Part shown: piece after piece, positions 1 to 61,500 of the stretch
How the letters are laid out: every line of letters begins with the position of its first letter
How positions within the stretch are numbered: position 1 is the first letter of the stretch
From: Candidatus Heimdallarchaeota archaeon
Lineage (GTDB): Archaea > Asgardarchaeota > Heimdallarchaeia > Heimdallarchaeales > Heimdallarchaeaceae
Reading direction: 5' to 3'
Assembly (NCBI GenBank): GCA_023270155.1
Contig: JAGLTB010000003.1
Span: 1 to 61,500, forward strand
Length of the DNA: 61,500 nt
Made by a program: the position numbers and the translations under genes
The notes under the pieces: generated by a model
Told to the model about the DNA's origin: nothing
Databases searched by the model: none
Seen by the model: only the letters and a program-made list of their open reading frames with translations

Positions 1-660
1 GAAAAACGATTAGTATCATCCAGGGGACTCTTCTCTTTTGGAAGCGAGTTACTGGATATTCTCTTTGGATTTGCTCTGATTGTTCTAGTTTTTGGTCTCT
101 TTCAATACTTCTATAGAGATGATAATAAATGGTGGGGTTTCCTACTCTCCGCTGTTCTCGTAGGCACAGCATTTCTTCCACATGAACTAGCACATAAAAT
201 TGTAGCAATGATGAGAGGACAGTTTGCTCGATATATCCTCTGGGTAAGAGGGATGATGTTTACGTTATTTACATTGATAATAGGAATAGGGTTGATAGTA
301 CCAGGTTTTGTTGCAATAGTACCAATGCGTAAACAAATGGATAAGAAAGATATAGGATTGGTTTCACTAGCTGGACCAGCTACGAATGCAGTGATTGGAT
401 CAATCAGCTTAATCTTTGGATTTCTAACATTTTATGGAGTGATTCCTTTAACCGGGCTAGCAGCATCTCCAAATATCTTTATTTTGATAGCTCAATTCAA
501 TGCTTTAATAGCCCTCTTTAATTGTATTCCAGTTTGGCAACTTGATGGAGCTAAAATTCTTAAATGGAACAAAATCATCTACTTCGTTCTCGTAGCAATA
601 AATATTGCTATTGCAATACCTACATTCATCCTTAATCCAGGATTTTTAACCGGTATTTAA
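1..660 (+). CDS. M50 family site-2 metalloprotease, 5'-partial (open from window start)
   Basis: Frame 1 has no stop codon from nt 1. HELAH (HExxH) is encoded at 181-195, upstream of the track ATG at 208. Second S2P motif NxxPxxxLDG is present as NCIPVWQLDG. Several hydrophobic helices. Confidence 0.8.
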   Translation, partial: EKRLVSSRGLFSFGSELLDILFGFALIVLVFGLFQYFYRDDNKWWGFLLSAVLVGTAFLPHELAHKIVAMMRGQFARYILWVRGMMFTLFTLIIGIGLIVPGFVAIVPMRKQMDKKDIGLVSLAGPATNAVIGSISLIFGFLTFYGVIPLTGLAASPNIFILIAQFNALIALFNCIPVWQLDGAKILKWNKIIYFVLVAINIAIAIPTFILNPGFLTGI

Positions 661-765
661 AATCCAATAAAGATTCAATCAAAAAAGATAATTACCTAAA
701 GAATATATATCTGCTGAGGATGAACAAGGCATTGCGGAGAGCTTATGCTCGATGAAGAATCATAG

Positions 766-1830
766 TTAGTCTGAAAACTTAAAGTATCTTCCTATGAGTA
801 AATGCCCTTTTTCCCTTAGATTTTTAAGATTTTTTCTTCCTATGAAAGCTAGAGTCGCTTTCATTTCGAAAATGTACGAAGAGAGGAATGATCTTAATTC
901 ATCTTTTCCACCTTTTGCTATTGCTTTTAACACAGGTAGAGCGAATGCTACGTAATCTGCACTTAAAATTAATGCTTTAACTGCATCTATTCCACTCCAC
1001 ATTCCTCCAGAGGCAATAATTTTAACATTTGTCTTTCTAGTATAGCTTCTTACATTGTTAACACTCCTAGCAGTGTTTATTCCCCAATTAAGAAATTCAG
1101 AAGAAAGATATTTTAATTCTGAATTACGATAACTTTCAATTTTAGCCCAATTTGTTCCTCCTGCTCCTGCTACATCAATAGCAAAAGGATTTAATTCAGT
1201 AAAGAAACTTGCATCATTTTTAGATATACCTCTTCCAACACCTTTGATAATCACAGGTTTATCAAAATCTTCTATTAGATTAAATAGTTGAACTTTGGAA
1301 CTTGTGAGTTTTTCATTCTCTTCCTTCTGTATTAGCTCTTGCATTGGATTAATATGAATTGCTAGAGCATCCCCTTCTATCATATCTATTGCTTGTTGGG
1401 CTTCTTTAACTCCATAACCTTCAATAAATTGAGCAATTCCGAGGTTTGCGAAGAGAGGAATAGTAGGTGCTAAAGATCGTACTCTATAAGTCTCAGATAG
1501 GGCAGGATTTTCTATAGCTGCTCGCTGAGACCCTACACCCATAGCTATATTAAACTCACTACAAACTTCCGCTATTATTTCATTGTATTTCTGTCCTTTT
1601 GTTGACCCCCCGGTCATTCCTGAGACTATTAAAGGGTAATCAATTTTCTTCCCAAGTAAAGAAGTAGAGAGATCTATATCGTCAATCGAAAGCTCAGATA
1701 ATAAAGTAGGTTCAAACCTTATCTTTTTGTAACCATTCGAGACATTCTCGTATACAACATCATTCTCTAGGCATATCTTAATTTGTTCATCTTTTCTTGA
1801 AGAAATGTCTTCTTCTTTCCGTGAACTCAT
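766..1830 (-). CDS. fni: Type-2 isopentenyl-diphosphate delta-isomerase (FMN-dependent IDI-2)
   Basis: Typical IDI-2 blocks: SGMTGGS, GVGSQRAA, IASGG, AGGTNW. I place the start at Met32 of the track ORF (nt 1830). This removes the hydrophobic extension that overlaps the divergent gene. Confidence 0.85.
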   Translation of the reverse strand: MSSRKEEDISSRKDEQIKICLENDVVYENVSNGYKKIRFEPTLLSELSIDDIDLSTSLLGKKIDYPLIVSGMTGGSTKGQKYNEIIAEVCSEFNIAMGVGSQRAAIENPALSETYRVRSLAPTIPLFANLGIAQFIEGYGVKEAQQAIDMIEGDALAIHINPMQELIQKEENEKLTSSKVQLFNLIEDFDKPVIIKGVGRGISKNDASFFTELNPFAIDVAGAGGTNWAKIESYRNSELKYLSSEFLNWGINTARSVNNVRSYTRKTNVKIIASGGMWSGIDAVKALILSADYVAFALPVLKAIAKGGKDELRSFLSSYIFEMKATLAFIGRKNLKNLREKGHLLIGRYFKFSD

Positions 1831-1972
1831 AGAAGATTGTAAACTTGTAGAAATAAAAAGTTTGCAGATAGGAGATAGAGATATAAATATTTGAGCAATT
1901 TTGTATCCAACAGAAAAGTTCAATAGAAAGAAACATCATAAAGGAAAAAAATTACAGATTAGAGTGAGGAAA

Positions 1973-2233
1973 ATGGAATTCTGCCCAGAATGTGGAAAAC
2001 TGCTTATTCCTAAGAAAAAAGGAAAATCTAAATTGTTGGTTTGTGCTAAATGTGGGTACGAAAGCAAATTGTCTGGAAAAGACGCATATGAGGTTTCAGA
2101 CGAAGTTGAACACGCACCTAGTGAAATGACAGAAGTGGTTGTAGTTGAAGGAGAAGAGGGATTGACAGAAGCCGAAATTGAAGAAAGACGCGAGAGATTT
2201 ATCGAAGGTATAGATTTCTTTGAAACTGAATGA
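1973..2233 (+). CDS. RPOL9/TFS-N-type C4 zinc-ribbon protein with acidic tail (no C-terminal TFIIS ribbon)
   Basis: MEFCPECGKLLIPKK...LVCAKCGY is the N-terminal ribbon signature of TFS/RpoM. The C-terminal half is Glu-rich and has no Cys. A GTGAGG SD-like box lies just upstream of the ATG at 1973. Confidence 0.6.
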   Translation: MEFCPECGKLLIPKKKGKSKLLVCAKCGYESKLSGKDAYEVSDEVEHAPSEMTEVVVVEGEEGLTEAEIEERRERFIEGIDFFETE

Positions 2234-2245
2234 TCTGAGCCTAAA

Positions 2246-3178
2246 ATGAAAGAAGCTATCCAACAAAAACCAACTGTAATGATTCGATTGTCAGAGATAG
2301 CTATCAAAAGTTCAAAGACACGAAGGTGGTTAACTCAAAGGTTAGTTAACCATATCAAATATATTCTGAATTTAAAGAACATTAAGAATTTTAATGTCAT
2401 AAATGATTACAGCAGATTGTTTGTTGAAACCGATGAAGCTGAACTGGTAAGTGAGTACGTATCAACTTTAATCCCTGGAACAGCTAGTCTAAGTATTGTC
2501 CATAGATGCAACACCGATACTAAAGAAATGGAGAAAATTATTGACAAGTCTTATAAAGACAATATTAGGAAAAGTGCGTCTTTTTCAGTCAGAGTGAGAA
2601 GAACAGGAAACCATCCTTTTACAAGTGTTGAATTAGCAGCTAAACTCGGAGAGTATATTATTAACAGCAATTCAGATATTCAGCTGAAAGTTAATCTTAC
2701 AAATCCTGATTATTCGATACACTTTGACGTTAGGGGAGAAACAACATATATTTTTGATGAGATTAAATCAGGATTAGGCGGTTTACCTGTTGGATGTCAA
2801 GGAAACGTTCTAGTGCTTATCAGTGGAGAAGAGGAGGATATCGCAAATATTATTCAGTTATATAAAAGAGGAGCAAATACGATAATTTTTTCGATTAACA
2901 AGAGAGAAGATCTATCACAGAAATTTATTGATCAGATCAAAGAGATTTTAATTTTACAACCAAAAATAAAGAAATTACGGGACAATATATTCTATGTTGA
3001 AAATGAGCTCGATATTCAAGAGATTCTTGTGTATTATAACAAATATGAGTGCAAAGGGATCTCAGTTTCAAAGACATTATTCAATGAAATTTCGTCTATA
3101 TTTCCTGTAACTACACCTTTGTTTGTTCCTCACTTAGTTACAACAATAGATAGAAAGGATCTAGAAAATTTTATCTAA
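2246..3178 (+). CDS. THUMP-domain, ThiI-like protein with degenerate PP-loop
   Basis: N-terminus IRLSEIAIKSSKTRRWLTQRLVNHI resembles the ThiI start. It is followed by a THUMP-like region and a Rossmann-like VLVLISGEEED, where ThiI has SGGxDS. Confidence 0.55.
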   Translation: MKEAIQQKPTVMIRLSEIAIKSSKTRRWLTQRLVNHIKYILNLKNIKNFNVINDYSRLFVETDEAELVSEYVSTLIPGTASLSIVHRCNTDTKEMEKIIDKSYKDNIRKSASFSVRVRRTGNHPFTSVELAAKLGEYIINSNSDIQLKVNLTNPDYSIHFDVRGETTYIFDEIKSGLGGLPVGCQGNVLVLISGEEEDIANIIQLYKRGANTIIFSINKREDLSQKFIDQIKEILILQPKIKKLRDNIFYVENELDIQEILVYYNKYECKGISVSKTLFNEISSIFPVTTPLFVPHLVTTIDRKDLENFI

Positions 3179-3180
3179 TA

Positions 3181-3795
3181 TTAATTTAGTGAAACTCTTT
3201 TAATTTCACCTTCAGGATCTGTTTCTGTAAAGACAACTCCTTGGAATTTTTCAACAGTTATTTTCTCTTTTTTCCAGATATCTGTCGGTAGAGAGGCTTT
3301 TCTACAAGTGTATGATATATATTCTTCGACATCCCAATCTTGTTCTACTGGAACCTGAGGTAATAGAAGTCCTGAAGTTCTTCCATACTTTACAATGAGA
3401 CCATCACCTGGAATTGTAATGTTGTTTAACAATTCTTCAGGACTATTATAGACAATCTCTTCAGGAGGAGTAAGAACAGTTACTTCGAAGATTAATGAAG
3501 ACAATTCTTTTTCCTTAACTGGGTCAAATCTTGGATCATTAAGAGTTGATTCTCTTGCTAAATCAATAACTTCCTCGAACAGAGGTTTAATTCCTATAAG
3601 GTATCCTATACAACCTCTTAGATGAGCTTCATCACCTATTCTTGTTTTTACTGTAACAAAAGCTCCAGTTGAAAATTTAGCTTGTTCGGGCATAGGGAGT
3701 AATGGACTAGGTTCTTTTCCTTCACATATCCAGATTTTAGCAGCAAATCGGGCTAATTTCACTAAATAAATTCCAGTTTCATCTTTTACTTCCAT
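3181..3795 (-). CDS. AMMECR1 domain protein
   Basis: LRGCIGY motif and overall AMMECR1 length. The start overlaps the stop of the upstream gene (TAATG). Confidence 0.85.
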   Translation of the reverse strand: MEVKDETGIYLVKLARFAAKIWICEGKEPSPLLPMPEQAKFSTGAFVTVKTRIGDEAHLRGCIGYLIGIKPLFEEVIDLARESTLNDPRFDPVKEKELSSLIFEVTVLTPPEEIVYNSPEELLNNITIPGDGLIVKYGRTSGLLLPQVPVEQDWDVEEYISYTCRKASLPTDIWKKEKITVEKFQGVVFTETDPEGEIKRVSLN

Positions 3796-4268
3796 TATAC
3801 TTTCCCCTTTTCTACTCTTTCAATGATTCTTTTAATATTTTCCCAATGACTACCTAACCAATAAATCTTATCACACTCATTACATTGCCAGAAATCATCA
3901 TAGTTTTGTGCAGTTCCTTTAGGAATTTTATCTATGATTTCATCTTTTTCCTTTTTACTGATATTGCTATTACATAAACTACATAACATTTCTTTAGGAG
4001 GTACCACAAATTCGATTTCAAGTTCACTTTTCAGTATTTTCAGTTGCTCATCTATGCTTGAAGTAGGTAGTGAAAATGCTTTTACATTCTGCTTTTGACA
4101 AGTATTTACTACTAGTTTGGACTGAGAAAGAATAATTAAATCATTTATCTGAGCTGTTTCTATCATCGCTTCAACAGTTTCTTCTGAACGATAAAGTGTG
4201 CTATAGCCAAAAAAGCGAAGAAACCTAGAAAGTTTTCCAAGCATAGAGTCAGCGTAGAACCTTAACAT
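3795..4268 (-). CDS. Mut7-C (DUF82) PIN-like RNase domain protein with C-terminal Zn ribbon
   Basis: N-terminus FYADSMLGKLSRFLRFFGY is typical of Mut7-C. C-terminal CSLC...CNEC forms a Zn ribbon. Confidence 0.7.
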   Translation of the reverse strand: MLRFYADSMLGKLSRFLRFFGYSTLYRSEETVEAMIETAQINDLIILSQSKLVVNTCQKQNVKAFSLPTSSIDEQLKILKSELEIEFVVPPKEMLCSLCNSNISKKEKDEIIDKIPKGTAQNYDDFWQCNECDKIYWLGSHWENIKRIIERVEKGKV

Positions 4269-4365
4269 CGTTTCACTAAATATCTATTAGTTTAACGAGA
4301 TAAAAATCTTCTTCAGATTCACCTTTCCAAAGTAAAAGATGAAGGCTGAATGGAAATCTTGTAAG

Positions 4366-4962
4366 TTAACCTTCAGCACTGCTTTCCTGAATTTCTTCGG
4401 GAGAACAACGGGGGCACATATAAAGCCCTTTAGCAAAAATCAATTTGTCAGAATACTCTCTACAATCATCACAATATCCAGCAAAATCTTCTTTTAGCTC
4501 AGATTCTTGATCCTCACTCATAAATCTGAGATATTCCTGTTCTAGAAGAATCAGCTGTGGAACAACCTTGAAGATGTCAGTATCAGTACAAATGCCTTGG
4601 ACTTTTCCATCAGAACCAGTGACCACAAGATGTCGGATACCATCTTTAAACATAGATTGCATTGCTTGAATAATAGAGAGAGTTGGGGATGCAGTAATTA
4701 GAGGTGATGACATAATCTTGCCAGCTGTGACAGCTTTGGGATCTGCGTCTTTTGCCAGTACGTGCTTAATTAGATTTTCCTTTGTAATTATACCAGCTGT
4801 TTTTCCTTTTTCGTCTAGCACAACTACTGAACCTATTTTATTCTCTATCATTAACTTTGCACAGACATCAGCAGAAGTAGTTTTTTTCACTGTTATTACA
4901 TTTTTTGTCATTATTTCTTTAACAGCCATCTCGAATTTTCTTTCATCAAAGATAGATTTCAA
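4366..4962 (-). CDS. CBS-domain pair protein with C-terminal zinc ribbon
   Basis: Two CBS repeats (IMTKNVITV...GIITKENL and IMSSPLITA...GICTDTDI). C-terminal CDDC...CPRC. Confidence 0.8.
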   Translation of the reverse strand: MKSIFDERKFEMAVKEIMTKNVITVKKTTSADVCAKLMIENKIGSVVVLDEKGKTAGIITKENLIKHVLAKDADPKAVTAGKIMSSPLITASPTLSIIQAMQSMFKDGIRHLVVTGSDGKVQGICTDTDIFKVVPQLILLEQEYLRFMSEDQESELKEDFAGYCDDCREYSDKLIFAKGLYMCPRCSPEEIQESSAEG

Positions 4963-5045
4963 ATCTTACACCTCTTGTTGCTTATATGACAATAATTTTA
5001 CACACATTTAAAGGTTTTACATTGGTTTTTAAACGTCTTTCTAAT

Positions 5046-7061
5046 CTACTGTATGATTTCAGAATCCCCAGGAATAAAAGGTAGAATATCATTTACGGTT
5101 AGATTCTCAATTTTATACTTCTGCTCATCTGAGCTTCTTTTAAGGAAAATATTCAGAAGTTCTTTCGCTATTTTTCCTTTAGGTGTTTCTCCAGGTTTGA
5201 TTTCTATGAAAATATCTGTTTTGCTCTCAACGCTAGCAACTGGACCTCCAATTACTTGAGCGTTTTTTTCGAGAAGTAAAATACCAACTGTATGATTAAT
5301 TTCTATGCTTTTTAAGTAATTTTTTTCACCATAAATCATCACAGAACCTTTTGGTAGGTATTGCCCTGACGGAGGAGTTAAACTAACTTGATCAGGTAGA
5401 ACATAGTAAACATCAGCAACTAGTTTCTTATCCTTCCATAAACTGGAGTAATTTAGAGCAAAAGCTGCTACTTCTCCAAGACATTCTTCTGATAGATTAC
5501 TCTGACCACCTTTGACTACAACATATGGTGCCCCATGAACATCTGCATGGAAAAAAAGATCATCATCTTCAAGATAGGTTTTCAATATCTTTTCATTGGT
5601 TTTTAAATCAGTTCCACCTATGATTGTGTGATTCTCACAAATAAACCAGTGGAATTTTTCGTACCACTTCTTACTTCTTTTGATTGCTAAAGGTTTAGTT
5701 TCGACTTCTTTAACAATTACATCTTTCTTATCTTCGATATCTTTTATTTGCTTCTTACTTCTTTCAATTGCAGCTTCAGCTCCAGGTATTTTTCTTCTTG
5801 CTTTCTTGGATTTTCCATAGAAACTATTTGCACTATCAGCTACTGAAAGAGTAAAGTCAAGTTCAATCACTTCTTCAATGTTTTTTGTTTCATCTCTTAG
5901 TTTTATCCAAATCTGTTTGCTTTTTGCTTCTAGTTTTTCTAATATTCCAGCTGAAGGGATACCTTTCTTCTTACCTTCTGCTAGTTTCTCTTCAATTTCA
6001 CTCCAAGGTATATCAGTCTGTCTAGCATTTACAATTGTAGTTAAAAGCTCATCAACTAAAGCAAAATTCGCATATAGAAGATCTCCCTTTCTCTTCTCGT
6101 CTTCTTCTTGTTTTATCAGGTTAACTAAATGTGATTCTTGGCTATGTAAGATTTTTTGAGATTTGGTTATTTTTCCAGTCACTTCACTTTTATCTTCAGT
6201 GTATTCAGGTTCCTCTTCTTGAGAAGAAAAGAAATCATCTAACGCCTCGTTAAAAGACTCAACTTCTTTTATCTCCAAATCATCGTATTTAGCAACAGGA
6301 ACTGGAGTTATATCCACAATTTCATCTTCATCTAAATATTGAACAAATTCAAACTCTTGATTCTTTATGACCTGCTGCAGTTCTTGGGTTTTTTCAAATA
6401 GATGCTTTATTTCTTCTTGACTCAAATCTTCAATTTTCGTTGTAGAAATATTTGCTTTTGAGACGATATCTTTTGAATATAAAGGACCAAGTCCTAATAA
6501 ATTATTAAAAACTGGAGTGATTTTCCCTTTAGAAGTTGCAAGTGTTTTGAAGAAAGTTTCTTCATCTAGAGTCAATATATTGTCTTCTGAGGAGGGGGGA
6601 TATTTAAAAAGACGACCAGGATGAACATCTCTATCTCTCATCCTCCTATATCTGTAAGCTAGAATTATCTTATTATTAGGTCCAACAAGTATAATGTTTC
6701 CTTCTCCAAACAACTCAAACACAAGCTTATAGAATCCATCTTTGTATGCTATTTCGAAAACAATCACTCTATCCATTTTTCGTTGATAGAATTTATTGAC
6801 AGGCAGGTCTCGAATATGCTTACGTAGAGATAGAATCTTATTATTGGGTGTAGCTGGTTTCTTACGTAAGAATTTTGTAATGTGAAATCTCTTCCCTAGA
6901 TCAAAAATGATTTCGAAAGGAGCTTCTGCTGACTTACGGAATCGTAATATTACTAGATTATCACCAATTGAATAAATATTATTAACCCAACTATTGACAG
7001 TCTTTGGTCGAATCTCAGCGACCAACGCAGCAATATCAAGACTGGATAATGACGTTTTCAT
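5046..7061 (-). CDS. NFACT family protein (archaeal Rqc2/RqcH/FbpA homologue, ribosome quality control)
   Basis: N-terminal NFACT-N pattern (SLDIAALVAEI...), a central Glu/Lys coiled coil, and an NFACT-R block (FHADVHGAPYVVVK). Start placed at MKTSLSS (nt 7061). Confidence 0.8.
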   Translation of the reverse strand: MKTSLSSLDIAALVAEIRPKTVNSWVNNIYSIGDNLVILRFRKSAEAPFEIIFDLGKRFHITKFLRKKPATPNNKILSLRKHIRDLPVNKFYQRKMDRVIVFEIAYKDGFYKLVFELFGEGNIILVGPNNKIILAYRYRRMRDRDVHPGRLFKYPPSSEDNILTLDEETFFKTLATSKGKITPVFNNLLGLGPLYSKDIVSKANISTTKIEDLSQEEIKHLFEKTQELQQVIKNQEFEFVQYLDEDEIVDITPVPVAKYDDLEIKEVESFNEALDDFFSSQEEEPEYTEDKSEVTGKITKSQKILHSQESHLVNLIKQEEDEKRKGDLLYANFALVDELLTTIVNARQTDIPWSEIEEKLAEGKKKGIPSAGILEKLEAKSKQIWIKLRDETKNIEEVIELDFTLSVADSANSFYGKSKKARRKIPGAEAAIERSKKQIKDIEDKKDVIVKEVETKPLAIKRSKKWYEKFHWFICENHTIIGGTDLKTNEKILKTYLEDDDLFFHADVHGAPYVVVKGGQSNLSEECLGEVAAFALNYSSLWKDKKLVADVYYVLPDQVSLTPPSGQYLPKGSVMIYGEKNYLKSIEINHTVGILLLEKNAQVIGGPVASVESKTDIFIEIKPGETPKGKIAKELLNIFLKRSSDEQKYKIENLTVNDILPFIPGDSEIIQ

Positions 7062-7275
7062 TGAAATCCCACATGCAATGAAGTGTAAATACACTTAAGG
7101 ATTACTAATACTGTCCATGCTATTGGTGAGAGTTATGTGAAATGGATTTTACTTTATTTCGCAAAATTATTTAAAAACTTGAAAAAACTATAAACATAAA
7201 ACTATTAAAAGGGTAAAATTGCTTTAGGAACACTGACTAATAACAGAAGCTTGCTTATTCAAAATACAACGGTGA

Positions 7276-7644
7276 GTGAATTTGAACATAGATATGAATA
7301 AAATATTCAACAGAATTAAAGAGGCTTTTAAACCAAAGAATATTGCGGAAAGAATCAAAAACATGCCAAGGATAGATCAAATTTACTGGTCCAAAGTTGC
7401 AGCAGCAATTCTATTAGGTATAATTTTTGGAGTAAGCAATTTTTCAAACTGGCCAGCAGTACTTGTAATGTTTGCGATATATGTATTGATATCCGGTGGT
7501 TGGTGGCTAGCTGTAAGGAAAACTGAACCAGGAATTAAGATTCGTTCATATTTCTTGAAAGGATTAATGCAATATATGATTACAGCAATTGCTCTGTGGA
7601 CATTAATACTGAACATGATGTATATTCCACCTGCAGACTTCTGA
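7276..7644 (+). CDS. Small polytopic membrane protein (weak EMC6/Rab5ip-like pattern)
   Basis: Amphipathic N-terminus followed by 2-3 hydrophobic helices. The start is uncertain (GTG 7276, TTG 7282 or ATG 7294), and GGTGA lies at 7271-7275. Confidence 0.5.
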   Translation: MNLNIDMNKIFNRIKEAFKPKNIAERIKNMPRIDQIYWSKVAAAILLGIIFGVSNFSNWPAVLVMFAIYVLISGGWWLAVRKTEPGIKIRSYFLKGLMQYMITAIALWTLILNMMYIPPADF

Positions 7645-7681
7645 AAAATCAATCATGGTTCTTCTTTAATAAAATAGAAAA

Positions 7682-8005
7682 TTGCAGAGGATGTTTATGA
7701 GTTCCAAAAACCAAAACAAGCCAAAAAAGGAAGAGGAATTAAAAACCAAACTTCCAATAGCTCAACGAAAATATTTCAATCTTATCTATAGCATTGTAGT
7801 GTATGTTTTATTTGGAGTTGGTGTAATTCTAATAATCCTATCTTACAGTATTTTTGAAGAGGGATATACTATTTTCATTGCATTTGGAGTTCTAGGTCTA
7901 GCAATCATACTTTTTACTATGCGATCCTCTTTCCGACATTCTGCACCACAACCTTCAGAGGATAAAGAAGAAAAGGACGAAGGTCTTAAGATGAGAGATA
8001 GATAA
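7682..8005 (+). CDS. Small membrane protein, two TM helices with charged termini
   Basis: Lys-rich N-terminus, two hydrophobic helices, acidic/Lys-rich tail. No family recognised. Confidence 0.45.
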   Translation: MQRMFMSSKNQNKPKKEEELKTKLPIAQRKYFNLIYSIVVYVLFGVGVILIILSYSIFEEGYTIFIAFGVLGLAIILFTMRSSFRHSAPQPSEDKEEKDEGLKMRDR

Positions 8006-8097
8006 ACAAGGTTTTATTTATCAAATTTTACGCAAAGTTTATCTTTTGTAATACTTTAGGGATACTAACAATAAAATATACCGACACAAATCCTAAA

Positions 8098-8469
8098 GTG
8101 AAGAAAATGGAAAATTTCACCTTTCAAGAAAAAGTTGGAAAGTTTTTAGAGCGATATGGAAATGTGAAAAGGCTAAACATGGGTAATTTTGAGGAGCAGA
8201 ATAGAATATTACCATTCATTGTGGAAAATGAAGATCAAAAATTCGCTGTATTTGCGTTTCACTGGAAGAAAAGTATAGGAACTAATACAATCATTAGAAC
8301 CGAACATAGAATCAGTGACATGAGCTGTGATGGTGCTATTATCATAGGCAACAGATTTTCTCAAAATTCTTATGATATGGTAAGTACTGCAAACAAAAAA
8401 GGTCGCAAAAATATAATTCTCATTAAAACAACGGAATTGGATGAAATTCTAGGTATTAACAGCGCATAA
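8098..8469 (+). CDS. Hypothetical protein, possible Mrr-like PD-(D/E)xK nuclease core
   Basis: The pattern FAFHWKK...GAIIIGNRFSQNSYDMV...NIILIKTTELDEIL resembles the C-terminal half of Mrr_cat restriction endonuclease domains. Confidence 0.35.
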   Translation: MKKMENFTFQEKVGKFLERYGNVKRLNMGNFEEQNRILPFIVENEDQKFAVFAFHWKKSIGTNTIIRTEHRISDMSCDGAIIIGNRFSQNSYDMVSTANKKGRKNIILIKTTELDEILGINSA

Positions 8470-8657
8470 TTTCAACCATATGTTAATTGAATAAATAGAT
8501 TAATGGTATAATGAATCATATTTATATTTAATTTTGCTTTTACTGCCCCCTATCTATAAAATATTTTGTCACATGAATGCTTAATTTATTCAGATAGTAT
8601 ATAGCTAAAGAGGACAGAAACTTTAAAATAGTTATCGAACTAAAATTATTAGACACA

Positions 8658-9326
8658 ATGATTTCTCTGATTCGCGAACCTCTTTCCAAAGTCGTTAGAC
8701 CAATTGTAATTTTCTTTGCAAAGCTTGGAATTCACCCAACAGCATTTACTGTAATGGGACTATTATTATCAATCTCAGCTGGTATCTTTTTAGGAATAGA
8801 TAATTTTCTTGCAGGATTTATTTTAATTTGGGTTGCAGGTGCAATGGATTTTCTTGATGGGGGTGTTGCTAGATATCGAGGATTAGATTCAGAAAAAGGT
8901 TCTTTCCTTGATAGCATTTTTGATCGTCTCAGTGATTTAGCAGTATTCGTTGGAATTATCTGGAGTGATCCTGTTGATGGAGTTACTGGAATGGTCATGG
9001 TAGGATCTGCTTTAATGATCAGTTACATTCGAGCTAAAGGCGAAAGTGTTGGAGTAAAAAAGATGGCCGTAGGATTAATGGAAAGAGCAGAAAGATGGTT
9101 AGGATTAATGGTTTTGCTCTTTGTTTCGCTTCTGGTTCCAAATCAGACATTCATCAACCCTATCTTTACTATTCAAGGAATTGAAGGGTTTGAAGGCATA
9201 TCATATTTCTCTATCGGATATATGATTTTAACTGGATTGTGTGTCATTACAGTTATTCAACGATTCATCTATGTCTCAATACAATTAACAAAAGCAGAGG
9301 CAGTTCAAGACAGTCAGAAAATATAG
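8658..9326 (+). CDS. CDP-alcohol phosphatidyltransferase (archaetidyl-inositol-phosphate/serine synthase class)
   Basis: Signature DG(x)2AR(x)8G(x)3D(x)3D is seen as DFLDGGVARYRGLDSEKGSFLDSIFDRLSD. Polytopic membrane protein. Confidence 0.85.
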   Translation: MISLIREPLSKVVRPIVIFFAKLGIHPTAFTVMGLLLSISAGIFLGIDNFLAGFILIWVAGAMDFLDGGVARYRGLDSEKGSFLDSIFDRLSDLAVFVGIIWSDPVDGVTGMVMVGSALMISYIRAKGESVGVKKMAVGLMERAERWLGLMVLLFVSLLVPNQTFINPIFTIQGIEGFEGISYFSIGYMILTGLCVITVIQRFIYVSIQLTKAEAVQDSQKI

Positions 9327-9444
9327 CTGAAAAAAACCAACTATTTTACATAAGAAATTCCACTGAAATGGCGAATTTTCAACCAAGAACCCTTTAGAAC
9401 ATAGAAGTAACCCAAAGGGTAAACGTTTTAAACTCACCTATCAT

Positions 9445-9792
9445 GTGAACTTCAGATATGGTGATTTTGTGTCCAATAGTAACTATTCAAATAAGCGGAC
9501 AAAAAAGAACATCAACGATTTGAAAGGAGAAATTCAAAAAGAACCAATAAAGGATTTCTCCCAAACACAAGATATTGTTAAAGCACTTTCTGCTGAAATA
9601 GGATCGTTGGTTGAACAGTTTCTTGATTCTATCTACAATGTTGAGATAGCGGATAAGTTTGCAGATTCTATTATTCTTATCTACAACAAACTCAAAAAGG
9701 AAGGAATAACAAAGAAAACAGCTGAGAAGATCCTCTGTGAGTATTCAGCTAATGTTGATAAATTCGCTTCCATGTTGAAGAAAAAAGAGTAA
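9445..9792 (+). CDS. Hypothetical helical protein
   Basis: ORF only, with a GTG start. No recognisable motif. Confidence 0.35.
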   Translation: MNFRYGDFVSNSNYSNKRTKKNINDLKGEIQKEPIKDFSQTQDIVKALSAEIGSLVEQFLDSIYNVEIADKFADSIILIYNKLKKEGITKKTAEKILCEYSANVDKFASMLKKKE

Positions 9793-9849
9793 AGTAGTAA
9801 AAGATGCGATGATGCATTCATTAGGTTCAGATAAAATAAAGGTGTACCA

Positions 9850-10140
9850 ATGGGGATATTCTCAATATTCAATCCCATAGCAACTATTATCTATGGATTG
9901 ATTTTAAGGATAAAATTCAGCTGGTTTTCAAGAAAGAAAAAAAAGAAGAGAAAAACCACTCGAATCTTTCTTGAAAAAAAACTGCACGGGAAGGGATTAG
10001 AGGACAAAATAGTAGAGAGAATTATTGATAATTATCTTAGGTTCGGAGAAACGATTTTTGACAGAAAAGTAATCCATGCTGCATTTAGCATAAACAGGAC
10101 TCTAGATCCTAAAAAGGTTCAACAAAAAAATAACAGATGA
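9850..10140 (+). CDS. Hypothetical protein with N-terminal TM helix and polybasic stretch
   Basis: Hydrophobic N-terminus followed by SRKKKKKRKTTR. No family recognised. Confidence 0.35.
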   Translation: MGIFSIFNPIATIIYGLILRIKFSWFSRKKKKKRKTTRIFLEKKLHGKGLEDKIVERIIDNYLRFGETIFDRKVIHAAFSINRTLDPKKVQQKNNR

Positions 10141-10214
10141 AACTTTCAATAAAGTGTTGGGAGTAGCAGATTCGCACTTTCACAATCTTTATTTTATATT
10201 GGAATATACCTCCC

Positions 10215-10913
10215 TTGGGTTATTCTATGTCAAAACCAAGAAAACATAAAGGAGAGACTATCTATAATTATCTTCCTGAATATCTACCTTCTATTGATAC
10301 CGGGAATCCAATTTTTGTAAAACTACCTTCGGATAGAAAAGATACTAGATTGAAAGATGTTGAAAGAGAAATAATACAATATTGGGAAATCATTCATCCT
10401 CTTGTAAAAGAGTATGTAGTCATGCTAATCAAATATGTAAATGACCTAGGAGAGGGAACAGAAGAAGTTGATCATCTCAAAAGATCTTTAGAGTTGGAAA
10501 TCAATAATTCAGCAGAATTATCAGATGAGAATCGCAAACTGAAAGCTCAAATTTCAGATTTAGTTATTGATAAGAGGGGATTAGATGAGAAAATTCAAGA
10601 TATGATAAAAGCAAGACCTTCAATCACTGCAGAAGAAGTTAATGCTTTGAAAATGTTGACTTCATCACAATACAATGTCTCATCAAACGATCTTGAAAAC
10701 CTATTGAAACAAGCTGTTCAAGAGGTTAGAGAGAGTGAAGAAATTAAGAAAGCGAGAGAAGAGAGAGACAAGATGCAAAAAGAGCTTGAGGATGCAAAAA
10801 AGAACTTCGAAAAAATACAAGCAGAAGTTGGAGAAACGTTTCAGAAACAACTGCTAACAAGTCAAGCTAGAATTGATGAGTTAGAAGAAGAATTAGAGAA
10901 GCTAAGAAACTGA
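10215..10913 (+). CDS. Coiled-coil protein co-transcribed with the Rab-like GTPase
   Basis: An N-terminal segment of about 90 aa that looks globular, then long heptad-like Glu/Lys/Leu-rich sequence to the C-terminus. The stop lies 6 nt before the next gene. Confidence 0.6.
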   Translation: MGYSMSKPRKHKGETIYNYLPEYLPSIDTGNPIFVKLPSDRKDTRLKDVEREIIQYWEIIHPLVKEYVVMLIKYVNDLGEGTEEVDHLKRSLELEINNSAELSDENRKLKAQISDLVIDKRGLDEKIQDMIKARPSITAEEVNALKMLTSSQYNVSSNDLENLLKQAVQEVRESEEIKKAREERDKMQKELEDAKKNFEKIQAEVGETFQKQLLTSQARIDELEEELEKLRN

Positions 10914-10919
10914 TATAAG

Positions 10920-11660
10920 GTGAATAAGTTGACTAAATGGAATTTTAAGGTTGTATTAGCTGGCGATGGTGCTGTTGGGAAGACTTCAATTCGAGAGAGA
11001 TTTATGGGTAAAGGATTTTCTACAGATTATCTTAAAACAATTGGAGCAGATTTTGCTAGCAAAAAAGTAGAGATTGAGGATAATCACATATCCTTCCAAA
11101 TATGGGATTTAGCAGGGCAAGAAAGTTATCAAGCTGTGCGAGGGACATTCTATAAGGGAGCAACTGCAGCGCTTATTGTTTTTGATGTTCAGGATTCTAC
11201 TACTATGACGAATATCAAGAATTGGTTGGAAGAAGCTATTAAAGGTTCAAATAATGGTATTTTAGTCTATTTTATTATTGCAAACAAAGTTGATCTAGTT
11301 GATAGCAGAAGAGTTTCAAGAGAAATGGCTTTAGATTTCTGTACTCGTATAGATGCTGAAACAGGAATTAGATTTTATTATTGTGAGACAAGTGCACTTT
11401 CCGGTCAGAATATTCAAGAAACATTCGATTTTCTAGCTCATAAACTATTAGAAGCAAATAACATTAAAATCCTCACAAAACTTCCTACAGTTGAGGGGAT
11501 TCTGGATACTAGAGAGACGAAACAAGAGGTAATGCTTTCCAATGAAGAATTTGCTTCGAAAAAGGAGTTAGAGGATATAGAAGGCAGAATCAATAAACTC
11601 GAGAAGAAACTAGACACAATGCATGCTATATTAACAAAGATTATTGAAAAAATCCAATAA
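10920..11660 (+). CDS. Rab/Ras-superfamily small GTPase with C-terminal coiled coil, no prenylation Cys
   Basis: G1 GDGAVGKT; switch I TIGADF (Rab-like); G3 WDLAGQE; G4 NKVD; G5 ETSA. The C-terminal 50 aa or so are coiled-coil-like and end in IEKIQ. Start is GTG 10920 or TTG 10929, after GGTGA at 10918. Confidence 0.9.
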   Translation: MNKLTKWNFKVVLAGDGAVGKTSIRERFMGKGFSTDYLKTIGADFASKKVEIEDNHISFQIWDLAGQESYQAVRGTFYKGATAALIVFDVQDSTTMTNIKNWLEEAIKGSNNGILVYFIIANKVDLVDSRRVSREMALDFCTRIDAETGIRFYYCETSALSGQNIQETFDFLAHKLLEANNIKILTKLPTVEGILDTRETKQEVMLSNEEFASKKELEDIEGRINKLEKKLDTMHAILTKIIEKIQ

Positions 11661-11663
11661 AGG

Positions 11664-12977
11664 CTATTTAGTAACCTTTGTTCCACAATCAGTACAAAAT
11701 TCCGCTCCATCAATTAATATTGTTGAGCAGGTTGGGCACAATACTTCTCTTTCAGGATGATTACTAAAAACATCTTCAGTATCATCGTTATTCTTACCAA
11801 TTGTTTTAGATTTCACTTGATTTTGTATCCACATTACATCTGGGGGTTCAATATAGTCTAGCATAAGCTTCTCATAATAAGCAAAAGTGTTAACATCACT
11901 TAAGGAAACGAAAGCAAAATTCAGGGTTAGAAGTATTGTCATAAAAACGAATAGGATGACACTCCAAGTGGAAATTGTAGGTTCTAAAGCGGGTGAGAAA
12001 AGACCTGAAAATGCTTCAATTACAAAACTTAAGCTCCCTATTATGAAAACAGAAGGTAACAGAAAGGTGAAACCAATTAATTCAAGACTCCTTTTTATGC
12101 TTAACTTGGGGAATTGACCTGCATCATGCAAATTCTGTAGCAAGCTTGATTCTCTTAAAGAACTTAGAACCTTCGAGATTCTTAAGGGAGGAGAAACTAT
12201 GGATATTATAAATACTAATACAAACGAAAGAGCATAAATTGTAGTTGTTTGGTTGATAACAGAAGACATACCTCTGATCACACCATAACATGCAGCAACA
12301 ATCAGTCCAATAATTGCAAGATGTATACTCTGTAGAGAGAGATAAGAGAGAAAACTCTTCTTGTTTATCTTAATCCCTATTTCCTTCTTCTTTTCAAGAA
12401 TAACTGCAGTTTTCTGATTTAAAGCGTAAGCTGCTAAAGAAGAAAATACTATAGAGACTAGTAAGATAGAAGGAACCGACCATAAAGATGGTACTAAATT
12501 AAAAACCATTATTCCTATTAAACCAACTTGAAGAAGAAGAAGAATAGCTGATACCAAACTTAATGATCCAATAATAAGCATATCAATGATAGTTAACTTT
12601 TTGATAAGGCTAAAATCGACTCTTATTGGTTTAAAACTATCGTTGTAATTAATTTGCCCTTTCATTTGCAGAGGTATAATAGAATCTGTTAGCTTCCAAG
12701 CATATTGAGAATCTCCTATAAAATCCTCTTCTTGTGCAGCATTTGTTTCAACAGGTTCATCTCTAAAAACCGGTTTATGTGAAGGGCTTTGAAAAGAGTG
12801 ATAAGCAGGATTTGCGGGGCTTTCTGAATTTTCTGAGACCTGGGTCTGAAGCTCAGTACCACATACGGGACAAAATATCACTTTAGGAGGTAATAACGAA
12901 TAGCATATAGGACACTTCTTCATAGAAATGTTACTCACCCAATTTATCTCTTCTTTATTATTTATAGTATTCAGCAA
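11664..12977 (-). CDS. Polytopic membrane protein capped by N- and C-terminal zinc ribbons
   Basis: CPICYS...CPVCG at the N-terminus and CPTCST...CTDCG at the C-terminus. About 8 hydrophobic helices lie between them. Confidence 0.65.
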   Translation of the reverse strand: MLNTINNKEEINWVSNISMKKCPICYSLLPPKVIFCPVCGTELQTQVSENSESPANPAYHSFQSPSHKPVFRDEPVETNAAQEEDFIGDSQYAWKLTDSIIPLQMKGQINYNDSFKPIRVDFSLIKKLTIIDMLIIGSLSLVSAILLLLQVGLIGIMVFNLVPSLWSVPSILLVSIVFSSLAAYALNQKTAVILEKKKEIGIKINKKSFLSYLSLQSIHLAIIGLIVAACYGVIRGMSSVINQTTTIYALSFVLVFIISIVSPPLRISKVLSSLRESSLLQNLHDAGQFPKLSIKRSLELIGFTFLLPSVFIIGSLSFVIEAFSGLFSPALEPTISTWSVILFVFMTILLTLNFAFVSLSDVNTFAYYEKLMLDYIEPPDVMWIQNQVKSKTIGKNNDDTEDVFSNHPEREVLCPTCSTILIDGAEFCTDCGTKVTK

Positions 12978-13083
12978 TACCTACATATTATGAGAAGGAT
13001 AACCTAAGAATAGAGAAATTGTAAAATCCCCATTTCGAGCACTTTAAATAATTCTTTGTGGGAATCTAATCTGGTTACAATAA

Positions 13084-14562
13084 ATGAACGATTCCCCTCA
13101 AGATGAACCTCAAACATTCGCAAGCTTTCTAAATCTAGTTAAAAAACTTGAGAAAGTTGTCCAAGAAACTCCAGAACTATCCATGGGAGAGAAAGAAAAA
13201 GAGGAGGAGGCTAAAGGAATTAGTGAAGATAGATCAGCTTCTGAAGAACTTGCATCAGCACAAATAGTAAAAGAGAGTGAATTGGAAGGAGTTGAAAAAC
13301 ACACTGATAAAATAAAGAAGGAAGATGTGCAAATAAAGACAAATGGAAAAGGTAAGCTGAAAGAAAGTACAATCGAATATTTACTAAAAATAGAGGAACA
13401 ACTAATTCAGCATTATTCAGGTACAGAAGTACAGTTAGAAGATTTTTACTTCAAGATTGAAGATATAAGTGATGAACAGATAGTTAGAAAGATAAAATCA
13501 AAATTTCATTCCATGGAAAACATTTCCCTAAGGAAAAAACTCAATGTAGGATTTCCTTTTGCTTTGTTCAAAATTGATGGAAAATATAAAATCACAGTTC
13601 CTATAAGCACAGGAGAGATGGCAATACCCACATATGTGGAGGGTTCAAGAAAGCATCTTAAACTACAGTCAATTGGAACTAAAGAAATACCAACTTTAGA
13701 CTCAGATGAGATTAACATCTGGAATCAAGCAATGAGTAAGTTGCAGTTAAAAATTACACAGATACTTAATTATAAAGCAAAAGATGACCTTAGTAAAATC
13801 AATCCGGAAAACATTCAATTAGTTGAAGCGGATATTATTACAATTCAAGAATTCATAAAAGGATACGAGAAAAAAATAAAAGATGTAAAAAGCTTCAGTG
13901 TTGAAATTTACAAGTTTTTGGAAGATTTAAAACAAAATATTTCAGATGGAAAGGGGTTATGGAAGGATTTCGAAGAGTTTCTCGAAGCTTCAACAAATCT
14001 TAAAGAGCAAATAGAAAGTCTACAGAAAAAGCACCAAGAATTAAGCAAAGAGACACAGATAGAGTATCTAAAACTTAGAAAAGAACAAAGGCAAATTAAT
14101 GGAAAAACTAAGAGGTATAAGATAGAAGAAAAAAGAGGGAAGGAAATAACAAGAGAAAAGAAAAAAGAATTGGTAACAAATTTGAGAGAATTTCAAAGCA
14201 AAAAAAAGCATCTGCAAAGAGATATTGATAAAACAAAGGAAATTCAAGACACAGTTGATCTATGGAACGAAATTTTACTGACAGAGGACCAGCAAACTGC
14301 TACACAAAAAATCAGAGAAAATTATGATTTAGCTTTGTTTTCATCTATTAATGGATTGTTGGAAGAAGGAGCAAGTGAAGAGATTTTTGGCAATATAAGA
14401 GAATATGAAACATCGATTGATAAGATTACCATTCATGTAATATACATTCCAGCAACCATTTGTGAATTTCGAGCAGTTCAAAAAGAGAAAAAGATTGAAG
14501 GAAAAATAGCATACTTTAATTTAACAAAAGAAATTACCTTCTTCAAACCGACCTTAGTATAA
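13084..14562 (+). CDS. Large Lys/Glu-rich coiled-coil protein, unknown function
   Basis: 492-aa ORF with long charged helical segments and two short regions that look globular. Confidence 0.55.
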   Translation: MNDSPQDEPQTFASFLNLVKKLEKVVQETPELSMGEKEKEEEAKGISEDRSASEELASAQIVKESELEGVEKHTDKIKKEDVQIKTNGKGKLKESTIEYLLKIEEQLIQHYSGTEVQLEDFYFKIEDISDEQIVRKIKSKFHSMENISLRKKLNVGFPFALFKIDGKYKITVPISTGEMAIPTYVEGSRKHLKLQSIGTKEIPTLDSDEINIWNQAMSKLQLKITQILNYKAKDDLSKINPENIQLVEADIITIQEFIKGYEKKIKDVKSFSVEIYKFLEDLKQNISDGKGLWKDFEEFLEASTNLKEQIESLQKKHQELSKETQIEYLKLRKEQRQINGKTKRYKIEEKRGKEITREKKKELVTNLREFQSKKKHLQRDIDKTKEIQDTVDLWNEILLTEDQQTATQKIRENYDLALFSSINGLLEEGASEEIFGNIREYETSIDKITIHVIYIPATICEFRAVQKEKKIEGKIAYFNLTKEITFFKPTLV

Positions 14563-14630
14563 TGAAAGAATAGGTTCGTTTTTTATGTCATTAAACACAT
14601 TTATTAGTGCTTCTTTTTCTATTTAATCAG

Positions 14631-15413
14631 ATGACGAGAAACATTGTGGTCTGTAAAAACCTAACAAAAACGTTTCAAGTAGGTAATAGCACAGTTCATG
14701 CAGTTAATGGATTGTCTGTGGATTTTAGGGAAGGTGAATTCTCTTCAATTGTTGGACCAAGCGGGAGCGGGAAGACTACATTGTTAAATCTAATTGGAAC
14801 GCTAGAGATTCCAACCACTGGAAGCATTACAATCAATGGAACTAATCTAAATAAATTTACCAAGGCAGATTCAGCTAAATCTGAGACAAAGAAAGGAGTC
14901 AAAGGGAAAATTAAATCTTTGCAGAGGAGACAGACTACATCAGAATTAACTAACTTCAGAAGAAAAAATTTGGGGTTTGTTTTTCAATTCTTTAATCTAG
15001 TCGAAGGATTAACAAGCTTTGAGAATATAGAGTTACCCCTGGTTTTTGATTCCATCCCATACGAAACCAGAAAAAAGAAAGTTGATGGAATTATTGAGGA
15101 ATTTAAATTAAATTATCTTAGGGATAAATTCCCAGAAGAATTGAGCTCAGGAGAAAGACAAAGAGTAGCAATTATGAGAGCTCTGATTAACGACCCATTC
15201 TTGCTTCTAGCAGATGAACCAACGGGAAATTTGGATACAAAAACTGGACAAACTATACTGGATTTATTTCACGAGCTTAACAAAGAAAAGGGTACTGCAA
15301 TTATACTAGTAACTCATGATCTCTCAGCAGCAAAAAGAGCAAGAAGAATCTTACACATGCATGACGGAAAAATTTCGTTTGACCAAATCAACGAAGAACT
15401 CGAGATAGAGTAA
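14631..15413 (+). CDS. ABC transporter ATP-binding protein (LolD/MacB/FtsE-like), no cognate permease adjacent
   Basis: Walker A GPSGSGKTT, Q-loop FVFQ, signature LSSGERQR, Walker B LLLADEPT, H-loop VTHD. Start placed at MTRNIVV. Confidence 0.9.
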   Translation: MTRNIVVCKNLTKTFQVGNSTVHAVNGLSVDFREGEFSSIVGPSGSGKTTLLNLIGTLEIPTTGSITINGTNLNKFTKADSAKSETKKGVKGKIKSLQRRQTTSELTNFRRKNLGFVFQFFNLVEGLTSFENIELPLVFDSIPYETRKKKVDGIIEEFKLNYLRDKFPEELSSGERQRVAIMRALINDPFLLLADEPTGNLDTKTGQTILDLFHELNKEKGTAIILVTHDLSAAKRARRILHMHDGKISFDQINEELEIE

Positions 15414-15601
15414 TACTCGTTTTAGACGAATTAGAATGCATTCTCACGCTTTGGCAGAGATAGACCGTAATTTAAGGAGTATATATACTTTTCCCAGCAC
15501 CTCTTCAGAAGTCTTATAAAGGCATGTTAGTCATTTTTCATAACACGGAGTAAAAATTACTCCTACAAAGTGTTAAATATATTCTTCGCGGAGTATTTAT
15601 C

Positions 15602-16609
15602 ATGTCGCTAAGAGGTTATATAATTAGAAGAGTCATTTATATAGTCCCTGTTATTCTAGGCGTAACTTTGATGAACTTTACACTAATTAACATAAGTCCA
15701 GGAGACCCAGTAATTATACGGATTGGGCTTATACACTGTGAAACAGAAGATTGTTACAACGCTGCGTATAATAGAGAAGCAATAAATATGGGATTATTAG
15801 ATAGTAATCTATATACAGTACCTTGGTTTAAACGATATATCGACTTTGTGAGTGATCTGCTGAGGTTAGATTTTGGTACTAGTTGGTACTACACCAGAGC
15901 GGGTCAGGGTAGACCTATAGCGCAAATTATTTCAGAACATGCAAAATATACTATTATTCTGAATATAGTATCATTCTTTGCATCATTATTGTTGGCTACA
16001 GCAATAGGAGTGGTTTCAGCCACAAGACAAAATTCGTTCTGGGATAGATCATTAACTGTAGCAATGCTATTAGGTTATGCTATGCCCCTATTTTGGTTAG
16101 CAAAACTAATTATGTTAGTATCATTTTATCTGTTCGATTTCACTGGAGTAGCAGAAGGAGATGCGTTCACTGAACCGATCTTACTGAATGGGCAGTTTTA
16201 CAAATTTCTGATACTGCCAGCACTAGCTCTAACAATTGGAGGGCTAGTATTTATGGCAAGATTGGTACGATCTCAACTGCTGGAAATCCTAAGACAGGAT
16301 TATATTACGACGGCGAAAGCGAAAGGTCTAGACAGCAGATCAGTAATTTACAAACACGCTTTTAGAAATGGATTATTACCAATAGTTACTATTATTGGAA
16401 GCTCCTTGCCAGGATTACTCGGAGGATCAGTTATGATCGAACGAGTCTTCGGTTGGCCAGGGCTAGGAACAATATTTCTTAACGGAGCATTATTCAGGGA
16501 CTACCCTTTAATGATGGCTACGAACACGATCTTCCCATTCCTTTTCCTAATAGCTAGATTACTGACGGACATTACGTATGTATTCATTGACCCGAGGATC
16601 AAATATTAA
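15602..16609 (+). CDS. Peptide/nickel ABC transporter permease (OppB/DppB type)
   Basis: N-terminus YIIRRVIYIVPVILGVTLMNF and the C-terminal DPRI motif are typical of OppB/DppB. Confidence 0.9.
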   Translation: MSLRGYIIRRVIYIVPVILGVTLMNFTLINISPGDPVIIRIGLIHCETEDCYNAAYNREAINMGLLDSNLYTVPWFKRYIDFVSDLLRLDFGTSWYYTRAGQGRPIAQIISEHAKYTIILNIVSFFASLLLATAIGVVSATRQNSFWDRSLTVAMLLGYAMPLFWLAKLIMLVSFYLFDFTGVAEGDAFTEPILLNGQFYKFLILPALALTIGGLVFMARLVRSQLLEILRQDYITTAKAKGLDSRSVIYKHAFRNGLLPIVTIIGSSLPGLLGGSVMIERVFGWPGLGTIFLNGALFRDYPLMMATNTIFPFLFLIARLLTDITYVFIDPRIKY

Positions 16610-16618
16610 GGTGAACAA

Positions 16619-17680
16619 ATGGCAACTATTGAAAATATTGAAACTGACGAATTCATTTTAGACGAAAAAACCTTAAGAGAAATCGAAACCATGAAAGGTG
16701 CTAATCAATGGTCTATTGTTTGGAGACGTATCAAGAAAGACAAAATGGGGATGTTAGGTCTCTATATTGTTACCTTTCTCATACTCATGGCTTTTGTCTC
16801 ATGGATACTTCTACAACTAGACGAATGGTTAACACATGCAGGTTTACTTTATGGAGATCCAAACCTTATATCAAGTCTAAACAATCTGTATGTTGAATTA
16901 TGGATACCTGGAGTAAGCAAATCAAATCCTATTGTTTTATTCAACCATCCTACCTACCAGTTCGCTGATCAAGTAAAACTTCCACCATCATTTATTCACC
17001 CATTTGGTACAGATGCCAATGGTCAAGACATGTTATCCAGAGTTTTCTTTGGAGCAACAAATTCATTAGCTCTTGGTTTTATAGGTCAGATGACGACGGT
17101 AATTATTGGTACCGTTTTGGGTTCTATAGCAGGATTTTATGGAGGAATTATTGACGATATTTTACAAAGAGTAATCGAACTACTCTACTCTATGCCCCAA
17201 TTTATTTTAATGATCTTCATCATCGTTCTTTTCGAAGACATTCAAGTACCGGGTGGTAAGTATGCGGTAGTAGTTATTTTCTTCGCCCTTATTGGGTGGG
17301 GAGGTACGGCATTGATTATTCGGTCAAACTTCTTCTCGCTAAAAGAACAGGATTTTGTGGAGGCAGAACGGGCGCTAGGAGCGTCGGATATGAGGATTAT
17401 TTTCAAACATATTCTTCCGAATTCACTAGCACCATTGATTATTATCGTAACGCTAGGTATAGCAGGTACAATCTTTCTATTCGCAGCCTTAGCCTTCTTC
17501 GGCTTTGGTGACGCAACCATTGTTTCCTGGGGTGACGATCTTAACAAATGGCAAGATCAATTGCTAGAGTATCCGTGGATGCCCATGTTCCCGGCTTTGT
17601 TCATTTTCTTTACGGTATTAGGATTCAATCTATTTGGTGACTCTTTAAGAGATGCTTTAGATCCAAGACTGAAGGATTAA
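16619..17680 (+). CDS. Peptide/nickel ABC transporter permease (OppC/DppC type)
   Basis: EAA-like loop EAERALGASDMRIIFKHILPN and C-terminal GDSLRDALDPRL. GGTGA SD lies 4 nt upstream of the ATG. Confidence 0.9.
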   Translation: MATIENIETDEFILDEKTLREIETMKGANQWSIVWRRIKKDKMGMLGLYIVTFLILMAFVSWILLQLDEWLTHAGLLYGDPNLISSLNNLYVELWIPGVSKSNPIVLFNHPTYQFADQVKLPPSFIHPFGTDANGQDMLSRVFFGATNSLALGFIGQMTTVIIGTVLGSIAGFYGGIIDDILQRVIELLYSMPQFILMIFIIVLFEDIQVPGGKYAVVVIFFALIGWGGTALIIRSNFFSLKEQDFVEAERALGASDMRIIFKHILPNSLAPLIIIVTLGIAGTIFLFAALAFFGFGDATIVSWGDDLNKWQDQLLEYPWMPMFPALFIFFTVLGFNLFGDSLRDALDPRLKD

Positions 17681-17696
17681 GACACCTTCTTTCAAA

Positions 17697-17725
17697 CCCT
17701 TTTTTCTTTTTCAGTTTGTTTTTAG
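17697..17725 (+). terminator. Oligo-T tracts directly after the OppC-type gene (archaeal-type termination signal)
   Basis: CCCTTTTTTCTTTTTCAGTTTGTTTTT has three T5-T6 runs within 30 nt downstream of the stop codon. Confidence 0.4.
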
Positions 17726-17770
17726 TTGGAATGATTTTCTCTCCTTTTTTAATCAATTTACAGATTATAA

Positions 17771-17998
17771 CATGCTTTTTGTACATTTTTTTTGGTGTTT
17801 AAATAAGACAGTGTAAATTATACGTTGAAGGATTGTAGCTATGTACCTGTTCCATGGTGATCCTCGGGGCTACATCCAACGAACATTAAAAAGCGAACCG
17901 TAAGCATCTTTGTAAGAAGATGTGGGCGGTGTAGGAGGGGATGTGGCATCCCCATGATGTGCCCTAGGCACTTCTAAAGAATTTGTACAAAATTCATG
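17771..17998. ncRNA. Candidate structured RNA or MITE-like element (GC-rich island bounded by 15-nt inverted repeats)
   Basis: Outer repeat: 17771-17785 CATGCTTTTTGTACA against 17984-17998 TGTACAAAATTCATG (13/15 complementary). Helix A: 17830-17839 with 17869-17877. Hairpin 17897-17930 has a GUAA tetraloop. Hairpin 17937-17953 is GGGGATG/CATCCCC. Hairpin 17959-17971 is GTGCC/GGCAC. By hand count the core is about 50% G+C, within very AT-rich flanks. Confidence 0.45.
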
Positions 17999-18146
17999 TC
18001 ATAGTTTGATAAGCTCCTCTTGCTTATCATATCCTTTGGTAGACTATATTTCCAAAACCGGATGTAGACCATTCACAGGGAGGGAGAGGTTTTTATTGAA
18101 AAATTTTTGTGTATTTAAAGTAATTTGCCTATAATATATTGGGAAA

Positions 18147-18926
18147 ATGACAACTATCACAAATAAAATACATTTGGAACCTTTAACCATTGAAAGAAGT
18201 GTTATTGAAACTCCTCTCTTTTTGATCAACGGTAAACTCAGAAGGTTGGATTGGCGCAAGAACCAACACCATTTCTTCAGATTTCTTGAAGAGCTGCCTA
18301 AGATACTTAGAAGAGATGTTCCTGAGAATGTATTCAATGAAGTAATTCTTCACTATCAGAACCTTAACAATCTTTTGCTCGAGAGTCATCTCCATGATGA
18401 GAGCTTCAATAATGGAAACATGCTAATCTACTTTTTAGCTTTATTGGAACATCACACAACTCTTCATGGTAGGGAGATTCAGTTCAAGAATCTCCGACGT
18501 ATCTTTAGATTATGGGGTATTGATGATAATTTTACTTTCTATTTGCGAAGGATAGCCCAAGCTAGAGAAAGATTGGAAACCGCTGAATTACTCAAATTTG
18601 ACCCACTTAGCACCCTCGATGACATACAGAAGAAGATTAACCATCTCATTGATTATTTATCTCTTAAACTTCCTGTCAAGAATGATGATCTTGAGAGAAT
18701 TAGAGAAAGAGTTACAAAACTCCTTGACAAACGTATCATTCCCTATGCTAGTATTCAAGATGCCGGACTCACAATGATAGTTGCATCTTTCCCAGAATAT
18801 CTTGAAATTCCCGCTCTCAAGCTTTATTTCTTGTTGAATCTTAGAAAAGAGTTTAAGGTTGACTTGAATGCTCTACGTAAGAGAGTACAGAGATATCGAG
18901 AAAGACTGAAGGAAAAGAATCTTTAG
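18147..18926 (+). CDS. Hypothetical protein, possible TFIIB-core/cyclin-fold repeats without Zn ribbon
   Basis: Two helical repeats follow the TFB cyclin-repeat pattern, for example LSLKLPVKNDDLERIRERVTKLLDKRIIPYASIQDAGLTMIVASF and ...VDLNALRKRVQRYRERL. There are no Cys pairs. Confidence 0.3.
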   Translation: MTTITNKIHLEPLTIERSVIETPLFLINGKLRRLDWRKNQHHFFRFLEELPKILRRDVPENVFNEVILHYQNLNNLLLESHLHDESFNNGNMLIYFLALLEHHTTLHGREIQFKNLRRIFRLWGIDDNFTFYLRRIAQARERLETAELLKFDPLSTLDDIQKKINHLIDYLSLKLPVKNDDLERIRERVTKLLDKRIIPYASIQDAGLTMIVASFPEYLEIPALKLYFLLNLRKEFKVDLNALRKRVQRYRERLKEKNL

Positions 18927-19303
18927 AGTCTAAATGCATTGAAATGATTTTTTAGGAATGCTAATGTCTAAATTAAGTAGTATGGTAGATGTTTTATTTT
19001 ACTAGTAATCTTGTCATCATCGTTTATTTTTTTGAAGCGAAAAAAGAATAGAAAATTAAATGCTAACCAATTCTTAATCTTTTTTTACGTTTCACTTCTG
19101 CTTAGAATAAATATGATAAACTTATACTTAACACGAAAAGTTTAAATTTAATGTAATTCTGTGAGATTATCATTGTAATGGGTGTCAAGATAGAGTTTAA
19201 GGTTGCAACAACAACTTTTATAATTGTATCCACTCAGAACAAGACAAAGCGTTAAAAAGGATTTGCAAATCTTACTACAAAGGAATAGTGAAAGTGTGAT
19301 TTT

Positions 19304-20359
19304 ATGAGTCGTCCACCTGAAGATATACTATTAGAAATAAAGGGACTAAAAACATATTTCTTTACAGAAGAGGGAGTAGTAAAAGCAATAGAATCAGTAG
19401 ATATAGAAGTTTATAAATCAGAGACACTAGGATTAGTAGGAGAATCAGGCTCAGGAAAGTCTGTAACAGCACTTTCAATACTGGGAATAGTTCCAGACCC
19501 ACCAGGTAAGGTCCTTGATGGTCAAGTTGTTTTTCATGGTCAAGATCTTCGCCACCTCAGTGATTCTGATATGCGTAAAATCCGTGGTAATCAAATTGCT
19601 ATGATTTTCCAAGATCCTATGACTAGTCTTAACCCTGTTTTTACTGTTGGTGATCAAATCAGTGAAGCTATTATGCTCCACCAAAAAGTTTCCAAGAAAG
19701 AAGCTAAGGAAAAATCCATTAAGATTATGAGTTTAGTTGGTATTCCTTCTGCTGATGAAAGAGTTGATAATTATCCTTTCGAGTTCAGTGGAGGAATGAG
19801 ACAGAGAGTTATGATTGCCATGGCTCTCAGCTGCAATCCTGAATTACTAATTGCAGATGAACCTTCAACAAGTCTCGATGTTACTATTCAAGCACAGATT
19901 CTTGAACTCCTCAAAGCAACAAGTGAAGAGTTCGACATGAGTATCATACTAATTACTCATGATATGGGTGTAATCGCAGAGATGTGTGACCGTGTAGCTG
20001 TCATGTATGCAGGTTATATTTGTGAACTTGGAGATATAATGATTATCTTCAAGTCTCCATTTCATCCATATACAAGAGGGCTTTTAGGAGCCATACCTCG
20101 TCCTGACGCGGAACGAGAGGATTTAACCATTATTCGAGGTGCAATACCCAATCTAATTAATCCTCCATCAGCATGTCGATTCCATCCTCGTTGTGATTAT
20201 TACATGCAGGGTTTATGTGATGTTATTTTACCAGCAATAATAGAAGTTGAACCAGGTCATGATGTTAGATGTCATATCTATTCTGAAGAAGGTAAAGCTT
20301 GGATGCAAAAACATGGCCAAAAAAGAGAGATTGGCAAGGTCCCAAAAGCGATAAAGTAG
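19304..20359 (+). CDS. oppD: Peptide ABC transporter ATP-binding protein (OppD/DppD type)
   Basis: Walker A GESGSGKS, signature FSGGMRQR, Walker B LLIADEPST. The C-terminal oligopeptide-transporter extension carries a Cys cluster (CRFHPRC...C). Confidence 0.9.
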   Translation: MSRPPEDILLEIKGLKTYFFTEEGVVKAIESVDIEVYKSETLGLVGESGSGKSVTALSILGIVPDPPGKVLDGQVVFHGQDLRHLSDSDMRKIRGNQIAMIFQDPMTSLNPVFTVGDQISEAIMLHQKVSKKEAKEKSIKIMSLVGIPSADERVDNYPFEFSGGMRQRVMIAMALSCNPELLIADEPSTSLDVTIQAQILELLKATSEEFDMSIILITHDMGVIAEMCDRVAVMYAGYICELGDIMIIFKSPFHPYTRGLLGAIPRPDAEREDLTIIRGAIPNLINPPSACRFHPRCDYYMQGLCDVILPAIIEVEPGHDVRCHIYSEEGKAWMQKHGQKREIGKVPKAIK

Positions 20360-20368
20360 GTGAGGAAA

Positions 20369-21580
20369 ATGAGTCAAACTGATAAAACATTCATTGAAAG
20401 ATTGGCAGAAAAACAGCAAGATGGTCGTATTAGAACCATAGAAATGGAAGAAGACGTAGTTCTTCAAGTTACTAACTTAAGAAAATTCTTTGATATTCCT
20501 ATTCCTTTTGAAACCACTTGGTTTATGATTGCTTTTGTTGGAGCAATAGTTGTTTTTGCTTTCAATCAAATAGCAGGTCTTGCATTAATTGCAGCGATAA
20601 TTATAGCTTATTTTGGTTTACCTCGTATTCCACCTTTCAACAAAAGACCTAAAGTTGCTCACTTAAAAGCTGTTGATGGGATAGATCTAAAAATCAAAAA
20701 AGGGAAGATTGTTGGTCTTGTTGGTGAATCAGGCTGTGGGAAAAGTACAGCAGCTAAAACAATCATTAGATTATTAGAACCAACTTCTGGATCTGTATAC
20801 TTCAAAGGAATTGATATTAATCGTCTTACCTCTGAAGAGATGAAAGAAATTAGGAGACATTTACAGATTGTTTTCCAAGATCCTTATGCTTCCCTCAATC
20901 CTCGTGCTACTGCACACGACATTATCATTGAACCTTTTGACATTCATGGAGTAGCCTCTGGTGATGAAGCCAGTTATAGGGTTTTAACTCTCTTAAAGGA
21001 TGTAGGATTAGCTCCTCATCATGCTTACCGTTATCCTCACGAATTCAGTGGAGGACAAAGACAAAGATTAGGAATTGCCAGAGCTTTAGCTTTGGAACCT
21101 GATTTCATAGTAATGGATGAACCTGTTTCAAACTTAGATGTATCTGTTCGTGCAGCAATTATCCAGCTTATTCTTGAGTTGCAAAGGAAAATGGGACTTA
21201 CTTATCTATTCATTGCTCATGATCTCTCCCTTATTAAAATCTTAGTTGATGAAGTTAATGTAATGTATCTTGGTAAGATTATGGAAGCTGGTACCAGTGA
21301 TGAGATATTTGAAACAATGATGCATCCCTATACCAAAGCATTGATATCTGCAGTACCAATTGCAGATCCAACCAAGAGATCAAAGAAAATCTTCCTAACA
21401 GGTGACATTCCAACACCAATAAACCCACCACCAGGATGCAAATTCCAAACAAGATGTCCATTAGTATCAGATATTTGCCGTGTAGAAGACCCTCCTGCAA
21501 AATGGTACACTGTTTCTCATGTTGCTTATTGCCACAATATTGAAGGTGGAGAAGAAAGTCCTGAATATTTCGCAAAATAG
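20369..21580 (+). CDS. oppF: Peptide ABC transporter ATP-binding protein (OppF/DppF type) with inserted hydrophobic hairpin
   Basis: Walker A GESGCGKST, signature FSGGQRQR, Walker B DEPVSNLD, C-terminal CKFQTRCP. The track GTG at 20360 sits inside the GGTGAGG SD, so the ATG at 20369 is the likely start. Confidence 0.9.
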   Translation: MSQTDKTFIERLAEKQQDGRIRTIEMEEDVVLQVTNLRKFFDIPIPFETTWFMIAFVGAIVVFAFNQIAGLALIAAIIIAYFGLPRIPPFNKRPKVAHLKAVDGIDLKIKKGKIVGLVGESGCGKSTAAKTIIRLLEPTSGSVYFKGIDINRLTSEEMKEIRRHLQIVFQDPYASLNPRATAHDIIIEPFDIHGVASGDEASYRVLTLLKDVGLAPHHAYRYPHEFSGGQRQRLGIARALALEPDFIVMDEPVSNLDVSVRAAIIQLILELQRKMGLTYLFIAHDLSLIKILVDEVNVMYLGKIMEAGTSDEIFETMMHPYTKALISAVPIADPTKRSKKIFLTGDIPTPINPPPGCKFQTRCPLVSDICRVEDPPAKWYTVSHVAYCHNIEGGEESPEYFAK

Positions 21581-21708
21581 TTCTCCTTCTCTTTTTTATT
21601 CTATTTTCTTATTTATTTTTAGTATGTCATAATGTAATAATATTTATTAGCTTAAAAATAGAGTATTATCTGTTATTAGTTTCACATTATGATATGTGAG
21701 GAGATTAT

Positions 21709-22461
21709 ATGAGTAGAGTAAACCTTGAATCTGCAAAAAATAATATTGAAAGAATTCTTACTAGTTTAAATGAAATCCAGCAACTTCTGACAAGTAAAAC
21801 ACAAGAGATTAATTCGAAAGTTCGAGATTTTAGTGACACTTTAACTGCTTATTTCAAGCAAGCTGAAGAAAAAGATCAGCTTGTCAATCAAGAGGAAGAG
21901 AAAAAAGCAAATAACACTACTCTGCTGGATCAGGAAAGCCAAAAACTGCAAGGATTAAACCACAACAAAGATGTTCTGCATTCCGAGATTTCCAGTAACC
22001 AACGAGATATTGAACAATTATCTACTTTAATTCTAGAAAGAGAGAAACTCTTTACAGAATTAAGTGTTCAAGTTGATTCATTAAACGAAAGAATATCAGA
22101 ACTAAAGCGTAAAGATGAAGAAATTGAAGTTCTCACTCAAGCTACTTTAGATGAAACTAAAGAAGAACTAAGAAAACAAGAGATACATCACGCTGAATTG
22201 TCAACAGAGTATAATAAAATGATTTCAAGATCAAAAGCTCTCAAATATCTAGTAAAACAAGATATAGTTACTTTTCCTGAAATTCAAGTTATACGTAGTT
22301 TAACCGTTCCTGGTGTTGATAATGAGGAGAACTTGAAGAAGACCTCTGGAGTTTCAGACCAGATCATTAGAAATATTCTAACTGATTTGGATAGGAGAGG
22401 TATCATATCTTTCGATATACACACTGGTAAATTCCAGGTATTAACGGAGTTGGATATTTAG
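21709..22461 (+). CDS. Coiled-coil protein with C-terminal winged-helix domain (paralogue 1)
   Basis: About 170 aa of heptad-like sequence, followed by TSGVSDQIIRNILTDLDRRGIISFDIHTGKFQV (recognition helix plus wing). Confidence 0.55.
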   Translation: MSRVNLESAKNNIERILTSLNEIQQLLTSKTQEINSKVRDFSDTLTAYFKQAEEKDQLVNQEEEKKANNTTLLDQESQKLQGLNHNKDVLHSEISSNQRDIEQLSTLILEREKLFTELSVQVDSLNERISELKRKDEEIEVLTQATLDETKEELRKQEIHHAELSTEYNKMISRSKALKYLVKQDIVTFPEIQVIRSLTVPGVDNEENLKKTSGVSDQIIRNILTDLDRRGIISFDIHTGKFQVLTELDI

Positions 22462-22470
22462 GTGAGTGAA

Positions 22471-23223
22471 ATGATGGAAGAAAAGATGATTAGAATTTTA
22501 GAAGAATTGAAACAGGATTTTGAAGAATTAGCATCTAGAAAAACATCGGTTATTTCAACTGTCAAGATGACAATTGAAACAACTACAGATGATGTAAGAG
22601 CTATCCCCGGTTTCATAACCTCATTAGAAACAACCATACAAAACCTTCAACAAATGAACAGGGATTTAGAAGAAAAAATCATGCAAGCACAACAATCTAT
22701 TGACACTGTTACTACAGAGACTGAGATTAGTTCAAGCAATAAATCTGATTTGGAAAATACTGAGGAAAGAAAGCGAAACCAGAAAGCAGATTTGGAAGCT
22801 CAAATAGAAGATTACCAAAATAAGAAAGTTCAACTTGAAAAGGAATTCCAGGAACTCACTCAACTTGTGAATATGAAAGATAATGACTTCAATCAACTAC
22901 AGGTAACTACAAAACAAGAAATCGATGCAATTAGTCAAAAAATAAATGAAGCGAGTGTGAGACTAGAGTCAGCCAAAGAAGAAAATAAACTCATAGTCTA
23001 TTTAATGGATTCTGGACTTTTGGATGTTCCAGAAGCTGAAGTAGTTTCAATAATTGCTTCTTATCCAAATGGTTTGACAATGGCAGAAATTAAAGAAAAA
23101 GTAAGTATGGCACCAGTTAGAGTTCAGCCTACTATTAACAATCTTCTTGAAAAAGTCCTAGAACATGATCCAGCATCTGATTCTTACAGAATACTTGAGA
23201 CGATTAAGAAAGAACTGAGTTAA
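22471..23223 (+). CDS. Coiled-coil protein with C-terminal winged-helix domain (paralogue 2)
   Basis: Same architecture and length as the upstream gene. wH region: GLTMAEIKEKVSMAPVRVQPTINNLLEKVLEHDPASDSYRI. GGTGA SD at 22460-22464, with the ATG at 22471. Confidence 0.55.
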   Translation: MMEEKMIRILEELKQDFEELASRKTSVISTVKMTIETTTDDVRAIPGFITSLETTIQNLQQMNRDLEEKIMQAQQSIDTVTTETEISSSNKSDLENTEERKRNQKADLEAQIEDYQNKKVQLEKEFQELTQLVNMKDNDFNQLQVTTKQEIDAISQKINEASVRLESAKEENKLIVYLMDSGLLDVPEAEVVSIIASYPNGLTMAEIKEKVSMAPVRVQPTINNLLEKVLEHDPASDSYRILETIKKELS

Positions 23224-23417
23224 GTTAACTCTGGAAATAGGATTTGAGGGAGTTTTTATTTCTATTTTTCACATTTGGAAAGAGTACTCTTAATATTTGG
23301 CAACTGTATCGATGACACTGCACCATGTGTATTTATTGAAGAGATAGCGTAAGCTTTTTGAAGCAATGCAAAATTGAGAAAATGAATCCGTATTCATAAT
23401 ACGTATTGAGGTTATGA

Positions 23418-24761
<1,344 letters not shown>

Positions 24762-24769
24762 AACTCTGA

Positions 24770-24815
24770 AAATCAAAAATAACAGGATAAATCCTGTTTT
24801 CGTTTTTCTTCTTTT
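24770..24815. terminator. Bidirectional hairpin plus T-tracts between convergent genes
   Basis: AACAGGAT-AA-ATCCTGTT at 24781-24798. It is followed by TTCGTTTTTCTTCTTTTT on the plus strand and by a T-rich run on the minus strand. Confidence 0.5.
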
Positions 24816-27778
24816 TAATTTGGTTCTACTATTAATCCTTCTCCGTTTTGAGCATCTATTCTGATTATCAGTGGTTTCTTTGTTCGTACATGCCTTACAT
24901 ATTCCAAATCAGTTACAATTTCCTGTTTTTCCAACCAGTCCCAGTTTATAATCTGATCATCTTTGTTGTATTTGATATGTAGATAACCAATATTAGATGT
25001 CACAATATTATGAAAGAAATGGGTTCCTTGTGAAAAGTCTACTTGGAAACCGTCAAGACCTGCTTCAATAATTATTTTCGCGCTGCTGATATTATTCCAC
25101 TTAGCTGGTATCCCAAGAAATCTATCTGCAGTTCCCCATCTACCAAAACCAATTAAAACAGATTCTGTCTTTGTTTTGAATAAATTAGCATTAACCTGAT
25201 CAATCTCTTCTGCAATCTTAAGTGTCTGTGTTTTATCAAATTTATCAGGTTTCACGAAAATAATATCTCGTAAGTCTTTTCTGATTAAATTACCTGATAC
25301 ATGTGTTGATTGAGCTACAATATTTTTTATATCCGCTTCACTTAGCTCTTCAATCATCATTGCTTCTTGGTAAAGATAGGGCCGAATTTGAAGTATAACA
25401 AACTTATCTTTCTCACCTTTGGATTTCTTGAAATTTCCAGCAAACTCAATTTCAATTGAACTTCCTAGAGCTTTCTCACCCATTGTTAGTATCTTAGTAA
25501 TAATTTTAGCTAGAGGAAAAGTATCCAATTTTAATTGGTTACCAAACGTTATAACTGGAGCTCCTTCATCAAAATATCCTTCTCGTAGAATTTGAGATTG
25601 GACATCATAGGTATCAGCTATATTAGATAGAGTTCTATCCTTAATTGCATCACTTAGATTGTACTTTACAGTATAAGGATCATCTTCCAAAATATCGAAT
25701 GCTTTGTACATTAAATCAATCGCATAGAAGTTTTTCTGACTTAGGTCTAGTAGCATATCAGGTGTTGAATGGTAATTTAATTTAGGATATTTTGGACAGA
25801 ATCTTACTGAAGCCCCTCCATCAAGTATTGTTTTCCCAAGTCCAAGTGCAACGTGTGCAATCCTATCCTCCGGCTTCATATAGTCACCAAATGGGTAGAA
25901 ATTGTAAGATGCGGCTGCACCTGAAAAGTCAGGATAGAACTTGTTATTATGTTCTCTACCTACAACATTCTGAAGAACTACAGCCATTTTTGATTCTTCA
26001 ATAGTATGACTGATAGTTTCAGCATACGTTTTAGCAAGTTTGAGAAAAGGAGATGCATAAACTAGTTTTATAGCAATACATAGTTGCTCTAATCTATCCT
26101 TTACATCAAGACTATTATTAGGTATCATATAGGTGTCAAAGATTCCAGCGAAAGGTTGGTAAGCTGAATCTTCTAAAAGACTAGAAGAACGTACTGCTAA
26201 AGGTCCATTTAAGTCTCTCAAAAGGAAATCCAAATCTTCTCTAAGACTTTTAGATAATTTAGCTTTGACAAAACGCTCTTTAAGTTCTTGATCAGATGCA
26301 TCAGAAAGAGCAAATTTGTACAGATTATTATCCTCCATAAATCTATCAAATTCATCAGTACCAATAACAATAGTCTTAGGTATTTCTATGATAACATTCT
26401 CAAATTCAACGTCAATCATAAAGGAATTTAACAGAAACATTAGAAACGCAAGCCCTCGACCTTTTCCTCCTAGAGAGCCAGGTCTTAGACGTATGAAGAG
26501 AATTTCTGGATGATATGCTTCTCTAGAGAAATCATTTACTATTCCTCTAGTTTTCTCAATTACAACTTCCTTTGTGATCTGTAGGAGAAACGCTCTTAAC
26601 TCATCTTCTGCAAACTCAGAAACTTTTCGAGGTTTAAGCTTTTGTGCAATTTCAAATTCTCCTCTAGCGTTTAACCAGTTTGAGAAATGGTCATTTCTTC
26701 CATGGTAGATGAGAGAACTTTCGGGAACTTTTTCCAATTGCTCATAAAAATCTATGATGTCATTGGCTTTTCCTACAATTTTTCCTTCACTGTCTTTGAA
26801 TATAAAGTCACCAAAACCTACGCTCTCTAGCAACCAATTCCGCAAATCCCAAACCAATCCATGAGACCTTTTGTGAATAAATGAATACCCCTTTTCTTCA
26901 GCTTGCTCTCTGTATTTCTCCTTGCTTGATTGTAGAAGTATAGGGAGGGTTGAGTTTTCTTTGGTAAGCTTCTCAGCAAAGGCAAAACCTGCTGATTTAT
27001 CTAACTCACCATTTCTGGGAAATTCTATATCTAAAATAACCCCCATCACATTTTCCCCATATTTCTCATGATAGGATGCAGCTTCTTCATAAGTCTCAGC
27101 TAGAAGAATTTTAGGTCTGATCCTCATCTTAAGCAAATCTTGAAAATCATTAGTACCTTCTGTTATTAATCTGTGAGTTTGACGCATAAGTTCTCCGTAA
27201 ATTTCAGGTAAGAGAAGAGAGTAAAAACGAATTGAATCGTCAACAAGAATAAAAACCTTAACATCTCCAGTTTTTGTATCATGGTCTGCGTTAAGTTTAT
27301 CTTCTAGATGTTTGATTATCGCAACAAAAAGTTTAGAATCACCATTCCAAACAAAAACGCGATCGATTCCTTTGCGTTTTTCAAAATCAGGTACAAAATT
27401 GATTTCAACAACACTGTTGAGAAGCAGAATCACAGGTATATTTTGTATTTCCTTTACTTGTTCTCCAAAAGAAAACGCATCTATTTCTCCTAATCTCCGC
27501 ATGGTTATGACGAGATCAAAGTTTTTTTCCTTGAGTATGTCAATAGCTTCTTGAGCAGAAGAGACTCTTGTTATTCTAGGCAATGTTCTTAAGTTTAGAT
27601 TTTTAAATTCCTCATAAATTTGATCTGAAAGCCTTCCATCTTCTTCGATCATAAAACTATCATATATACTGGATACTAGAAGCACATTGTGCATTCGCTT
27701 AGACATTAATTCATGAAATATCTTATATTTGGGTTTATAATCAAAGTAGAAACTTTCTTCACCATAGTCTGTAGACAA
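24815..27778 (-). CDS. Two receiver (REC) domains fused to a PEP/pyruvate-binding (PPDK_N, ATP-grasp) domain protein
   Basis: REC2 has DD plus GVILDIEFP. The PPDK_N blocks GGKGRGLAFL and LAVRSSSLLEDS are present. REC1 has T where the phospho-acceptor Asp is expected (FDLVITM). Confidence 0.8.
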   Translation of the reverse strand: MSTDYGEESFYFDYKPKYKIFHELMSKRMHNVLLVSSIYDSFMIEEDGRLSDQIYEEFKNLNLRTLPRITRVSSAQEAIDILKEKNFDLVITMRRLGEIDAFSFGEQVKEIQNIPVILLLNSVVEINFVPDFEKRKGIDRVFVWNGDSKLFVAIIKHLEDKLNADHDTKTGDVKVFILVDDSIRFYSLLLPEIYGELMRQTHRLITEGTNDFQDLLKMRIRPKILLAETYEEAASYHEKYGENVMGVILDIEFPRNGELDKSAGFAFAEKLTKENSTLPILLQSSKEKYREQAEEKGYSFIHKRSHGLVWDLRNWLLESVGFGDFIFKDSEGKIVGKANDIIDFYEQLEKVPESSLIYHGRNDHFSNWLNARGEFEIAQKLKPRKVSEFAEDELRAFLLQITKEVVIEKTRGIVNDFSREAYHPEILFIRLRPGSLGGKGRGLAFLMFLLNSFMIDVEFENVIIEIPKTIVIGTDEFDRFMEDNNLYKFALSDASDQELKERFVKAKLSKSLREDLDFLLRDLNGPLAVRSSSLLEDSAYQPFAGIFDTYMIPNNSLDVKDRLEQLCIAIKLVYASPFLKLAKTYAETISHTIEESKMAVVLQNVVGREHNNKFYPDFSGAAASYNFYPFGDYMKPEDRIAHVALGLGKTILDGGASVRFCPKYPKLNYHSTPDMLLDLSQKNFYAIDLMYKAFDILEDDPYTVKYNLSDAIKDRTLSNIADTYDVQSQILREGYFDEGAPVITFGNQLKLDTFPLAKIITKILTMGEKALGSSIEIEFAGNFKKSKGEKDKFVILQIRPYLYQEAMMIEELSEADIKNIVAQSTHVSGNLIRKDLRDIIFVKPDKFDKTQTLKIAEEIDQVNANLFKTKTESVLIGFGRWGTADRFLGIPAKWNNISSAKIIIEAGLDGFQVDFSQGTHFFHNIVTSNIGYLHIKYNKDDQIINWDWLEKQEIVTDLEYVRHVRTKKPLIIRIDAQNGEGLIVEPN

Positions 27779-27894
27779 TTATACTACCCCCAAAGTTTGG
27801 GATTATCATGTTTACATTTCTTTATCGCAATATAACGATTTTTGTTCGAATAAAAATATAATTTCCATTGAAATAAAGGAAGAAAAGGAGTTTC

Positions 27895-28497
27895 TTATTG
27901 ATTAGCTTTAGCTAAAATCCAATAATGTCGTTCTCCTCCTCTTTCTAAAACTTCTTCAAAAATAATCTCAAATCCCGCATCTTTCACTAATTCCAATGAT
28001 TGTTCGGCACTATAATGACTCCAAAACATCTTTGTGCCAAAATACTCCCCGGTATCTTCCGATTCACTTGAACCCAAACCAATCAGCATTATTCCTCTTG
28101 GTTTGAGGATTCTTCGGAATTTTTTGAAGAGGAAAGCATGTTTTTCACGTGGTAAATGGATGATAGCATAGAAGGAAACAATACCATCAAAAGAATCATC
28201 AAGAAAATCCATCTCACTCATATCGGCTTTAAGAAACTCTCCTTTAGGAACATGCTTCTTTGCTAAGGAAAGCATTTCCTCAGAAATATCTATACCAATA
28301 ACGGAAAAACCTTCATCAACAAGATACTTTGTAACTGGAACTCCAGCCCCACAGCCTACATCTAAGATTTTTGCTCCTGAAGTCAATAATTCAGTGAATT
28401 GTCTCAGTTCTATGATACTCTCGAATTTATTTCTTTCTGAGTGATAGTTGAGAGCAATCTTGTTATAGCCTTCCTCAACTATCTTTTCTTTCTTCAT
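27895..28497 (-). CDS. Class I SAM-dependent methyltransferase
   Basis: Motif I ILDVGCGAGV and motif II FDGIVSF. Confidence 0.85.
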   Translation of the reverse strand: MKKEKIVEEGYNKIALNYHSERNKFESIIELRQFTELLTSGAKILDVGCGAGVPVTKYLVDEGFSVIGIDISEEMLSLAKKHVPKGEFLKADMSEMDFLDDSFDGIVSFYAIIHLPREKHAFLFKKFRRILKPRGIMLIGLGSSESEDTGEYFGTKMFWSHYSAEQSLELVKDAGFEIIFEEVLERGGERHYWILAKANQ

Positions 28498-28666
28498 ATA
28501 GTTTCAGCAGACAGCGAAAAATATAAACAATTCCTTACTAGAGCACAGAATCATTATTTTTTACTGTCGGGAACTGTGCAAAAATTTTATAATGGTCCCA
28601 GCAGAAGTTACTTAGAGTGGTAGAAGCTATTCTATTGTAAACAAGATAAGTTAGGAAGAAACGACA

Positions 28667-29329
28667 ATGTCCCAGAGAGAAAATCAAGGTGATGATGCTG
28701 CACTTGGTGGAGAGGTTTACCAAGATTTCACAAAGCATAGGCCATTGTCTGAAAGAGATGCATTGATTATTGAAATGTATGATGAGGGATTGTCTACCTA
28801 CGAGATAGCTGAAATACTTGAAATTAACAGACATACAGCTTCGAAAGTTCTCAAGGAAAACGAAATTCAGACAAGAACAATAGCAGATTATCATAAACTA
28901 AAACATCATGATATTGTCCACTTATTTAAGCAAGGTAAAACAAAACACGAAATTGCTAAAGAATTAAGTATAACATACTATACAGTTAGGAAAGTCTTAG
29001 AGGACAAAGGGTTAGTACTGAATAAGAAAGATAGGGAAACACTTGCCATTGCTAGATATATCCAAATGAAAAACAGGGGATATGAAAATGATGCAATTGC
29101 TATTTTCTTGGACATGACAGAGAAACAACTTAACAGACTAATTCGTAATTCAGGAGTTAATGTTTCAACAGTGAGACATAAATCTAGAAATATAGACGTT
29201 CTACCTGATATAGTTCTGCAATGTTTGAAAGGAATGACTTTATCAAAAATATCAATGAAGTACAAAGTTGATCTTGTTTTAGTAAAAGAAATTCTCTATG
29301 AATTTGGCTTATGCACTCGAAAAAAATAA
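28667..29329 (+). CDS. Protein built from four tandem helix-turn-helix modules
   Basis: Four repeats of about 45 aa: GLSTYEIAEILEINRHTASKVL, GKTKHEIAKELSITYYTVRKVL, GYENDAIAIFLDMTEKQLNRLI, GMTLSKISMKYKVDLVLVKEIL. Confidence 0.6.
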   Translation: MSQRENQGDDAALGGEVYQDFTKHRPLSERDALIIEMYDEGLSTYEIAEILEINRHTASKVLKENEIQTRTIADYHKLKHHDIVHLFKQGKTKHEIAKELSITYYTVRKVLEDKGLVLNKKDRETLAIARYIQMKNRGYENDAIAIFLDMTEKQLNRLIRNSGVNVSTVRHKSRNIDVLPDIVLQCLKGMTLSKISMKYKVDLVLVKEILYEFGLCTRKK

Positions 29330-29510
29330 TGCATTAAATTACTATTTTTGATTATATTACTAATATCCTTAAATTATTCTGAAAAAGTCCCCAAAACTTC
29401 GAAAGAGTTGTCATTGAAGTGGATTTAGAGTTACTGTTTCTAGTAAAGCTTAATAAGCAATGAATTTTTTCTTCTTCAAAAGAGAAAAAAGGCTTTAAGA
29501 TTGTGATCAA

Positions 29511-30632
29511 ATGGGAAAAAAAAGAGATTGGTTAATTGTTCATGAAGAGCCACTTGCAGGTTACTCAATGCAGAACATATTCAGGGTTTTATGGGATAAT
29601 AAGTTTAGAATCCATCCTAAGTATTGGTTAAGATTTGGTTATGGTATAGGTTTAAGTTTTATTACTATTCCATTAAAGGTTTGGCAAAAAATCCGACATC
29701 ATAGAAAAATAAAGAAGACAGAAATAAAAGAAGATCCTATTTTCATTATCGGTCATTATAGAACAGGAACTACCTATTTGATGACTTTAATGGCTTTTGA
29801 TAAATCTAAAGGATATGTTTCTAATATCGAAGGATATGCAACTTTGTTCTATTTGGGTGTTCCTAAATTTGCTAGATGGATAATGGCAGCATCATTACCT
29901 GATGTAAGACCAATGGATAATGTTGTTATGGGAGTTGAAGAACCAACTGAAGAAGAGTACTGTGTAGGTACTTTTACTAGATATGGATATTACACTGGAT
30001 TCATCTTCCCACGTAATTTTGATTTATATTCAAGATTTCTGACATTTGAAGGAATGCCAAAGGATAAAGCTAAATGGAAAAAAGCTTACTATTATACTGT
30101 TCAAATGCTGACTTATGGTCACAAAGGTAAACAGCTGTTCTTGAAGAACCCAACACATAGTTATAGGCTTCCAGAAATATTGGAGATGTTTCCAAACGCT
30201 AAATTCATTCACACTTACAGAAATCCTTACGAAGTATATCTTAGTACAGTAAAGTTTTTTGACGAAGTTTTTGCTATCTATACACTTCAGACATGGGACA
30301 AAGAAAAGATGAAACAGGATATTTTAGATAATTACAAACTATTATACGAATATCAAAATAAAGATCTGCATTTAATTCCAAAGGACAGAATTGTTCATAT
30401 CAAGTATGAAGAATTCATCCAGACACCAGCTGAAACAATGGAAAGAGTTTACAAAGACTTAAACATTAGTGGATGGGAAGAATACAAAGAAGATATGATA
30501 AAATACGCTGAATCACAGAAACGTGAATACATTCCAAATAAACATAAAATTGATTCTGATACTATTCGTAGAGTTAATGAAAGCTGGAAAGATTATATGG
30601 AACAATATGGATATGAAAAATTGGAACCATAG
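29511..30632 (+). CDS. Sulfotransferase family protein
   Basis: 5'-PSB-like loop IIGHYRTGTTYL and a 3'-PB-like region LKNPTHSYRL...HTYRNPYEVYLS. Confidence 0.7.
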   Translation: MGKKRDWLIVHEEPLAGYSMQNIFRVLWDNKFRIHPKYWLRFGYGIGLSFITIPLKVWQKIRHHRKIKKTEIKEDPIFIIGHYRTGTTYLMTLMAFDKSKGYVSNIEGYATLFYLGVPKFARWIMAASLPDVRPMDNVVMGVEEPTEEEYCVGTFTRYGYYTGFIFPRNFDLYSRFLTFEGMPKDKAKWKKAYYYTVQMLTYGHKGKQLFLKNPTHSYRLPEILEMFPNAKFIHTYRNPYEVYLSTVKFFDEVFAIYTLQTWDKEKMKQDILDNYKLLYEYQNKDLHLIPKDRIVHIKYEEFIQTPAETMERVYKDLNISGWEEYKEDMIKYAESQKREYIPNKHKIDSDTIRRVNESWKDYMEQYGYEKLEP

Positions 30633-30805
30633 AGTGTAGGGATTCATTTTTTTTTCTTATTTTTTGTACCTCTTACTATAGCATTTATAAAAATATGTAA
30701 ACATAATTCTGAATTATAACATAATTGCGAGACTTAAATTTTAAATAAACATATTCTTCGAATTCAAATCAGATTATCTAATCTCATTTAGTACGGTGCA
30801 ATTTA

Positions 30806-31684
30806 ATGTGTGATCATTGCTTAAAACATGGTACAGCGGGCAAATGGTATTTGAACGCGAAACTCTATTCTGAAGAATTGGCAAAAGAACTTGATCTCAA
30901 GGAATTCATGCTGGAGCAATACAAAACTTTTGAAGCAATGCAAGTTAGAAATTTCGGAGGTTTTAGCGCAGTAGGTATGGGGTATAAAATGCAGTTACCA
31001 ATTATTAGTAGAATAGTCAAGTATACTGCTGAAAAGATGCTTCATACAGAAAAACCTTCAAGAAACCCTTTTAAAGCAGAAGGTCACATTGGGCAAGTTG
31101 TACCTCTAGATGATGCGATTGCGATTTTAGAAACATGTGTACCTGAAGACAGTTTAATCATGAAATACTGTATGTGCAGATATATGCATAAAGGAGAGAA
31201 AGAAGCTTGCTGCATAAATTTCGGGATTATGTCAGAAATCATTGATAAGCTTCCGCGTTTCATTCCTGAACCAGAGGATAGTAAGTATAGACTTACAAAA
31301 GAAGAAGCTATTGAAAAATTCACTGAGTTCAACAAAAAAGGATACATAGGAACTATATGGTATGGAGCTTATCCTTACATAAACAACCTTTGCGCCTGTC
31401 AAACACCTATGTGCGCTGGTTTTAGACCACGTACAGAATTTGGTATAAAATCAATTTTCAAAGCTGAATATGTAGTAGAGAATAATCCTAATAATTGTCA
31501 AGGATGTAAGAAATGCATCACAATGTGCCAGTTTGGTGCAATAGATTTTGATGAAAAAGCTAAGCGAGCATTGATTGATCAATCTAAATGCTATGGATGT
31601 GGCAATTGTTTACTCGCCTGTAGATTTGAAGCTCTGAATTTAGTTGCTCGAAAAGAAATTCCAGCTTTAGCTGGAAATTACTAG
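30806..31684 (+). CDS. Cys-rich protein with C-terminal 2x[4Fe-4S] ferredoxin domain
   Basis: CQGCKKCITMC and CYGCGNCLLAC cluster motifs. Additional N-terminal Cys motifs (CDHC, CMCRY, CC). Confidence 0.7.
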   Translation: MCDHCLKHGTAGKWYLNAKLYSEELAKELDLKEFMLEQYKTFEAMQVRNFGGFSAVGMGYKMQLPIISRIVKYTAEKMLHTEKPSRNPFKAEGHIGQVVPLDDAIAILETCVPEDSLIMKYCMCRYMHKGEKEACCINFGIMSEIIDKLPRFIPEPEDSKYRLTKEEAIEKFTEFNKKGYIGTIWYGAYPYINNLCACQTPMCAGFRPRTEFGIKSIFKAEYVVENNPNNCQGCKKCITMCQFGAIDFDEKAKRALIDQSKCYGCGNCLLACRFEALNLVARKEIPALAGNY

Positions 31685-31697
31685 TAGTGGTGCTATT

Positions 31698-31955
31698 ATG
31701 GGGAAAATAAAGATCAAAATTGACTATTCAATCTGTGGTGATGGAAACAAAATCGATCCTCGAGATTGTACCATTTGCTTGAAAGTTTGTGATCCTGCTA
31801 TCTTTCTCTTACATCAATCAATAAAATATCAAAAGGAAGATGATCCATACGATCCAAAAATATGGAGAGTAACACCAGTTTATCCTTCTCTGTGTATCCT
31901 GTGCATGAAGTGTGTGGAACAATGCCCAGAAAATGCAATAAAAATACGTAATTAA
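31698..31955 (+). CDS. Small ferredoxin-like protein
   Basis: CILCMKCVEQCP is a canonical cluster motif. A second, spaced motif is C...CTICLKVCDP. Confidence 0.65.
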   Translation: MGKIKIKIDYSICGDGNKIDPRDCTICLKVCDPAIFLLHQSIKYQKEDDPYDPKIWRVTPVYPSLCILCMKCVEQCPENAIKIRN

Positions 31956-31968
31956 GGTGATTTTAATG

Positions 31969-33003
31969 TCCGAAAAAAAAGAAAAAACTAACAACTATCC
32001 TTTGAAAAATCTTGGAAAGTGTCTTGTGATTGGAGGAGCGGGAATGCTAGGATTTGAAATTGTTTTGCAATTAAAGAAAGAAGGATATTTCGTACGCATA
32101 TTAGATCTTGAACCAGTAGACCTTGAAGGTGTGGAATCGCTAGTTGGTGATATTAGGAATCTAGACGTTGTTGAAGAAGCTTGTGAGGGGATGGATACAG
32201 TTTTTCAAACAGCGGCAGCTATTTGGGATCCAGGAACACCCAAACGCGTTTATGATGAGGTAAACGTCATAGGTAACCAGAATGTTATCGATACTTGCAT
32301 TAAATTCGGAATTCCAAGATTTGTTTATACATCAACTCTAGATGTAGTGGTAGATGGAAAAGAACCAATCATATATGCAGATGAATCACTTCCTTATCCT
32401 AAGAAACTACCTAAAGATAACTATTCAAGGACAAAGATTCTAGCTGAAAAAGCAACTATAGAAGCAAACAATGAAGATGGATTGCTAACTGTTTCTTTGC
32501 GTCCAGTTGGAATGTATGGTCCAAGAGATAAATATCATATAGCAAATATCATTCAAGTAGCCCAAAGTAAGAACAATATTAAGTTAGGAGATGGAACTGC
32601 AGAATTTTCTCATGTTTATTCAGAAAATGCTGCATACGCTCACATATTAGCAGCTAAACATCTTTATTCTGGATCAAAAGTTCCTGGAGAATGCTACTTT
32701 ATCGCTGATCACCAACCAGCAGATAATCTATTTGTTTTCATGAAACCCTTTCTTGAAGCGTTGAATCTACCTGTGCCAGAGAAGTCCATCCCGTACAAAA
32801 TAGCCTATTTTTTGGCGTGGTTTGCTGAGAAATTCGCACCTAAGTCAAATTTCAACAGATTTGCTGTTATACAAACATGTGTAGATCACACATTTGTTAG
32901 TGATAAAGCTGAAAGAGATTTTAGTTACAAACCAATTGTATCCAAAGAAGAAGCTTTTGAAAAAACGGTCGATTGGTTCAAAAACGAGTCAGGAATAGTC
33001 TAA
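31969..33003 (+). CDS. NAD(P)-dependent extended SDR, 3-beta-hydroxysteroid dehydrogenase/NSDHL-like epimerase/dehydratase family
   Basis: GGAGMLG Rossmann motif, YTSTLDVV block, catalytic YSRTK (YxxxK). The track GTG at 31957 lies inside the AAGGTGA SD, so the ATG at 31969 is likely. Confidence 0.75.
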   Translation, partial: SEKKEKTNNYPLKNLGKCLVIGGAGMLGFEIVLQLKKEGYFVRILDLEPVDLEGVESLVGDIRNLDVVEEACEGMDTVFQTAAAIWDPGTPKRVYDEVNVIGNQNVIDTCIKFGIPRFVYTSTLDVVVDGKEPIIYADESLPYPKKLPKDNYSRTKILAEKATIEANNEDGLLTVSLRPVGMYGPRDKYHIANIIQVAQSKNNIKLGDGTAEFSHVYSENAAYAHILAAKHLYSGSKVPGECYFIADHQPADNLFVFMKPFLEALNLPVPEKSIPYKIAYFLAWFAEKFAPKSNFNRFAVIQTCVDHTFVSDKAERDFSYKPIVSKEEAFEKTVDWFKNESGIV

Positions 33004-33059
33004 TTTTTCCAGATATTCTTATATATGAATACGAAATAGCAGAACTACGGTGATCTACT

Positions 33060-33443
33060 ATGGGTAAAATAGGAAAATCCATTTCTCGTTTATTTACCTT
33101 TGCTGTCTTCGGTGCTTGGTTTACCTTTGCTATTTGGGGACTAAAAACTTGGGGAACAGCAGATCCATTTGTGAGTGAAAAAACAACTGTAATATTGCTT
33201 AGCCTTTTAACCTTTATTGGTATGTTCATACTCTTCGTTATTGCCTCTGCTCTTGGAGCAATTGGTAAGAAGAAGAAGAAGAAAGAAGAGGAGAAGAAGT
33301 TTTCATTTACAACAAAAGATGGAGACAAAATGGAGTTCGGAGGAGGAGAGGATTTCGATTTAGACAAGATACCAGCTCCATTCAAAGAAATAGGCAAGAA
33401 ATTCATGGAAATGGCTAAAAAAGAAATGAATAAAGAAAAATAG
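33060..33443 (+). CDS. Small membrane protein with two TM helices and a Lys/Glu-rich tail
   Basis: Hydrophobic helices, then GKKKKKKEEEKK encoded by a 33-nt polypurine tract. Confidence 0.45.
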   Translation: MGKIGKSISRLFTFAVFGAWFTFAIWGLKTWGTADPFVSEKTTVILLSLLTFIGMFILFVIASALGAIGKKKKKKEEEKKFSFTTKDGDKMEFGGGEDFDLDKIPAPFKEIGKKFMEMAKKEMNKEK

Positions 33444-33520
33444 TCTATTTCTTCACTTTTTCTTTTTTAACAAAACTTAAAAACAAAAAAAATAGGTTTT
33501 AAATCTCAAAAAACTCCAGA

Positions 33521-35122
33521 TTGACCAGAATGAACTTAAAAACTGATTTTGAAGATTTGCTAGATGGGTTGGATATTGAAAATAGAGATTATCAAATATC
33601 TGCTGTTAAAGAGATAGTAGAAAGTTACAATGAGAAATCAGTTTTACTGAATTATCCTTATGGGACAGGAAAGACTATAATCGCACTACTTGCTTTTCTA
33701 GTAATAAAACAAGAAAATCCTAAAGCTCAATTTATTTTTACATCTGCTAGAGAAGCAGCAGGTTTACGATGTCGTCAAGCTCTAGAAATGGCAAAGAAAT
33801 TTGGGTTTATTGAAAAACTTGGATACCTATATGATCCAACAGGTAAGGGAATAAGCTTACGTCAAAGAAGTAAGATGTATGAAGCATCTTCAGTTATTTT
33901 TTCCCCAATTACAACTTTGATGAATGACCACTTTGAGATTCGAAGTAAATTAAAAATAGATATTTTTCAAAACATAAGTATATGCGTCGTAGATGAAGCT
34001 ACAGACTTACTAGCAAGGGAAATGACAGGTTTTAGACTAAGCAAATATTTCGAGGTTCTATTCCGTACAAGAACTAAGGGAAACAACTTCTCAATTCTAG
34101 GTCTTACTGGAACTCGTGATAGTCAGAGAGCAAAAGCGATAGTGAAACTCTTGGGTCAAGAAACTCATCTAATGCAAAGACTAGATCTATCACCATATGA
34201 AACTATAACCAAGATTCAGAAAATCAGACGTGAAGATTATATTAAGATAGATAAACTAATCTCTACTCATATTACAAAACCTATTGAGACCATCCAAAAA
34301 CATCTTGGTTCAAAACTTTCAAGATTAGAAATTATCAAATTGTCTTATGGTGGAATACTAGATCGCTTACAATCTGAACCCAAAGATTATCCCTTCAAAG
34401 TTAGTAAATATTCCATAAAGGATAATGAAGCGAGAGAAGAATTGGTCACTGCATTTCTATTACTTTTCAAAATGACACATTCGAGATTGCTATTATTAGA
34501 ATCTACTCCTGGTGAATTCCAAAAATATATAGAAAGTGATGAAAACAAAGAGATCTTCAAATCAATCATCGAGGCTAGTAAAGAAATCATCTCCTATAGA
34601 GTTGATCTACCAAGGTATGATCAACCTGAAGAAACAACAACCAGAGCTTTAGTACAACCTAAAGTTAGTGCGGCTATAGATTTAATACATGACCATGTTA
34701 TTAGAGGAGCTCAGGTCCTTCTATTTACTAGATACTTAGCTCTAGGAAGTCAAATTAATGCCTTACTAAAGGCTTTGAAATTCCCAGATGTAAGTTACAT
34801 CTCAGGTAAAACCTTAGAAGACACACGAAGAAGAACCTTGACAGAATTTGAGAACGGGAACGTTAATGTATTGGTATTTACTCCACTTGGAGGAAGGGGA
34901 TTAAACTTAGAAGCTGCTGATGTTGTAATTCATTTAGATATTACCACAAACGTTGATGATATGATTCAACGACGAGAAAGAGCTAGAGGTTGTCTTGAAT
35001 ATGTTCTAGTTTTAGAAGAAACAAGCGAAGAGGGAAAGGTAAAAAATTATCAGAATTTAATAGATCCTAATAGTAAAGAAAAAGAAGAAGAAGCTGAGGG
35101 AATAAGTGAGTTGAAAACGTAA
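33521..35122 (+). CDS. SF2 helicase, Hef/FANCM/RIG-I-like (helicase core only)
   Basis: Motif I GTGKT, motif II DEAT, motif III-like LTGT, motif VI QRRERARG. A large insertion separates the two RecA lobes. No nuclease domain. Confidence 0.75.
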   Translation: MTRMNLKTDFEDLLDGLDIENRDYQISAVKEIVESYNEKSVLLNYPYGTGKTIIALLAFLVIKQENPKAQFIFTSAREAAGLRCRQALEMAKKFGFIEKLGYLYDPTGKGISLRQRSKMYEASSVIFSPITTLMNDHFEIRSKLKIDIFQNISICVVDEATDLLAREMTGFRLSKYFEVLFRTRTKGNNFSILGLTGTRDSQRAKAIVKLLGQETHLMQRLDLSPYETITKIQKIRREDYIKIDKLISTHITKPIETIQKHLGSKLSRLEIIKLSYGGILDRLQSEPKDYPFKVSKYSIKDNEAREELVTAFLLLFKMTHSRLLLLESTPGEFQKYIESDENKEIFKSIIEASKEIISYRVDLPRYDQPEETTTRALVQPKVSAAIDLIHDHVIRGAQVLLFTRYLALGSQINALLKALKFPDVSYISGKTLEDTRRRTLTEFENGNVNVLVFTPLGGRGLNLEAADVVIHLDITTNVDDMIQRRERARGCLEYVLVLEETSEEGKVKNYQNLIDPNSKEKEEEAEGISELKT

Positions 35123-35360
35123 ATAACGCAACCATAAAGATTCTTTAAGTATTATTTTCGTAAGTTTCAACTCTTCGTTTTTAACCTTGGTTACTCTAAA
35201 CAATAGAATAAGAAGAAACTCCCTCCCGTTTTGGAAAGTCTGTGGTCTATTGGAAAGTGAGTTCCAAGAATGAGTACGTCCATAGCCTTGAAACTTGCTT
35301 TACCAAGCTTGACTTGCTCGTCTCGTTAGGTGATCTAAACGAACAAAACAACACTATCGC

Positions 35361-36281
35361 TCATATGTCCTTGTGGAATAATGATGCGCTAGGTTGAGCG
35401 TAATTTACGTTAAGTTGCTGTACATGTTTTTTTAGAGGAATTCTATTTCCAAACAACCATATGAGATAATAATCGATACCACTTTTAGCTGCTATTTTTG
35501 CTGCTTTAGCAACTAGCATCTTCAAGTATTTTGCATCAGTTACATATGGCAAAGCCAAATTTGCTGCGTTTTTCTTAATGGGATTTCTGAATATTAGAAA
35601 TGTCCCAACTATTTCATCTTCTTCCTCTATAATCAAATGAGCAACTATATTATCTGCTTCACTGACAAGTTCATTCTTTATTTGTTCTACTCTTTCATCA
35701 TCTAAATTGTCAAGTGATCTAATAACCTCTAGCCACTTTTCGACATCTTTCTCCATATCGAATTTTCTCACTTTGGAGATATCAACGGTTCCATCAATAT
35801 TAGAAACCTTAAGGGTATAAACGATGTTTTCTACATCCTTAACATAATTGAAATCATATTTATTGGCTAGCTCAACTTGACTACCGCATAAAGCAGATGC
35901 GTAAGTTTCAACTGTCTTGACTCCTTTTTCTTTAAGAGTCTTTATTGCTGTATCATAAAGCAAACCTATAGCTTCTTCATGACCAGGCAACACTGAAGGA
36001 AAAACCAAACTAGCTTTCTTCTCTTCACCTTCTTCTTCTTTCATTACTTTGGATGTAAGAAAGCCGACCATCTTATCACCTTTGAAACAATAATGTCTTG
36101 TTTCAGGATCAAATTCAGGTTGTGAATATACTTCCTTCAATCGATCAGCAGGAGTTTGATGTGCATTAATCCAGTCTTGAGCGGCTTTAGCTCCTACTTT
36201 CTCTTGTTTTTCTTCGAATCCTTCTTTGTATGATTTAATGATATACGCAGACATATCCAAGCTAGAGCTTTTCTCGAACAT
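35361..36281 (-). CDS. Hypothetical protein, possibly a tandem GNAT-fold acyltransferase
   Basis: Two halves, each ending in a beta-alpha pattern reminiscent of GNAT (GFLTSKV..., IVGTFLIFRN...). No clear Q/RxxGxG/A motif. Confidence 0.3.
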   Translation of the reverse strand: MFEKSSSLDMSAYIIKSYKEGFEEKQEKVGAKAAQDWINAHQTPADRLKEVYSQPEFDPETRHYCFKGDKMVGFLTSKVMKEEEGEEKKASLVFPSVLPGHEEAIGLLYDTAIKTLKEKGVKTVETYASALCGSQVELANKYDFNYVKDVENIVYTLKVSNIDGTVDISKVRKFDMEKDVEKWLEVIRSLDNLDDERVEQIKNELVSEADNIVAHLIIEEEDEIVGTFLIFRNPIKKNAANLALPYVTDAKYLKMLVAKAAKIAAKSGIDYYLIWLFGNRIPLKKHVQQLNVNYAQPSASLFHKDI

Positions 36282-36443
36282 TTATAAGTTTTCTTATGTG
36301 ATGAGAATGTTTTCCTTTTAACATATAGTGGTATTTTATAATGTAAGATGGTATAACCCAAGAGATGGAATTAAAATGGAAGGATATTAAGAAAATTTAA
36401 TGTAAAAAAACTCAAAGTAGAGGAAAAATGAGTATTATTCAGC

Positions 36444-38075
36444 TTATTCCCAAGGAAAAATGTTATCTCTATTGAATAATCCTTGTGGATCTAGTTTCAC
36501 CTTTACTGAACGCATCTGTGCTATACCTTCTTCCCCATACATAATCTGTAAATATTCATGTTTCATTTTTCCTATACCATGTTCAGCAGATACAGATCCT
36601 TCAAATTCTATAGCTTTCAAAGCAAATTTCTTGTAAATCTTCTTTCCTTGTTCTAGTTCATCCATATTCCTTGGGAGAATGTTTACATGAACATGATTAT
36701 CTGCAATATGTCCCCAGATTACATATTCCAATCCAGCTTCTTCTAATGTTTCATGATAAATTTTCATCATTTCTTTTAGATGCTTATCAGATACTGACAT
36801 GTCAGTACCAAGTTTGTGTAATTTGGGATACTCATGCTTTCTTCTACCAATAATACTATTGACTATCTCAGGAACTGCATGTCTCATAAGTCTGAAATTT
36901 TCTTTCTCAACTTCGTCAAATCCAGACCAACAGTAATCGATTGATGAATTACACTCTACAGCCATATCTTCTAATTTCAGAATAATATCCTCAAGCATAT
37001 CTTCTGAATAGGGTACTTCAAAGAAGATTGCTATATTCATATCTTCTGGAATAGTGGCTAGATTAGCTAATGCAGGATTTGTATCTTGTTTACTCTTCAA
37101 TAATTCGAATGAGTGCTCATCAAAGAATTCCATGTATTCTACCCCAAGCTCTTCATCATCACGTAATAGTGTAACAAAATTGATTGCATCTTTCTCTGAA
37201 GGGAAGAACATTACATTAGGAAGCCCTAATGGTCGCTTAGTTATCCATAAATCTACCTCTGAGATTATACCAAAGATTCCTTCTGAACCAATAAAGAGGT
37301 CTATTAAATCCATGTCTTTTTCTGCCCATAATCCAGCAGCATTTTTTGCTTTTGGCATTTGATATGTAGGGATTTTAATTTCTACTTCCTGATTTTCTTT
37401 TTTGATGATGAAAATACCATCATTCTCTTTCACTTGACCTCTAGTTATATCCAAAACTTCTCCAGTGTCTAATATTACTCTAAGTCTTCTCACCCAAGGT
37501 CTCATTGCACCATATTTGAATGATCGTGCTCCAGAAGCATTTGCAGCTATAGATCCTCCTACCATGGCTGTCATTTCAGTAGGATCTACAGGAAACATGT
37601 AGGTATCTTGCTCCTGCTTAAATTTGGTCACATAATCTACTGTTTGAGATAGATTGTTTTCGTTTGTTAATTCCTTGTTCTTAATTATCTCATCTAGAGA
37701 ATCCAGCGCAATGCCTGGGTCCATTCTTAAGAAATATTTCTTCTTATCTTCATCATAACCAAGACCGATTATATTGTTCATATGATCAAAAGAAACTACA
37801 GCTCCTCCAAATGGAACTGCACTACCTACTATTCCAGTCCTACCTCCTGAGATAGTTATTGGGGTACCATCTTCTCTCATTTTGTTAACAATAGTAACAA
37901 TATCCGCTTCGTTTTGTGGGAAAAATAACCACTGAGCTGATCCACCGGCTAATTTGGATTCATCAATGATGTAATCAGAGTGTTTGGAGGAAACATCGTT
38001 TTCTCCTTTTATACTCGTTATACTTTCGAATTTTGAACCTTCAGTTTGTTGCGCTTTTATTATATTTGATACCAT
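36444..38075 (-). CDS. FAD-linked oxidase (GlcD / D-lactate dehydrogenase / alkyl-DHAP synthase family)
   Basis: FAD_binding_4 region GGRTGIVGSAVP and C-terminal FAD-oxidase_C block GSVSAEHGIGKMK. Confidence 0.8.
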   Translation of the reverse strand: MVSNIIKAQQTEGSKFESITSIKGENDVSSKHSDYIIDESKLAGGSAQWLFFPQNEADIVTIVNKMREDGTPITISGGRTGIVGSAVPFGGAVVSFDHMNNIIGLGYDEDKKKYFLRMDPGIALDSLDEIIKNKELTNENNLSQTVDYVTKFKQEQDTYMFPVDPTEMTAMVGGSIAANASGARSFKYGAMRPWVRRLRVILDTGEVLDITRGQVKENDGIFIIKKENQEVEIKIPTYQMPKAKNAAGLWAEKDMDLIDLFIGSEGIFGIISEVDLWITKRPLGLPNVMFFPSEKDAINFVTLLRDDEELGVEYMEFFDEHSFELLKSKQDTNPALANLATIPEDMNIAIFFEVPYSEDMLEDIILKLEDMAVECNSSIDYCWSGFDEVEKENFRLMRHAVPEIVNSIIGRRKHEYPKLHKLGTDMSVSDKHLKEMMKIYHETLEEAGLEYVIWGHIADNHVHVNILPRNMDELEQGKKIYKKFALKAIEFEGSVSAEHGIGKMKHEYLQIMYGEEGIAQMRSVKVKLDPQGLFNRDNIFPWE

Positions 38076-38165
38076 CTAAACCACTATTCTAAAAACAATC
38101 AACTACTTGAACAAGTGTAGAAAAAGCATAAAAAGCTTCAGATTTATCAATATAACTGATAGAAA

Positions 38166-39272
38166 TTGACGATTAAAAATCTTTCAAGAAAAGAAGCTCT
38201 AGATCTCGTGATTGGAGCGAAGATATTAGCATGTGGAGGAGGTGGAAGTGATGCTAAAGCGATTGATAAAATTAATGAAATTTATGACAGAGAAGAGTTT
38301 TTCACTATCGCTGATCTCTCAGATTTCCAAGAAGAAGACTCTATTTGCATAATAGGTATGGTTGGTGGAGGGATTACAAAAGAAGACAGGAAATTAGTTG
38401 AAGGTTTGGAAATCGTTGAACACGAACCTATGATTAAAGCTGTAGAGACGCTTGAAAGATTTTTAAATATCAGTTTTCAAGGATTTGTTGCCACGGAGCT
38501 AGGGCCATATAACAGTATTGTACCATTAATAGTTGCTTCACAAATGGGAAAAATTGCAGTTGACGGTGATTGTTGCGGCAGAAGTAAACCAATGATTTCG
38601 ATTAGTACCACTGCAGTAATGGGTATATCTATCTCACCGTATTCGATTGTTAATTCATATGGTGATATCCAGATCGTTGAATCTGCAGTAGACGATATTA
38701 GAGGAGAAGTTATAGCAAGAACTGCTGCTAGATTATCTGGAGGGAGTGTGAGTGTTGCTAGATGTCCAATGACGATAAATCAAGCAAACACAGCAGTGAT
38801 CCCGAAAACTTTTTCCAAAGCGATAGAGCTTGGAAAAAAAGTGAGGGAAACAGCTAAAATGAGAATGAATCCAATCAGAGTTATTCTTGAAACAATTCCT
38901 GAAATAAAGGTAGTATTCAGAGGGAAGGTTACAAAATTCTCGAGAAAGGAAGAGGGTGGATTCACTTCAGGAGAGATTTTGCTTGAATCTGAGAATAAAG
39001 TAAATGATAAGCTCAAAATTTTTTATCAAAACGAATATTTGTTGTCTTGGTTGAACGATAAGCAATACATCTCGTGTCCTGATGGAATTATAGTAGTAGA
39101 CTCACAAACTGGTTATGGTTTAACTCCATGGGAAGATGATTTTACGGAAGGAAGAGCAGTGACAGTTTTAGCTCAAGAAGCTCCAGAGATATGGAAAACT
39201 GAAAGAGGTTTAGATGTATTTGGACCTCAAAATTTCGATAAAACTTGGTCAAAATATAAGAAAAAACAGTAA
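38166..39272 (+). CDS. DUF917 family protein
   Basis: GAKILACGGGGS near the N-terminus and a length of about 365 aa are characteristic of this family. TTG start. Confidence 0.6.
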   Translation: MTIKNLSRKEALDLVIGAKILACGGGGSDAKAIDKINEIYDREEFFTIADLSDFQEEDSICIIGMVGGGITKEDRKLVEGLEIVEHEPMIKAVETLERFLNISFQGFVATELGPYNSIVPLIVASQMGKIAVDGDCCGRSKPMISISTTAVMGISISPYSIVNSYGDIQIVESAVDDIRGEVIARTAARLSGGSVSVARCPMTINQANTAVIPKTFSKAIELGKKVRETAKMRMNPIRVILETIPEIKVVFRGKVTKFSRKEEGGFTSGEILLESENKVNDKLKIFYQNEYLLSWLNDKQYISCPDGIIVVDSQTGYGLTPWEDDFTEGRAVTVLAQEAPEIWKTERGLDVFGPQNFDKTWSKYKKKQ

Positions 39273-39316
39273 AACAGTCAAATAAGCAATTTTGAGGGAT
39301 ATTTTTAAAAGATTTA

Positions 39317-39760
39317 ATGTACAATGATATTTTGACTAATATGAAAGAGAAAAAATGGGTAAAATGTGAAAACGACAAAATTGTGTCTGGAGTTTGTGCA
39401 GGACTAGCTAGATACCTTGGTAGCGATATAAATCTAACACGAGTCGCAGTATTTTTTGCAATGTTAGCGTCAGGAGGAATTTTTTTCTGGGCATATATTG
39501 TTGCAGTAATTATCTTACCTAAAGGTGATTGTGCAGAAATTGAAGTAACTAAAACTTGGGTTAAGTGTTCTAATGATAAAATCATTGGAGGAGTGAGTTC
39601 AGGATTTGCTAAATTTATAGGTGCAGATGTAGGATTGATTAGAATTATCTTTTTCATTGGTATCTTCTTAACTGGTGGAGCTTTATTCTGGACATATATT
39701 GCTGCAATACTGATGCTTCCAGAAGGAGAATGTTTGAATAATACTGCAAGTTCAAATTAA
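39317..39760 (+). CDS. Membrane protein with two PspC domains
   Basis: Two repeats of the PspC pattern (KIVSGVCAGLARYLGSDINLTRV and KIIGGVSSGFAKFIGADVGLIRI), each followed by a TM helix. Confidence 0.75.
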   Translation: MYNDILTNMKEKKWVKCENDKIVSGVCAGLARYLGSDINLTRVAVFFAMLASGGIFFWAYIVAVIILPKGDCAEIEVTKTWVKCSNDKIIGGVSSGFAKFIGADVGLIRIIFFIGIFLTGGALFWTYIAAILMLPEGECLNNTASSN

Positions 39761-40294
39761 GAATTCCTTAATCTTATCTATAGGCAGATGATCAGAAATA
39801 GTCTTACCATAATAAGCTTTTTTCACTTTGAGGTTATCGATTAAGAAATCAGCAGGGAGAAGATTCTTTTTTCCTTCCATTTTTCCAATCATGAAACCTT
39901 TCCAAAGAGCTCTTAACATTGACAGAGAAACTCCACCCCTTAGATAACCTATCCAAGAGTGTTCAACCCCATATAATTTGTAGATTTTTCTTTCAGGATC
40001 TGAAATAACTGGAAAAGGAGCATTTTGTTTTCCTACATATTTGCTAATGCTTTCTTTAGGAGACTGAAAGAATGCAACAAGAAAAAGCCCTTTAGATTTT
40101 AGTTCATCATGAATTTGAATAAGTTGCTGAACTCTAAGATTGCACAAAGGACAAGAAGCATATCTATAGAAAGACAACATTAGTTTTTTATCTTTGAAAT
40201 CGGATAACAATATTTGTTTACCGGAAATATCTTTTAATGAAAAATTCTTAGCTTCGTCCCCATCTTTGAGTCTCATGGATTTGCTACTCCTCAC
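39752..40294 (-). CDS. AhpC/TSA-family peroxiredoxin-like protein
   Basis: Thioredoxin-fold pattern with SCPLC and FPVISD. Confidence 0.7.
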   Translation of the reverse strand: MRSSKSMRLKDGDEAKNFSLKDISGKQILLSDFKDKKLMLSFYRYASCPLCNLRVQQLIQIHDELKSKGLFLVAFFQSPKESISKYVGKQNAPFPVISDPERKIYKLYGVEHSWIGYLRGGVSLSMLRALWKGFMIGKMEGKKNLLPADFLIDNLKVKKAYYGKTISDHLPIDKIKEFLI

Positions 40295-40346
40295 TAATTT
40301 TTTCTGCTGTACGTATTTAATTCATGGGTTTCATCTAAAAATAGAA

Positions 40347-43505
<3,159 letters not shown>

Positions 43506-43628
43506 TTATTATAATTTTCGTATACAACAATCTCAGAAAAAAGATTTGTTTCAAAATGACCAAACTATTAAATAGAAGCTGTAAAGATTACAGAGTAGAA
43601 TACTCAGACAAAATATGGTGATTTCCGA

Positions 43629-44432
43629 ATGAGTAAAATTGGCAATTATGAAGTGAAAAAATTCCCAAAAAGTCGAAAAATGGTTTTTGATTTAGTTGAA
43701 CAAAGTGCAAAGAAACATCATGTTAAGGCTGTTTTTGAAGTAGATGTAACCATTGCAAGAGAATTCTTTAGAAAACACAAGGAAGAAACAGGAGAAAAGT
43801 TATCTTTTACAGGTTGGGTGATTAGATGTATAGGTGGAGCAGCTAAAGAATATCCAGAAATTAATTCAATAAGAAAAGGAAGAAGAAAATACTATGTTTT
43901 TGAGGATATTGACATTGGTATAGTGGTTGAAAGAAATATTGGAGGAAAGCGTGTACCAACAAAATATTTCATGAAAAAAGTGAATAAAAAGACTTATCGA
44001 GAGATTCATGATGAAATAAGAAGAGTCCAAGACCAGAAAATAGCAGGGCCAGTTCTTGGAGAAGTGAAAGAAGATAAGGCAGCTCATCTAGTTGTAAAAC
44101 TCCCCAAATTCATAAGAAATATCATATGGTGGCAAGTTAATAGAAAACCACTTATGAGAAAGAAGCTTTTGGGTGCAATTACAGTATCAGCGATTGGAAT
44201 GTTTGCTGAACAAGGAGGTTGGGGCATAAGTATGTCATCTGAAACAACTCATTTTATGATAGGTGGAATAGGAAAAAAACCTGGAGTGGTCAATGATAAA
44301 ATTGAGATTCGTGAATATCTATCAATAACCGTTATGATAGATCATTTCATTGTTGATGGTGGTCCTTTTGCAAGATTCGTACAACAATTAATCAATCTGT
44401 TGCAAAGCGGATACGGCTTGGATGAGGTATAA
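43629..44432 (+). CDS. Stand-alone 2-oxoacid dehydrogenase acyltransferase (E2) catalytic domain protein
   Basis: Catalytic DHFIVDG (DHRxxDG-type) motif near the C-terminus. No lipoyl or E3-binding domain. Confidence 0.7.
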   Translation: MSKIGNYEVKKFPKSRKMVFDLVEQSAKKHHVKAVFEVDVTIAREFFRKHKEETGEKLSFTGWVIRCIGGAAKEYPEINSIRKGRRKYYVFEDIDIGIVVERNIGGKRVPTKYFMKKVNKKTYREIHDEIRRVQDQKIAGPVLGEVKEDKAAHLVVKLPKFIRNIIWWQVNRKPLMRKKLLGAITVSAIGMFAEQGGWGISMSSETTHFMIGGIGKKPGVVNDKIEIREYLSITVMIDHFIVDGGPFARFVQQLINLLQSGYGLDEV

Positions 44433-44491
44433 ACCAGAAAAATAGCTTGATGAAAAAGAGATAAAATATGAGGTAGATAGCTATTAAGTTG

Positions 44492-46045
44492 TCATTCTTG
44501 TGTAAGGACACTTAGATTTAAGCAAGAAGGAGAATCCTTTGAAAGCAAAATCGAATGCGTATTTTTATCAGATGGAGGGTGTAAAGCATATTTTGGAAAA
44601 TTAGACCAACTTATTTCAAGACCTAATTTCTCTCCTTTCTCAAGCAAAATTCCTGTAGCTAAGAGATCGATAGATTTTTTCTCGTAATTCGTAGTTGGTC
44701 CTAACACTCGTAAAATTCCATCTTGGAAAATTCTCTGAGTACCATCAGATTCCACAACTACAAGTTTTGCTGTTAAATGGGTTTCTGGTACATCAGTTTT
44801 TATCCAAATATCCACTGAAGAGAAACCCAGAATTGTCAAATCCTTTTTTAGAGGTTCAGTATAAAACCGTAAAATATCATCTCTATTTCTCAAAGAACTT
44901 TGATCAGTTGGTCCAGGTTCAATTGGTTTGTAGGATTCCCATACAATTCCACCTAATGTTGGAACAGGATTATCAATATCAATTTCATACTGTAGAACGG
45001 TTTCTTCTTCTGATACTGAATCAGACAGAAGCTGATCTTCACTTAAGTATAACACAGTATGCTCTACTTGGTTTGGTGGCCATGAATCTAACTCTAACCA
45101 TTCATTCAATCGAAGAATAAACACTTTTATTATTTGTTCTGCATTTGTCTTTTCTCTTTCTAGAAATTCAGACATATCTTGAATGAAATTTCCCTTCCCT
45201 ACCTTTCCAAAATCCCAAGTTTCAATTCCAGCTTGACTTTCTAGATAACCATTATGACTCCAAGGACCTAAGATTAAATCAGGTTTTATTCCTCCCCGTT
45301 TTATTAAATCTTCATAAGTTTTCAATGTAGCATTTAACAAGAAGTCATACCATCCTCCAATTAAACAGATTCTAGTTTGTAGAGGATTCGATCCCCTAAT
45401 ATCATATTGTTCCCAAATTGGAGAGTCTAGAGGATTAAGGAAAAATTGCCATATTTGTTCCGGCCAACCGAAATTTCTAACAGCATCCTTAATATTACTT
45501 TCATAAGCGGTTTTGTATGCTTCAGGCCAAGTTCCATTTATTAAATCTAATGGCGATTGAATCCTAGTTGAAGTCATGATTGCCCAAGGTAAAGCCCAAT
45601 GGTATTGAAGAACATCTCCCCTATGAATAGAATACTTCACATCTCCTAAGACTTTTGGAGCAAAGATCGTTTTGATTTCTATATCTTCTTCATCTAGAAT
45701 TTGCAATCCAATATACCCAAGATAAGAAGGTCCAAATATATGCAACTCTCCATTGAACCATTCTTGATTATCTATCCACTTTATTGTGTCTATAGTATCC
45801 TCTTTCTCTTCACAGACCCTAAAAACTCCTTCAGAATCATATCTTCCTCTGCAATCCTGCAAAACTACAATGGAGTTAAACTGTTGTACAACTAGTTTAG
45901 CTGCAACAAGCATCTTTTTTGCACTGTAGGGAGTTCTTAATAGAAAAACAGGAAATGAGTTTTCTCTTTCGGGTTTTAATATGATTGTGGATAGTTTTAC
46001 CCCATCCCTCATACTAACAGGAATTGAAAAATCGGTTACTATCAT
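44492..46045 (-). CDS. CocE/NonD family hydrolase (S15 X-Pro dipeptidyl-peptidase fold)
   Basis: N-terminal pattern VSMRDGVKLSTIILKP...FPVFLLRTPYS and a C-terminal beta-sandwich domain. Confidence 0.75.
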   Translation of the reverse strand: MIVTDFSIPVSMRDGVKLSTIILKPERENSFPVFLLRTPYSAKKMLVAAKLVVQQFNSIVVLQDCRGRYDSEGVFRVCEEKEDTIDTIKWIDNQEWFNGELHIFGPSYLGYIGLQILDEEDIEIKTIFAPKVLGDVKYSIHRGDVLQYHWALPWAIMTSTRIQSPLDLINGTWPEAYKTAYESNIKDAVRNFGWPEQIWQFFLNPLDSPIWEQYDIRGSNPLQTRICLIGGWYDFLLNATLKTYEDLIKRGGIKPDLILGPWSHNGYLESQAGIETWDFGKVGKGNFIQDMSEFLEREKTNAEQIIKVFILRLNEWLELDSWPPNQVEHTVLYLSEDQLLSDSVSEEETVLQYEIDIDNPVPTLGGIVWESYKPIEPGPTDQSSLRNRDDILRFYTEPLKKDLTILGFSSVDIWIKTDVPETHLTAKLVVVESDGTQRIFQDGILRVLGPTTNYEKKSIDLLATGILLEKGEKLGLEISWSNFPKYALHPPSDKNTHSILLSKDSPSCLNLSVLTQE

Positions 46046-46125
46046 ATGACCAGAAGATAGTATTTTAAGTAATTTATAATTTTATTGCACTGGATAAAGA
46101 TTGAAAAAAGAGAAAAAAAGAGAGT

Positions 46126-47103
46126 TTAGTGTCTAGTTGCTAAAATACTGCCGGTTGTTATATCAAGATCAAAATTAATTTGTCCCATTCCGGCTTGACT
46201 AATAGTATCTGAAGGTACATTTATACTTCCTGTTGTTACTGATGTACTGAAAGTAGTTCCAATATTTTCGTTGAGAGTAAGATCAATAGTTATATCTCCT
46301 GTTGTCCCTTGAATATTGAAATTATGGTTAGTCAATATAGAATCCTGTGTCCAATCAAGGTTGAAATCACCAGTCGTAATATCAACATTCACATCAATAT
46401 CTGATGTAAAATTAACATTTACCATATCAATATAAGCTGAACCAGTAGTACAAATCATGCTGAATGTATCAACATCCAAAGTACTATCGTTGTCAATATC
46501 TAAAGAAATAGAACCTGTTGTAGCTTCAAAGTATAAATCTCCAGTTACTAGAGTATTGCTAGGTAAGGATAAGCCTATATTTCCAGTAGTTGCTACCATA
46601 GAAACGATATCTATTTCTTGATTTGGTTGCTCTAAAATAACTTCAGCTGATCCAGTTGTTACTTCCATATCAACAATCAGTTTTGCTCTGTAATCTACTC
46701 TTATTTCCACTTCATGGGAGAAGCGATAAGTTAAACGAGTTGGATCTTCTTTGATAAAATTGATAGTGTAGTTTCCATCACCATCATCTGTTATCGTCAA
46801 ATAATCTGCTTTTTCTGGATAATCGTCAGCTTTATTCTTTGGTCCAGATACAGTGTTATCAATTTCTATAATATTATTTTCAGTCATTAGGTCCGCAATT
46901 ACTGTTATAGAAGCAGTTTCTGCGTTACAATCAATAAATACATTGTATTCCGAAATCACAGGCAATGGCTCAGAATCACTTAAAACACCATATTCAATAT
47001 ATCCAATACTAGTATTTTTTACAGCAAAGTAAGTTCCTGCACTAATTCCTGCTATTATAACCATACTCCCTACAATAATTCCGAATAAGTTACTGTTCTT
47101 CAT
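46126..47103 (-). CDS. Membrane-anchored repeat protein, DUF4097-like putative adhesin
   Basis: N-terminal TM anchor. Nine TTG(S/D/N) motifs recur every 22-25 aa or so. Confidence 0.55.
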   Translation of the reverse strand: MKNSNLFGIIVGSMVIIAGISAGTYFAVKNTSIGYIEYGVLSDSEPLPVISEYNVFIDCNAETASITVIADLMTENNIIEIDNTVSGPKNKADDYPEKADYLTITDDGDGNYTINFIKEDPTRLTYRFSHEVEIRVDYRAKLIVDMEVTTGSAEVILEQPNQEIDIVSMVATTGNIGLSLPSNTLVTGDLYFEATTGSISLDIDNDSTLDVDTFSMICTTGSAYIDMVNVNFTSDIDVNVDITTGDFNLDWTQDSILTNHNFNIQGTTGDITIDLTLNENIGTTFSTSVTTGSINVPSDTISQAGMGQINFDLDITTGSILATRH

Positions 47104-47169
47104 AAATATCCATGGTTTATCATTCTATAAAAAGGATTTCAAATATCGATGTACGTCCATATGAAGACT

Positions 47170-48018
47170 TCAACTTCCTTTTTCTGTTTCTTTTTCAGTT
47201 ATAGAATTTTTTTGGAAAAGATTCATAACAATTATACCTGAAACAATACAGCATATCCCTGCTATTTGAATAGACACTATGATTTCATCTATCACAAATA
47301 TTCCTAATATTATTGTCAGAATTATACTTGCTGTAGCAAAACTAGGAACTACAACATTTGCCCTTGCCATTGTGAATGCAAATTGTGTTATTGCTAATGT
47401 AATTGTTGCAAATGCAAACATTATAAAAGTAAAAATCAAAGCAAGTTCACCTATATCCATGATTCTTTTAGATAAAGTTTGAAATGCCATAAAACATCCT
47501 GCATTAAATCCCAGCATTATTCCTATAAAATTTGAAGGCTTACGAAAAGCAAAGATTACTAGAGGTATACTAAGGAATAGTAGAATTGCCAAAGCGATTA
47601 AGAAACTATTAAGATTAAAATCAGTGTGTTCTAATTCTACAGGATCCTTTGTAGCTAAATTAATTAAAATCGTACCGGTAATTATCAGGACTACACTAAG
47701 AATCTCTGTTTTAGAAATTGATTCTTTGAGAACAAAAAATGAGAAGAACAGCAAACTAACTAATCCAACTCCTTCAAGTGGTGCTATGAGATTCATTGGA
47801 GTGTGAAAAACAGTTAATGGAATCAGTTGTATAAATACAAATAAAGCAGTTAACAATGTTCCAAAAATCCATATACCAGAGTGCTTGCTTTTGATGGTTT
47901 TTTCGTCCTTAAAACCCTCAATTGCGTATTTTTGAATCCCCTTACCAATATAGAGTGAAATATATGCAATTAAACCAATTAGAACACCAAGAAACAGTTC
48001 TTTGTTAAATGCAACCAT
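47170..48018 (-). CDS. DMT-superfamily / NIPA-like membrane transporter
   Basis: About nine hydrophobic helices, with the N-terminal motif YIGKGIQKYA. Confidence 0.5.
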   Translation of the reverse strand: MVAFNKELFLGVLIGLIAYISLYIGKGIQKYAIEGFKDEKTIKSKHSGIWIFGTLLTALFVFIQLIPLTVFHTPMNLIAPLEGVGLVSLLFFSFFVLKESISKTEILSVVLIITGTILINLATKDPVELEHTDFNLNSFLIALAILLFLSIPLVIFAFRKPSNFIGIMLGFNAGCFMAFQTLSKRIMDIGELALIFTFIMFAFATITLAITQFAFTMARANVVVPSFATASIILTIILGIFVIDEIIVSIQIAGICCIVSGIIVMNLFQKNSITEKETEKGS

Positions 48019-48147
48019 GATTCTCAGCTTATGCGATTTTTATTCTTGGTAATCATAAAAAACCTTTCTCACATACTCATGAGTTAATTTTCAGGAAATT
48101 TGAAATAAGATAGACTTTATAAAATAGAGGATAAAGTCAAATTACCG

Positions 48148-48864
48148 ATGAAAACTTTCCAAAACGTAGACACACTGCTCTTTGACATGGATGGGACTCT
48201 AACAGATCTTGGGAAAAGATGGTATGATCCATTTTTCAGAGCTTATGATATACTTAGACCAAATATTAGTCAAGCAAAAAAGAAAGAAGTGTTTGAAAAA
48301 ACGTTAATTAGTATTATGGAAACACAGATGGGTAGAGCTAAAATGCTCAAAATAAAGACATTTTGGCGAGCTTCAAGAGATTTAGAATTATCCCTCGTTG
48401 ATACTTACCGAGCAATCAAATTTCTAAGAAAAGATCCATTAGCTTTCAAAGACATTCAACCACTTGACGGTGTAGAAGAAGTTCTGGAAACACTTCGGTC
48501 TCGAGGATATACAATTGCTTTAGTAACTAGTGCTGGAGACGATACAGTAGGAAAAGCAAAACTAAAACTAAAGATGCTAAATTCTTTTGATCTTATTGTT
48601 ACAAGAAACTCTGTTAAAAGAATAAAACCTTATCCTGATGCAATTCTGTTTGCAAGTCAAGGATTAGGTAAAGATCCTAGTTCTTGTGTTATGATAGGAG
48701 ACTTCCCACAAGATGTACAAGCAGGGAAAAATGCTGGAACAAAAACAATTGCAATTTTAGGTCTTAACGCTAAATACACAAGAGAAAGACTAATTGAACA
48801 AAAACCCGATGCCTTGTTATCGAATATTCAGGAATTACCAGAGTTATTTCCTAGCTTAGTTTAG
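48148..48864 (+). CDS. HAD-superfamily hydrolase (phosphoglycolate phosphatase-like), copy 1
   Basis: Motif I LLFDMDGTLTD, motif II VTSA, motif IV IGDFPQDVQAGKNAG. Confidence 0.85.
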   Translation: MKTFQNVDTLLFDMDGTLTDLGKRWYDPFFRAYDILRPNISQAKKKEVFEKTLISIMETQMGRAKMLKIKTFWRASRDLELSLVDTYRAIKFLRKDPLAFKDIQPLDGVEEVLETLRSRGYTIALVTSAGDDTVGKAKLKLKMLNSFDLIVTRNSVKRIKPYPDAILFASQGLGKDPSSCVMIGDFPQDVQAGKNAGTKTIAILGLNAKYTRERLIEQKPDALLSNIQELPELFPSLV

Positions 48865-48901
48865 AGAGTATTTTTAAATAACTCGAGTATTCTACCCTTC
48901 T

Positions 48902-49621
48902 ATGGAGTCCTTGATGAATGTAGATACGTTGTTATTTGATATGGATGGGACTCTAACTGATTTATGGAAGAGATATCGAGATCCTTTCTATAGAGCGATT
49001 AATAAAATAAAACCAGATCATGATAAGAAAAGATTGCAGAAAGTTTTTGAAAAAACCGTAACTGAATTTCTAACGACTTTTGAAGGAAATAAAATACTTA
49101 TAACATTGAAACTCTTCAGGAAATCTCGAAAAGAGATGGGGGGATCATTAATCGATACTTTCAGAGTAATGAAAATAGTTCTTTCAGATCCAACGGCATT
49201 CAGGGACGTTGAACCTCTAGAAGGTGTTAAAAGCACTTTAGAGATACTTCAAAAAAGAGGATATAGATTAGCATTAGTAACTAATGCAAGTGATAAAACA
49301 GTAGATGTAGCTAAAGAGAAACTGAAGATTTTGAAATCCTTTGATATTTTAGTCACGAGAAATACTGTTAAACGTATAAAACCACACCCAGAGCCTCTAT
49401 TGTATGTATGTGAACAATTAGAAAAGAATCCGAGTATGTGTGCGATGATAGGAGATTTCCCTCAAGATATACAAGCAGGGAAAGCTGCAGGAACGAGAAC
49501 TATAGCTGTTTTGGGAGATAATGGAAAGTATACAGAAGATAAAATAAGACAACTAGAACCTGACGTTATACTCGAAACTTTTGGTGAGTTATTAAATATA
49601 TTTCCAGGAAATTCCGAATAA
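48902..49621 (+). CDS. HAD-superfamily hydrolase, copy 2 (tandem paralogue)
   Basis: Same motifs as copy 1 (LLFDMDGTLTD, VTNA, IGDFPQDIQAGKAAG). Collinear with copy 1 over its full length. Confidence 0.85.
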   Translation: MESLMNVDTLLFDMDGTLTDLWKRYRDPFYRAINKIKPDHDKKRLQKVFEKTVTEFLTTFEGNKILITLKLFRKSRKEMGGSLIDTFRVMKIVLSDPTAFRDVEPLEGVKSTLEILQKRGYRLALVTNASDKTVDVAKEKLKILKSFDILVTRNTVKRIKPHPEPLLYVCEQLEKNPSMCAMIGDFPQDIQAGKAAGTRTIAVLGDNGKYTEDKIRQLEPDVILETFGELLNIFPGNSE

Positions 49622-49702
49622 TTTTTGATATTTTTTTATTGGTAACAATAAATTCAAATCAAAAAGAAATATAAGTTTCTGAATGTACGAAATGTTAAGA
49701 AA

Positions 49703-50569
49703 ATGGTTAAGCTAGAATCAATTACAAAAAATGTTGTTGTTGGTACAATGATCGATAGTGGAACACGTTCATGTGTTCTAGGGGGAATTACTTTAGAGAA
49801 TTTCTCAATAGCTATTGAAAGCGGAGATTCATTAGAAGTAGGCAAAGGTTTGAGAAAGGAATTGGAATCATACTTCAATCAACCTGTAAAATACTTGTTT
49901 CTGACTCATGCCCACAGTGATCATCGAAAAGGAATGGGTGCTTTTGATGATATAACACTTATTGCTAGTCAACAATGTATAGAGAATATGCCGAAGAGTA
50001 TTAGTTTCAAGAAATGGTCGCTAGAGACATTTGAAGATAAATTTATACTAGATGAAAATGGTAAAAGCGTAGAATTTTATCGTATTGGAGGACACAGTAT
50101 AGGATCTAGTGTAGCATATTTTCCCAGTGAAAAAGTTCTTTTTGCTGGGGATCTCTTTTTTACAGAACCGCTCAATTTTGGTCTTCCTTTCATGGGATTT
50201 TACCAAAGTAAGCCAAGGAGAACAGGTAACCCTGAAGAATGTTTAGAAGCATTTGATAAATTTAAGAAGATGGACATTGTTACTATCGTACCTGGACATG
50301 GAGATGTCATCCATAATCCTCAAGAGTATTTGGATGATCAAATCTCATTCTATAATTCTTTGAAATCATTATTCGTTTCAGCTATTGAAGATGGTAAAAA
50401 TCTAGAAAAAATAGAATTGCCAAGATTGAAACCGATTGAAAGAGCTTATGAGATTATTGAGACCAAAACCAAAAAAAGTCATGCTCTTCGATTTTTAGAT
50501 AATTATCTAAATTGGATTAAGAAGAGTTTTCACAATTATTACAGTGGGAAATTCGATAAACTGGAGTGA
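49703..50569 (+). CDS. MBL-fold metallo-hydrolase
   Basis: THAHSDH motif, with later H and D ligands (GGHSIG, GDLFF, PGHG). Confidence 0.8.
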   Translation: MVKLESITKNVVVGTMIDSGTRSCVLGGITLENFSIAIESGDSLEVGKGLRKELESYFNQPVKYLFLTHAHSDHRKGMGAFDDITLIASQQCIENMPKSISFKKWSLETFEDKFILDENGKSVEFYRIGGHSIGSSVAYFPSEKVLFAGDLFFTEPLNFGLPFMGFYQSKPRRTGNPEECLEAFDKFKKMDIVTIVPGHGDVIHNPQEYLDDQISFYNSLKSLFVSAIEDGKNLEKIELPRLKPIERAYEIIETKTKKSHALRFLDNYLNWIKKSFHNYYSGKFDKLE

Positions 50570-50692
50570 TTTGAGTTCCCAAACTGTGAAGGACATTAAA
50601 AACATACGGGGATAATTAACAGTTAATTACGTATTCTCGATTAATAATTGTCTTTCAAATAGTTAAATAAATACTAGTGGTCATGTAAACAT

Positions 50693-51148
50693 ATGTCAAA
50701 AGAAAATGCTCGAACAGGGTGGTTCTTTAGGGATGAGGAACCTCCGAACGATAACTCTTATTTTGAAAATATGTCCAGAGCTGTATTTCAGGCGGGTTTA
50801 AGTTGGCAGATGGTATCGGATAAATGGCCTGCTTTCATGAAAGCGTTCAAAGATTTCAGTATTGAGGAAGTCAGTAATTTCGATGAGGAAGATATTGAAA
50901 AACTACTATCTAATAAAAGCATAATTAGAAATAGATCAAAAATAGAAGCTGTTGTAGTAAATGCGATAGAGTTTATGAAAATAAAAGAGGAATTTGAGTC
51001 TTTTCGGAATTTTATAGATAATCTAGACAAATCAGAGAATTATAAATTTGTGAAGAAAGAATTAGGTAAAAGATTTTCGAGAATGGGACCTAAATCCGCT
51101 ATGATTTATTTGTATAGTATTGGAGAAAAAATAAAACACGAGGAATAA
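50693..51148 (+). CDS. tag: DNA-3-methyladenine glycosylase I (Tag family), short form
   Basis: YFENMSRAVFQAGLSWQMV and IIRNRSKIEAVVVNA blocks. Confidence 0.8.
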   Translation: MSKENARTGWFFRDEEPPNDNSYFENMSRAVFQAGLSWQMVSDKWPAFMKAFKDFSIEEVSNFDEEDIEKLLSNKSIIRNRSKIEAVVVNAIEFMKIKEEFESFRNFIDNLDKSENYKFVKKELGKRFSRMGPKSAMIYLYSIGEKIKHEE

Positions 51149-51204
51149 TAACAATACCATAATCCAGTCATAAGTTTTAATAAATCTGAAATTTCAGTAA
51201 TTTA

Positions 51205-51720
51205 ATGAAAGACTATCTTAAGGAATCTTGGTTAGATCCTCGAATTGAGCTAAAATCTTCTTCTCTTCATGAGAAAGGTATGTTTGCTATTGCTCTGATA
51301 AAGAAGGGAGAAACTGTTGTAATCTGGGGAGGAAATTTTGTAAACAAAGAAAACGCAGAGAAAGCAATTGGAGAGGGTAAAATCGTCATGCAACTTGATG
51401 AAAATCTGTTTAGTGTAGAAGAAGAAGGAGAAGATCTAACCTACTATATGAATCATTCCTGCGAACCAAATGTTTGGATGAAAGATGAAGTTACACTTAT
51501 CGCTAGAAAGGGTATAGAGCCAGGAGATGAATTGACTACTGATTATGCTTTATTCGAGGCATGGGAAGATTTTGTTTCTTCATGGGAGTGTAGTTGTGGT
51601 TCTTCATTTTGTAGAAAAAGAGTTACAGGTAAAGATTGGAGAATACTTGAGCTTCAAGAAAGGTATAAGGGGCATTTTTTACCGTTTATTAACAAAAGAA
51701 TCGAAAATTTGAAAAAGTAA
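51205..51720 (+). CDS. SET-domain lysine methyltransferase with post-SET Cys motif
   Basis: NHSCEPN, ELTTDY and the CSCGSSFC post-SET motif. Confidence 0.85.
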   Translation: MKDYLKESWLDPRIELKSSSLHEKGMFAIALIKKGETVVIWGGNFVNKENAEKAIGEGKIVMQLDENLFSVEEEGEDLTYYMNHSCEPNVWMKDEVTLIARKGIEPGDELTTDYALFEAWEDFVSSWECSCGSSFCRKRVTGKDWRILELQERYKGHFLPFINKRIENLKK

Positions 51721-51750
51721 TATGGAGAACAACATTCAACTTATAACAGT

Positions 51751-51930
51751 TTACACATCATCTAATTCTTCGAAATTAAGTTTAAAGTGACTGGATGCAA
51801 GGAAAATTTCTGGATCCTGCATGAATTCAATCAAGCAATCTCTTTGGCAGAAATATAGTGTTTTATCTTTGTACGTTGTTTTAACAATATTAGTAGGAAT
51901 ATGTGCTCCACAACATGTTTTTGTTGCCAT
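51751..51930 (-). CDS. TRASH/YHS-type metal-binding small protein (59 aa, absent from ORF track)
   Basis: My translation is MATKTCCGAHIPTNIVKTTYKDKTLYFCQRDCLIEFMQDPEIFLASSHFKLNFEELDDV. It contains C-x20-C-x3-C (TRASH) and YFC...C...F..DPE (YHS-like). Confidence 0.65.
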   Translation of the reverse strand: MATKTCCGAHIPTNIVKTTYKDKTLYFCQRDCLIEFMQDPEIFLASSHFKLNFEELDDV

Positions 51931-52041
51931 GTGTATGTGATGTTTTATTTCTAATTAAAAATTGTGTTCACACATAAATTCTCATTGTGAGAAATTTAGC
52001 ATAAAGATTTAATATATTAAAAATGTTATAGGTATCGTAAA

Positions 52042-53961
52042 ATGACAAGCATAAAGATTCAAAAACTGACTCTAAGAACTTGCTTTGTAATTCTTTTCAT
52101 TTTTATTCTATTACTCCAACTTTCAAGTTTTGGGGTTAAAGGAATTCAAAGCGGAATAGACAATAATTCGAAAATAGCTCTAACATCATCATTTGGAATT
52201 GTTATAGATGATGCGAACATAACATATTACAGTTCTTCTGGAATAGGTTCTCAAGATGATCCATATATAATCGAAAACCTGATAGTTGATACTACAGACT
52301 CACTAGGCATAAAATTCAACTATGTTACATCATATTTTATTCTTCGTGATTCTTATGCAAAAGGATCAACTTATGGTGTTTATTTAAGTGGTGTTTCTGA
52401 AGGAAGATCCCAAATAATCAACTGTACAATTGAAGGAGGACTTTCATTAGGAGGGATTAACTCTCATTATATGACTGTTTACAATTGTACTCTTAGAGCT
52501 GGGCAAGGTTCTTCATTCTCTCGAGGATTGAATTTTACAAAAAATATCATGGAAATTAAAGGACCAGCTAGTAGCTCACTGTTGCATCTTACAGATGAGA
52601 ACAACATTATCGAAGATAATACTTTTATTGGAGATTCTTCAGCTGTCAGGATTAGTGATGCTCGTAATTCCTCATTTAGAAATAATATTTTCGAAGGTGC
52701 AGGATTTCGCATATATGAAAATAAAGTCATGGATATCCTGAATAACACTTATGAAAATAATATTGTTAATGGGAAACCTTTTGGATTCTTTTACAATCGA
52801 TCGGACGAAACTATAACTGGCAACCAATATGGGCAAATCTACATAATTAACTCTGATAACATTGATTTTGAAGGGTATGAGATGGGCTATGTAAACGTAG
52901 GAATACAAGTGCAAAAATGCACAGATATCTCGATAAAAAATGTTAATGTAACAGGGGATGATGGAATTGAAGCGAGAACAGGTGAAGGTCTGATAATAGA
53001 AGAATGTCATCTATATGGAGATGGAAATGGAATACAAGTGAGGGAAGTAAACAATACAGTTATTAGAAATAATTACCTTGAGCAATTTCGTTATGCTATG
53101 CAATGTGATATTATGGATGATGTCCAGATTCACAACAATACAGTATATAATGCAACAGAGATTGGTGTTAACTTTGAAGATGTTAATAACATACTCATGA
53201 CTTTCAACATAATCAGCTGTTTTGTGCAATCAGAAGGCAGTCAAATGTCTCTGGTCTTTGGTGTGTGCGAGAATGTCACTGTGTATTATAATATCTTCAT
53301 TAGCTTAGGAGATCTGATGGCTCATCCTGTTGAAGAATGGACAGTGACTAATATAATGTGGTACAACGACGTATTAGAAGTAGGGAACCATTATTCAGAT
53401 TGGAATGGTATGGGTACATACTCATTAACTGGCGATGGGGGAAGTGTAGACCTTTATCCTTTCATAGACATAGATGGAGATGATCTTACTGAATTTGAAG
53501 AAGTGATTGTATACTTTACAGATCCCTTCAATGCTGATAGCGATTCAGATGGTCTAGATGATGGTGAAGAGGTTAATACTTACGAAACTGATCCTCTCTC
53601 TGATGACAGCGATTCGGATGGTATGGATGATTTATGGGAAGTTACATATGGTACAGATCCCAATTCAGACGATGCAGATGAAGATCCAGATGAAGACGGA
53701 TTGACAAATGGTGAGGAATACAATCACAATACTCTACCAATGAACAATGATACTGATGGGGATGGATATCTAGATGGGGAAGAAGTTGATGCTGGAACAG
53801 ATCCTTTGAATAGTTCGAGTTTTCCAATAGTAGGCGGTAATCCTTACCTAGGACTTATTATAGGATTAGCTAGTGGATTTGGTGCAGCTGCGGGAATAGG
53901 TACGTACATTCTCATAAGGAAAAGAAAGACAAAAGCATCTTCTAAGAAAGGAAAGAAGTAA
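52042..53961 (+). CDS. Surface protein: signal/anchor, right-handed beta-helix (PbH1/NosD-like) repeats, TSP3-like Ca-binding repeats, C-terminal TM anchor
   Basis: Hydrophobic N-terminus. Repeated N-rich units of about 22 aa (NNIFEG, NNIVNG, NNTVYN). DSDSDGLDDGEE, DSDSDGMDD and DTDGDGYLDGEE repeats. C-terminal TM helix followed by RKRKTK. Confidence 0.7.
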   Translation: MTSIKIQKLTLRTCFVILFIFILLLQLSSFGVKGIQSGIDNNSKIALTSSFGIVIDDANITYYSSSGIGSQDDPYIIENLIVDTTDSLGIKFNYVTSYFILRDSYAKGSTYGVYLSGVSEGRSQIINCTIEGGLSLGGINSHYMTVYNCTLRAGQGSSFSRGLNFTKNIMEIKGPASSSLLHLTDENNIIEDNTFIGDSSAVRISDARNSSFRNNIFEGAGFRIYENKVMDILNNTYENNIVNGKPFGFFYNRSDETITGNQYGQIYIINSDNIDFEGYEMGYVNVGIQVQKCTDISIKNVNVTGDDGIEARTGEGLIIEECHLYGDGNGIQVREVNNTVIRNNYLEQFRYAMQCDIMDDVQIHNNTVYNATEIGVNFEDVNNILMTFNIISCFVQSEGSQMSLVFGVCENVTVYYNIFISLGDLMAHPVEEWTVTNIMWYNDVLEVGNHYSDWNGMGTYSLTGDGGSVDLYPFIDIDGDDLTEFEEVIVYFTDPFNADSDSDGLDDGEEVNTYETDPLSDDSDSDGMDDLWEVTYGTDPNSDDADEDPDEDGLTNGEEYNHNTLPMNNDTDGDGYLDGEEVDAGTDPLNSSSFPIVGGNPYLGLIIGLASGFGAAAGIGTYILIRKRKTKASSKKGKK

Positions 53962-54041
53962 TTTTTCTTTTTCACTCTTTTTCTTTATTTGTAAATTCAA
54001 AAGAATTAAATCTATTATTCTAATGATGGTAATTGACACAG

Positions 54042-55001
54042 ATGTTAGAAAAAAGAAAACTTGGAAAAACAGACATAGAAGTATCACCAATAGGAATTGG
54101 GGTGATGATGTGGATGGGAGGTAAAGGCTTAATGGGACGTATGGCACCTAACGTTTCAGAAGAAATAAGAAACGAAATAATCAAAGAATCATTTGCAGGA
54201 GGTATCAACTTCTTTGATACTGCTGAGATGTATGGTTTTGGTAATTCTGAAGCTAACTTAGCTAAAGCACTGAAAGCAAATAACATTGAAGATAAGGATG
54301 TAATTATTGGAACTAAATGGGGCCCTATTTTTAGAAGAGCAAGAAATATGCGTAGAACTATTAATAATCGAATTAGATATCTTGATGGTTATACTGTTGA
54401 TCTTTATATGATTCATCAACCACTCAGCTTCTCTTCAATTAAAACAGAAATGAAAGAATTAGCAAGACTTGTTGAGAATAAAAAGGTTAGATCTGTAGGA
54501 ATAAGCAACTATAATGCAGAGAAGATGCGAAAAGCTCACGAAGAATTGGAAAAACTTGATATTCCTTTAGCTGCCAATCAGGTTCATTACAGTCTGGTAA
54601 GAAGAAATATAGAAACTGATGGAATTTTGGATACAGCTAAGGAGCTAGGTGTTACAATCACTGCTTATACCCCCCTTGCTGGAGGTCTCTTAACTGGTAA
54701 GCTCCACAATAATCCAGAAGCCCTGAAGAATAAGTTTGCAATGTATCGGGTGGTTGCTAAGAGAAACTTGGAGAAGAGTATTCCAATAGTTAAGATTTTA
54801 ACAGAAATAGGCAAAGCACATGATGTTCTTCCAGGTCAAGTTGCACTTAATTGGTTAGTGACTTATCATGGAGATACTGTAGTAACTATACCTGGAGCAA
54901 CAAAAACTTATCAAGCAATAGAGAGTGCTGGAGCGATGTCTTTCAATTTAAGTAAAACTGAATTAGAGGAAATTGCTGAAGTGTCAGAAATCTTTCTTTA
55001 A
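54042..55001 (+). CDS. Aldo/keto reductase
   Basis: LGKTDIEVSPIGIG, FFDTAEMYG and IPGATK motifs. ATG at 54042, downstream of the track TTG. Confidence 0.85.
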   Translation: MLEKRKLGKTDIEVSPIGIGVMMWMGGKGLMGRMAPNVSEEIRNEIIKESFAGGINFFDTAEMYGFGNSEANLAKALKANNIEDKDVIIGTKWGPIFRRARNMRRTINNRIRYLDGYTVDLYMIHQPLSFSSIKTEMKELARLVENKKVRSVGISNYNAEKMRKAHEELEKLDIPLAANQVHYSLVRRNIETDGILDTAKELGVTITAYTPLAGGLLTGKLHNNPEALKNKFAMYRVVAKRNLEKSIPIVKILTEIGKAHDVLPGQVALNWLVTYHGDTVVTIPGATKTYQAIESAGAMSFNLSKTELEEIAEVSEIFL

Positions 55002-55109
55002 CTATTTTTTTTCTTTTTTTATTTGTTAATCTTTGCTAATGCAAATGAATATATACACGGGTATCAAAGATGCAAGAAAGTGAGACAATACTACTGAGAT
55101 GACATTGCA

Positions 55110-56585
55110 ATGACTGACCAAAATTTTACAGTTGATGAAATGGTCTCAAAAATTGAAGATAAACCATCAATTAGACAAGTACTAACAAATGCAACTTTTA
55201 TGGTTCTTTTTGCAGCTCAATTTATAGAAAACATTGGTAGATCAATATCTGGTTTAGCTATAGAATTCCTTATTTTCGAGCTTACAGCTAGCCCATTTTT
55301 GATGGGAGTTCTTTCCATAATATGGTTATCACCATTTGTTATAATAGCACCACTAGCTGGAGTTTTAGCCGATCGTTTCGATCAGAGAAAACTTATGCTA
55401 ATCTCAAATATAGTCAGTGCACTAGCTTCAGTCGGTTTTGTAATCACTTATCTTTTTATTAACCAACTAACACTGATTCATTATCCGCTTGGACAACCTG
55501 ATCAAATTAATACTCTCGTTACTATACAACTAGTTCCAAACTATCTTCATGTTCTTTGGCCACTATTTGTTCTTTGTTTCATAAATTCTGCTTCAGCAGC
55601 TTTCTTCTTTCCTTCAAGAAATGCTTACACTCGTTTAATAGTTAAGAAAAAGAATCTCCTGATAGCTAATTCAGTTGGATCTTCGGTGTTTCAGGTTGCC
55701 ACAATCTTCGGATTTGTTCTTGCAGGCTTATTAGCAGCACGAAGTTATCTGCTGAGTTTTATATTTGATGTAGGAACTTTTGCAGTATCTGGTATTCTAA
55801 TAGGAGTTATTTTCTTCATAGGAAGGAAACCTCCGGAGGTTGTGCGGGAGAAAAGTAAGAATATTAGACAGGAAATTCAACGCTTCGGTGAAGACATCAA
55901 AATTGGTTATCAAACAATTCGAGAACATCCTAAAATATCCTACATGCTCTTAGTTTTTTCTTTCACTACCTTTTCATTTGGAGCGATTAATGTTCTTTTC
56001 ATCGTAATTCTTCAAGGGGAAATGAATTTAGGTGCAACATGGTATGGAGTTTTGCAAGCTTTAATGGGAACGTCTGGAATTATTACGGCTATAGTCCTAA
56101 TGAGAATTGGGAAGATAAATCGGAAGATACTTGTTCTAAATATTACGTTTATTGCAATAACTGTGTCCATGTATATCTTCGCAGTTGTAAGAAACCTCTA
56201 TGTTATGATGGCGATTATGTTCGGTTATGGTATTATGGCAGTTTGTTTAAACGTTCCTTCCTCAACTTTAATCCAAGAATCAGTTCCATATGAACGACAA
56301 GGAAGAGTTTTTGGAACGCAACAATTGTTACAGGGAGTTGCACAATTATTGGGGATGGGGATTGTAGCTTTAATTGCGGAATATGTTCTACCCATGTACG
56401 TACTGCTTGCAAGCTCTGGCATTCTTACGATTGCAATTATCTTAGGTGTAATATATTCGGGTAGGAAAGGCTTGATGGGATCAGACTATCCGGAAACCAT
56501 CGTAGCAGAAGATATAATGAAAGAAAAGGCACAATCAGCGTTGGCAAATGGAATTTCTAGAAAACCACCAATAGAACAAGACTGA
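55110..56585 (+). CDS. MFS transporter
   Basis: About 12 TM helices and a GVLADRFDQRK loop motif between TM2 and TM3. Confidence 0.8.
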   Translation: MTDQNFTVDEMVSKIEDKPSIRQVLTNATFMVLFAAQFIENIGRSISGLAIEFLIFELTASPFLMGVLSIIWLSPFVIIAPLAGVLADRFDQRKLMLISNIVSALASVGFVITYLFINQLTLIHYPLGQPDQINTLVTIQLVPNYLHVLWPLFVLCFINSASAAFFFPSRNAYTRLIVKKKNLLIANSVGSSVFQVATIFGFVLAGLLAARSYLLSFIFDVGTFAVSGILIGVIFFIGRKPPEVVREKSKNIRQEIQRFGEDIKIGYQTIREHPKISYMLLVFSFTTFSFGAINVLFIVILQGEMNLGATWYGVLQALMGTSGIITAIVLMRIGKINRKILVLNITFIAITVSMYIFAVVRNLYVMMAIMFGYGIMAVCLNVPSSTLIQESVPYERQGRVFGTQQLLQGVAQLLGMGIVALIAEYVLPMYVLLASSGILTIAIILGVIYSGRKGLMGSDYPETIVAEDIMKEKAQSALANGISRKPPIEQD

Positions 56586-56646
56586 ACTTTTTTTAAACAA
56601 ATCTAGGGGACGAAACTTTTAAAATGGGAAAATTGCTACAAAACTC

Positions 56647-58707
56647 GTGATTTCTAACGAGCAAATTAAAGAAAAGGTTGAGGGGTTATTAGAAGAGCTC
56701 ACACTAGAAGAAAAGTACAAACTAATGGTTGGATTCTTTAGATTTCAGACAAACACTATTCCGAGATTAGGAATTAAAACATTCAAAGTAACTGACGGAC
56801 CTTTAGGAATTTCTCAGCATTCTAGCATGCTTAGAAAAAATACTAAGTTTCCAGCTGGGATCAATCTAGCAGCTTCTTGGAATCGAGAATTAGCTCATGA
56901 ATGTGGAGAAGCTATAGGTAGAGAAGCAAGAGCAACAGGCAGATTATGTGTCCTTGGCCCTGGAATCAATATTGGAAGAACACCTCTTAACGGGAGAACT
57001 TACGAGTATTATAGTGAAGATCCACACTTAACTAAGGAGATAGCAATACCGTTTGTCAAGGGAATTCAAAGTCAAAGAATAGCAGCATGTCCTAAACATT
57101 ATGTAGCAAATAATCAGGAGACTCACAGACACACTATTGATGTTCAAGTGGATGAAAGAACATTGCAAGAGATTTATCTCAGAGCTTTCAAAGAAATTGT
57201 AGAAGAAGCTGATCCATGGACTATAATGAGTGCGTACAACTTAGTTAATGGAGAGTATGTGCATGGAAGCTACAAACTGTTAAAAGAGATACTAATAGAC
57301 AAGTGGGGATTTAATGGTTTTGTAATGACAGACTGGTGGGCAACACAAGACAGAGGGGTAACACAACCAACAACCGAAATGGCAATAAATGCAGGCTTGA
57401 CCTTAGAGATGCCTGTTCCAATCCTTTATAGAGAAGAAGTTCTTCTTGAAAACTACAGTAAAGGAAAGTACACTGAAGAAGATATCAATGAACTAGTTAG
57501 AAGATTATTGCGTGTTTATACTCAAGTAGGGATGTTTGAAAAGGAAAAGGATTTACCAAAAGGAGAAAGAAACACCAAAAGACATCAAGAATTAGCAAGA
57601 AGAATGGCAGAAGGAGGTATTGTTCTACTAAAGAATGAGAAACAACTTTTGCCTTTGAACATTAGTGAAATTAATTCTATCGCTGTCTTAGGTCCTAATG
57701 CTAAAAGGAAGTTTGGAAAAATCTTACTTGGAGGAGCAGCAGCTGTAACTCCACCTTATGAAATCACACCCCTTAAAGGATTAAAAGAGAAATGCAAAGG
57801 AAAAGTAAAGATAATTAAAGATCCTTCCAGAGCAGACGTTGTTCTTCTTTTCATGGGCCTTAATCATGATTCCCAAATAACGTTATTATCTGACAAAACT
57901 AGAGAAGATAAACCTGAATTTGGAAAAGAATCAGAAGAAGTGGATAGAACAGTATTTGGATTACCAATAGCGCAAATTAAATTAATAAAGAAAACTATCG
58001 AAATTAACCCTAAAACCATTGTTATTCTAAATAATGCTAATCCAATATCTATGGAAGAATGGATTGAAAATACACCTGCAATTTTAGAAGTCTGGTATCC
58101 AGGAATGGAGGGGGGAAGAGCAATTGCTAGTGTTCTTTTTGGAGATGTAAATCCTTCTGGGAAAATACCATTGACTTTTCCAAAACAATTGAAAGATTGT
58201 CCCGCTCATAAATCAACTAAAACCTTTCCAGGAGAGGATCTCAAAGTTTACTATGAAGAAGGGATTTATGTCGGATATAGATATTTTGAGAAAGAAAGAA
58301 TAGAACCGTTATTTCCTTTTGGTTTTGGTTTATCCTATACTACATTTGAAATCAAAAATACAACTGCAGATAAAAGTAAATTGCAATCAAAAGAGGATTC
58401 GCTCAAAATAACTGCTGAAGTGATCAATACTGGAGAAAGAGAAGGAAGCGAAGTCATTCAGGTCTATTCAGAAGCACCAGGTAAAGCAGTTGATAGACCT
58501 GTAAAAGAATTGGTAGGATTCGAAAAAATCTTTCTAAAGAAAGGAGAGAAAAAGAACGTGGAAATTCAAATTAAAACAAAAGACTTAGCATTTTACGATA
58601 CAAAAAAAGATGATTGGAGCATTGAACAGGGTAAGCATATCCTGCACATAGGAAATTCTTCCACTAATATCTCTACGAAAATAGAAATTAAGATAAATTC
58701 TGATTAA
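56647..58707 (+). CDS. GH3 beta-glucosidase/beta-xylosidase family, cytoplasmic
   Basis: KHYVANNQE and the nucleophile region GFVMTDW. C-terminal fibronectin-like domain. No signal peptide. Confidence 0.88.
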   Translation: MISNEQIKEKVEGLLEELTLEEKYKLMVGFFRFQTNTIPRLGIKTFKVTDGPLGISQHSSMLRKNTKFPAGINLAASWNRELAHECGEAIGREARATGRLCVLGPGINIGRTPLNGRTYEYYSEDPHLTKEIAIPFVKGIQSQRIAACPKHYVANNQETHRHTIDVQVDERTLQEIYLRAFKEIVEEADPWTIMSAYNLVNGEYVHGSYKLLKEILIDKWGFNGFVMTDWWATQDRGVTQPTTEMAINAGLTLEMPVPILYREEVLLENYSKGKYTEEDINELVRRLLRVYTQVGMFEKEKDLPKGERNTKRHQELARRMAEGGIVLLKNEKQLLPLNISEINSIAVLGPNAKRKFGKILLGGAAAVTPPYEITPLKGLKEKCKGKVKIIKDPSRADVVLLFMGLNHDSQITLLSDKTREDKPEFGKESEEVDRTVFGLPIAQIKLIKKTIEINPKTIVILNNANPISMEEWIENTPAILEVWYPGMEGGRAIASVLFGDVNPSGKIPLTFPKQLKDCPAHKSTKTFPGEDLKVYYEEGIYVGYRYFEKERIEPLFPFGFGLSYTTFEIKNTTADKSKLQSKEDSLKITAEVINTGEREGSEVIQVYSEAPGKAVDRPVKELVGFEKIFLKKGEKKNVEIQIKTKDLAFYDTKKDDWSIEQGKHILHIGNSSTNISTKIEIKINSD

Positions 58708-59741
58708 AGACAAAGGTTGTATTCATTTACTAATTTCAATGTCAATTCAGATATACCCTCTAGAATTAGTAAAGCAGTCTCTTTAGAGAAGAATTTACTC
58801 CAATTCTTTGCAGATTTTTTTACATCTAATAATTTTCTTTCTGGTTCTAATTTATGAACTAAATTAGTATCCAATTGATCCATACCCCAGCAAAGGTTAA
58901 ACGCCGGCATGACACAAACATAGAAATATCCAATTCTCTCCAAATTCAGCTCTGAAGCTGGAGGAAAGTGAGTCTTATATTCTTTGAAAAATGTTTTCTG
59001 TAAATCTTCTCCAATATCACTATAGAGAATAAATGTACAAATCTCTTCTACAATGTCTCCATATTCAGAGTTTTCCCAATCAATCAACCATACCTTACCT
59101 TGAGAGTCAGTGATGAAATGTCCACCTAAATCACCGTGTAAAATTCCTGAGATTCCAAAAGAGAACAAATCCTTATTCTCATCAATTATTGTTTCATACT
59201 CGTCGAGTGCAAGAGAAAAGGCTTTAGAAATAGAGGGATTCATCAGATGAGGATAGTCTGTTTCTATGTGGTTCATCGTTTTCTTCAAAGCTTGATGATT
59301 CTTCTTCATTTGTTCTAATCCATCAGGAATTATTTCATAGTCCACATTATGGATATCTGCAATAGTACTAGCCATTTTCTTTATTGTAGCTTCATCTTGA
59401 TAATCTGAATGAACTCCTTCTGCAAAATCAAACACAACAGCACTATTTTTGAAAAATTCTTGATCAACATATCTTGGAGCAGGCACACATTGTACACCCT
59501 TATCAATAAAATCATTTCTTATTTTTGCTTCATTAAGGATCTTTTGAGTTCTTTCAGGATAGAGAGCAGTTTTCAAAGCATAGATAGTATCATTAGTGGT
59601 AATCTTGAAAACTGCAGAAGCTTCTCCTCTTCCTAAAAAGAAAATTTCCCCAATCTCCATTCCAAGTTTTTTAAATAGATTAGTAGCTGGTTCCTCTATA
59701 GTAATTGGATCAATCTCCTTGAATCGCTTGATTGTAATCAC
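58704..59741 (-). CDS. APH/choline-kinase family phosphotransferase
   Basis: Brenner-type motif ILHGDLGGHF and LIDWENSEYGD. Its stop codon overlaps the GH3 stop on the opposite strand (TTAA). Confidence 0.75.
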   Translation of the reverse strand: MITIKRFKEIDPITIEEPATNLFKKLGMEIGEIFFLGRGEASAVFKITTNDTIYALKTALYPERTQKILNEAKIRNDFIDKGVQCVPAPRYVDQEFFKNSAVVFDFAEGVHSDYQDEATIKKMASTIADIHNVDYEIIPDGLEQMKKNHQALKKTMNHIETDYPHLMNPSISKAFSLALDEYETIIDENKDLFSFGISGILHGDLGGHFITDSQGKVWLIDWENSEYGDIVEEICTFILYSDIGEDLQKTFFKEYKTHFPPASELNLERIGYFYVCVMPAFNLCWGMDQLDTNLVHKLEPERKLLDVKKSAKNWSKFFSKETALLILEGISELTLKLVNEYNLCL

Positions 59742-59838
59742 CTTGATGAAAAATGTTTCCTACACTTAAAATATTTATCAAAGATGGAATCTGAATCCTC
59801 TTTATCAGAGAACAAACACAAAAGGCTCAGTTTCTAGG

Positions 59839-59878
59839 AAAAAAAAGAGATTCTCTGGGTATTATCCAAGAGAATTTT
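59839..59878 (-). terminator. Hairpin followed by T8 on the minus strand, downstream of the 177-aa gene
   Basis: ATTCTCT (59850-59856) pairs with AGAGAAT (59869-59875) and is extendable by wobble pairs. An A8 run at 59839-46 reads as T8 on the minus strand. Confidence 0.55.
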
Positions 59879-59897
59879 GATAGTTTATGTATAGACA

Positions 59898-60431
59898 TTA
59901 GTTTATTCGGAATGTTCCAGGAGCATATTGAGGAGCTCCGAATGGATACCACCCGATAATCCCACTCATGTACACATTACGACCAATCCACGGTTCAAAG
60001 ATTCCATATGCTTCTTCAACATTGCCAGTCATATGATACTTGCTGTTTATCATATTAGTTATTCCAACGTCATAACCCCAGAGAGCTATATCACCTGGCT
60101 CGAAATCTCCTAAGGTTCCATCATCATTAAATGTGAAATAGAGTTCAAAGTAAATAACATAAATTTCCTCGAAGAAATGTACACTTGTACTAGGATCAGT
60201 ATCAAATGGTTTTCCTGATCCTATGGCAAAGAATGCCATACCATATTCTACACCATCGATAGTAATAGTTCCTATCCAATCAGGTATTTCAGCTTGTGGT
60301 CCAGGCCAAGCTAAATTAAACTGTAAGTCCATTGTTCCAATAAGGGGTTTTTTAGCAGTTACTGCTGCTAAAGTTGATACTAATGTCATAAGGGAAATTA
60401 CTAATATCACAGATGTTAATTTTTTTCTCAT
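59898..60431 (-). CDS. Secreted beta-rich protein, unknown function
   Basis: Signal-peptide-like N-terminus (MRKKLTSVILVISLMTLVSTLAAVTA). No known motif. Confidence 0.5.
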   Translation of the reverse strand: MRKKLTSVILVISLMTLVSTLAAVTAKKPLIGTMDLQFNLAWPGPQAEIPDWIGTITIDGVEYGMAFFAIGSGKPFDTDPSTSVHFFEEIYVIYFELYFTFNDDGTLGDFEPGDIALWGYDVGITNMINSKYHMTGNVEEAYGIFEPWIGRNVYMSGIIGWYPFGAPQYAPGTFRIN

Positions 60432-60576
60432 CCTATTATCCTTCCTTTATCGATTTTATTTTTTAGTAATATTACTTTATTACTACAATATTTTGTTCCT
60501 TCTATTATTTAAGCATTATGTATAAATACAAAAAATTTAAAATGACCTGTTGAGAGTACTACCATGTGTAAAAATA

Positions 60577-61197
60577 ATGCCAGAAGTAAAGATTAAACGA
60601 GGAAGACCCAGAAAGTACCCTAAGGGAGACACGTATGCTAGACAAAAAGCATACTATGAACGCAAAAAGAAGAAAATTAAAGAATTGGAAGAAAAAGTGA
60701 AAGCACTTCAAAAAGGTAGAGATCTATCCCCAGAGCAGAAAAAATTACTTAAAGATCTGGATTTACTAGAGTATGAAACTATTAATTGGACTAAGATTAC
60801 ACCGAATGAAATAGCTTTAATGGGTCCGCAAGAATTGGAAATAACAATTGAAGATTTTAAGAAAATTGCAGATAATAATACACAACTGCGATTTCATATT
60901 CTCAACCTTATAATAAAAACAATTAGTATAGACTATTTACATTCCTCAGATGATTTATCTACAAAAGATCTTTTGAAAATGTTGAAAGAAGATGTTAGTA
61001 GTATCCTTGATGCAGGATACGAAACAATTCAACAACAGATGCTTCTTTATCTTATGGAAGCAGAATTAGCAAGTAGAGAAAGGTCCTCCACTAGAGAGAA
61101 GAAACTAGATATTTTTGAAGCAAAAGTAGAGGAATTAGAAAGAGATGCAAAAGTGAAAGAAAAAGAAATTAAAAAGATTGAAAAGCTCACAGAGTAG
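60577..61197 (+). CDS. AT-hook plus basic/coiled-coil protein
   Basis: KRGRPRKYP matches the AT-hook core. It is followed by the basic stretch ERKKKKIKELEEKVKAL and a C-terminal coiled coil. ATG at 60577. Confidence 0.55.
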   Translation: MPEVKIKRGRPRKYPKGDTYARQKAYYERKKKKIKELEEKVKALQKGRDLSPEQKKLLKDLDLLEYETINWTKITPNEIALMGPQELEITIEDFKKIADNNTQLRFHILNLIIKTISIDYLHSSDDLSTKDLLKMLKEDVSSILDAGYETIQQQMLLYLMEAELASRERSSTREKKLDIFEAKVEELERDAKVKEKEIKKIEKLTE

Positions 61198-61254
61198 CGA
61201 TGTTTCTTCTTTTCTGATAAAGTTTAATAATGGCAAAGAGAAGCTCTATTTTGA

Positions 61255-61500
61255 ATGTTAGACGGTGAAAATACCACCCTACTCGAAATCGAGGAATTAC
61301 TAAGACACATGAAAATAGATGAAGTAGAATCAAAGCTTGTAGAATTTGAAAAAAAGAGCAATATTACAAAAGAAGAATCACTGAGAATTAAGCTGCTTAA
61401 GATTAAGCTCTTATTTGATACCAACAAATGGGGAGAAGGTTTAGATATTTTAGAAAAGATTTTACCAGAGTGCGAAAAAACTGAAAACAAGCTAATTTGG
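61255..61500 (+). CDS. Helical (TPR-like?) protein, 3'-partial
   Basis: The frame is open from the ATG at 61255 to the window end (MLDGENTTLLEIEELLRHMKIDEVESK...). The listed minus-strand ORF 61224-61490 is a Ser-rich shadow of this frame. Confidence 0.45.
   Translation, partial: MLDGENTTLLEIEELLRHMKIDEVESKLVEFEKKSNITKEESLRIKLLKIKLLFDTNKWGEGLDILEKILPECEKTENKLIW

Follow-up and report, generated by a model that had tools for sequence, protein, structure and literature searches.

A conserved gene pair of Heimdallarchaeia encoding a Rab-resembling small GTPase and a coiled-coil protein: a putative two-gene GTPase module

Introduction

Asgard archaea, the archaea closest to eukaryotes, each encode dozens of small GTPases, almost none of which has been matched to a partner. 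The lack of matched partners leaves the function of these eukaryote-like switches largely untestable. Most Rab-binding domains and the Sec2 guanine nucleotide exchange factor (GEF) are elongated helical coiled coils, like the partner protein described here. A G domain and a coiled coil, used for self-association or partner binding, can also occur in one chain, as in Arl13b, Rab44, Rab45/RASEF, and Rab46. These four are eukaryotic, multi-domain proteins, and Rab44, Rab45, and Rab46 carry the coiled coil N-terminal to the Rab domain and keep prenylation. Asgard GTPase genes are generally not organized in operons with regulators (Tran et al., PMC10933270), and matched GTPase-partner pairs are therefore rare. 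In Euryarchaeota, the ArvA-ArvB-ArvC system combines a small GTPase with accessory proteins that include a zinc-ribbon protein, and GEF and GTPase-activating (GAP) functions have been proposed for the accessories (Mills et al. 2024, PMC10927574).

Here, we describe a gene pair in a stretch of 61,500 nucleotides (the window) from a Candidatus Heimdallarchaeota archaeon. How the two genes are built, which families they belong to, and how far they are conserved and linked were observed directly, and literature searches yielded no description of the pair. The pair is best explained, at a probability of roughly 0.55, as a co-transcribed, Heimdallarchaeia-specific module in which the upstream protein, here called the partner, is dedicated to a hydrolysis-competent Ras-like GTPase. 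The locus thus offers a specific, strongly conserved pair, i.e., a rare testable GTPase-partner case in Asgard archaea.

Gene Layout of the Pair

The partner gene (10227-10913, forward strand) encodes an all-helical coiled-coil protein of 228 aa, whose previously undescribed family is restricted to Heimdallarchaeia. The open reading frame as called is longer (10215-10913, forward strand, 232 aa), with an alternative TTG start at 10215 that adds the residues MGYS, and the ATG at 10227 (MSKPRK...) is favored by alignments and spacer sequences. On the 5′ side of the gene lies a BRE/TATA-like archaeal promoter element (10180-10196, forward strand; tcacaatc TTTATTTTA). In almost every related locus, the ttcgcaatcTTTATTTTa element, a putative promoter by the archaeal TATA consensus, is kept at a constant distance before the start of the partner gene. 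This conserved element lies 5′ of the partner only and would serve both genes.

The two coding regions are separated by an intercistronic spacer (10914-10928, forward strand) with a Shine-Dalgarno-like aaGGTGA at 10917-10923 (GGTGA at 10919-10923). The GTPase gene (10929-11660, forward strand) encodes a Ras-superfamily, Asgard Ras-like, Rab-resembling protein of 243 aa from a TTG at 10929 (MTKWNFKV). This start is favored by alignments and spacer sequences; the open reading frame as called (10920-11660, forward strand, 246 aa) uses an alternative GTG start at 10920. In related loci, the GTPase start codon is located three codons ahead of a conserved Trp, and every spacer, 8-25 nt in length, has GGTGA, GAGG, or GGATGA before the start codon. 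The initial annotation gave a gap of 6 nt, which becomes 15 nt because the favored start is the TTG at 10929. It also described the two genes as translationally linked, for which co-transcription is the better wording, given that the GTPase has a Shine-Dalgarno sequence of its own. Collectively, the two genes probably form a co-transcribed operon in which one BRE/TATA promoter would drive both and the GTPase would be translated from its own Shine-Dalgarno sequence across the 15-nt spacer. An Rfam scan of the window gave no match.

The GTPase and Its C-Terminal Extension

The GTPase belongs to the Ras superfamily of small GTPases, as it contains the G1-G5 motifs and its profile score clears the gathering threshold (Pfam Ras, PF00071, residues 10-176, 4.2e-43, 147.2 bits vs. 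a cut-off of 21.6). Its G domain (10935-11462, forward strand; residues 6-181 in the 246-aa numbering, with catalytic Gln67) can be read motif by motif in the sequence: GDGAVGKT for G1, KTIGADF for G2/switch I (T40), WDLAGQE with the catalytic Gln for G3, NKVD for G4, and ETSA for G5. The full motif set, the switch I TIGADF, and the WDLAGQE first reported for this protein are therefore all readable. An AF2 model of a read-through fusion of partner and GTPase (X at the stop codon, unpaired alignment of the two; pLDDT 69, pTM 0.48) gives the six-stranded α/β fold of a G domain in the expected order of strands and helices, with a pLDDT of 80-91.

In a Foldseek search with the GTPase, the best 50 matches are all Rabs (target-normalized TM 0.77-0.84), and the closest solved structures are Rab8a, Rab1b, Rab11a, and Rab10. 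The best match of the PDB sequence search is a Thorarchaeota Rab (7ezb, 3.7e-40), followed by only Rab/Ypt proteins among the best 60. The nearest kin of the GTPase by sequence and structure are the Thorarchaeota Rab and eukaryotic Rab8, Rab1, Rab11, and Rab7. Pereira-Leal and Seabra reportedly defined the RabF1-RabF5 motifs as IGVDF, KLQIW, RFRSIT, YYRGA, and LVYDIT, motifs that PMC10933270 also refers to. The GTPase fits them well in IGADF and FQIW and partially in FYKGA and IVFDVQ, and its SYQAVR does not fit RabF3. The earlier designation "Rab-like" holds as far as these sequence and structure matches indicate resemblance; orthology is a different matter, and published phylogenies speak against it, with Asgard Ras-like proteins clustering with Rab/Ras/Rho/Ran as a whole and none of them being specifically sister to Rabs (10.1101/2024.02.28.582541). 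The label "Rab" is hence used here in the sense of an apparent resemblance, drawn from sequence and model comparison. The Asgard proteins that cluster in this manner have been named the RasL group (Klinger et al. 2016; used by Vargova et al.). The taxonomy and similarity ranking of the GTPase are compatible with membership in this group, which is defined by phylogeny; the neighbor-joining tree made here covers Asgard matches only.

The Cys residues of the GTPase are confined to the G domain and its C-terminus reads ...TKIIEKIQ, so the protein has no prenylation motif, which confirms the initially noted absence of a C-terminal Cys. The C-terminal Cys of the prenylation motifs of Rabs sensu stricto (CC, CXC, or CCXX) is likewise absent from every orthologue in the GTPase alignment. 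The G domain is followed by an extension of 65 aa, which had been annotated as about 60 aa of coiled coil. A heptad helix is indeed found in the last 32-40 aa, and the rest is a variable linker. The linker (11463-11558, forward strand; residues 182-213) has a conserved P-x-x-G-I-[IL]-D at residues 189-196 and is mostly of low pLDDT in the fusion model, with a short strand modelled at I194-D196. The coiled-coil-type helix (11559-11654, forward strand; residues 214-245 in the 246-aa numbering, ~32 aa, no Cys) is supported by a heptad scan and by the fusion model. According to the alignment, it is kept across the whole GTPase family down to 41% identity, with its heptad pattern and the conserved polar positions LE.K, T.Q, and KK.

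The Partner Protein

Heimdall lineages are the source of all 68 homologues of the partner, which share 55-93% identity with it, and a search of 1.84e9 cluster representatives gave 16 matches, of which ~12 are clear relatives at E ≤ 1e-10. The closest matches of the locus proteins come from Candidatus Heimdallarchaeaceae and Heimdallarchaeum, which bears out the initially suggested Asgard origin. The protein had been described as an N-terminal domain of about 90 aa followed by about 140 aa of coiled coil, a division that has to be redrawn: the N-terminal part is not globular, residues 1-40 are strongly conserved and modelled by AF2 as non-helical with low confidence, and helices follow at residues 44-79, 83-132, 139-152, 157-172, and 175-231 (AF2 monomer, n=5). 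The partner alignment contains 44 invariant columns, many of which are polar residues inside helices, and the conserved motifs include KGETIYNY, YWxxxHP, ENRKLK, and FEKTQAEVGETFQKKLL.

Searches of the partner against Pfam, NCBIfam, and PDB profiles gave nothing significant, with only sub-threshold matches to generic coiled coils and, for the PDB profiles, E values of 0.1 or worse. Foldseek with the monomer model found nothing in the PDB at E below 7; this structural test is weak because the confidence of the model is low (pTM 0.25). A weak Rab11-FIP3 label on a distant partner homologue (P0190) was rejected as coiled-coil noise, the Rab11-FIP3 profile matching 6 of 34 partner-family members at a best E of 0.0041, sub-threshold and amid dozens of generic coiled-coil families. 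An ESCRT-III/PspA-like identity, considered for the protein size and helix pattern, likewise found no support; Snf7/PspA is absent from the 25 most frequent of the 91 Pfam families matched by partner members, and the low-confidence model has no Foldseek match at E below 7. In the fusion model, the partner N-terminus falls below pLDDT 50 and the partner helices score below those of the monomer model, and this model is uninformative on partner-GTPase contacts.

Proposed Mechanism and Its Alternatives

For this pair, which the initial annotation took for a possible GTPase and effector/tether module, we infer complex formation, the contacting surfaces, and a cellular role as follows. The partner would be a binding protein dedicated to the GTPase and would form an elongated coiled-coil scaffold. 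The GTPase, which is predicted to be hydrolysis-competent, has Rab-like switch regions and no lipid anchor, and behind its G domain the variable linker leads to the conserved helix of five heptads. This helix might dock on the conserved C-terminal segment of the partner (FEKTQAEVGETFQKKLL...IDELEEEL), by which the G domain would be tethered via the flexible linker. The G domain could then engage the invariant polar patches of the partner (YWxxxHP, ENRKLK, and K..L.EK..D) in a nucleotide-dependent manner, a step modelled on the use of coiled coils by Rab effectors and by the Sec2/Rabin8 exchange factors.

It is possible, though not probable, that the C-terminal helix makes no contact with the partner. 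It would then serve as an amphipathic helix for membrane targeting in place of prenylation, or as a homodimerization zipper, with the partner binding only the G domain or not binding at all. Several further lineages of Heimdallarchaeia have members of the GTPase family that are not linked to the partner and adjoin a different conserved protein of 209 aa, for which searches of Pfam and PDB gave nothing significant (best E 0.069, Vps23 C-terminal domain). These sister-clade GTPases retain the helix, which therefore does not need an adjacent partner gene. The order of linker and terminal element mirrors the hypervariable tail and anchor of Rabs, and archaeal-type lipids reportedly permit amphipathic helices to adsorb (10.1101/2024.02.28.582541). 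The last 15-18 residues of the helix have a hydrophobic moment of ~0.5, a mean hydrophobicity of ~0, and a net charge of +1 to +3, which would suit membrane binding; the moment could not tell a coiled coil from a membrane-binding helix. However, the helix is acidic in its N-terminal half, and its narrow a/d heptad stripe and conserved specific polar residues are more typical of protein-protein coiled coils.

The dedicated partner of the preferred reading might also be no effector or scaffold but a regulator, i.e., a coiled-coil exchange factor of the Sec2/Rabin8/GRAB kind or a GAP that is co-expressed to set the nucleotide state of the GTPase. MglB has this function for MglA, and the same has been proposed for ArvB/ArvC and ArvA. 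Regulators are what operons with a prokaryotic GTPase usually encode, as in MglA/MglB and ArvABC (PMC10927574), the invariant polar residues along the long helices of the partner would suit a switch-binding surface, and the GTPase has retained its catalytic Gln along with a normal P-loop and is therefore predicted to cycle. Nevertheless, we regard this role as unlikely, since the partner shows no likeness by sequence or structure to Sec2p, Roadblock, TBC, DUF2073, or any known GEF or GAP, and since the partner occurs unlinked from the GTPase in some lineages. The Sec2p and Robl_LC7 profiles are both absent from the Pfam matches listed for 34 partner members.

Conservation of the Pairing and Its Neighbors

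The two-gene module that was first proposed is borne out as a conserved unit: the genes adjoin each other in 28 of 28 genomes, on every informative metagenome contig, and also in a distant lineage with other surroundings. In the species-representative Heimdallarchaeaceae genomes that have the partner, the GTPase gene lies directly 3′ in 27 of 28, and in the remaining one a TnpB-type insertion sequence is found between the two. Five more metagenome contigs show the same adjacency, and in a reciprocal check two GTPase orthologues have a gene for a protein of 228-243 aa without a Pfam match directly 5′. The adjacency within Heimdallarchaeaceae is only partly independent evidence because the whole 10-gene neighborhood is syntenic there. 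The pairing is far beyond chance.

This adjacency could in principle be inherited synteny without functional coupling, the upstream gene encoding a structural coiled-coil protein that is on the same transcript by coincidence and has no relation to the GTPase. Most Heimdallarchaeaceae are collinear over the whole region between the NFACT and ABC transporter genes, partner homologues without a family GTPase alongside are found in Kariarchaeaceae and in the P0194 lineage (the P0191 lineage lacks an adjacent one), and Asgard genomes contain many small GTPases, so that some proximity arises by chance. However, the pair outlasts the rearrangements that split other adjacencies in Heimdallarchaeum, where it is intact; two circularized Heimdallarchaeum genomes contain the genes. 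Moreover, it recurs in a lineage of 50% GC, whose partner (P0190) is 29% identical and is followed 2 nt further on by the family GTPase, in a glycosyltransferase/THUMP neighborhood unrelated to the surroundings in the window. A third lineage (P0192) keeps both genes within 2.5-3.8 kb in two differing arrangements. The partner also evolves as slowly as the GTPase, with mean corrected distances of 0.37 and 0.34, respectively, compared to 0.85-0.89 for two flanking genes, and is under equally strong purifying selection. Synteny without coupling is accordingly a very unlikely explanation. The residual distance correlation between partner and GTPase in a crude mirror-tree analysis (0.49, Mantel p ~0.001) is only suggestive because control pairs gave similar values (GTPase-NFACT 0.43; ZnRTM-NFACT 0.62). 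Finally, a single read-through fusion protein, to which the shared frame of the two window reading frames and the mere TGA-TAT-AAG between them might point, is effectively refuted by the spacers of relatives, since neither frame nor stop codon is conserved (TAA, TAG, or TGA; spacing often not a multiple of three), every spacer has its own Shine-Dalgarno sequence and start codon, and homologue searches found no fused homologue.

Two neighboring genes are possible members of the GTPase-partner module. The first, convergent with the GTPase gene (11664-12977, reverse strand), encodes a multi-pass membrane protein of 437 aa with N- and C-terminal zinc ribbons by Pfam. Its orthologues adjoin the GTPase in every Heimdallarchaeaceae locus that reaches past the GTPase, including the rearranged Heimdallarchaeum loci; the protein is fast-evolving (24-44% identity), and the distant locus that pairs partner and GTPase lacks it. 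The second (13084-14562, forward strand) encodes a coiled-coil-rich protein of 492 aa without Pfam or PDB similarity, which adjoins the block of partner, GTPase, and zinc-ribbon genes, with a different side and orientation in Heimdallarchaeum. The same crude method gives this protein and the GTPase a residual distance correlation of 0.67. The two may provide a membrane receptor and accessory proteins in Heimdallarchaeaceae.

A more far-reaching idea, which we consider decidedly unlikely, is that the logic of Rabs and coiled-coil tethers has a prokaryotic forerunner in this pair. The C-terminal helix, in place of prenylation, would hold the switch on a long coiled-coil scaffold or on the membrane, and the switch would control which targets are captured by the scaffold at the membrane, together with the zinc-ribbon protein in Heimdallarchaeaceae and the 209-aa protein in sister lineages. 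If true, no Asgard GTPase-effector system would have been matched before this one, and it would reveal an alternative, lipid-independent way of GTPase targeting that predates Rab prenylation. A lipid-free C-terminal module of linker and conserved helix on a Rab-resembling G domain bears on how GTPases were targeted before prenylation. Both partner and GTPase are small and predicted to be soluble, so that direct assays are feasible for their binding and its nucleotide dependence, for GEF/GAP activity, and for association with membranes. If they do not interact, the finding shrinks to a conserved orphan coiled-coil gene beside one of many Asgard GTPases.

Comparison with Known Systems

The proteins that combine a G domain and a coiled coil in one chain, Arl13b and Rab44-46, resemble the window GTPase only in layout, and homology of the helices is not implied. 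The Rab systems with coiled-coil partners that were compared are Rab11-FIP3, Rab7-RILP, Rab8-Rabin8/Sec4-Sec2, and the golgins; no Rab effector or GEF family is significantly similar to the partner. The GTPase itself shares with eukaryotic Rabs the switch I TIGADF, the P-loop GDxxVGK, and a layout in which a variable tail follows the G domain and leads to a targeting element at the terminus. In contrast to them, it lacks prenylation, matches the RabF motifs only in part, and is encoded in an operon. The Thorarchaeota Rab 7EZB (Tran et al. 2024, PMC10933270), also a Foldseek match, is alike in G-domain fold and motifs and in the absence of a prenylation Cys. However, that protein is described as C-terminally truncated and not encoded in an operon with a partner (PMC10933270), whereas the window GTPase has a 65-aa extension and a conserved upstream partner gene.

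Among prokaryotic modules, MglA-MglB, a Ras-like GTPase of bacteria and archaea with a Roadblock GAP, is similar in that two genes encode a small GTPase and a dedicated partner. The two systems differ in the partner, which here is all-helical by AF2 and without the Roadblock/LC7 fold, and in the GTPase, which here combines the canonical catalytic Gln with Rab-like motifs and does not show the features of MglA. As for ArvABC, neither DUF2073 (ArvB) nor DUF2072 (ArvC) appeared in the Pfam scans of the partner (among the matches listed), the zinc-ribbon protein, or the 492-aa protein. In addition, the window GTPase is nearer to Rab/Ras than to ArvA, the gene order differs, and the zinc-ribbon neighbor is a multi-pass membrane protein of 437 aa. 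Despite these differences, both loci present an archaeal small GTPase that is conserved in an operon or neighborhood with small accessory proteins of unknown biochemistry, including a zinc-ribbon protein.

The GTPase and Its C-Terminal Extension

The most likely reading of the gene pair, to which we assign a probability of about 0.55-0.65, is that the coiled-coil partner and the GTPase encoded directly downstream form a dedicated complex. The downstream ORF encodes a complete Ras-superfamily GTPase (Pfam Ras, 4.2e-43, residues 10-176) with a catalytic Gln, and the full G1-G5 set, including the switch I sequence TIGADF and WDLAGQE, is found as initially annotated (GDGAVGKT, KTIGADF, WDLAGQE, NKVD, and ETSA). 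Its closest solved relative by sequence is a Thorarchaeota Rab (7EZB, 3.7e-40), and the other PDB sequences among the best 60 listed are all Rab or Ypt. A Foldseek search with the modelled G domain likewise gave Rabs throughout the best 50 matches (target-normalised TM 0.77-0.84), including Rab8a, Rab1b, Rab11a, Rab10, Sec4, and Ypt32. The description of the protein as Rab-like thus holds for its nearest matches, but the absence of a C-terminal Cys for prenylation, correctly noted in the initial annotation (last residues ...TKIIEKIQ), the misfit to the RabF3 motif, and a published analysis in which no Asgard sequence is specifically sister to Rabs (10.1101/2024.02.28.582541) argue that the name is a matter of resemblance. 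The G domain is an unremarkable Ras-superfamily domain and appears to belong to the Asgard Ras-like group; Heimdallarchaeaceae have about 68 GTPase clusters at >=57% identity.

The family's C-terminal extension comprises a conserved LLxxNN closing helix alpha-5, a PxxGI[IL]D motif (window 11484-11507, residues 189-196) conserved within an otherwise variable linker, and a conserved ~32-aa helix in which the a/d heptad pattern is clean and polar positions are also conserved. The proposed coiled coil of ~60 aa therefore survives as this helix, whereas the remainder includes the variable stretch. The model places a short beta strand at I194-D196, a hint that the tail packs in part against something.

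A sister set of GTPases at 40-47% identity in a neighbor-joining tree of Asgard matches retains the C-terminal helix. In four of its members, P0075, P0098, P0095, and P0093, a conserved globular protein of ~209 aa, accompanied by a metallophosphatase, is encoded adjacent to the GTPase or one gene off (L033:6817-7446 (-), L004:7301-7930, L034:5156-5779, and L044:7661-8275). Because these GTPases keep the helix beside a different neighbor, it belongs to the whole family, beyond the partner-adjacent members. For the ~209-aa family, 44 members were detected, all belonging to Kariarchaeaceae or further Heimdallarchaeota, with none in Heimdallarchaeaceae or the complete Heimdallarchaeum genomes; 10 of the 44 lie on contigs equal in size to those of the GTPase matches. 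Searches of Pfam and PDB gave nothing significant for it, the best being the Vps23/STP22 C-terminal domain (E 0.069). In four sister-clade GTPases of ~310 aa (P0087, P0095, P0072, and P0096), the alignment also shows an acidic tail beyond the helix, terminating in a conserved FGVPxIPK motif. The helix might instead bind a membrane or homodimerise, with the partner contacting the G domain only; we regard this as rather unlikely.

The Coiled-Coil Partner

The partner family has no significant match in Pfam, NCBIfam, PDB sequences, or Foldseek; the single Pfam match of the ORF, a sub-threshold one to intermediate filaments, is due to coiled-coil composition. The family is narrow: a word-indexed search returned 68 homologues, exclusively from Heimdall lineages, and a profile search against 1.84 billion cluster representatives gave only 16 matches (12 at E <= 1e-10). 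Remote members at 21-30% identity retain YWxxxHP, a conserved Arg and Asn, L.E...D, and FE+IQ.EV..FQ. The AF2 model from the family alignment is all-helical (helices 44-79, 83-132, 139-152, 157-172, and 175-231; mean pLDDT 70, pTM 0.25), and residues 1-40 are strongly conserved (KGETIYNY...P.F.KLP..KD.RLKD.ERE) at low model confidence.

Averaged over 20 complete loci, the corrected distances of the partner (0.37) and the GTPase (0.34) are similar to those of the neighboring NFACT (0.39) and CDP-alcohol transferase (0.36) genes. Such slow evolution of a coiled-coil protein, together with its numerous invariant polar residues, argues for specific binding surfaces. A regulatory role of the partner, as GEF or GAP, is considered unlikely. 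The background-corrected distance correlations are positive, 0.49 for partner and GTPase and 0.67 for GTPase and the 492-aa protein encoded nearby, but no more than suggestive because control pairs reach similar values.

Given a dedicated complex, our preferred, though tentative, picture is that the heptad helix of the GTPase would dock onto the conserved C-terminal coiled-coil segment of the partner, after which the G domain would touch the invariant partner surfaces in a nucleotide-dependent manner. When the in-frame read-through product was modelled from an unpaired alignment, the G domain was confident, the C-terminal helix had pLDDT 60-78, the partner N-terminus fell below 50, and the overall pTM was 0.48.

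Conservation of the Pair

With one genome scanned per species, 28 partner loci were found in Heimdallarchaeaceae, and the GTPase lies directly downstream in 27. In the remaining locus, L006, whose partner is 97% identical to that of the window, a 642-aa TnpB/Cas12f-like ORF (8131-10059 (-); Pfam Cas12f1-like_TNB, 2.3e-7) sits exactly between the two genes, the operon being split here by a mobile element. Five additional metagenome contigs show the same adjacency, and reverse look-up with a pair of GTPase orthologues, one of them the most divergent (58% identity), returned a 228-243-aa gene without a Pfam match 11-15 nt upstream. In metagenome contig L045 (3282-3566), the GTPase ORF turns into unrelated hydrophobic sequence past about codon 32; either the assembly is chimeric here or the gene is disrupted.

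Most genomes are collinear from NFACT through CDP-alcohol transferase, two small ORFs, partner, GTPase, a zinc-ribbon membrane protein, and the 492-aa protein up to an ABC transporter gene, and much of the agreement within Heimdallarchaeaceae is shared synteny. That adjacency is mere synteny throughout is nevertheless improbable. The region is rearranged in two circularised Heimdallarchaeum genomes with the partner/GTPase/zinc-ribbon block intact and still adjoining the 492-aa homologue. A distant homologue, P0190 (29% identity, on contigs of 50% GC), is flanked by glycosyltransferase and THUMP genes, and a GTPase of the same family (266 aa) is encoded 2 nt downstream of it. Linkage is looser in the P0192 lineage, with a family GTPase 2.5 kb upstream on one contig and, on another, 3.8 kb downstream and on the opposite strand, and no family GTPase adjoins the homologue in Kariarchaeaceae (P0191/P0203) or the P0194 lineage; Kariarchaeaceae carry GTPase, ~209-aa protein, and an unlinked partner. 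On the Kariarchaeaceae contig L043, a different GTPase of the Ras family (191 aa; 5887-6462 (-); 38% identity, without the extension) is encoded 1.5 kb away from the homologue and is followed by an 826-aa HEAT-repeat protein (3322-5802 (-)), a proximity that may be due to chance. The co-occurrence expected of the two-gene module proposed in the initial annotation is thus kept within Heimdallarchaeaceae and at the P0190 locus, and the linkage is strong, though short of universal across the class.

Gene Layout and Neighboring Genes

The partner ORF (10215-10913 (+)) and the GTPase ORF (10920-11660 (+)) lie in close tandem as annotated, but the 6-nt gap gives way to a 15-nt spacer, since alignments of 34 partner and 36 GTPase homologues favor starts at ATG 10227 (MSKPRK..., 228 aa) and TTG 10929 (MTKWNFKV, 243 aa). 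The spacer holds a Shine-Dalgarno-like aaGGTGA (10917-10923 (+)), and every related locus has GGTGA, GAGG, or GGATGA past the partner stop, followed by a start codon three codons ahead of a conserved Trp. A putative BRE/TATA promoter, ttcgcaatcTTTATTTTa (10180-10196 (+)), is conserved among related loci at a fixed distance upstream of the partner. The spacer is too short for such an element, so the two genes would most simply form one transcript. Both ORFs share a frame with a single TGA between them in the window; frame and stop codon differ among relatives, and a conserved read-through fusion is therefore rejected, its probability being negligible. The window (34% GC) gave no Rfam match.

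The zinc-ribbon membrane protein (11664-12977 (-); multi-pass with flanking zinc ribbons) and the 492-aa coiled-coil-rich orphan (13084-14562 (+)) are possible further components of the system in Heimdallarchaeaceae. They remain attached to the pair in the rearranged Heimdallarchaeum genomes. Their rate of evolution is over twice that of the pair (0.89 and 0.85 in the same 20 loci), and both are absent from L035, the locus of P0190. Elsewhere in the window, a 122-aa membrane protein beside NFACT (7276-7644 (+)) is possibly homologous to a subunit of the ER membrane complex (Pfam EMC6, 27.9 against a gathering score of 23.3 bits, E 3.4e-6), and orthologues in L058-L061 show the same weak match. 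A 220-aa HTH_23 protein (28667-29329 (+)) with a sub-threshold match to TnsD (Tn7-like) may be left over from a mobile element, and in a 987-aa protein (24815-27778 (-)) a PPDK_N domain (PEP-utilising, ATP-binding) occurs together with a weak match to the response-regulator receiver.

Comparison with Known Systems

Full-text literature searches found no description of the pair. It would constitute a small-GTPase operon whose dedicated accessory protein comes from an undescribed family and in which the GTPase bears an unusual lipid-free C-terminal module. While mechanistically unsurprising, it renders one Asgard GTPase-partner relationship directly testable. Asgard GTPase genes are generally not operonic with regulators, and Thor-Rab was described without a C-terminal extension (Tran et al., PMC10933270). 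Unlike MglB of the MglA/MglB system, the partner has no Roadblock fold, and the DUF2073 and DUF2072 proteins of ArvABC (PMC10927574) are absent from the module. It differs from eukaryotic Rab systems in the lack of prenylation and of a homologous effector or GEF, whereas the proposed docking would be analogous to that of Rab effectors and of the Sec2/Rabin8 coiled-coil exchange factors.

What the first reader, a model, noticed from the sequence alone, without database searches (positions are those of the whole stretch)
17771..17998. GC-rich, highly self-complementary RNA-like element inside a split ABC operon
The 466-nt spacer after the OppC-type gene is extremely AT-rich, except for a core of about 150 nt (17830-17975) that I count at roughly 50% G+C. 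The core folds on paper into four helices. Helix 1 is GGATTGTAGC/GCTACATCC (17830-39 with 17869-77, one bulged T). Helix 2 is a 14-position hairpin (17897-17930) closed by a GUAA (GNRA) tetraloop, with a tandem AA/GG internal loop. Helix 3 is GGGGATG-TGG-CATCCCC (17937-53). Helix 4 is GTGCC-CTA-GGCAC (17959-71). The whole unit is bracketed by 15-nt inverted repeats, CATGCTTTTTGTACA and TGTACAAAATTCATG (13/15 complementary), which could be a closing helix or the terminal repeats of a MITE. GC islands in AT-rich archaeal genomes are a classical signature of structural RNA genes. I could not match RNase P, SRP, tRNA, C/D-box or H/ACA signatures.
Basis: partly seen in the sequence, partly recalled or inferred. 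Interest (0 to 1): 0.72.

Follow-up and report, generated by a model that had tools for sequence, protein, structure and literature searches.

The report
Mobile mini-element carrying a structured RNA
The GC-rich island is a 234-base jumping element, found at ten or more unrelated genome sites in Heimdall (Asgard) archaea, that carries its own promoter and a conserved folded RNA. It is most likely a stand-alone guide RNA for a transposon nuclease, but that role is not proven.

Summary
Window 17830-17975 is 50% G+C, the most GC-rich 146-nt stretch in the 61.5 kb, and the helices fold as described.

It is not a syntenic operon RNA. Two close relatives with the same oppB-oppC-ORF259-oppD-oppF locus have an intact empty site (ACAGATTATA|GTTTGATAAGC). 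The window carries a clean 234-nt insertion at 17770-18003.

Nine more copies, 84-90% identical where full length, lie in unrelated intergenic sites of other Heimdallarchaeia contigs. Each follows (T)TTATA, ends in CATGT(C/A)ATA and then runs into unrelated flank. So it is a dispersed, non-autonomous mobile element.

It is also an RNA gene:
- An archaeal TATA box (TTTAWATA) sits at a fixed 32 nt upstream of helix 1.
- Six helices are 96% paired across the copies, against 25-49% in slid controls, with 7 compensatory pairs.
- 50 G·U cells make the + strand the structured one.
- No T4+ run (oligo-T terminator) lies inside, and conservation runs to the last base.

Best reading (about 0.45): a MITE/PATE-type element carrying a stand-alone omega-RNA-like guide scaffold used in trans by a TnpB-type nuclease. 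No partner protein or parent element was found. The transposition chemistry is unresolved. There is no Rfam match.

The parts
17765..17769 (+). Target motif TTATA immediately 5' of the insertion (TAM-like). The ATA at 17767-17769 is the single copy present in the empty site.
   Evidence: The empty site ACAGATTATA|GTTTGATAAGC is identical in L001 and L014. TTATA precedes 6 of 7 copies whose left junction is visible, and ATA precedes 7 of 7. TTATA occurs at 0.0017 per position in the window.
17770..18003 (+). The 234-nt non-autonomous mobile element, inserted relative to close relatives.
   Evidence: Alignment with L001 shows a clean gap with about 95% identical flanks. Identical copies occur in L007, L009 and L012. 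Four Logan contigs start at 17974, 30 nt before 18003. Nine further copies lie elsewhere.
17777..17785 (.). Left subterminal inverted repeat TTTTGTACA. It contains the palindrome TGTACA and lies 7 nt from the left end.
   Evidence: It is conserved in all 8 copies that have a left end. The outer 6-7 nt of the left end vary: CATGC, GAAGT, AATGC, CTTAT, CAAGC, GCAGT.
17798..17805 (+). Archaeal TATA-box-like octamer TTTAAATA (TTTATATA in most copies). The predicted transcription start is about 17827-17830.
   Evidence: It is conserved at a gap-free, fixed 32 nt upstream of helix 1 in all 8 full copies. The spacing rule, a TATA box centred about 26-27 nt upstream of the start, is from established knowledge. 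The start site itself is inferred.
17828..18003 (+). Predicted structured RNA scaffold of about 176 nt, with helices P1, P1a, P2, P3, P4, P5 and a 3' tail.
   Evidence: Of 437 cells, 96.3% are paired, against 25-49% in slid controls. There are 7 pairs and 18 cells with changes on both sides. The covariation score is 0.157 against at most 0.045 in slid controls, and 0 of 500 shuffles reach it. The + strand is 96.3% paired and the - strand 85.8%. There are 50 G·U cells against 4 A·C cells. The + strand MFE is better by 9-16 kcal/mol in all 8 copies.
17830..17877 (+). P1 (17830-17839 with 17869-17877, T17834 bulged), enclosing hairpin P1a (17844-17848 with 17855-17859).
   Evidence: The pair at columns 73/103 switches between C-G (3 copies) and A-U (5 copies). 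The P1a stem is kept while its loop varies.
17897..17930 (+). P2: an outer 5-bp helix, a purine-rich AA/GG internal loop, an inner 8-bp helix and a tetraloop.
   Evidence: Five pairs have changes on both sides. The inner stem is GCATCTTT/GAAGATGT in the window, GCATTCTC/GGGAGTGT in L021, and GCCTTAC/GTAAGGT in L017 and L019.
17937..17953 (+). P3: GGGGATG-TGG-CATCCCC.
   Evidence: It is invariant except for one pair that is U·G in 9 copies and U-A only in the window. U·G is a wobble pair only on the + strand.
17956..17974 (+). P4: GA-T-GTGCC-CTA-GGCAC-T-TC.
   Evidence: The loop-closing pair is C-G in 4 copies and U-A in 4 copies.
17979..17995 (+). P5, the right-end hairpin GAATTT-GTACA-AAATTC. 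It contains the right subterminal repeat TGTACAAAA (17984-17992).
   Evidence: It is 100% paired. L033 keeps it through two G·U wobbles.
17996..18003 (+). Invariant 3' tail ATGTCATA that ends the element. Its last five bases plus the preceding one read TCATA, a TEM-like mimic of the TTATA target.
   Evidence: All ten copies end in CATGT(C/A)ATA and then diverge completely.
18004..18023 (+). Flank that read-through transcription would append to the RNA. It would be the guide if this is an omega-type RNA. Inferred only.
   Evidence: There is no T4+ run inside 17828-18003. The first T4+ run downstream lies 16 to more than 100 nt away and differs between copies.

Best explanation
Window 17770-18003 is one copy of a short, non-coding, non-autonomous mobile element family of Heimdallarchaeia. 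A transposase encoded elsewhere inserted it immediately 3' of a TTATA motif in the oppC-ORF259 spacer, after this lineage split from its closest sampled relatives.

The element is built around an RNA gene. An internal archaeal TATA box fires rightwards at about 17828. The product is a scaffold of about 176 nt with six conserved helices. The scaffold runs to the last base of the element and has no terminator, so the transcript continues into whatever DNA lies to the right.

This is the layout of a transposon right-end guide RNA (omega-RNA or reRNA): a conserved scaffold inside the element and a variable 3' guide supplied by the flank. I therefore propose that the element is a MITE/PATE-like carrier of a stand-alone omega-type RNA. 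A TnpB-family nuclease encoded elsewhere in the genome would load it in trans. It would direct that nuclease to TTATA-adjacent empty sites that match the flank, which would favour retention and spread of the element.

Shown here: the insertion, the dispersed copies, the target motif, the conserved promoter-like box, the + strand structure with covariation, and the absence of a terminator.

Inferred only: transcription, the guide function, the protein partner and the transposase type.
For: Insertion:
- Flanks are about 95% identical to L001, with a clean 234-nt gap.
- The empty site is identical in L001 and L014.
- The spacers of P0006 and P0007 are of the empty-site length.

Repeat family:
- Five copies came from a metagenome scan.
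- Four more loci came from spurious ORFs called across the element.
- The neighbouring genes are unrelated housekeeping genes.
- Four independent Logan assemblies break exactly k-1 = 30 nt before the right end.

Target asymmetry: the 5' flank is (T)TTATA in 6 of 7 copies, and the 3' flank shows no consensus.

RNA:
- Structure statistics and strand test.
- Conserved TATA box at fixed spacing.
- No T4+ run inside the RNA region, and variable distance to the first downstream T-run.
- Frameshifting indels between copies and no conserved ORF.

Precedent:
- PATEs often encode omega-RNAs that TnpB proteins encoded elsewhere must act on in trans (PMC10055086).
- Stand-alone mobilised omega-RNAs exist.
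- TnpB is associated with Y1, serine, DDE/IS630 and Asgard Cas1 transposases, and its 3' end usually lies within 250 bp of the transposon end (PMC10691335).
- More than 65% of Asgard genomes carry IS200/IS605 elements (PMC13343696).
Against: No TnpB, IscB or transposase lies in the window or next to any copy.

No parent element with a homologous right end was found. The covariance model of the 3' domain found only the ten known copies in about 250 kb of held DNA. The pseudo-peptide search returned no long protein.

The left end has no conserved hairpin of its own, as IS200/IS605 ends normally do. Instead the two ends share a 9-bp inverted core, which is more MITE-like.

ATA on both sides could equally be a 2-3 bp target duplication or a recombinase core.

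No expression data are available. No Rfam family matches, although to my knowledge TnpB omega-RNAs are poorly represented there.

Copy number within any one genome was not measured.
Confidence: 0.45

Rival explanations
1. It is a mobile RNA gene of another kind. The element is a non-autonomous transposon whose promoter-driven structured RNA does something other than guide a TnpB-type nuclease. Examples would be a trans-acting regulatory or antisense RNA, an RNA antitoxin, an RNA cofactor of its own transposase, or a protein-sequestering RNA.
For: Everything that supports mobility and a selected + strand RNA is neutral about function. Long invariant unpaired stretches (GTGTAGGAGG, CATGAT, CTTCTAAAG, ATGTCATA) and a conserved purine-rich internal loop suggest protein binding or tertiary contacts. 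No TnpB link was found.
Against: Conservation running exactly to the element boundary, the rightward promoter and the lack of any internal terminator are specifically expected for a flank-reading guide RNA. An ordinary small RNA gene does not need them. A bridge or seek RNA of IS110/IS1111 type is unlikely, because the RNA loops are conserved while the flanks share only TTATA.
Confidence: 0.27
2. It is an ordinary MITE with no RNA function. A DDE transposase (for example IS630-like with a TA duplication, or IS5-like with a 3-bp one) recognises the TGTACA-containing inverted repeats. The internal hairpins are DNA palindromes or chance features, and the apparent covariation reflects descent of sub-families.
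For: It is short and dispersed. It has inverted repeats 13/15 complementary in this copy. ATA lies on both sides and only once in the empty site. The - strand also folds better than shuffles, z = -4.0. With only ten related sequences, the shuffle controls can be beaten by phylogeny alone.
Against: The outermost 6-7 nt of the left end are not conserved between copies that clearly transposed, and L024 and L021 share GAAGT at different loci. The ends are off register by one base. Target preference is one-sided. There are 50 G·U cells against 4 A·C cells, and the + strand is more stable in every copy. Slid controls, which keep relatedness, fall to 25-49% paired with 0-3 compensatory pairs against 7. 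The TATA box is conserved at fixed spacing. The right two-thirds is far more conserved than the left end.
Confidence: 0.18
3. It is a resident, syntenically conserved structural or cis-regulatory RNA of the opp operon (riboswitch, leader or processing site), and the relatives have lost it by deletion.
For: It lies inside an operon, in the same orientation as the genes.
Against: It is absent from the orthologous spacer of every relative at 44-94% protein identity. The same sequence occurs next to unrelated genes and in both orientations relative to them, 5 co-directional and 4 convergent. The gap boundaries coincide with the family's ends.
Confidence: 0.02

Closest known systems
Stand-alone or PATE-borne omega-RNAs of IS200/IS605-IS607 (OMEGA) systems (Altae-Tran et al. 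2021 as cited in PMC10691335; Meers et al. 2023, PMC10055086)
   Same: A protein-less, mobilised element a few hundred nt long. The structured RNA scaffold abuts the right end and is oriented to read into the flank. Insertion is 3' of a short T-rich motif (TAM-like TTATA). The right end terminates in a similar motif (TEM-like TCATA). A subterminal hairpin sits 8 nt from the right cleavage point. A protein would have to act in trans.
   Different: No cognate TnpB or TnpA was identified. There is no hairpin in the left end, and the ends share an inverted 9-bp core. The element carries its own TATA-box promoter. No sequence or Rfam similarity to any described omega-RNA was found. The host is Heimdallarchaeia, where I found no such element described in the held literature.
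Classical archaeal and bacterial MITEs (for example Sulfolobus SM/SMN elements, Neisseria Correia elements; from my own knowledge)
   Same: Size of about 230 nt, intergenic dispersed copies, inverted repeats near the ends, a short A/T flank repeat, and absence of coding capacity. Correia elements are also transcribed and structured.
   Different: The terminal nucleotides of the left end are not conserved. Target preference is one-sided. The interior is under RNA-level selection, with strand-specific wobble pairs and a conserved promoter.
TnpB transposons with DDE/IS630 transposases and symmetrical ends, and eukaryotic Fanzor elements (PMC10691335)
   Same: Inverted ends combined with a right-end guide RNA. 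TA-containing target. Phylogenetic neighbourhood of Asgard archaea and eukaryotes.
   Different: Those elements encode TnpB or Fanzor and a transposase. This one encodes no protein, and no such parent was found.
GC-rich non-coding RNA genes found as GC islands in AT-rich archaea (Klein, Misulovin and Eddy 2002; Rfam Hgc families; from my own knowledge)
   Same: Detected by the same signature: a G+C island in AT-rich DNA with a strong predicted structure.
   Different: No Rfam Hgc or other family matches. This one is a mobile, multi-locus element rather than a fixed single-copy gene.

Membership tests
MITE (DDE-mobilised, TIR plus TSD) | Short, non-coding, present at several unrelated loci | tested here: met
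   234 nt. Ten independent insertions with unrelated neighbours. No conserved ORF, and frameshifting indels between copies.
MITE (DDE-mobilised, TIR plus TSD) | Terminal inverted repeats conserved to the very tips | tested here: inconclusive
   A 9-bp subterminal core is conserved. The outer 6-7 nt of the left end vary between copies, and the two ends are one base out of register.
MITE (DDE-mobilised, TIR plus TSD) | Target-site duplication generated on insertion | tested here: inconclusive
   ATA lies on both sides and once in the empty site. It is always ATA, and the flanks are asymmetric. This is equally compatible with a TAM/TEM pair or a recombinase core.
MITE (DDE-mobilised, TIR plus TSD) | Autonomous parent IS with matching ends | not testable with these tools
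Nothing was found in viral, plasmid or phage collections.
IS200/IS605-type PATE | Insertion 3' of a specific 4-5 nt motif without duplication, and a right end closing with a related motif | tested here: met
   The 5' flank is TTATA in 6 of 7 copies and GATA in 1 of 7. The right end is TCATA in 9 of 10 and TAATA in 1 of 10. The 3' flank has no consensus.
IS200/IS605-type PATE | Subterminal imperfect hairpin in BOTH the left and the right end | tested here: not met
   The right-end hairpin at 17979-17995 is conserved. The left end has TTTTTGTACATTTTT, which cannot fold back on itself, and no other conserved hairpin lies in 17770-17829 (by inspection).
IS200/IS605-type PATE | Y1 (HUH) TnpA in the same genome | not testable with these tools
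   No whole genome was accessible. Background only: more than 65% of Asgard genomes carry IS200/IS605 (PMC13343696).
Omega-RNA (TnpB/IscB guide RNA) | Conserved structured scaffold that ends at the transposon boundary, on the strand reading outward | tested here: met
   Helices with covariation on the + strand. Invariant sequence up to 18003, then unrelated flank.
Omega-RNA (TnpB/IscB guide RNA) | Transcript continues into the flank, which supplies the guide | tested here: inconclusive
   The promoter-like TATA box points rightwards, and no T4+ run lies inside the RNA region. No RNA data.
Omega-RNA (TnpB/IscB guide RNA) | Cognate TnpB/IscB locus with a homologous scaffold, and RNA-protein function | not testable with these tools
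   None was found in the window, the loci or the protein search. Whole genomes were not searchable. Biochemistry is required.
Any Rfam 15 family or tRNA/tmRNA | Covariance-model hit at or near the gathering score | tested here: not met
   There were 0 hits at gathering thresholds in the whole window, 0 hits at E<=10 in 17650-18160, and ARAGORN found 0.
IS110/IS1111 bridge RNA or seekRNA | Encoded beside a DEDD recombinase, with loops complementary to a long (over 10 nt) specific target | tested here: not met
   There is no adjacent recombinase. The flanks of the ten copies share only TTATA, while the RNA loops are conserved.
Syntenic cis-regulatory RNA of the opp operon | Conserved at the orthologous position in relatives | tested here: not met
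   It is absent from L001, L014, L002-L006 and the P0006 and P0007 contigs.

The most novel reading that the evidence does not exclude
Heimdallarchaeia, archaea close to the root of eukaryotes, harbour a family of self-promoted, protein-less mobile RNA genes whose RNA is the functional payload. One form of this reading is a programmable guide that is copied around the genome to multiply the target range of an RNA-guided effector not yet recognised (not a canonical IS605 TnpB). Another is an RNA that itself takes part in its own transposition. This would be a new class of RNA-centred mobile element rather than a decayed IS.
Probability: 0.15. Interest if true: 0.8.

Novelty: new member of a known kind. 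Interest (0 to 1): 0.55.

Why it matters
If the RNA is a stand-alone guide, this family gives a compact scaffold of about 176 nt and a candidate TAM (TTATA). Both can be used to search Asgard genomes for a matching RNA-guided nuclease. That lineage matters for the TnpB-to-Fanzor transition.

It also adds an uncatalogued structured RNA family to a phylum with almost no described non-coding RNAs or small mobile elements.

There are two practical consequences:
- The element breaks short-read assemblies. Four contigs end inside it.
- It generates spurious 'hypothetical proteins' in public Heimdall MAG annotations (P0020-P0023).

For the window itself, the result shows that the GC island is not part of opp operon regulation.

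Tried and rejected
- **Rfam and tRNA:** Rfam at gathering thresholds on the whole window, Rfam at E<=10 locally, and ARAGORN all found nothing.
- **Repeats within the window:** there is no second copy in the 61.5 kb, and the covariance model finds none.
- **Genome-contig scan:** I used the 20-mer GGAGGGGATGTGGCATCCCC and got only a chance hit in a Bryobacterales MAG. This was a poor choice in hindsight. The window copy has a private A at 17948 where the family has G, so the scan says nothing about copy number.
- **Metagenome scan:** six of the eleven hits to the right-end 20-mer were unrelated.
- **Other collections:** three viral-contig scans plus plasmid and phage blastn gave nothing real.
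- **Search for an associated protein:** neighbours of all copies are unrelated housekeeping genes. The ten ORFs I scanned (six of TnpB size) and the operon ORFs include no transposase or TnpB.
- **Parent TnpB whose 3' coding end overlaps the RNA:** the six-frame pseudo-peptide profile found only four short spurious ORFs.
rejected, with 0 compensatory pairs and the outer pairs broken in most copies.
- **C/D-box reading:** AUGAUGU at 17954-17960 resembles a C box, but the element has no CUGA D box (by inspection).
- **Bridge or seek RNA reading:** rejected because the targets share only TTATA.
- **Literature:** I found no description of this element or of Asgard MITEs.

Full report
**1. The observation**

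The spacer between the oppC-type gene (16619-17680) and the next ORF (18147-18926) is 466 nt. Inside it, 17830-17975 has 50% G+C. The two arms of the spacer have 26% and 31%, and the whole window has 34%. It is the most GC-rich 146-nt stretch in the 61.5 kb, and only 1e-4 of all such windows reach that value.

The + strand of 17771-17998 folds at -76.5 kcal/mol, z = -5.3 against dinucleotide shuffles. The - strand gives z = -4.0. The core alone gives z = -2.6 and -1.9. Rfam finds nothing, either at gathering thresholds on the whole window or at E<=10 locally, and ARAGORN finds nothing.

**2. It is an insertion, not a resident operon RNA**

The 259-aa ORF downstream has 19 homologues, all in Heimdallarchaeia or Asgard assemblies. 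The gene order oppB-oppC-ORF259-oppD-oppF is conserved in relatives at 44-94% protein identity. Their oppC-ORF259 spacers, however, are only 125-292 nt.

Alignment with the closest relative, L001 (94%), shows flanks about 95% identical and one clean 234-nt gap. L001 and a second relative, L014, both read ACAGATTATA|GTTTGATAAGC at that point. The window reads ...GATTATA[ACATGCTTTTTGTACA...TGTACAAAATTCATGTCATA]GTTTGA....

The unit is therefore 17770-18003, with one ATA in the empty site and ATA on both sides of the filled one. The 'split' operon is ancestral and was not caused by the element.

**3. It is a dispersed repeat**

There is no second copy in the window. Even so, four Logan contigs from four different sequencing runs all begin at window 17974. 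That is exactly 30 nt before 18003. To my knowledge Logan assemblies use k = 31, so this is what a de Bruijn graph branch at the first base after a repeat looks like.

A metagenome scan with the right-end 20-mer returned five true copies in different flanks: L024, L018, L021, L017 and L019. The other six hits were unrelated.

My genome-contig scan was wasted.

To reach other collections I translated the element in six frames and searched a profile of the concatenated pseudo-peptides. This found four short 'hypothetical proteins' called across copies in Heimdall MAGs. Their contigs gave four more insertions: L027-L030 (one locus), L031, L032 and L033.

The total is ten independent insertions, 84-90% identical to the window where full length. 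They lie beside unrelated genes: ETF, GNAT, methylene-H4MPT dehydrogenase, DinB, H+-PPase, peptidase M29, sulfotransferase and others. Five are co-directional with the downstream gene and four are convergent.

Every copy ends in CATGT(C/A)ATA and then diverges completely. Every visible left junction reads flank-ATA|A, followed by 5 variable bases and then TTTTTGTAYA. The 5' flank is TTATA in 6 of 7 copies. The 3' flank has no consensus.

**4. It is also an RNA gene**

Across the ten copies (alignment A5) I scored six helices. In window coordinates they are:
- P1: 17830-39 with 17869-77
- P1a: 17844-48 with 17855-59
- P2: 17897-17901 with 17926-30, and 17904-11 with 17916-23
- P3: 17937-43 with 17947-53
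- P4: 17956-63 with 17967-74
- P5: 17979-84 with 17990-95

Of 437 cells, 96.3% are paired. When the 3' partners are slid by 1-3 columns, a control that keeps relatedness, only 25-49% are paired. Seven pairs (18 cells) have changes on both sides, against 0-3 pairs in the slid controls. The covariation score is 0.157 against at most 0.045, and 0 of 500 shuffles reach it.

The inner stem of P2 is rewritten twice: GCATCTTT/GAAGATGT in the window, GCATTCTC/GGGAGTGT in L021, and GCCTTAC/GTAAGGT in L017 and L019.

Strand matters. There are 50 G·U cells on the + strand and only 4 A·C cells. Pairing falls to 85.8% on the - strand. The + strand MFE is better by 9-16 kcal/mol in all eight full copies.

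Upstream, an archaeal TATA-like octamer is conserved at a gap-free, fixed 32 nt before P1. It reads TTTAAATA at 17798-17805 in the window and TTTATATA in most copies. With the usual spacing of about 26-27 nt from the centre of the box (established knowledge), the start falls at about 17827-17830, the foot of P1.

No T4+ run lies anywhere in 17828-18003. The first T4+ run downstream lies 16 to more than 100 nt into the flank and differs from copy to copy. Copies differ by frameshifting indels and share no ORF.

It has 0 compensatory pairs, and only the 9-bp core TTTTGTACA/TGTACAAAA survives. Its left arm lies upstream of the TATA box. I take it as a DNA-level end repeat.

**5. How it most likely works**

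Shown here:
- A protein-less element that has moved to many sites.
- Insertion 3' of TTATA.
- A rightward promoter-like box.
- A selected + strand scaffold that is conserved to the last base.
- No internal terminator.

Inferred: the transcript runs into the flank and so acquires a locus-specific 3' extension.

That architecture defines transposon right-end guide RNAs (omega-RNAs). Protein-less PATE-like elements and stand-alone mobilised omega-RNAs acting in trans are documented (PMC10055086; PMC10691335). TnpB occurs with Y1, serine, DDE/IS630 and Asgard Cas1 transposases, and its 3' end usually lies within 250 bp of the transposon end. IS200/IS605 elements are reported in more than 65% of Asgard genomes (PMC13343696).

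I therefore rank 'MITE/PATE-type carrier of a stand-alone omega-type guide scaffold' first, at about 0.45.

The weak points are plain:
- No TnpB or transposase lies in the window or beside any copy.
- No parent element was found.
- There are no expression data.
- The left end lacks the hairpin that Y1 transposases use.

The transposition chemistry is unresolved. Three features argue against a symmetric DDE cut-and-paste mechanism: the one-sided target, the TTATA/TCATA pair, and the variable left tip. The shared inverted 9-mer and the ATA on both sides would fit an IS630-like DDE enzyme or a site-specific recombinase core.

**6. Rivals**

- A mobile RNA with another function: 0.27.
- A plain MITE whose structure is incidental: 0.18. 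The strand-specific wobble pairs, the slid controls and the conserved promoter argue against it.
- A resident operon RNA lost by deletion in relatives: 0.02. The empty sites and the dispersed copies refute it.
- A bridge or seek RNA does not fit, because the targets share only five bases.

**7. Comparison and novelty**

The element matches no Rfam family. It was not found in plasmid, phage or viral collections. I found no description of it, or of any Asgard MITE, in the held literature.

In kind it is closest to PATE-borne or stand-alone omega-RNAs and to transcribed MITEs. I class it as a new member of a known kind, with membership of the omega-RNA class unproven (see the membership table). 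Interest is moderate (0.55): a clean, well-supported new mobile structured-RNA family in a lineage of high evolutionary interest, but without its protein partner.

**8. Side observations**

ORF259, which sits inside the opp operon in all relatives, gives a confident AlphaFold model (pLDDT 86). Its best PDB matches are weak hits to cyclins and TFIIB/TFB, which have two cyclin-box repeats (E 0.025-0.1, TM about 0.35). There is no sequence-level support. Other items are listed under 'noticed in passing'.

Noticed in passing
window 18147-18926 (+): The 259-aa ORF between oppC and oppD is conserved at this position in all Heimdall relatives (44-94% identity) and has no Pfam or NCBIfam hit. Its AlphaFold model is confident (pLDDT 86, pTM 0.84) and all-helical after a short N-terminal hairpin. 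The best PDB matches are weak hits to cyclins D, K, T and C and to archaeal TFB/TFIIB core, which have two cyclin-box repeats (E 0.025-0.1, TM 0.33-0.38). A profile search of PDB sequences gave nothing meaningful. This could be a cyclin-box or TFB-like protein embedded in a transporter operon.
   Followed up: partly
window 18927-19303: The second spacer (ORF259 to oppD, 377 nt) contains about 125 nt (roughly 18926-19049) with no counterpart in relative L014. BLAST pieces on either side overlap by about 16 nt in L014. It may be a second small insertion or deletion. It is not related to the element studied.
   Followed up: no
loci L003 1601-3220; gene map of the P0007 contig; L001 4876-5753: The ORF259-oppD junction is a variable spot in relatives. 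L003 has a 539-aa ORF with no Pfam hit there. The P0007 contig has three extra ORFs (206, 231 and 199 aa). L001 has a 293+ aa ORF starting 96 nt after ORF259.
   Followed up: no
P0020-P0023; loci L027 5001-5168, L031 10001-10333, L032 916-1113, L033 2575-2733: Public Heimdall MAG annotations contain 'hypothetical proteins' of 52-110 aa that are simply open frames across copies of this non-coding element, on either strand. They are annotation artefacts.
   Followed up: yes
window 21709-22461 and 22462-23223 (+): Two tandem ORFs of about 250 aa follow oppF directly. They have only weak coiled-coil-type hits (SMC, Rad50, archaea-specific SMC-related protein; E 1e-3 to 1e-5). The pair is conserved after oppF in L004, L006 and L007.
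   Followed up: no
window 28667-29329 (+): A 220-aa protein has HTH_23, GerE and resolvase-type HTH_7 domains and a sub-threshold TnsD (Tn7 target selector) match. It is the only transposon-flavoured hit among the ORFs scanned, and it has no detectable link to the element.
   Followed up: no
window 17902-17903 with 17924-17925: The AA/GG purine-rich internal loop of P2 is kept in 8 of 10 copies and becomes AAA/GAA in the L017 and L019 sub-family while both flanking helices change sequence. It may be a protein-binding motif. Separately, AUCCUC (17860-17865) could pair with GGGGAU (17937-17942) as an alternative to P3. Neither point was tested.
   Followed up: no
window 10920-11660 (+); 13084-14562 (+): An Arf/Ras/Roc-family small GTPase gene, a typical Asgard eukaryotic-signature protein, lies 7 kb upstream (via L007). 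A conserved 492-aa ORF with no family hit precedes the ABC genes, where a substrate-binding protein would be expected.
   Followed up: no
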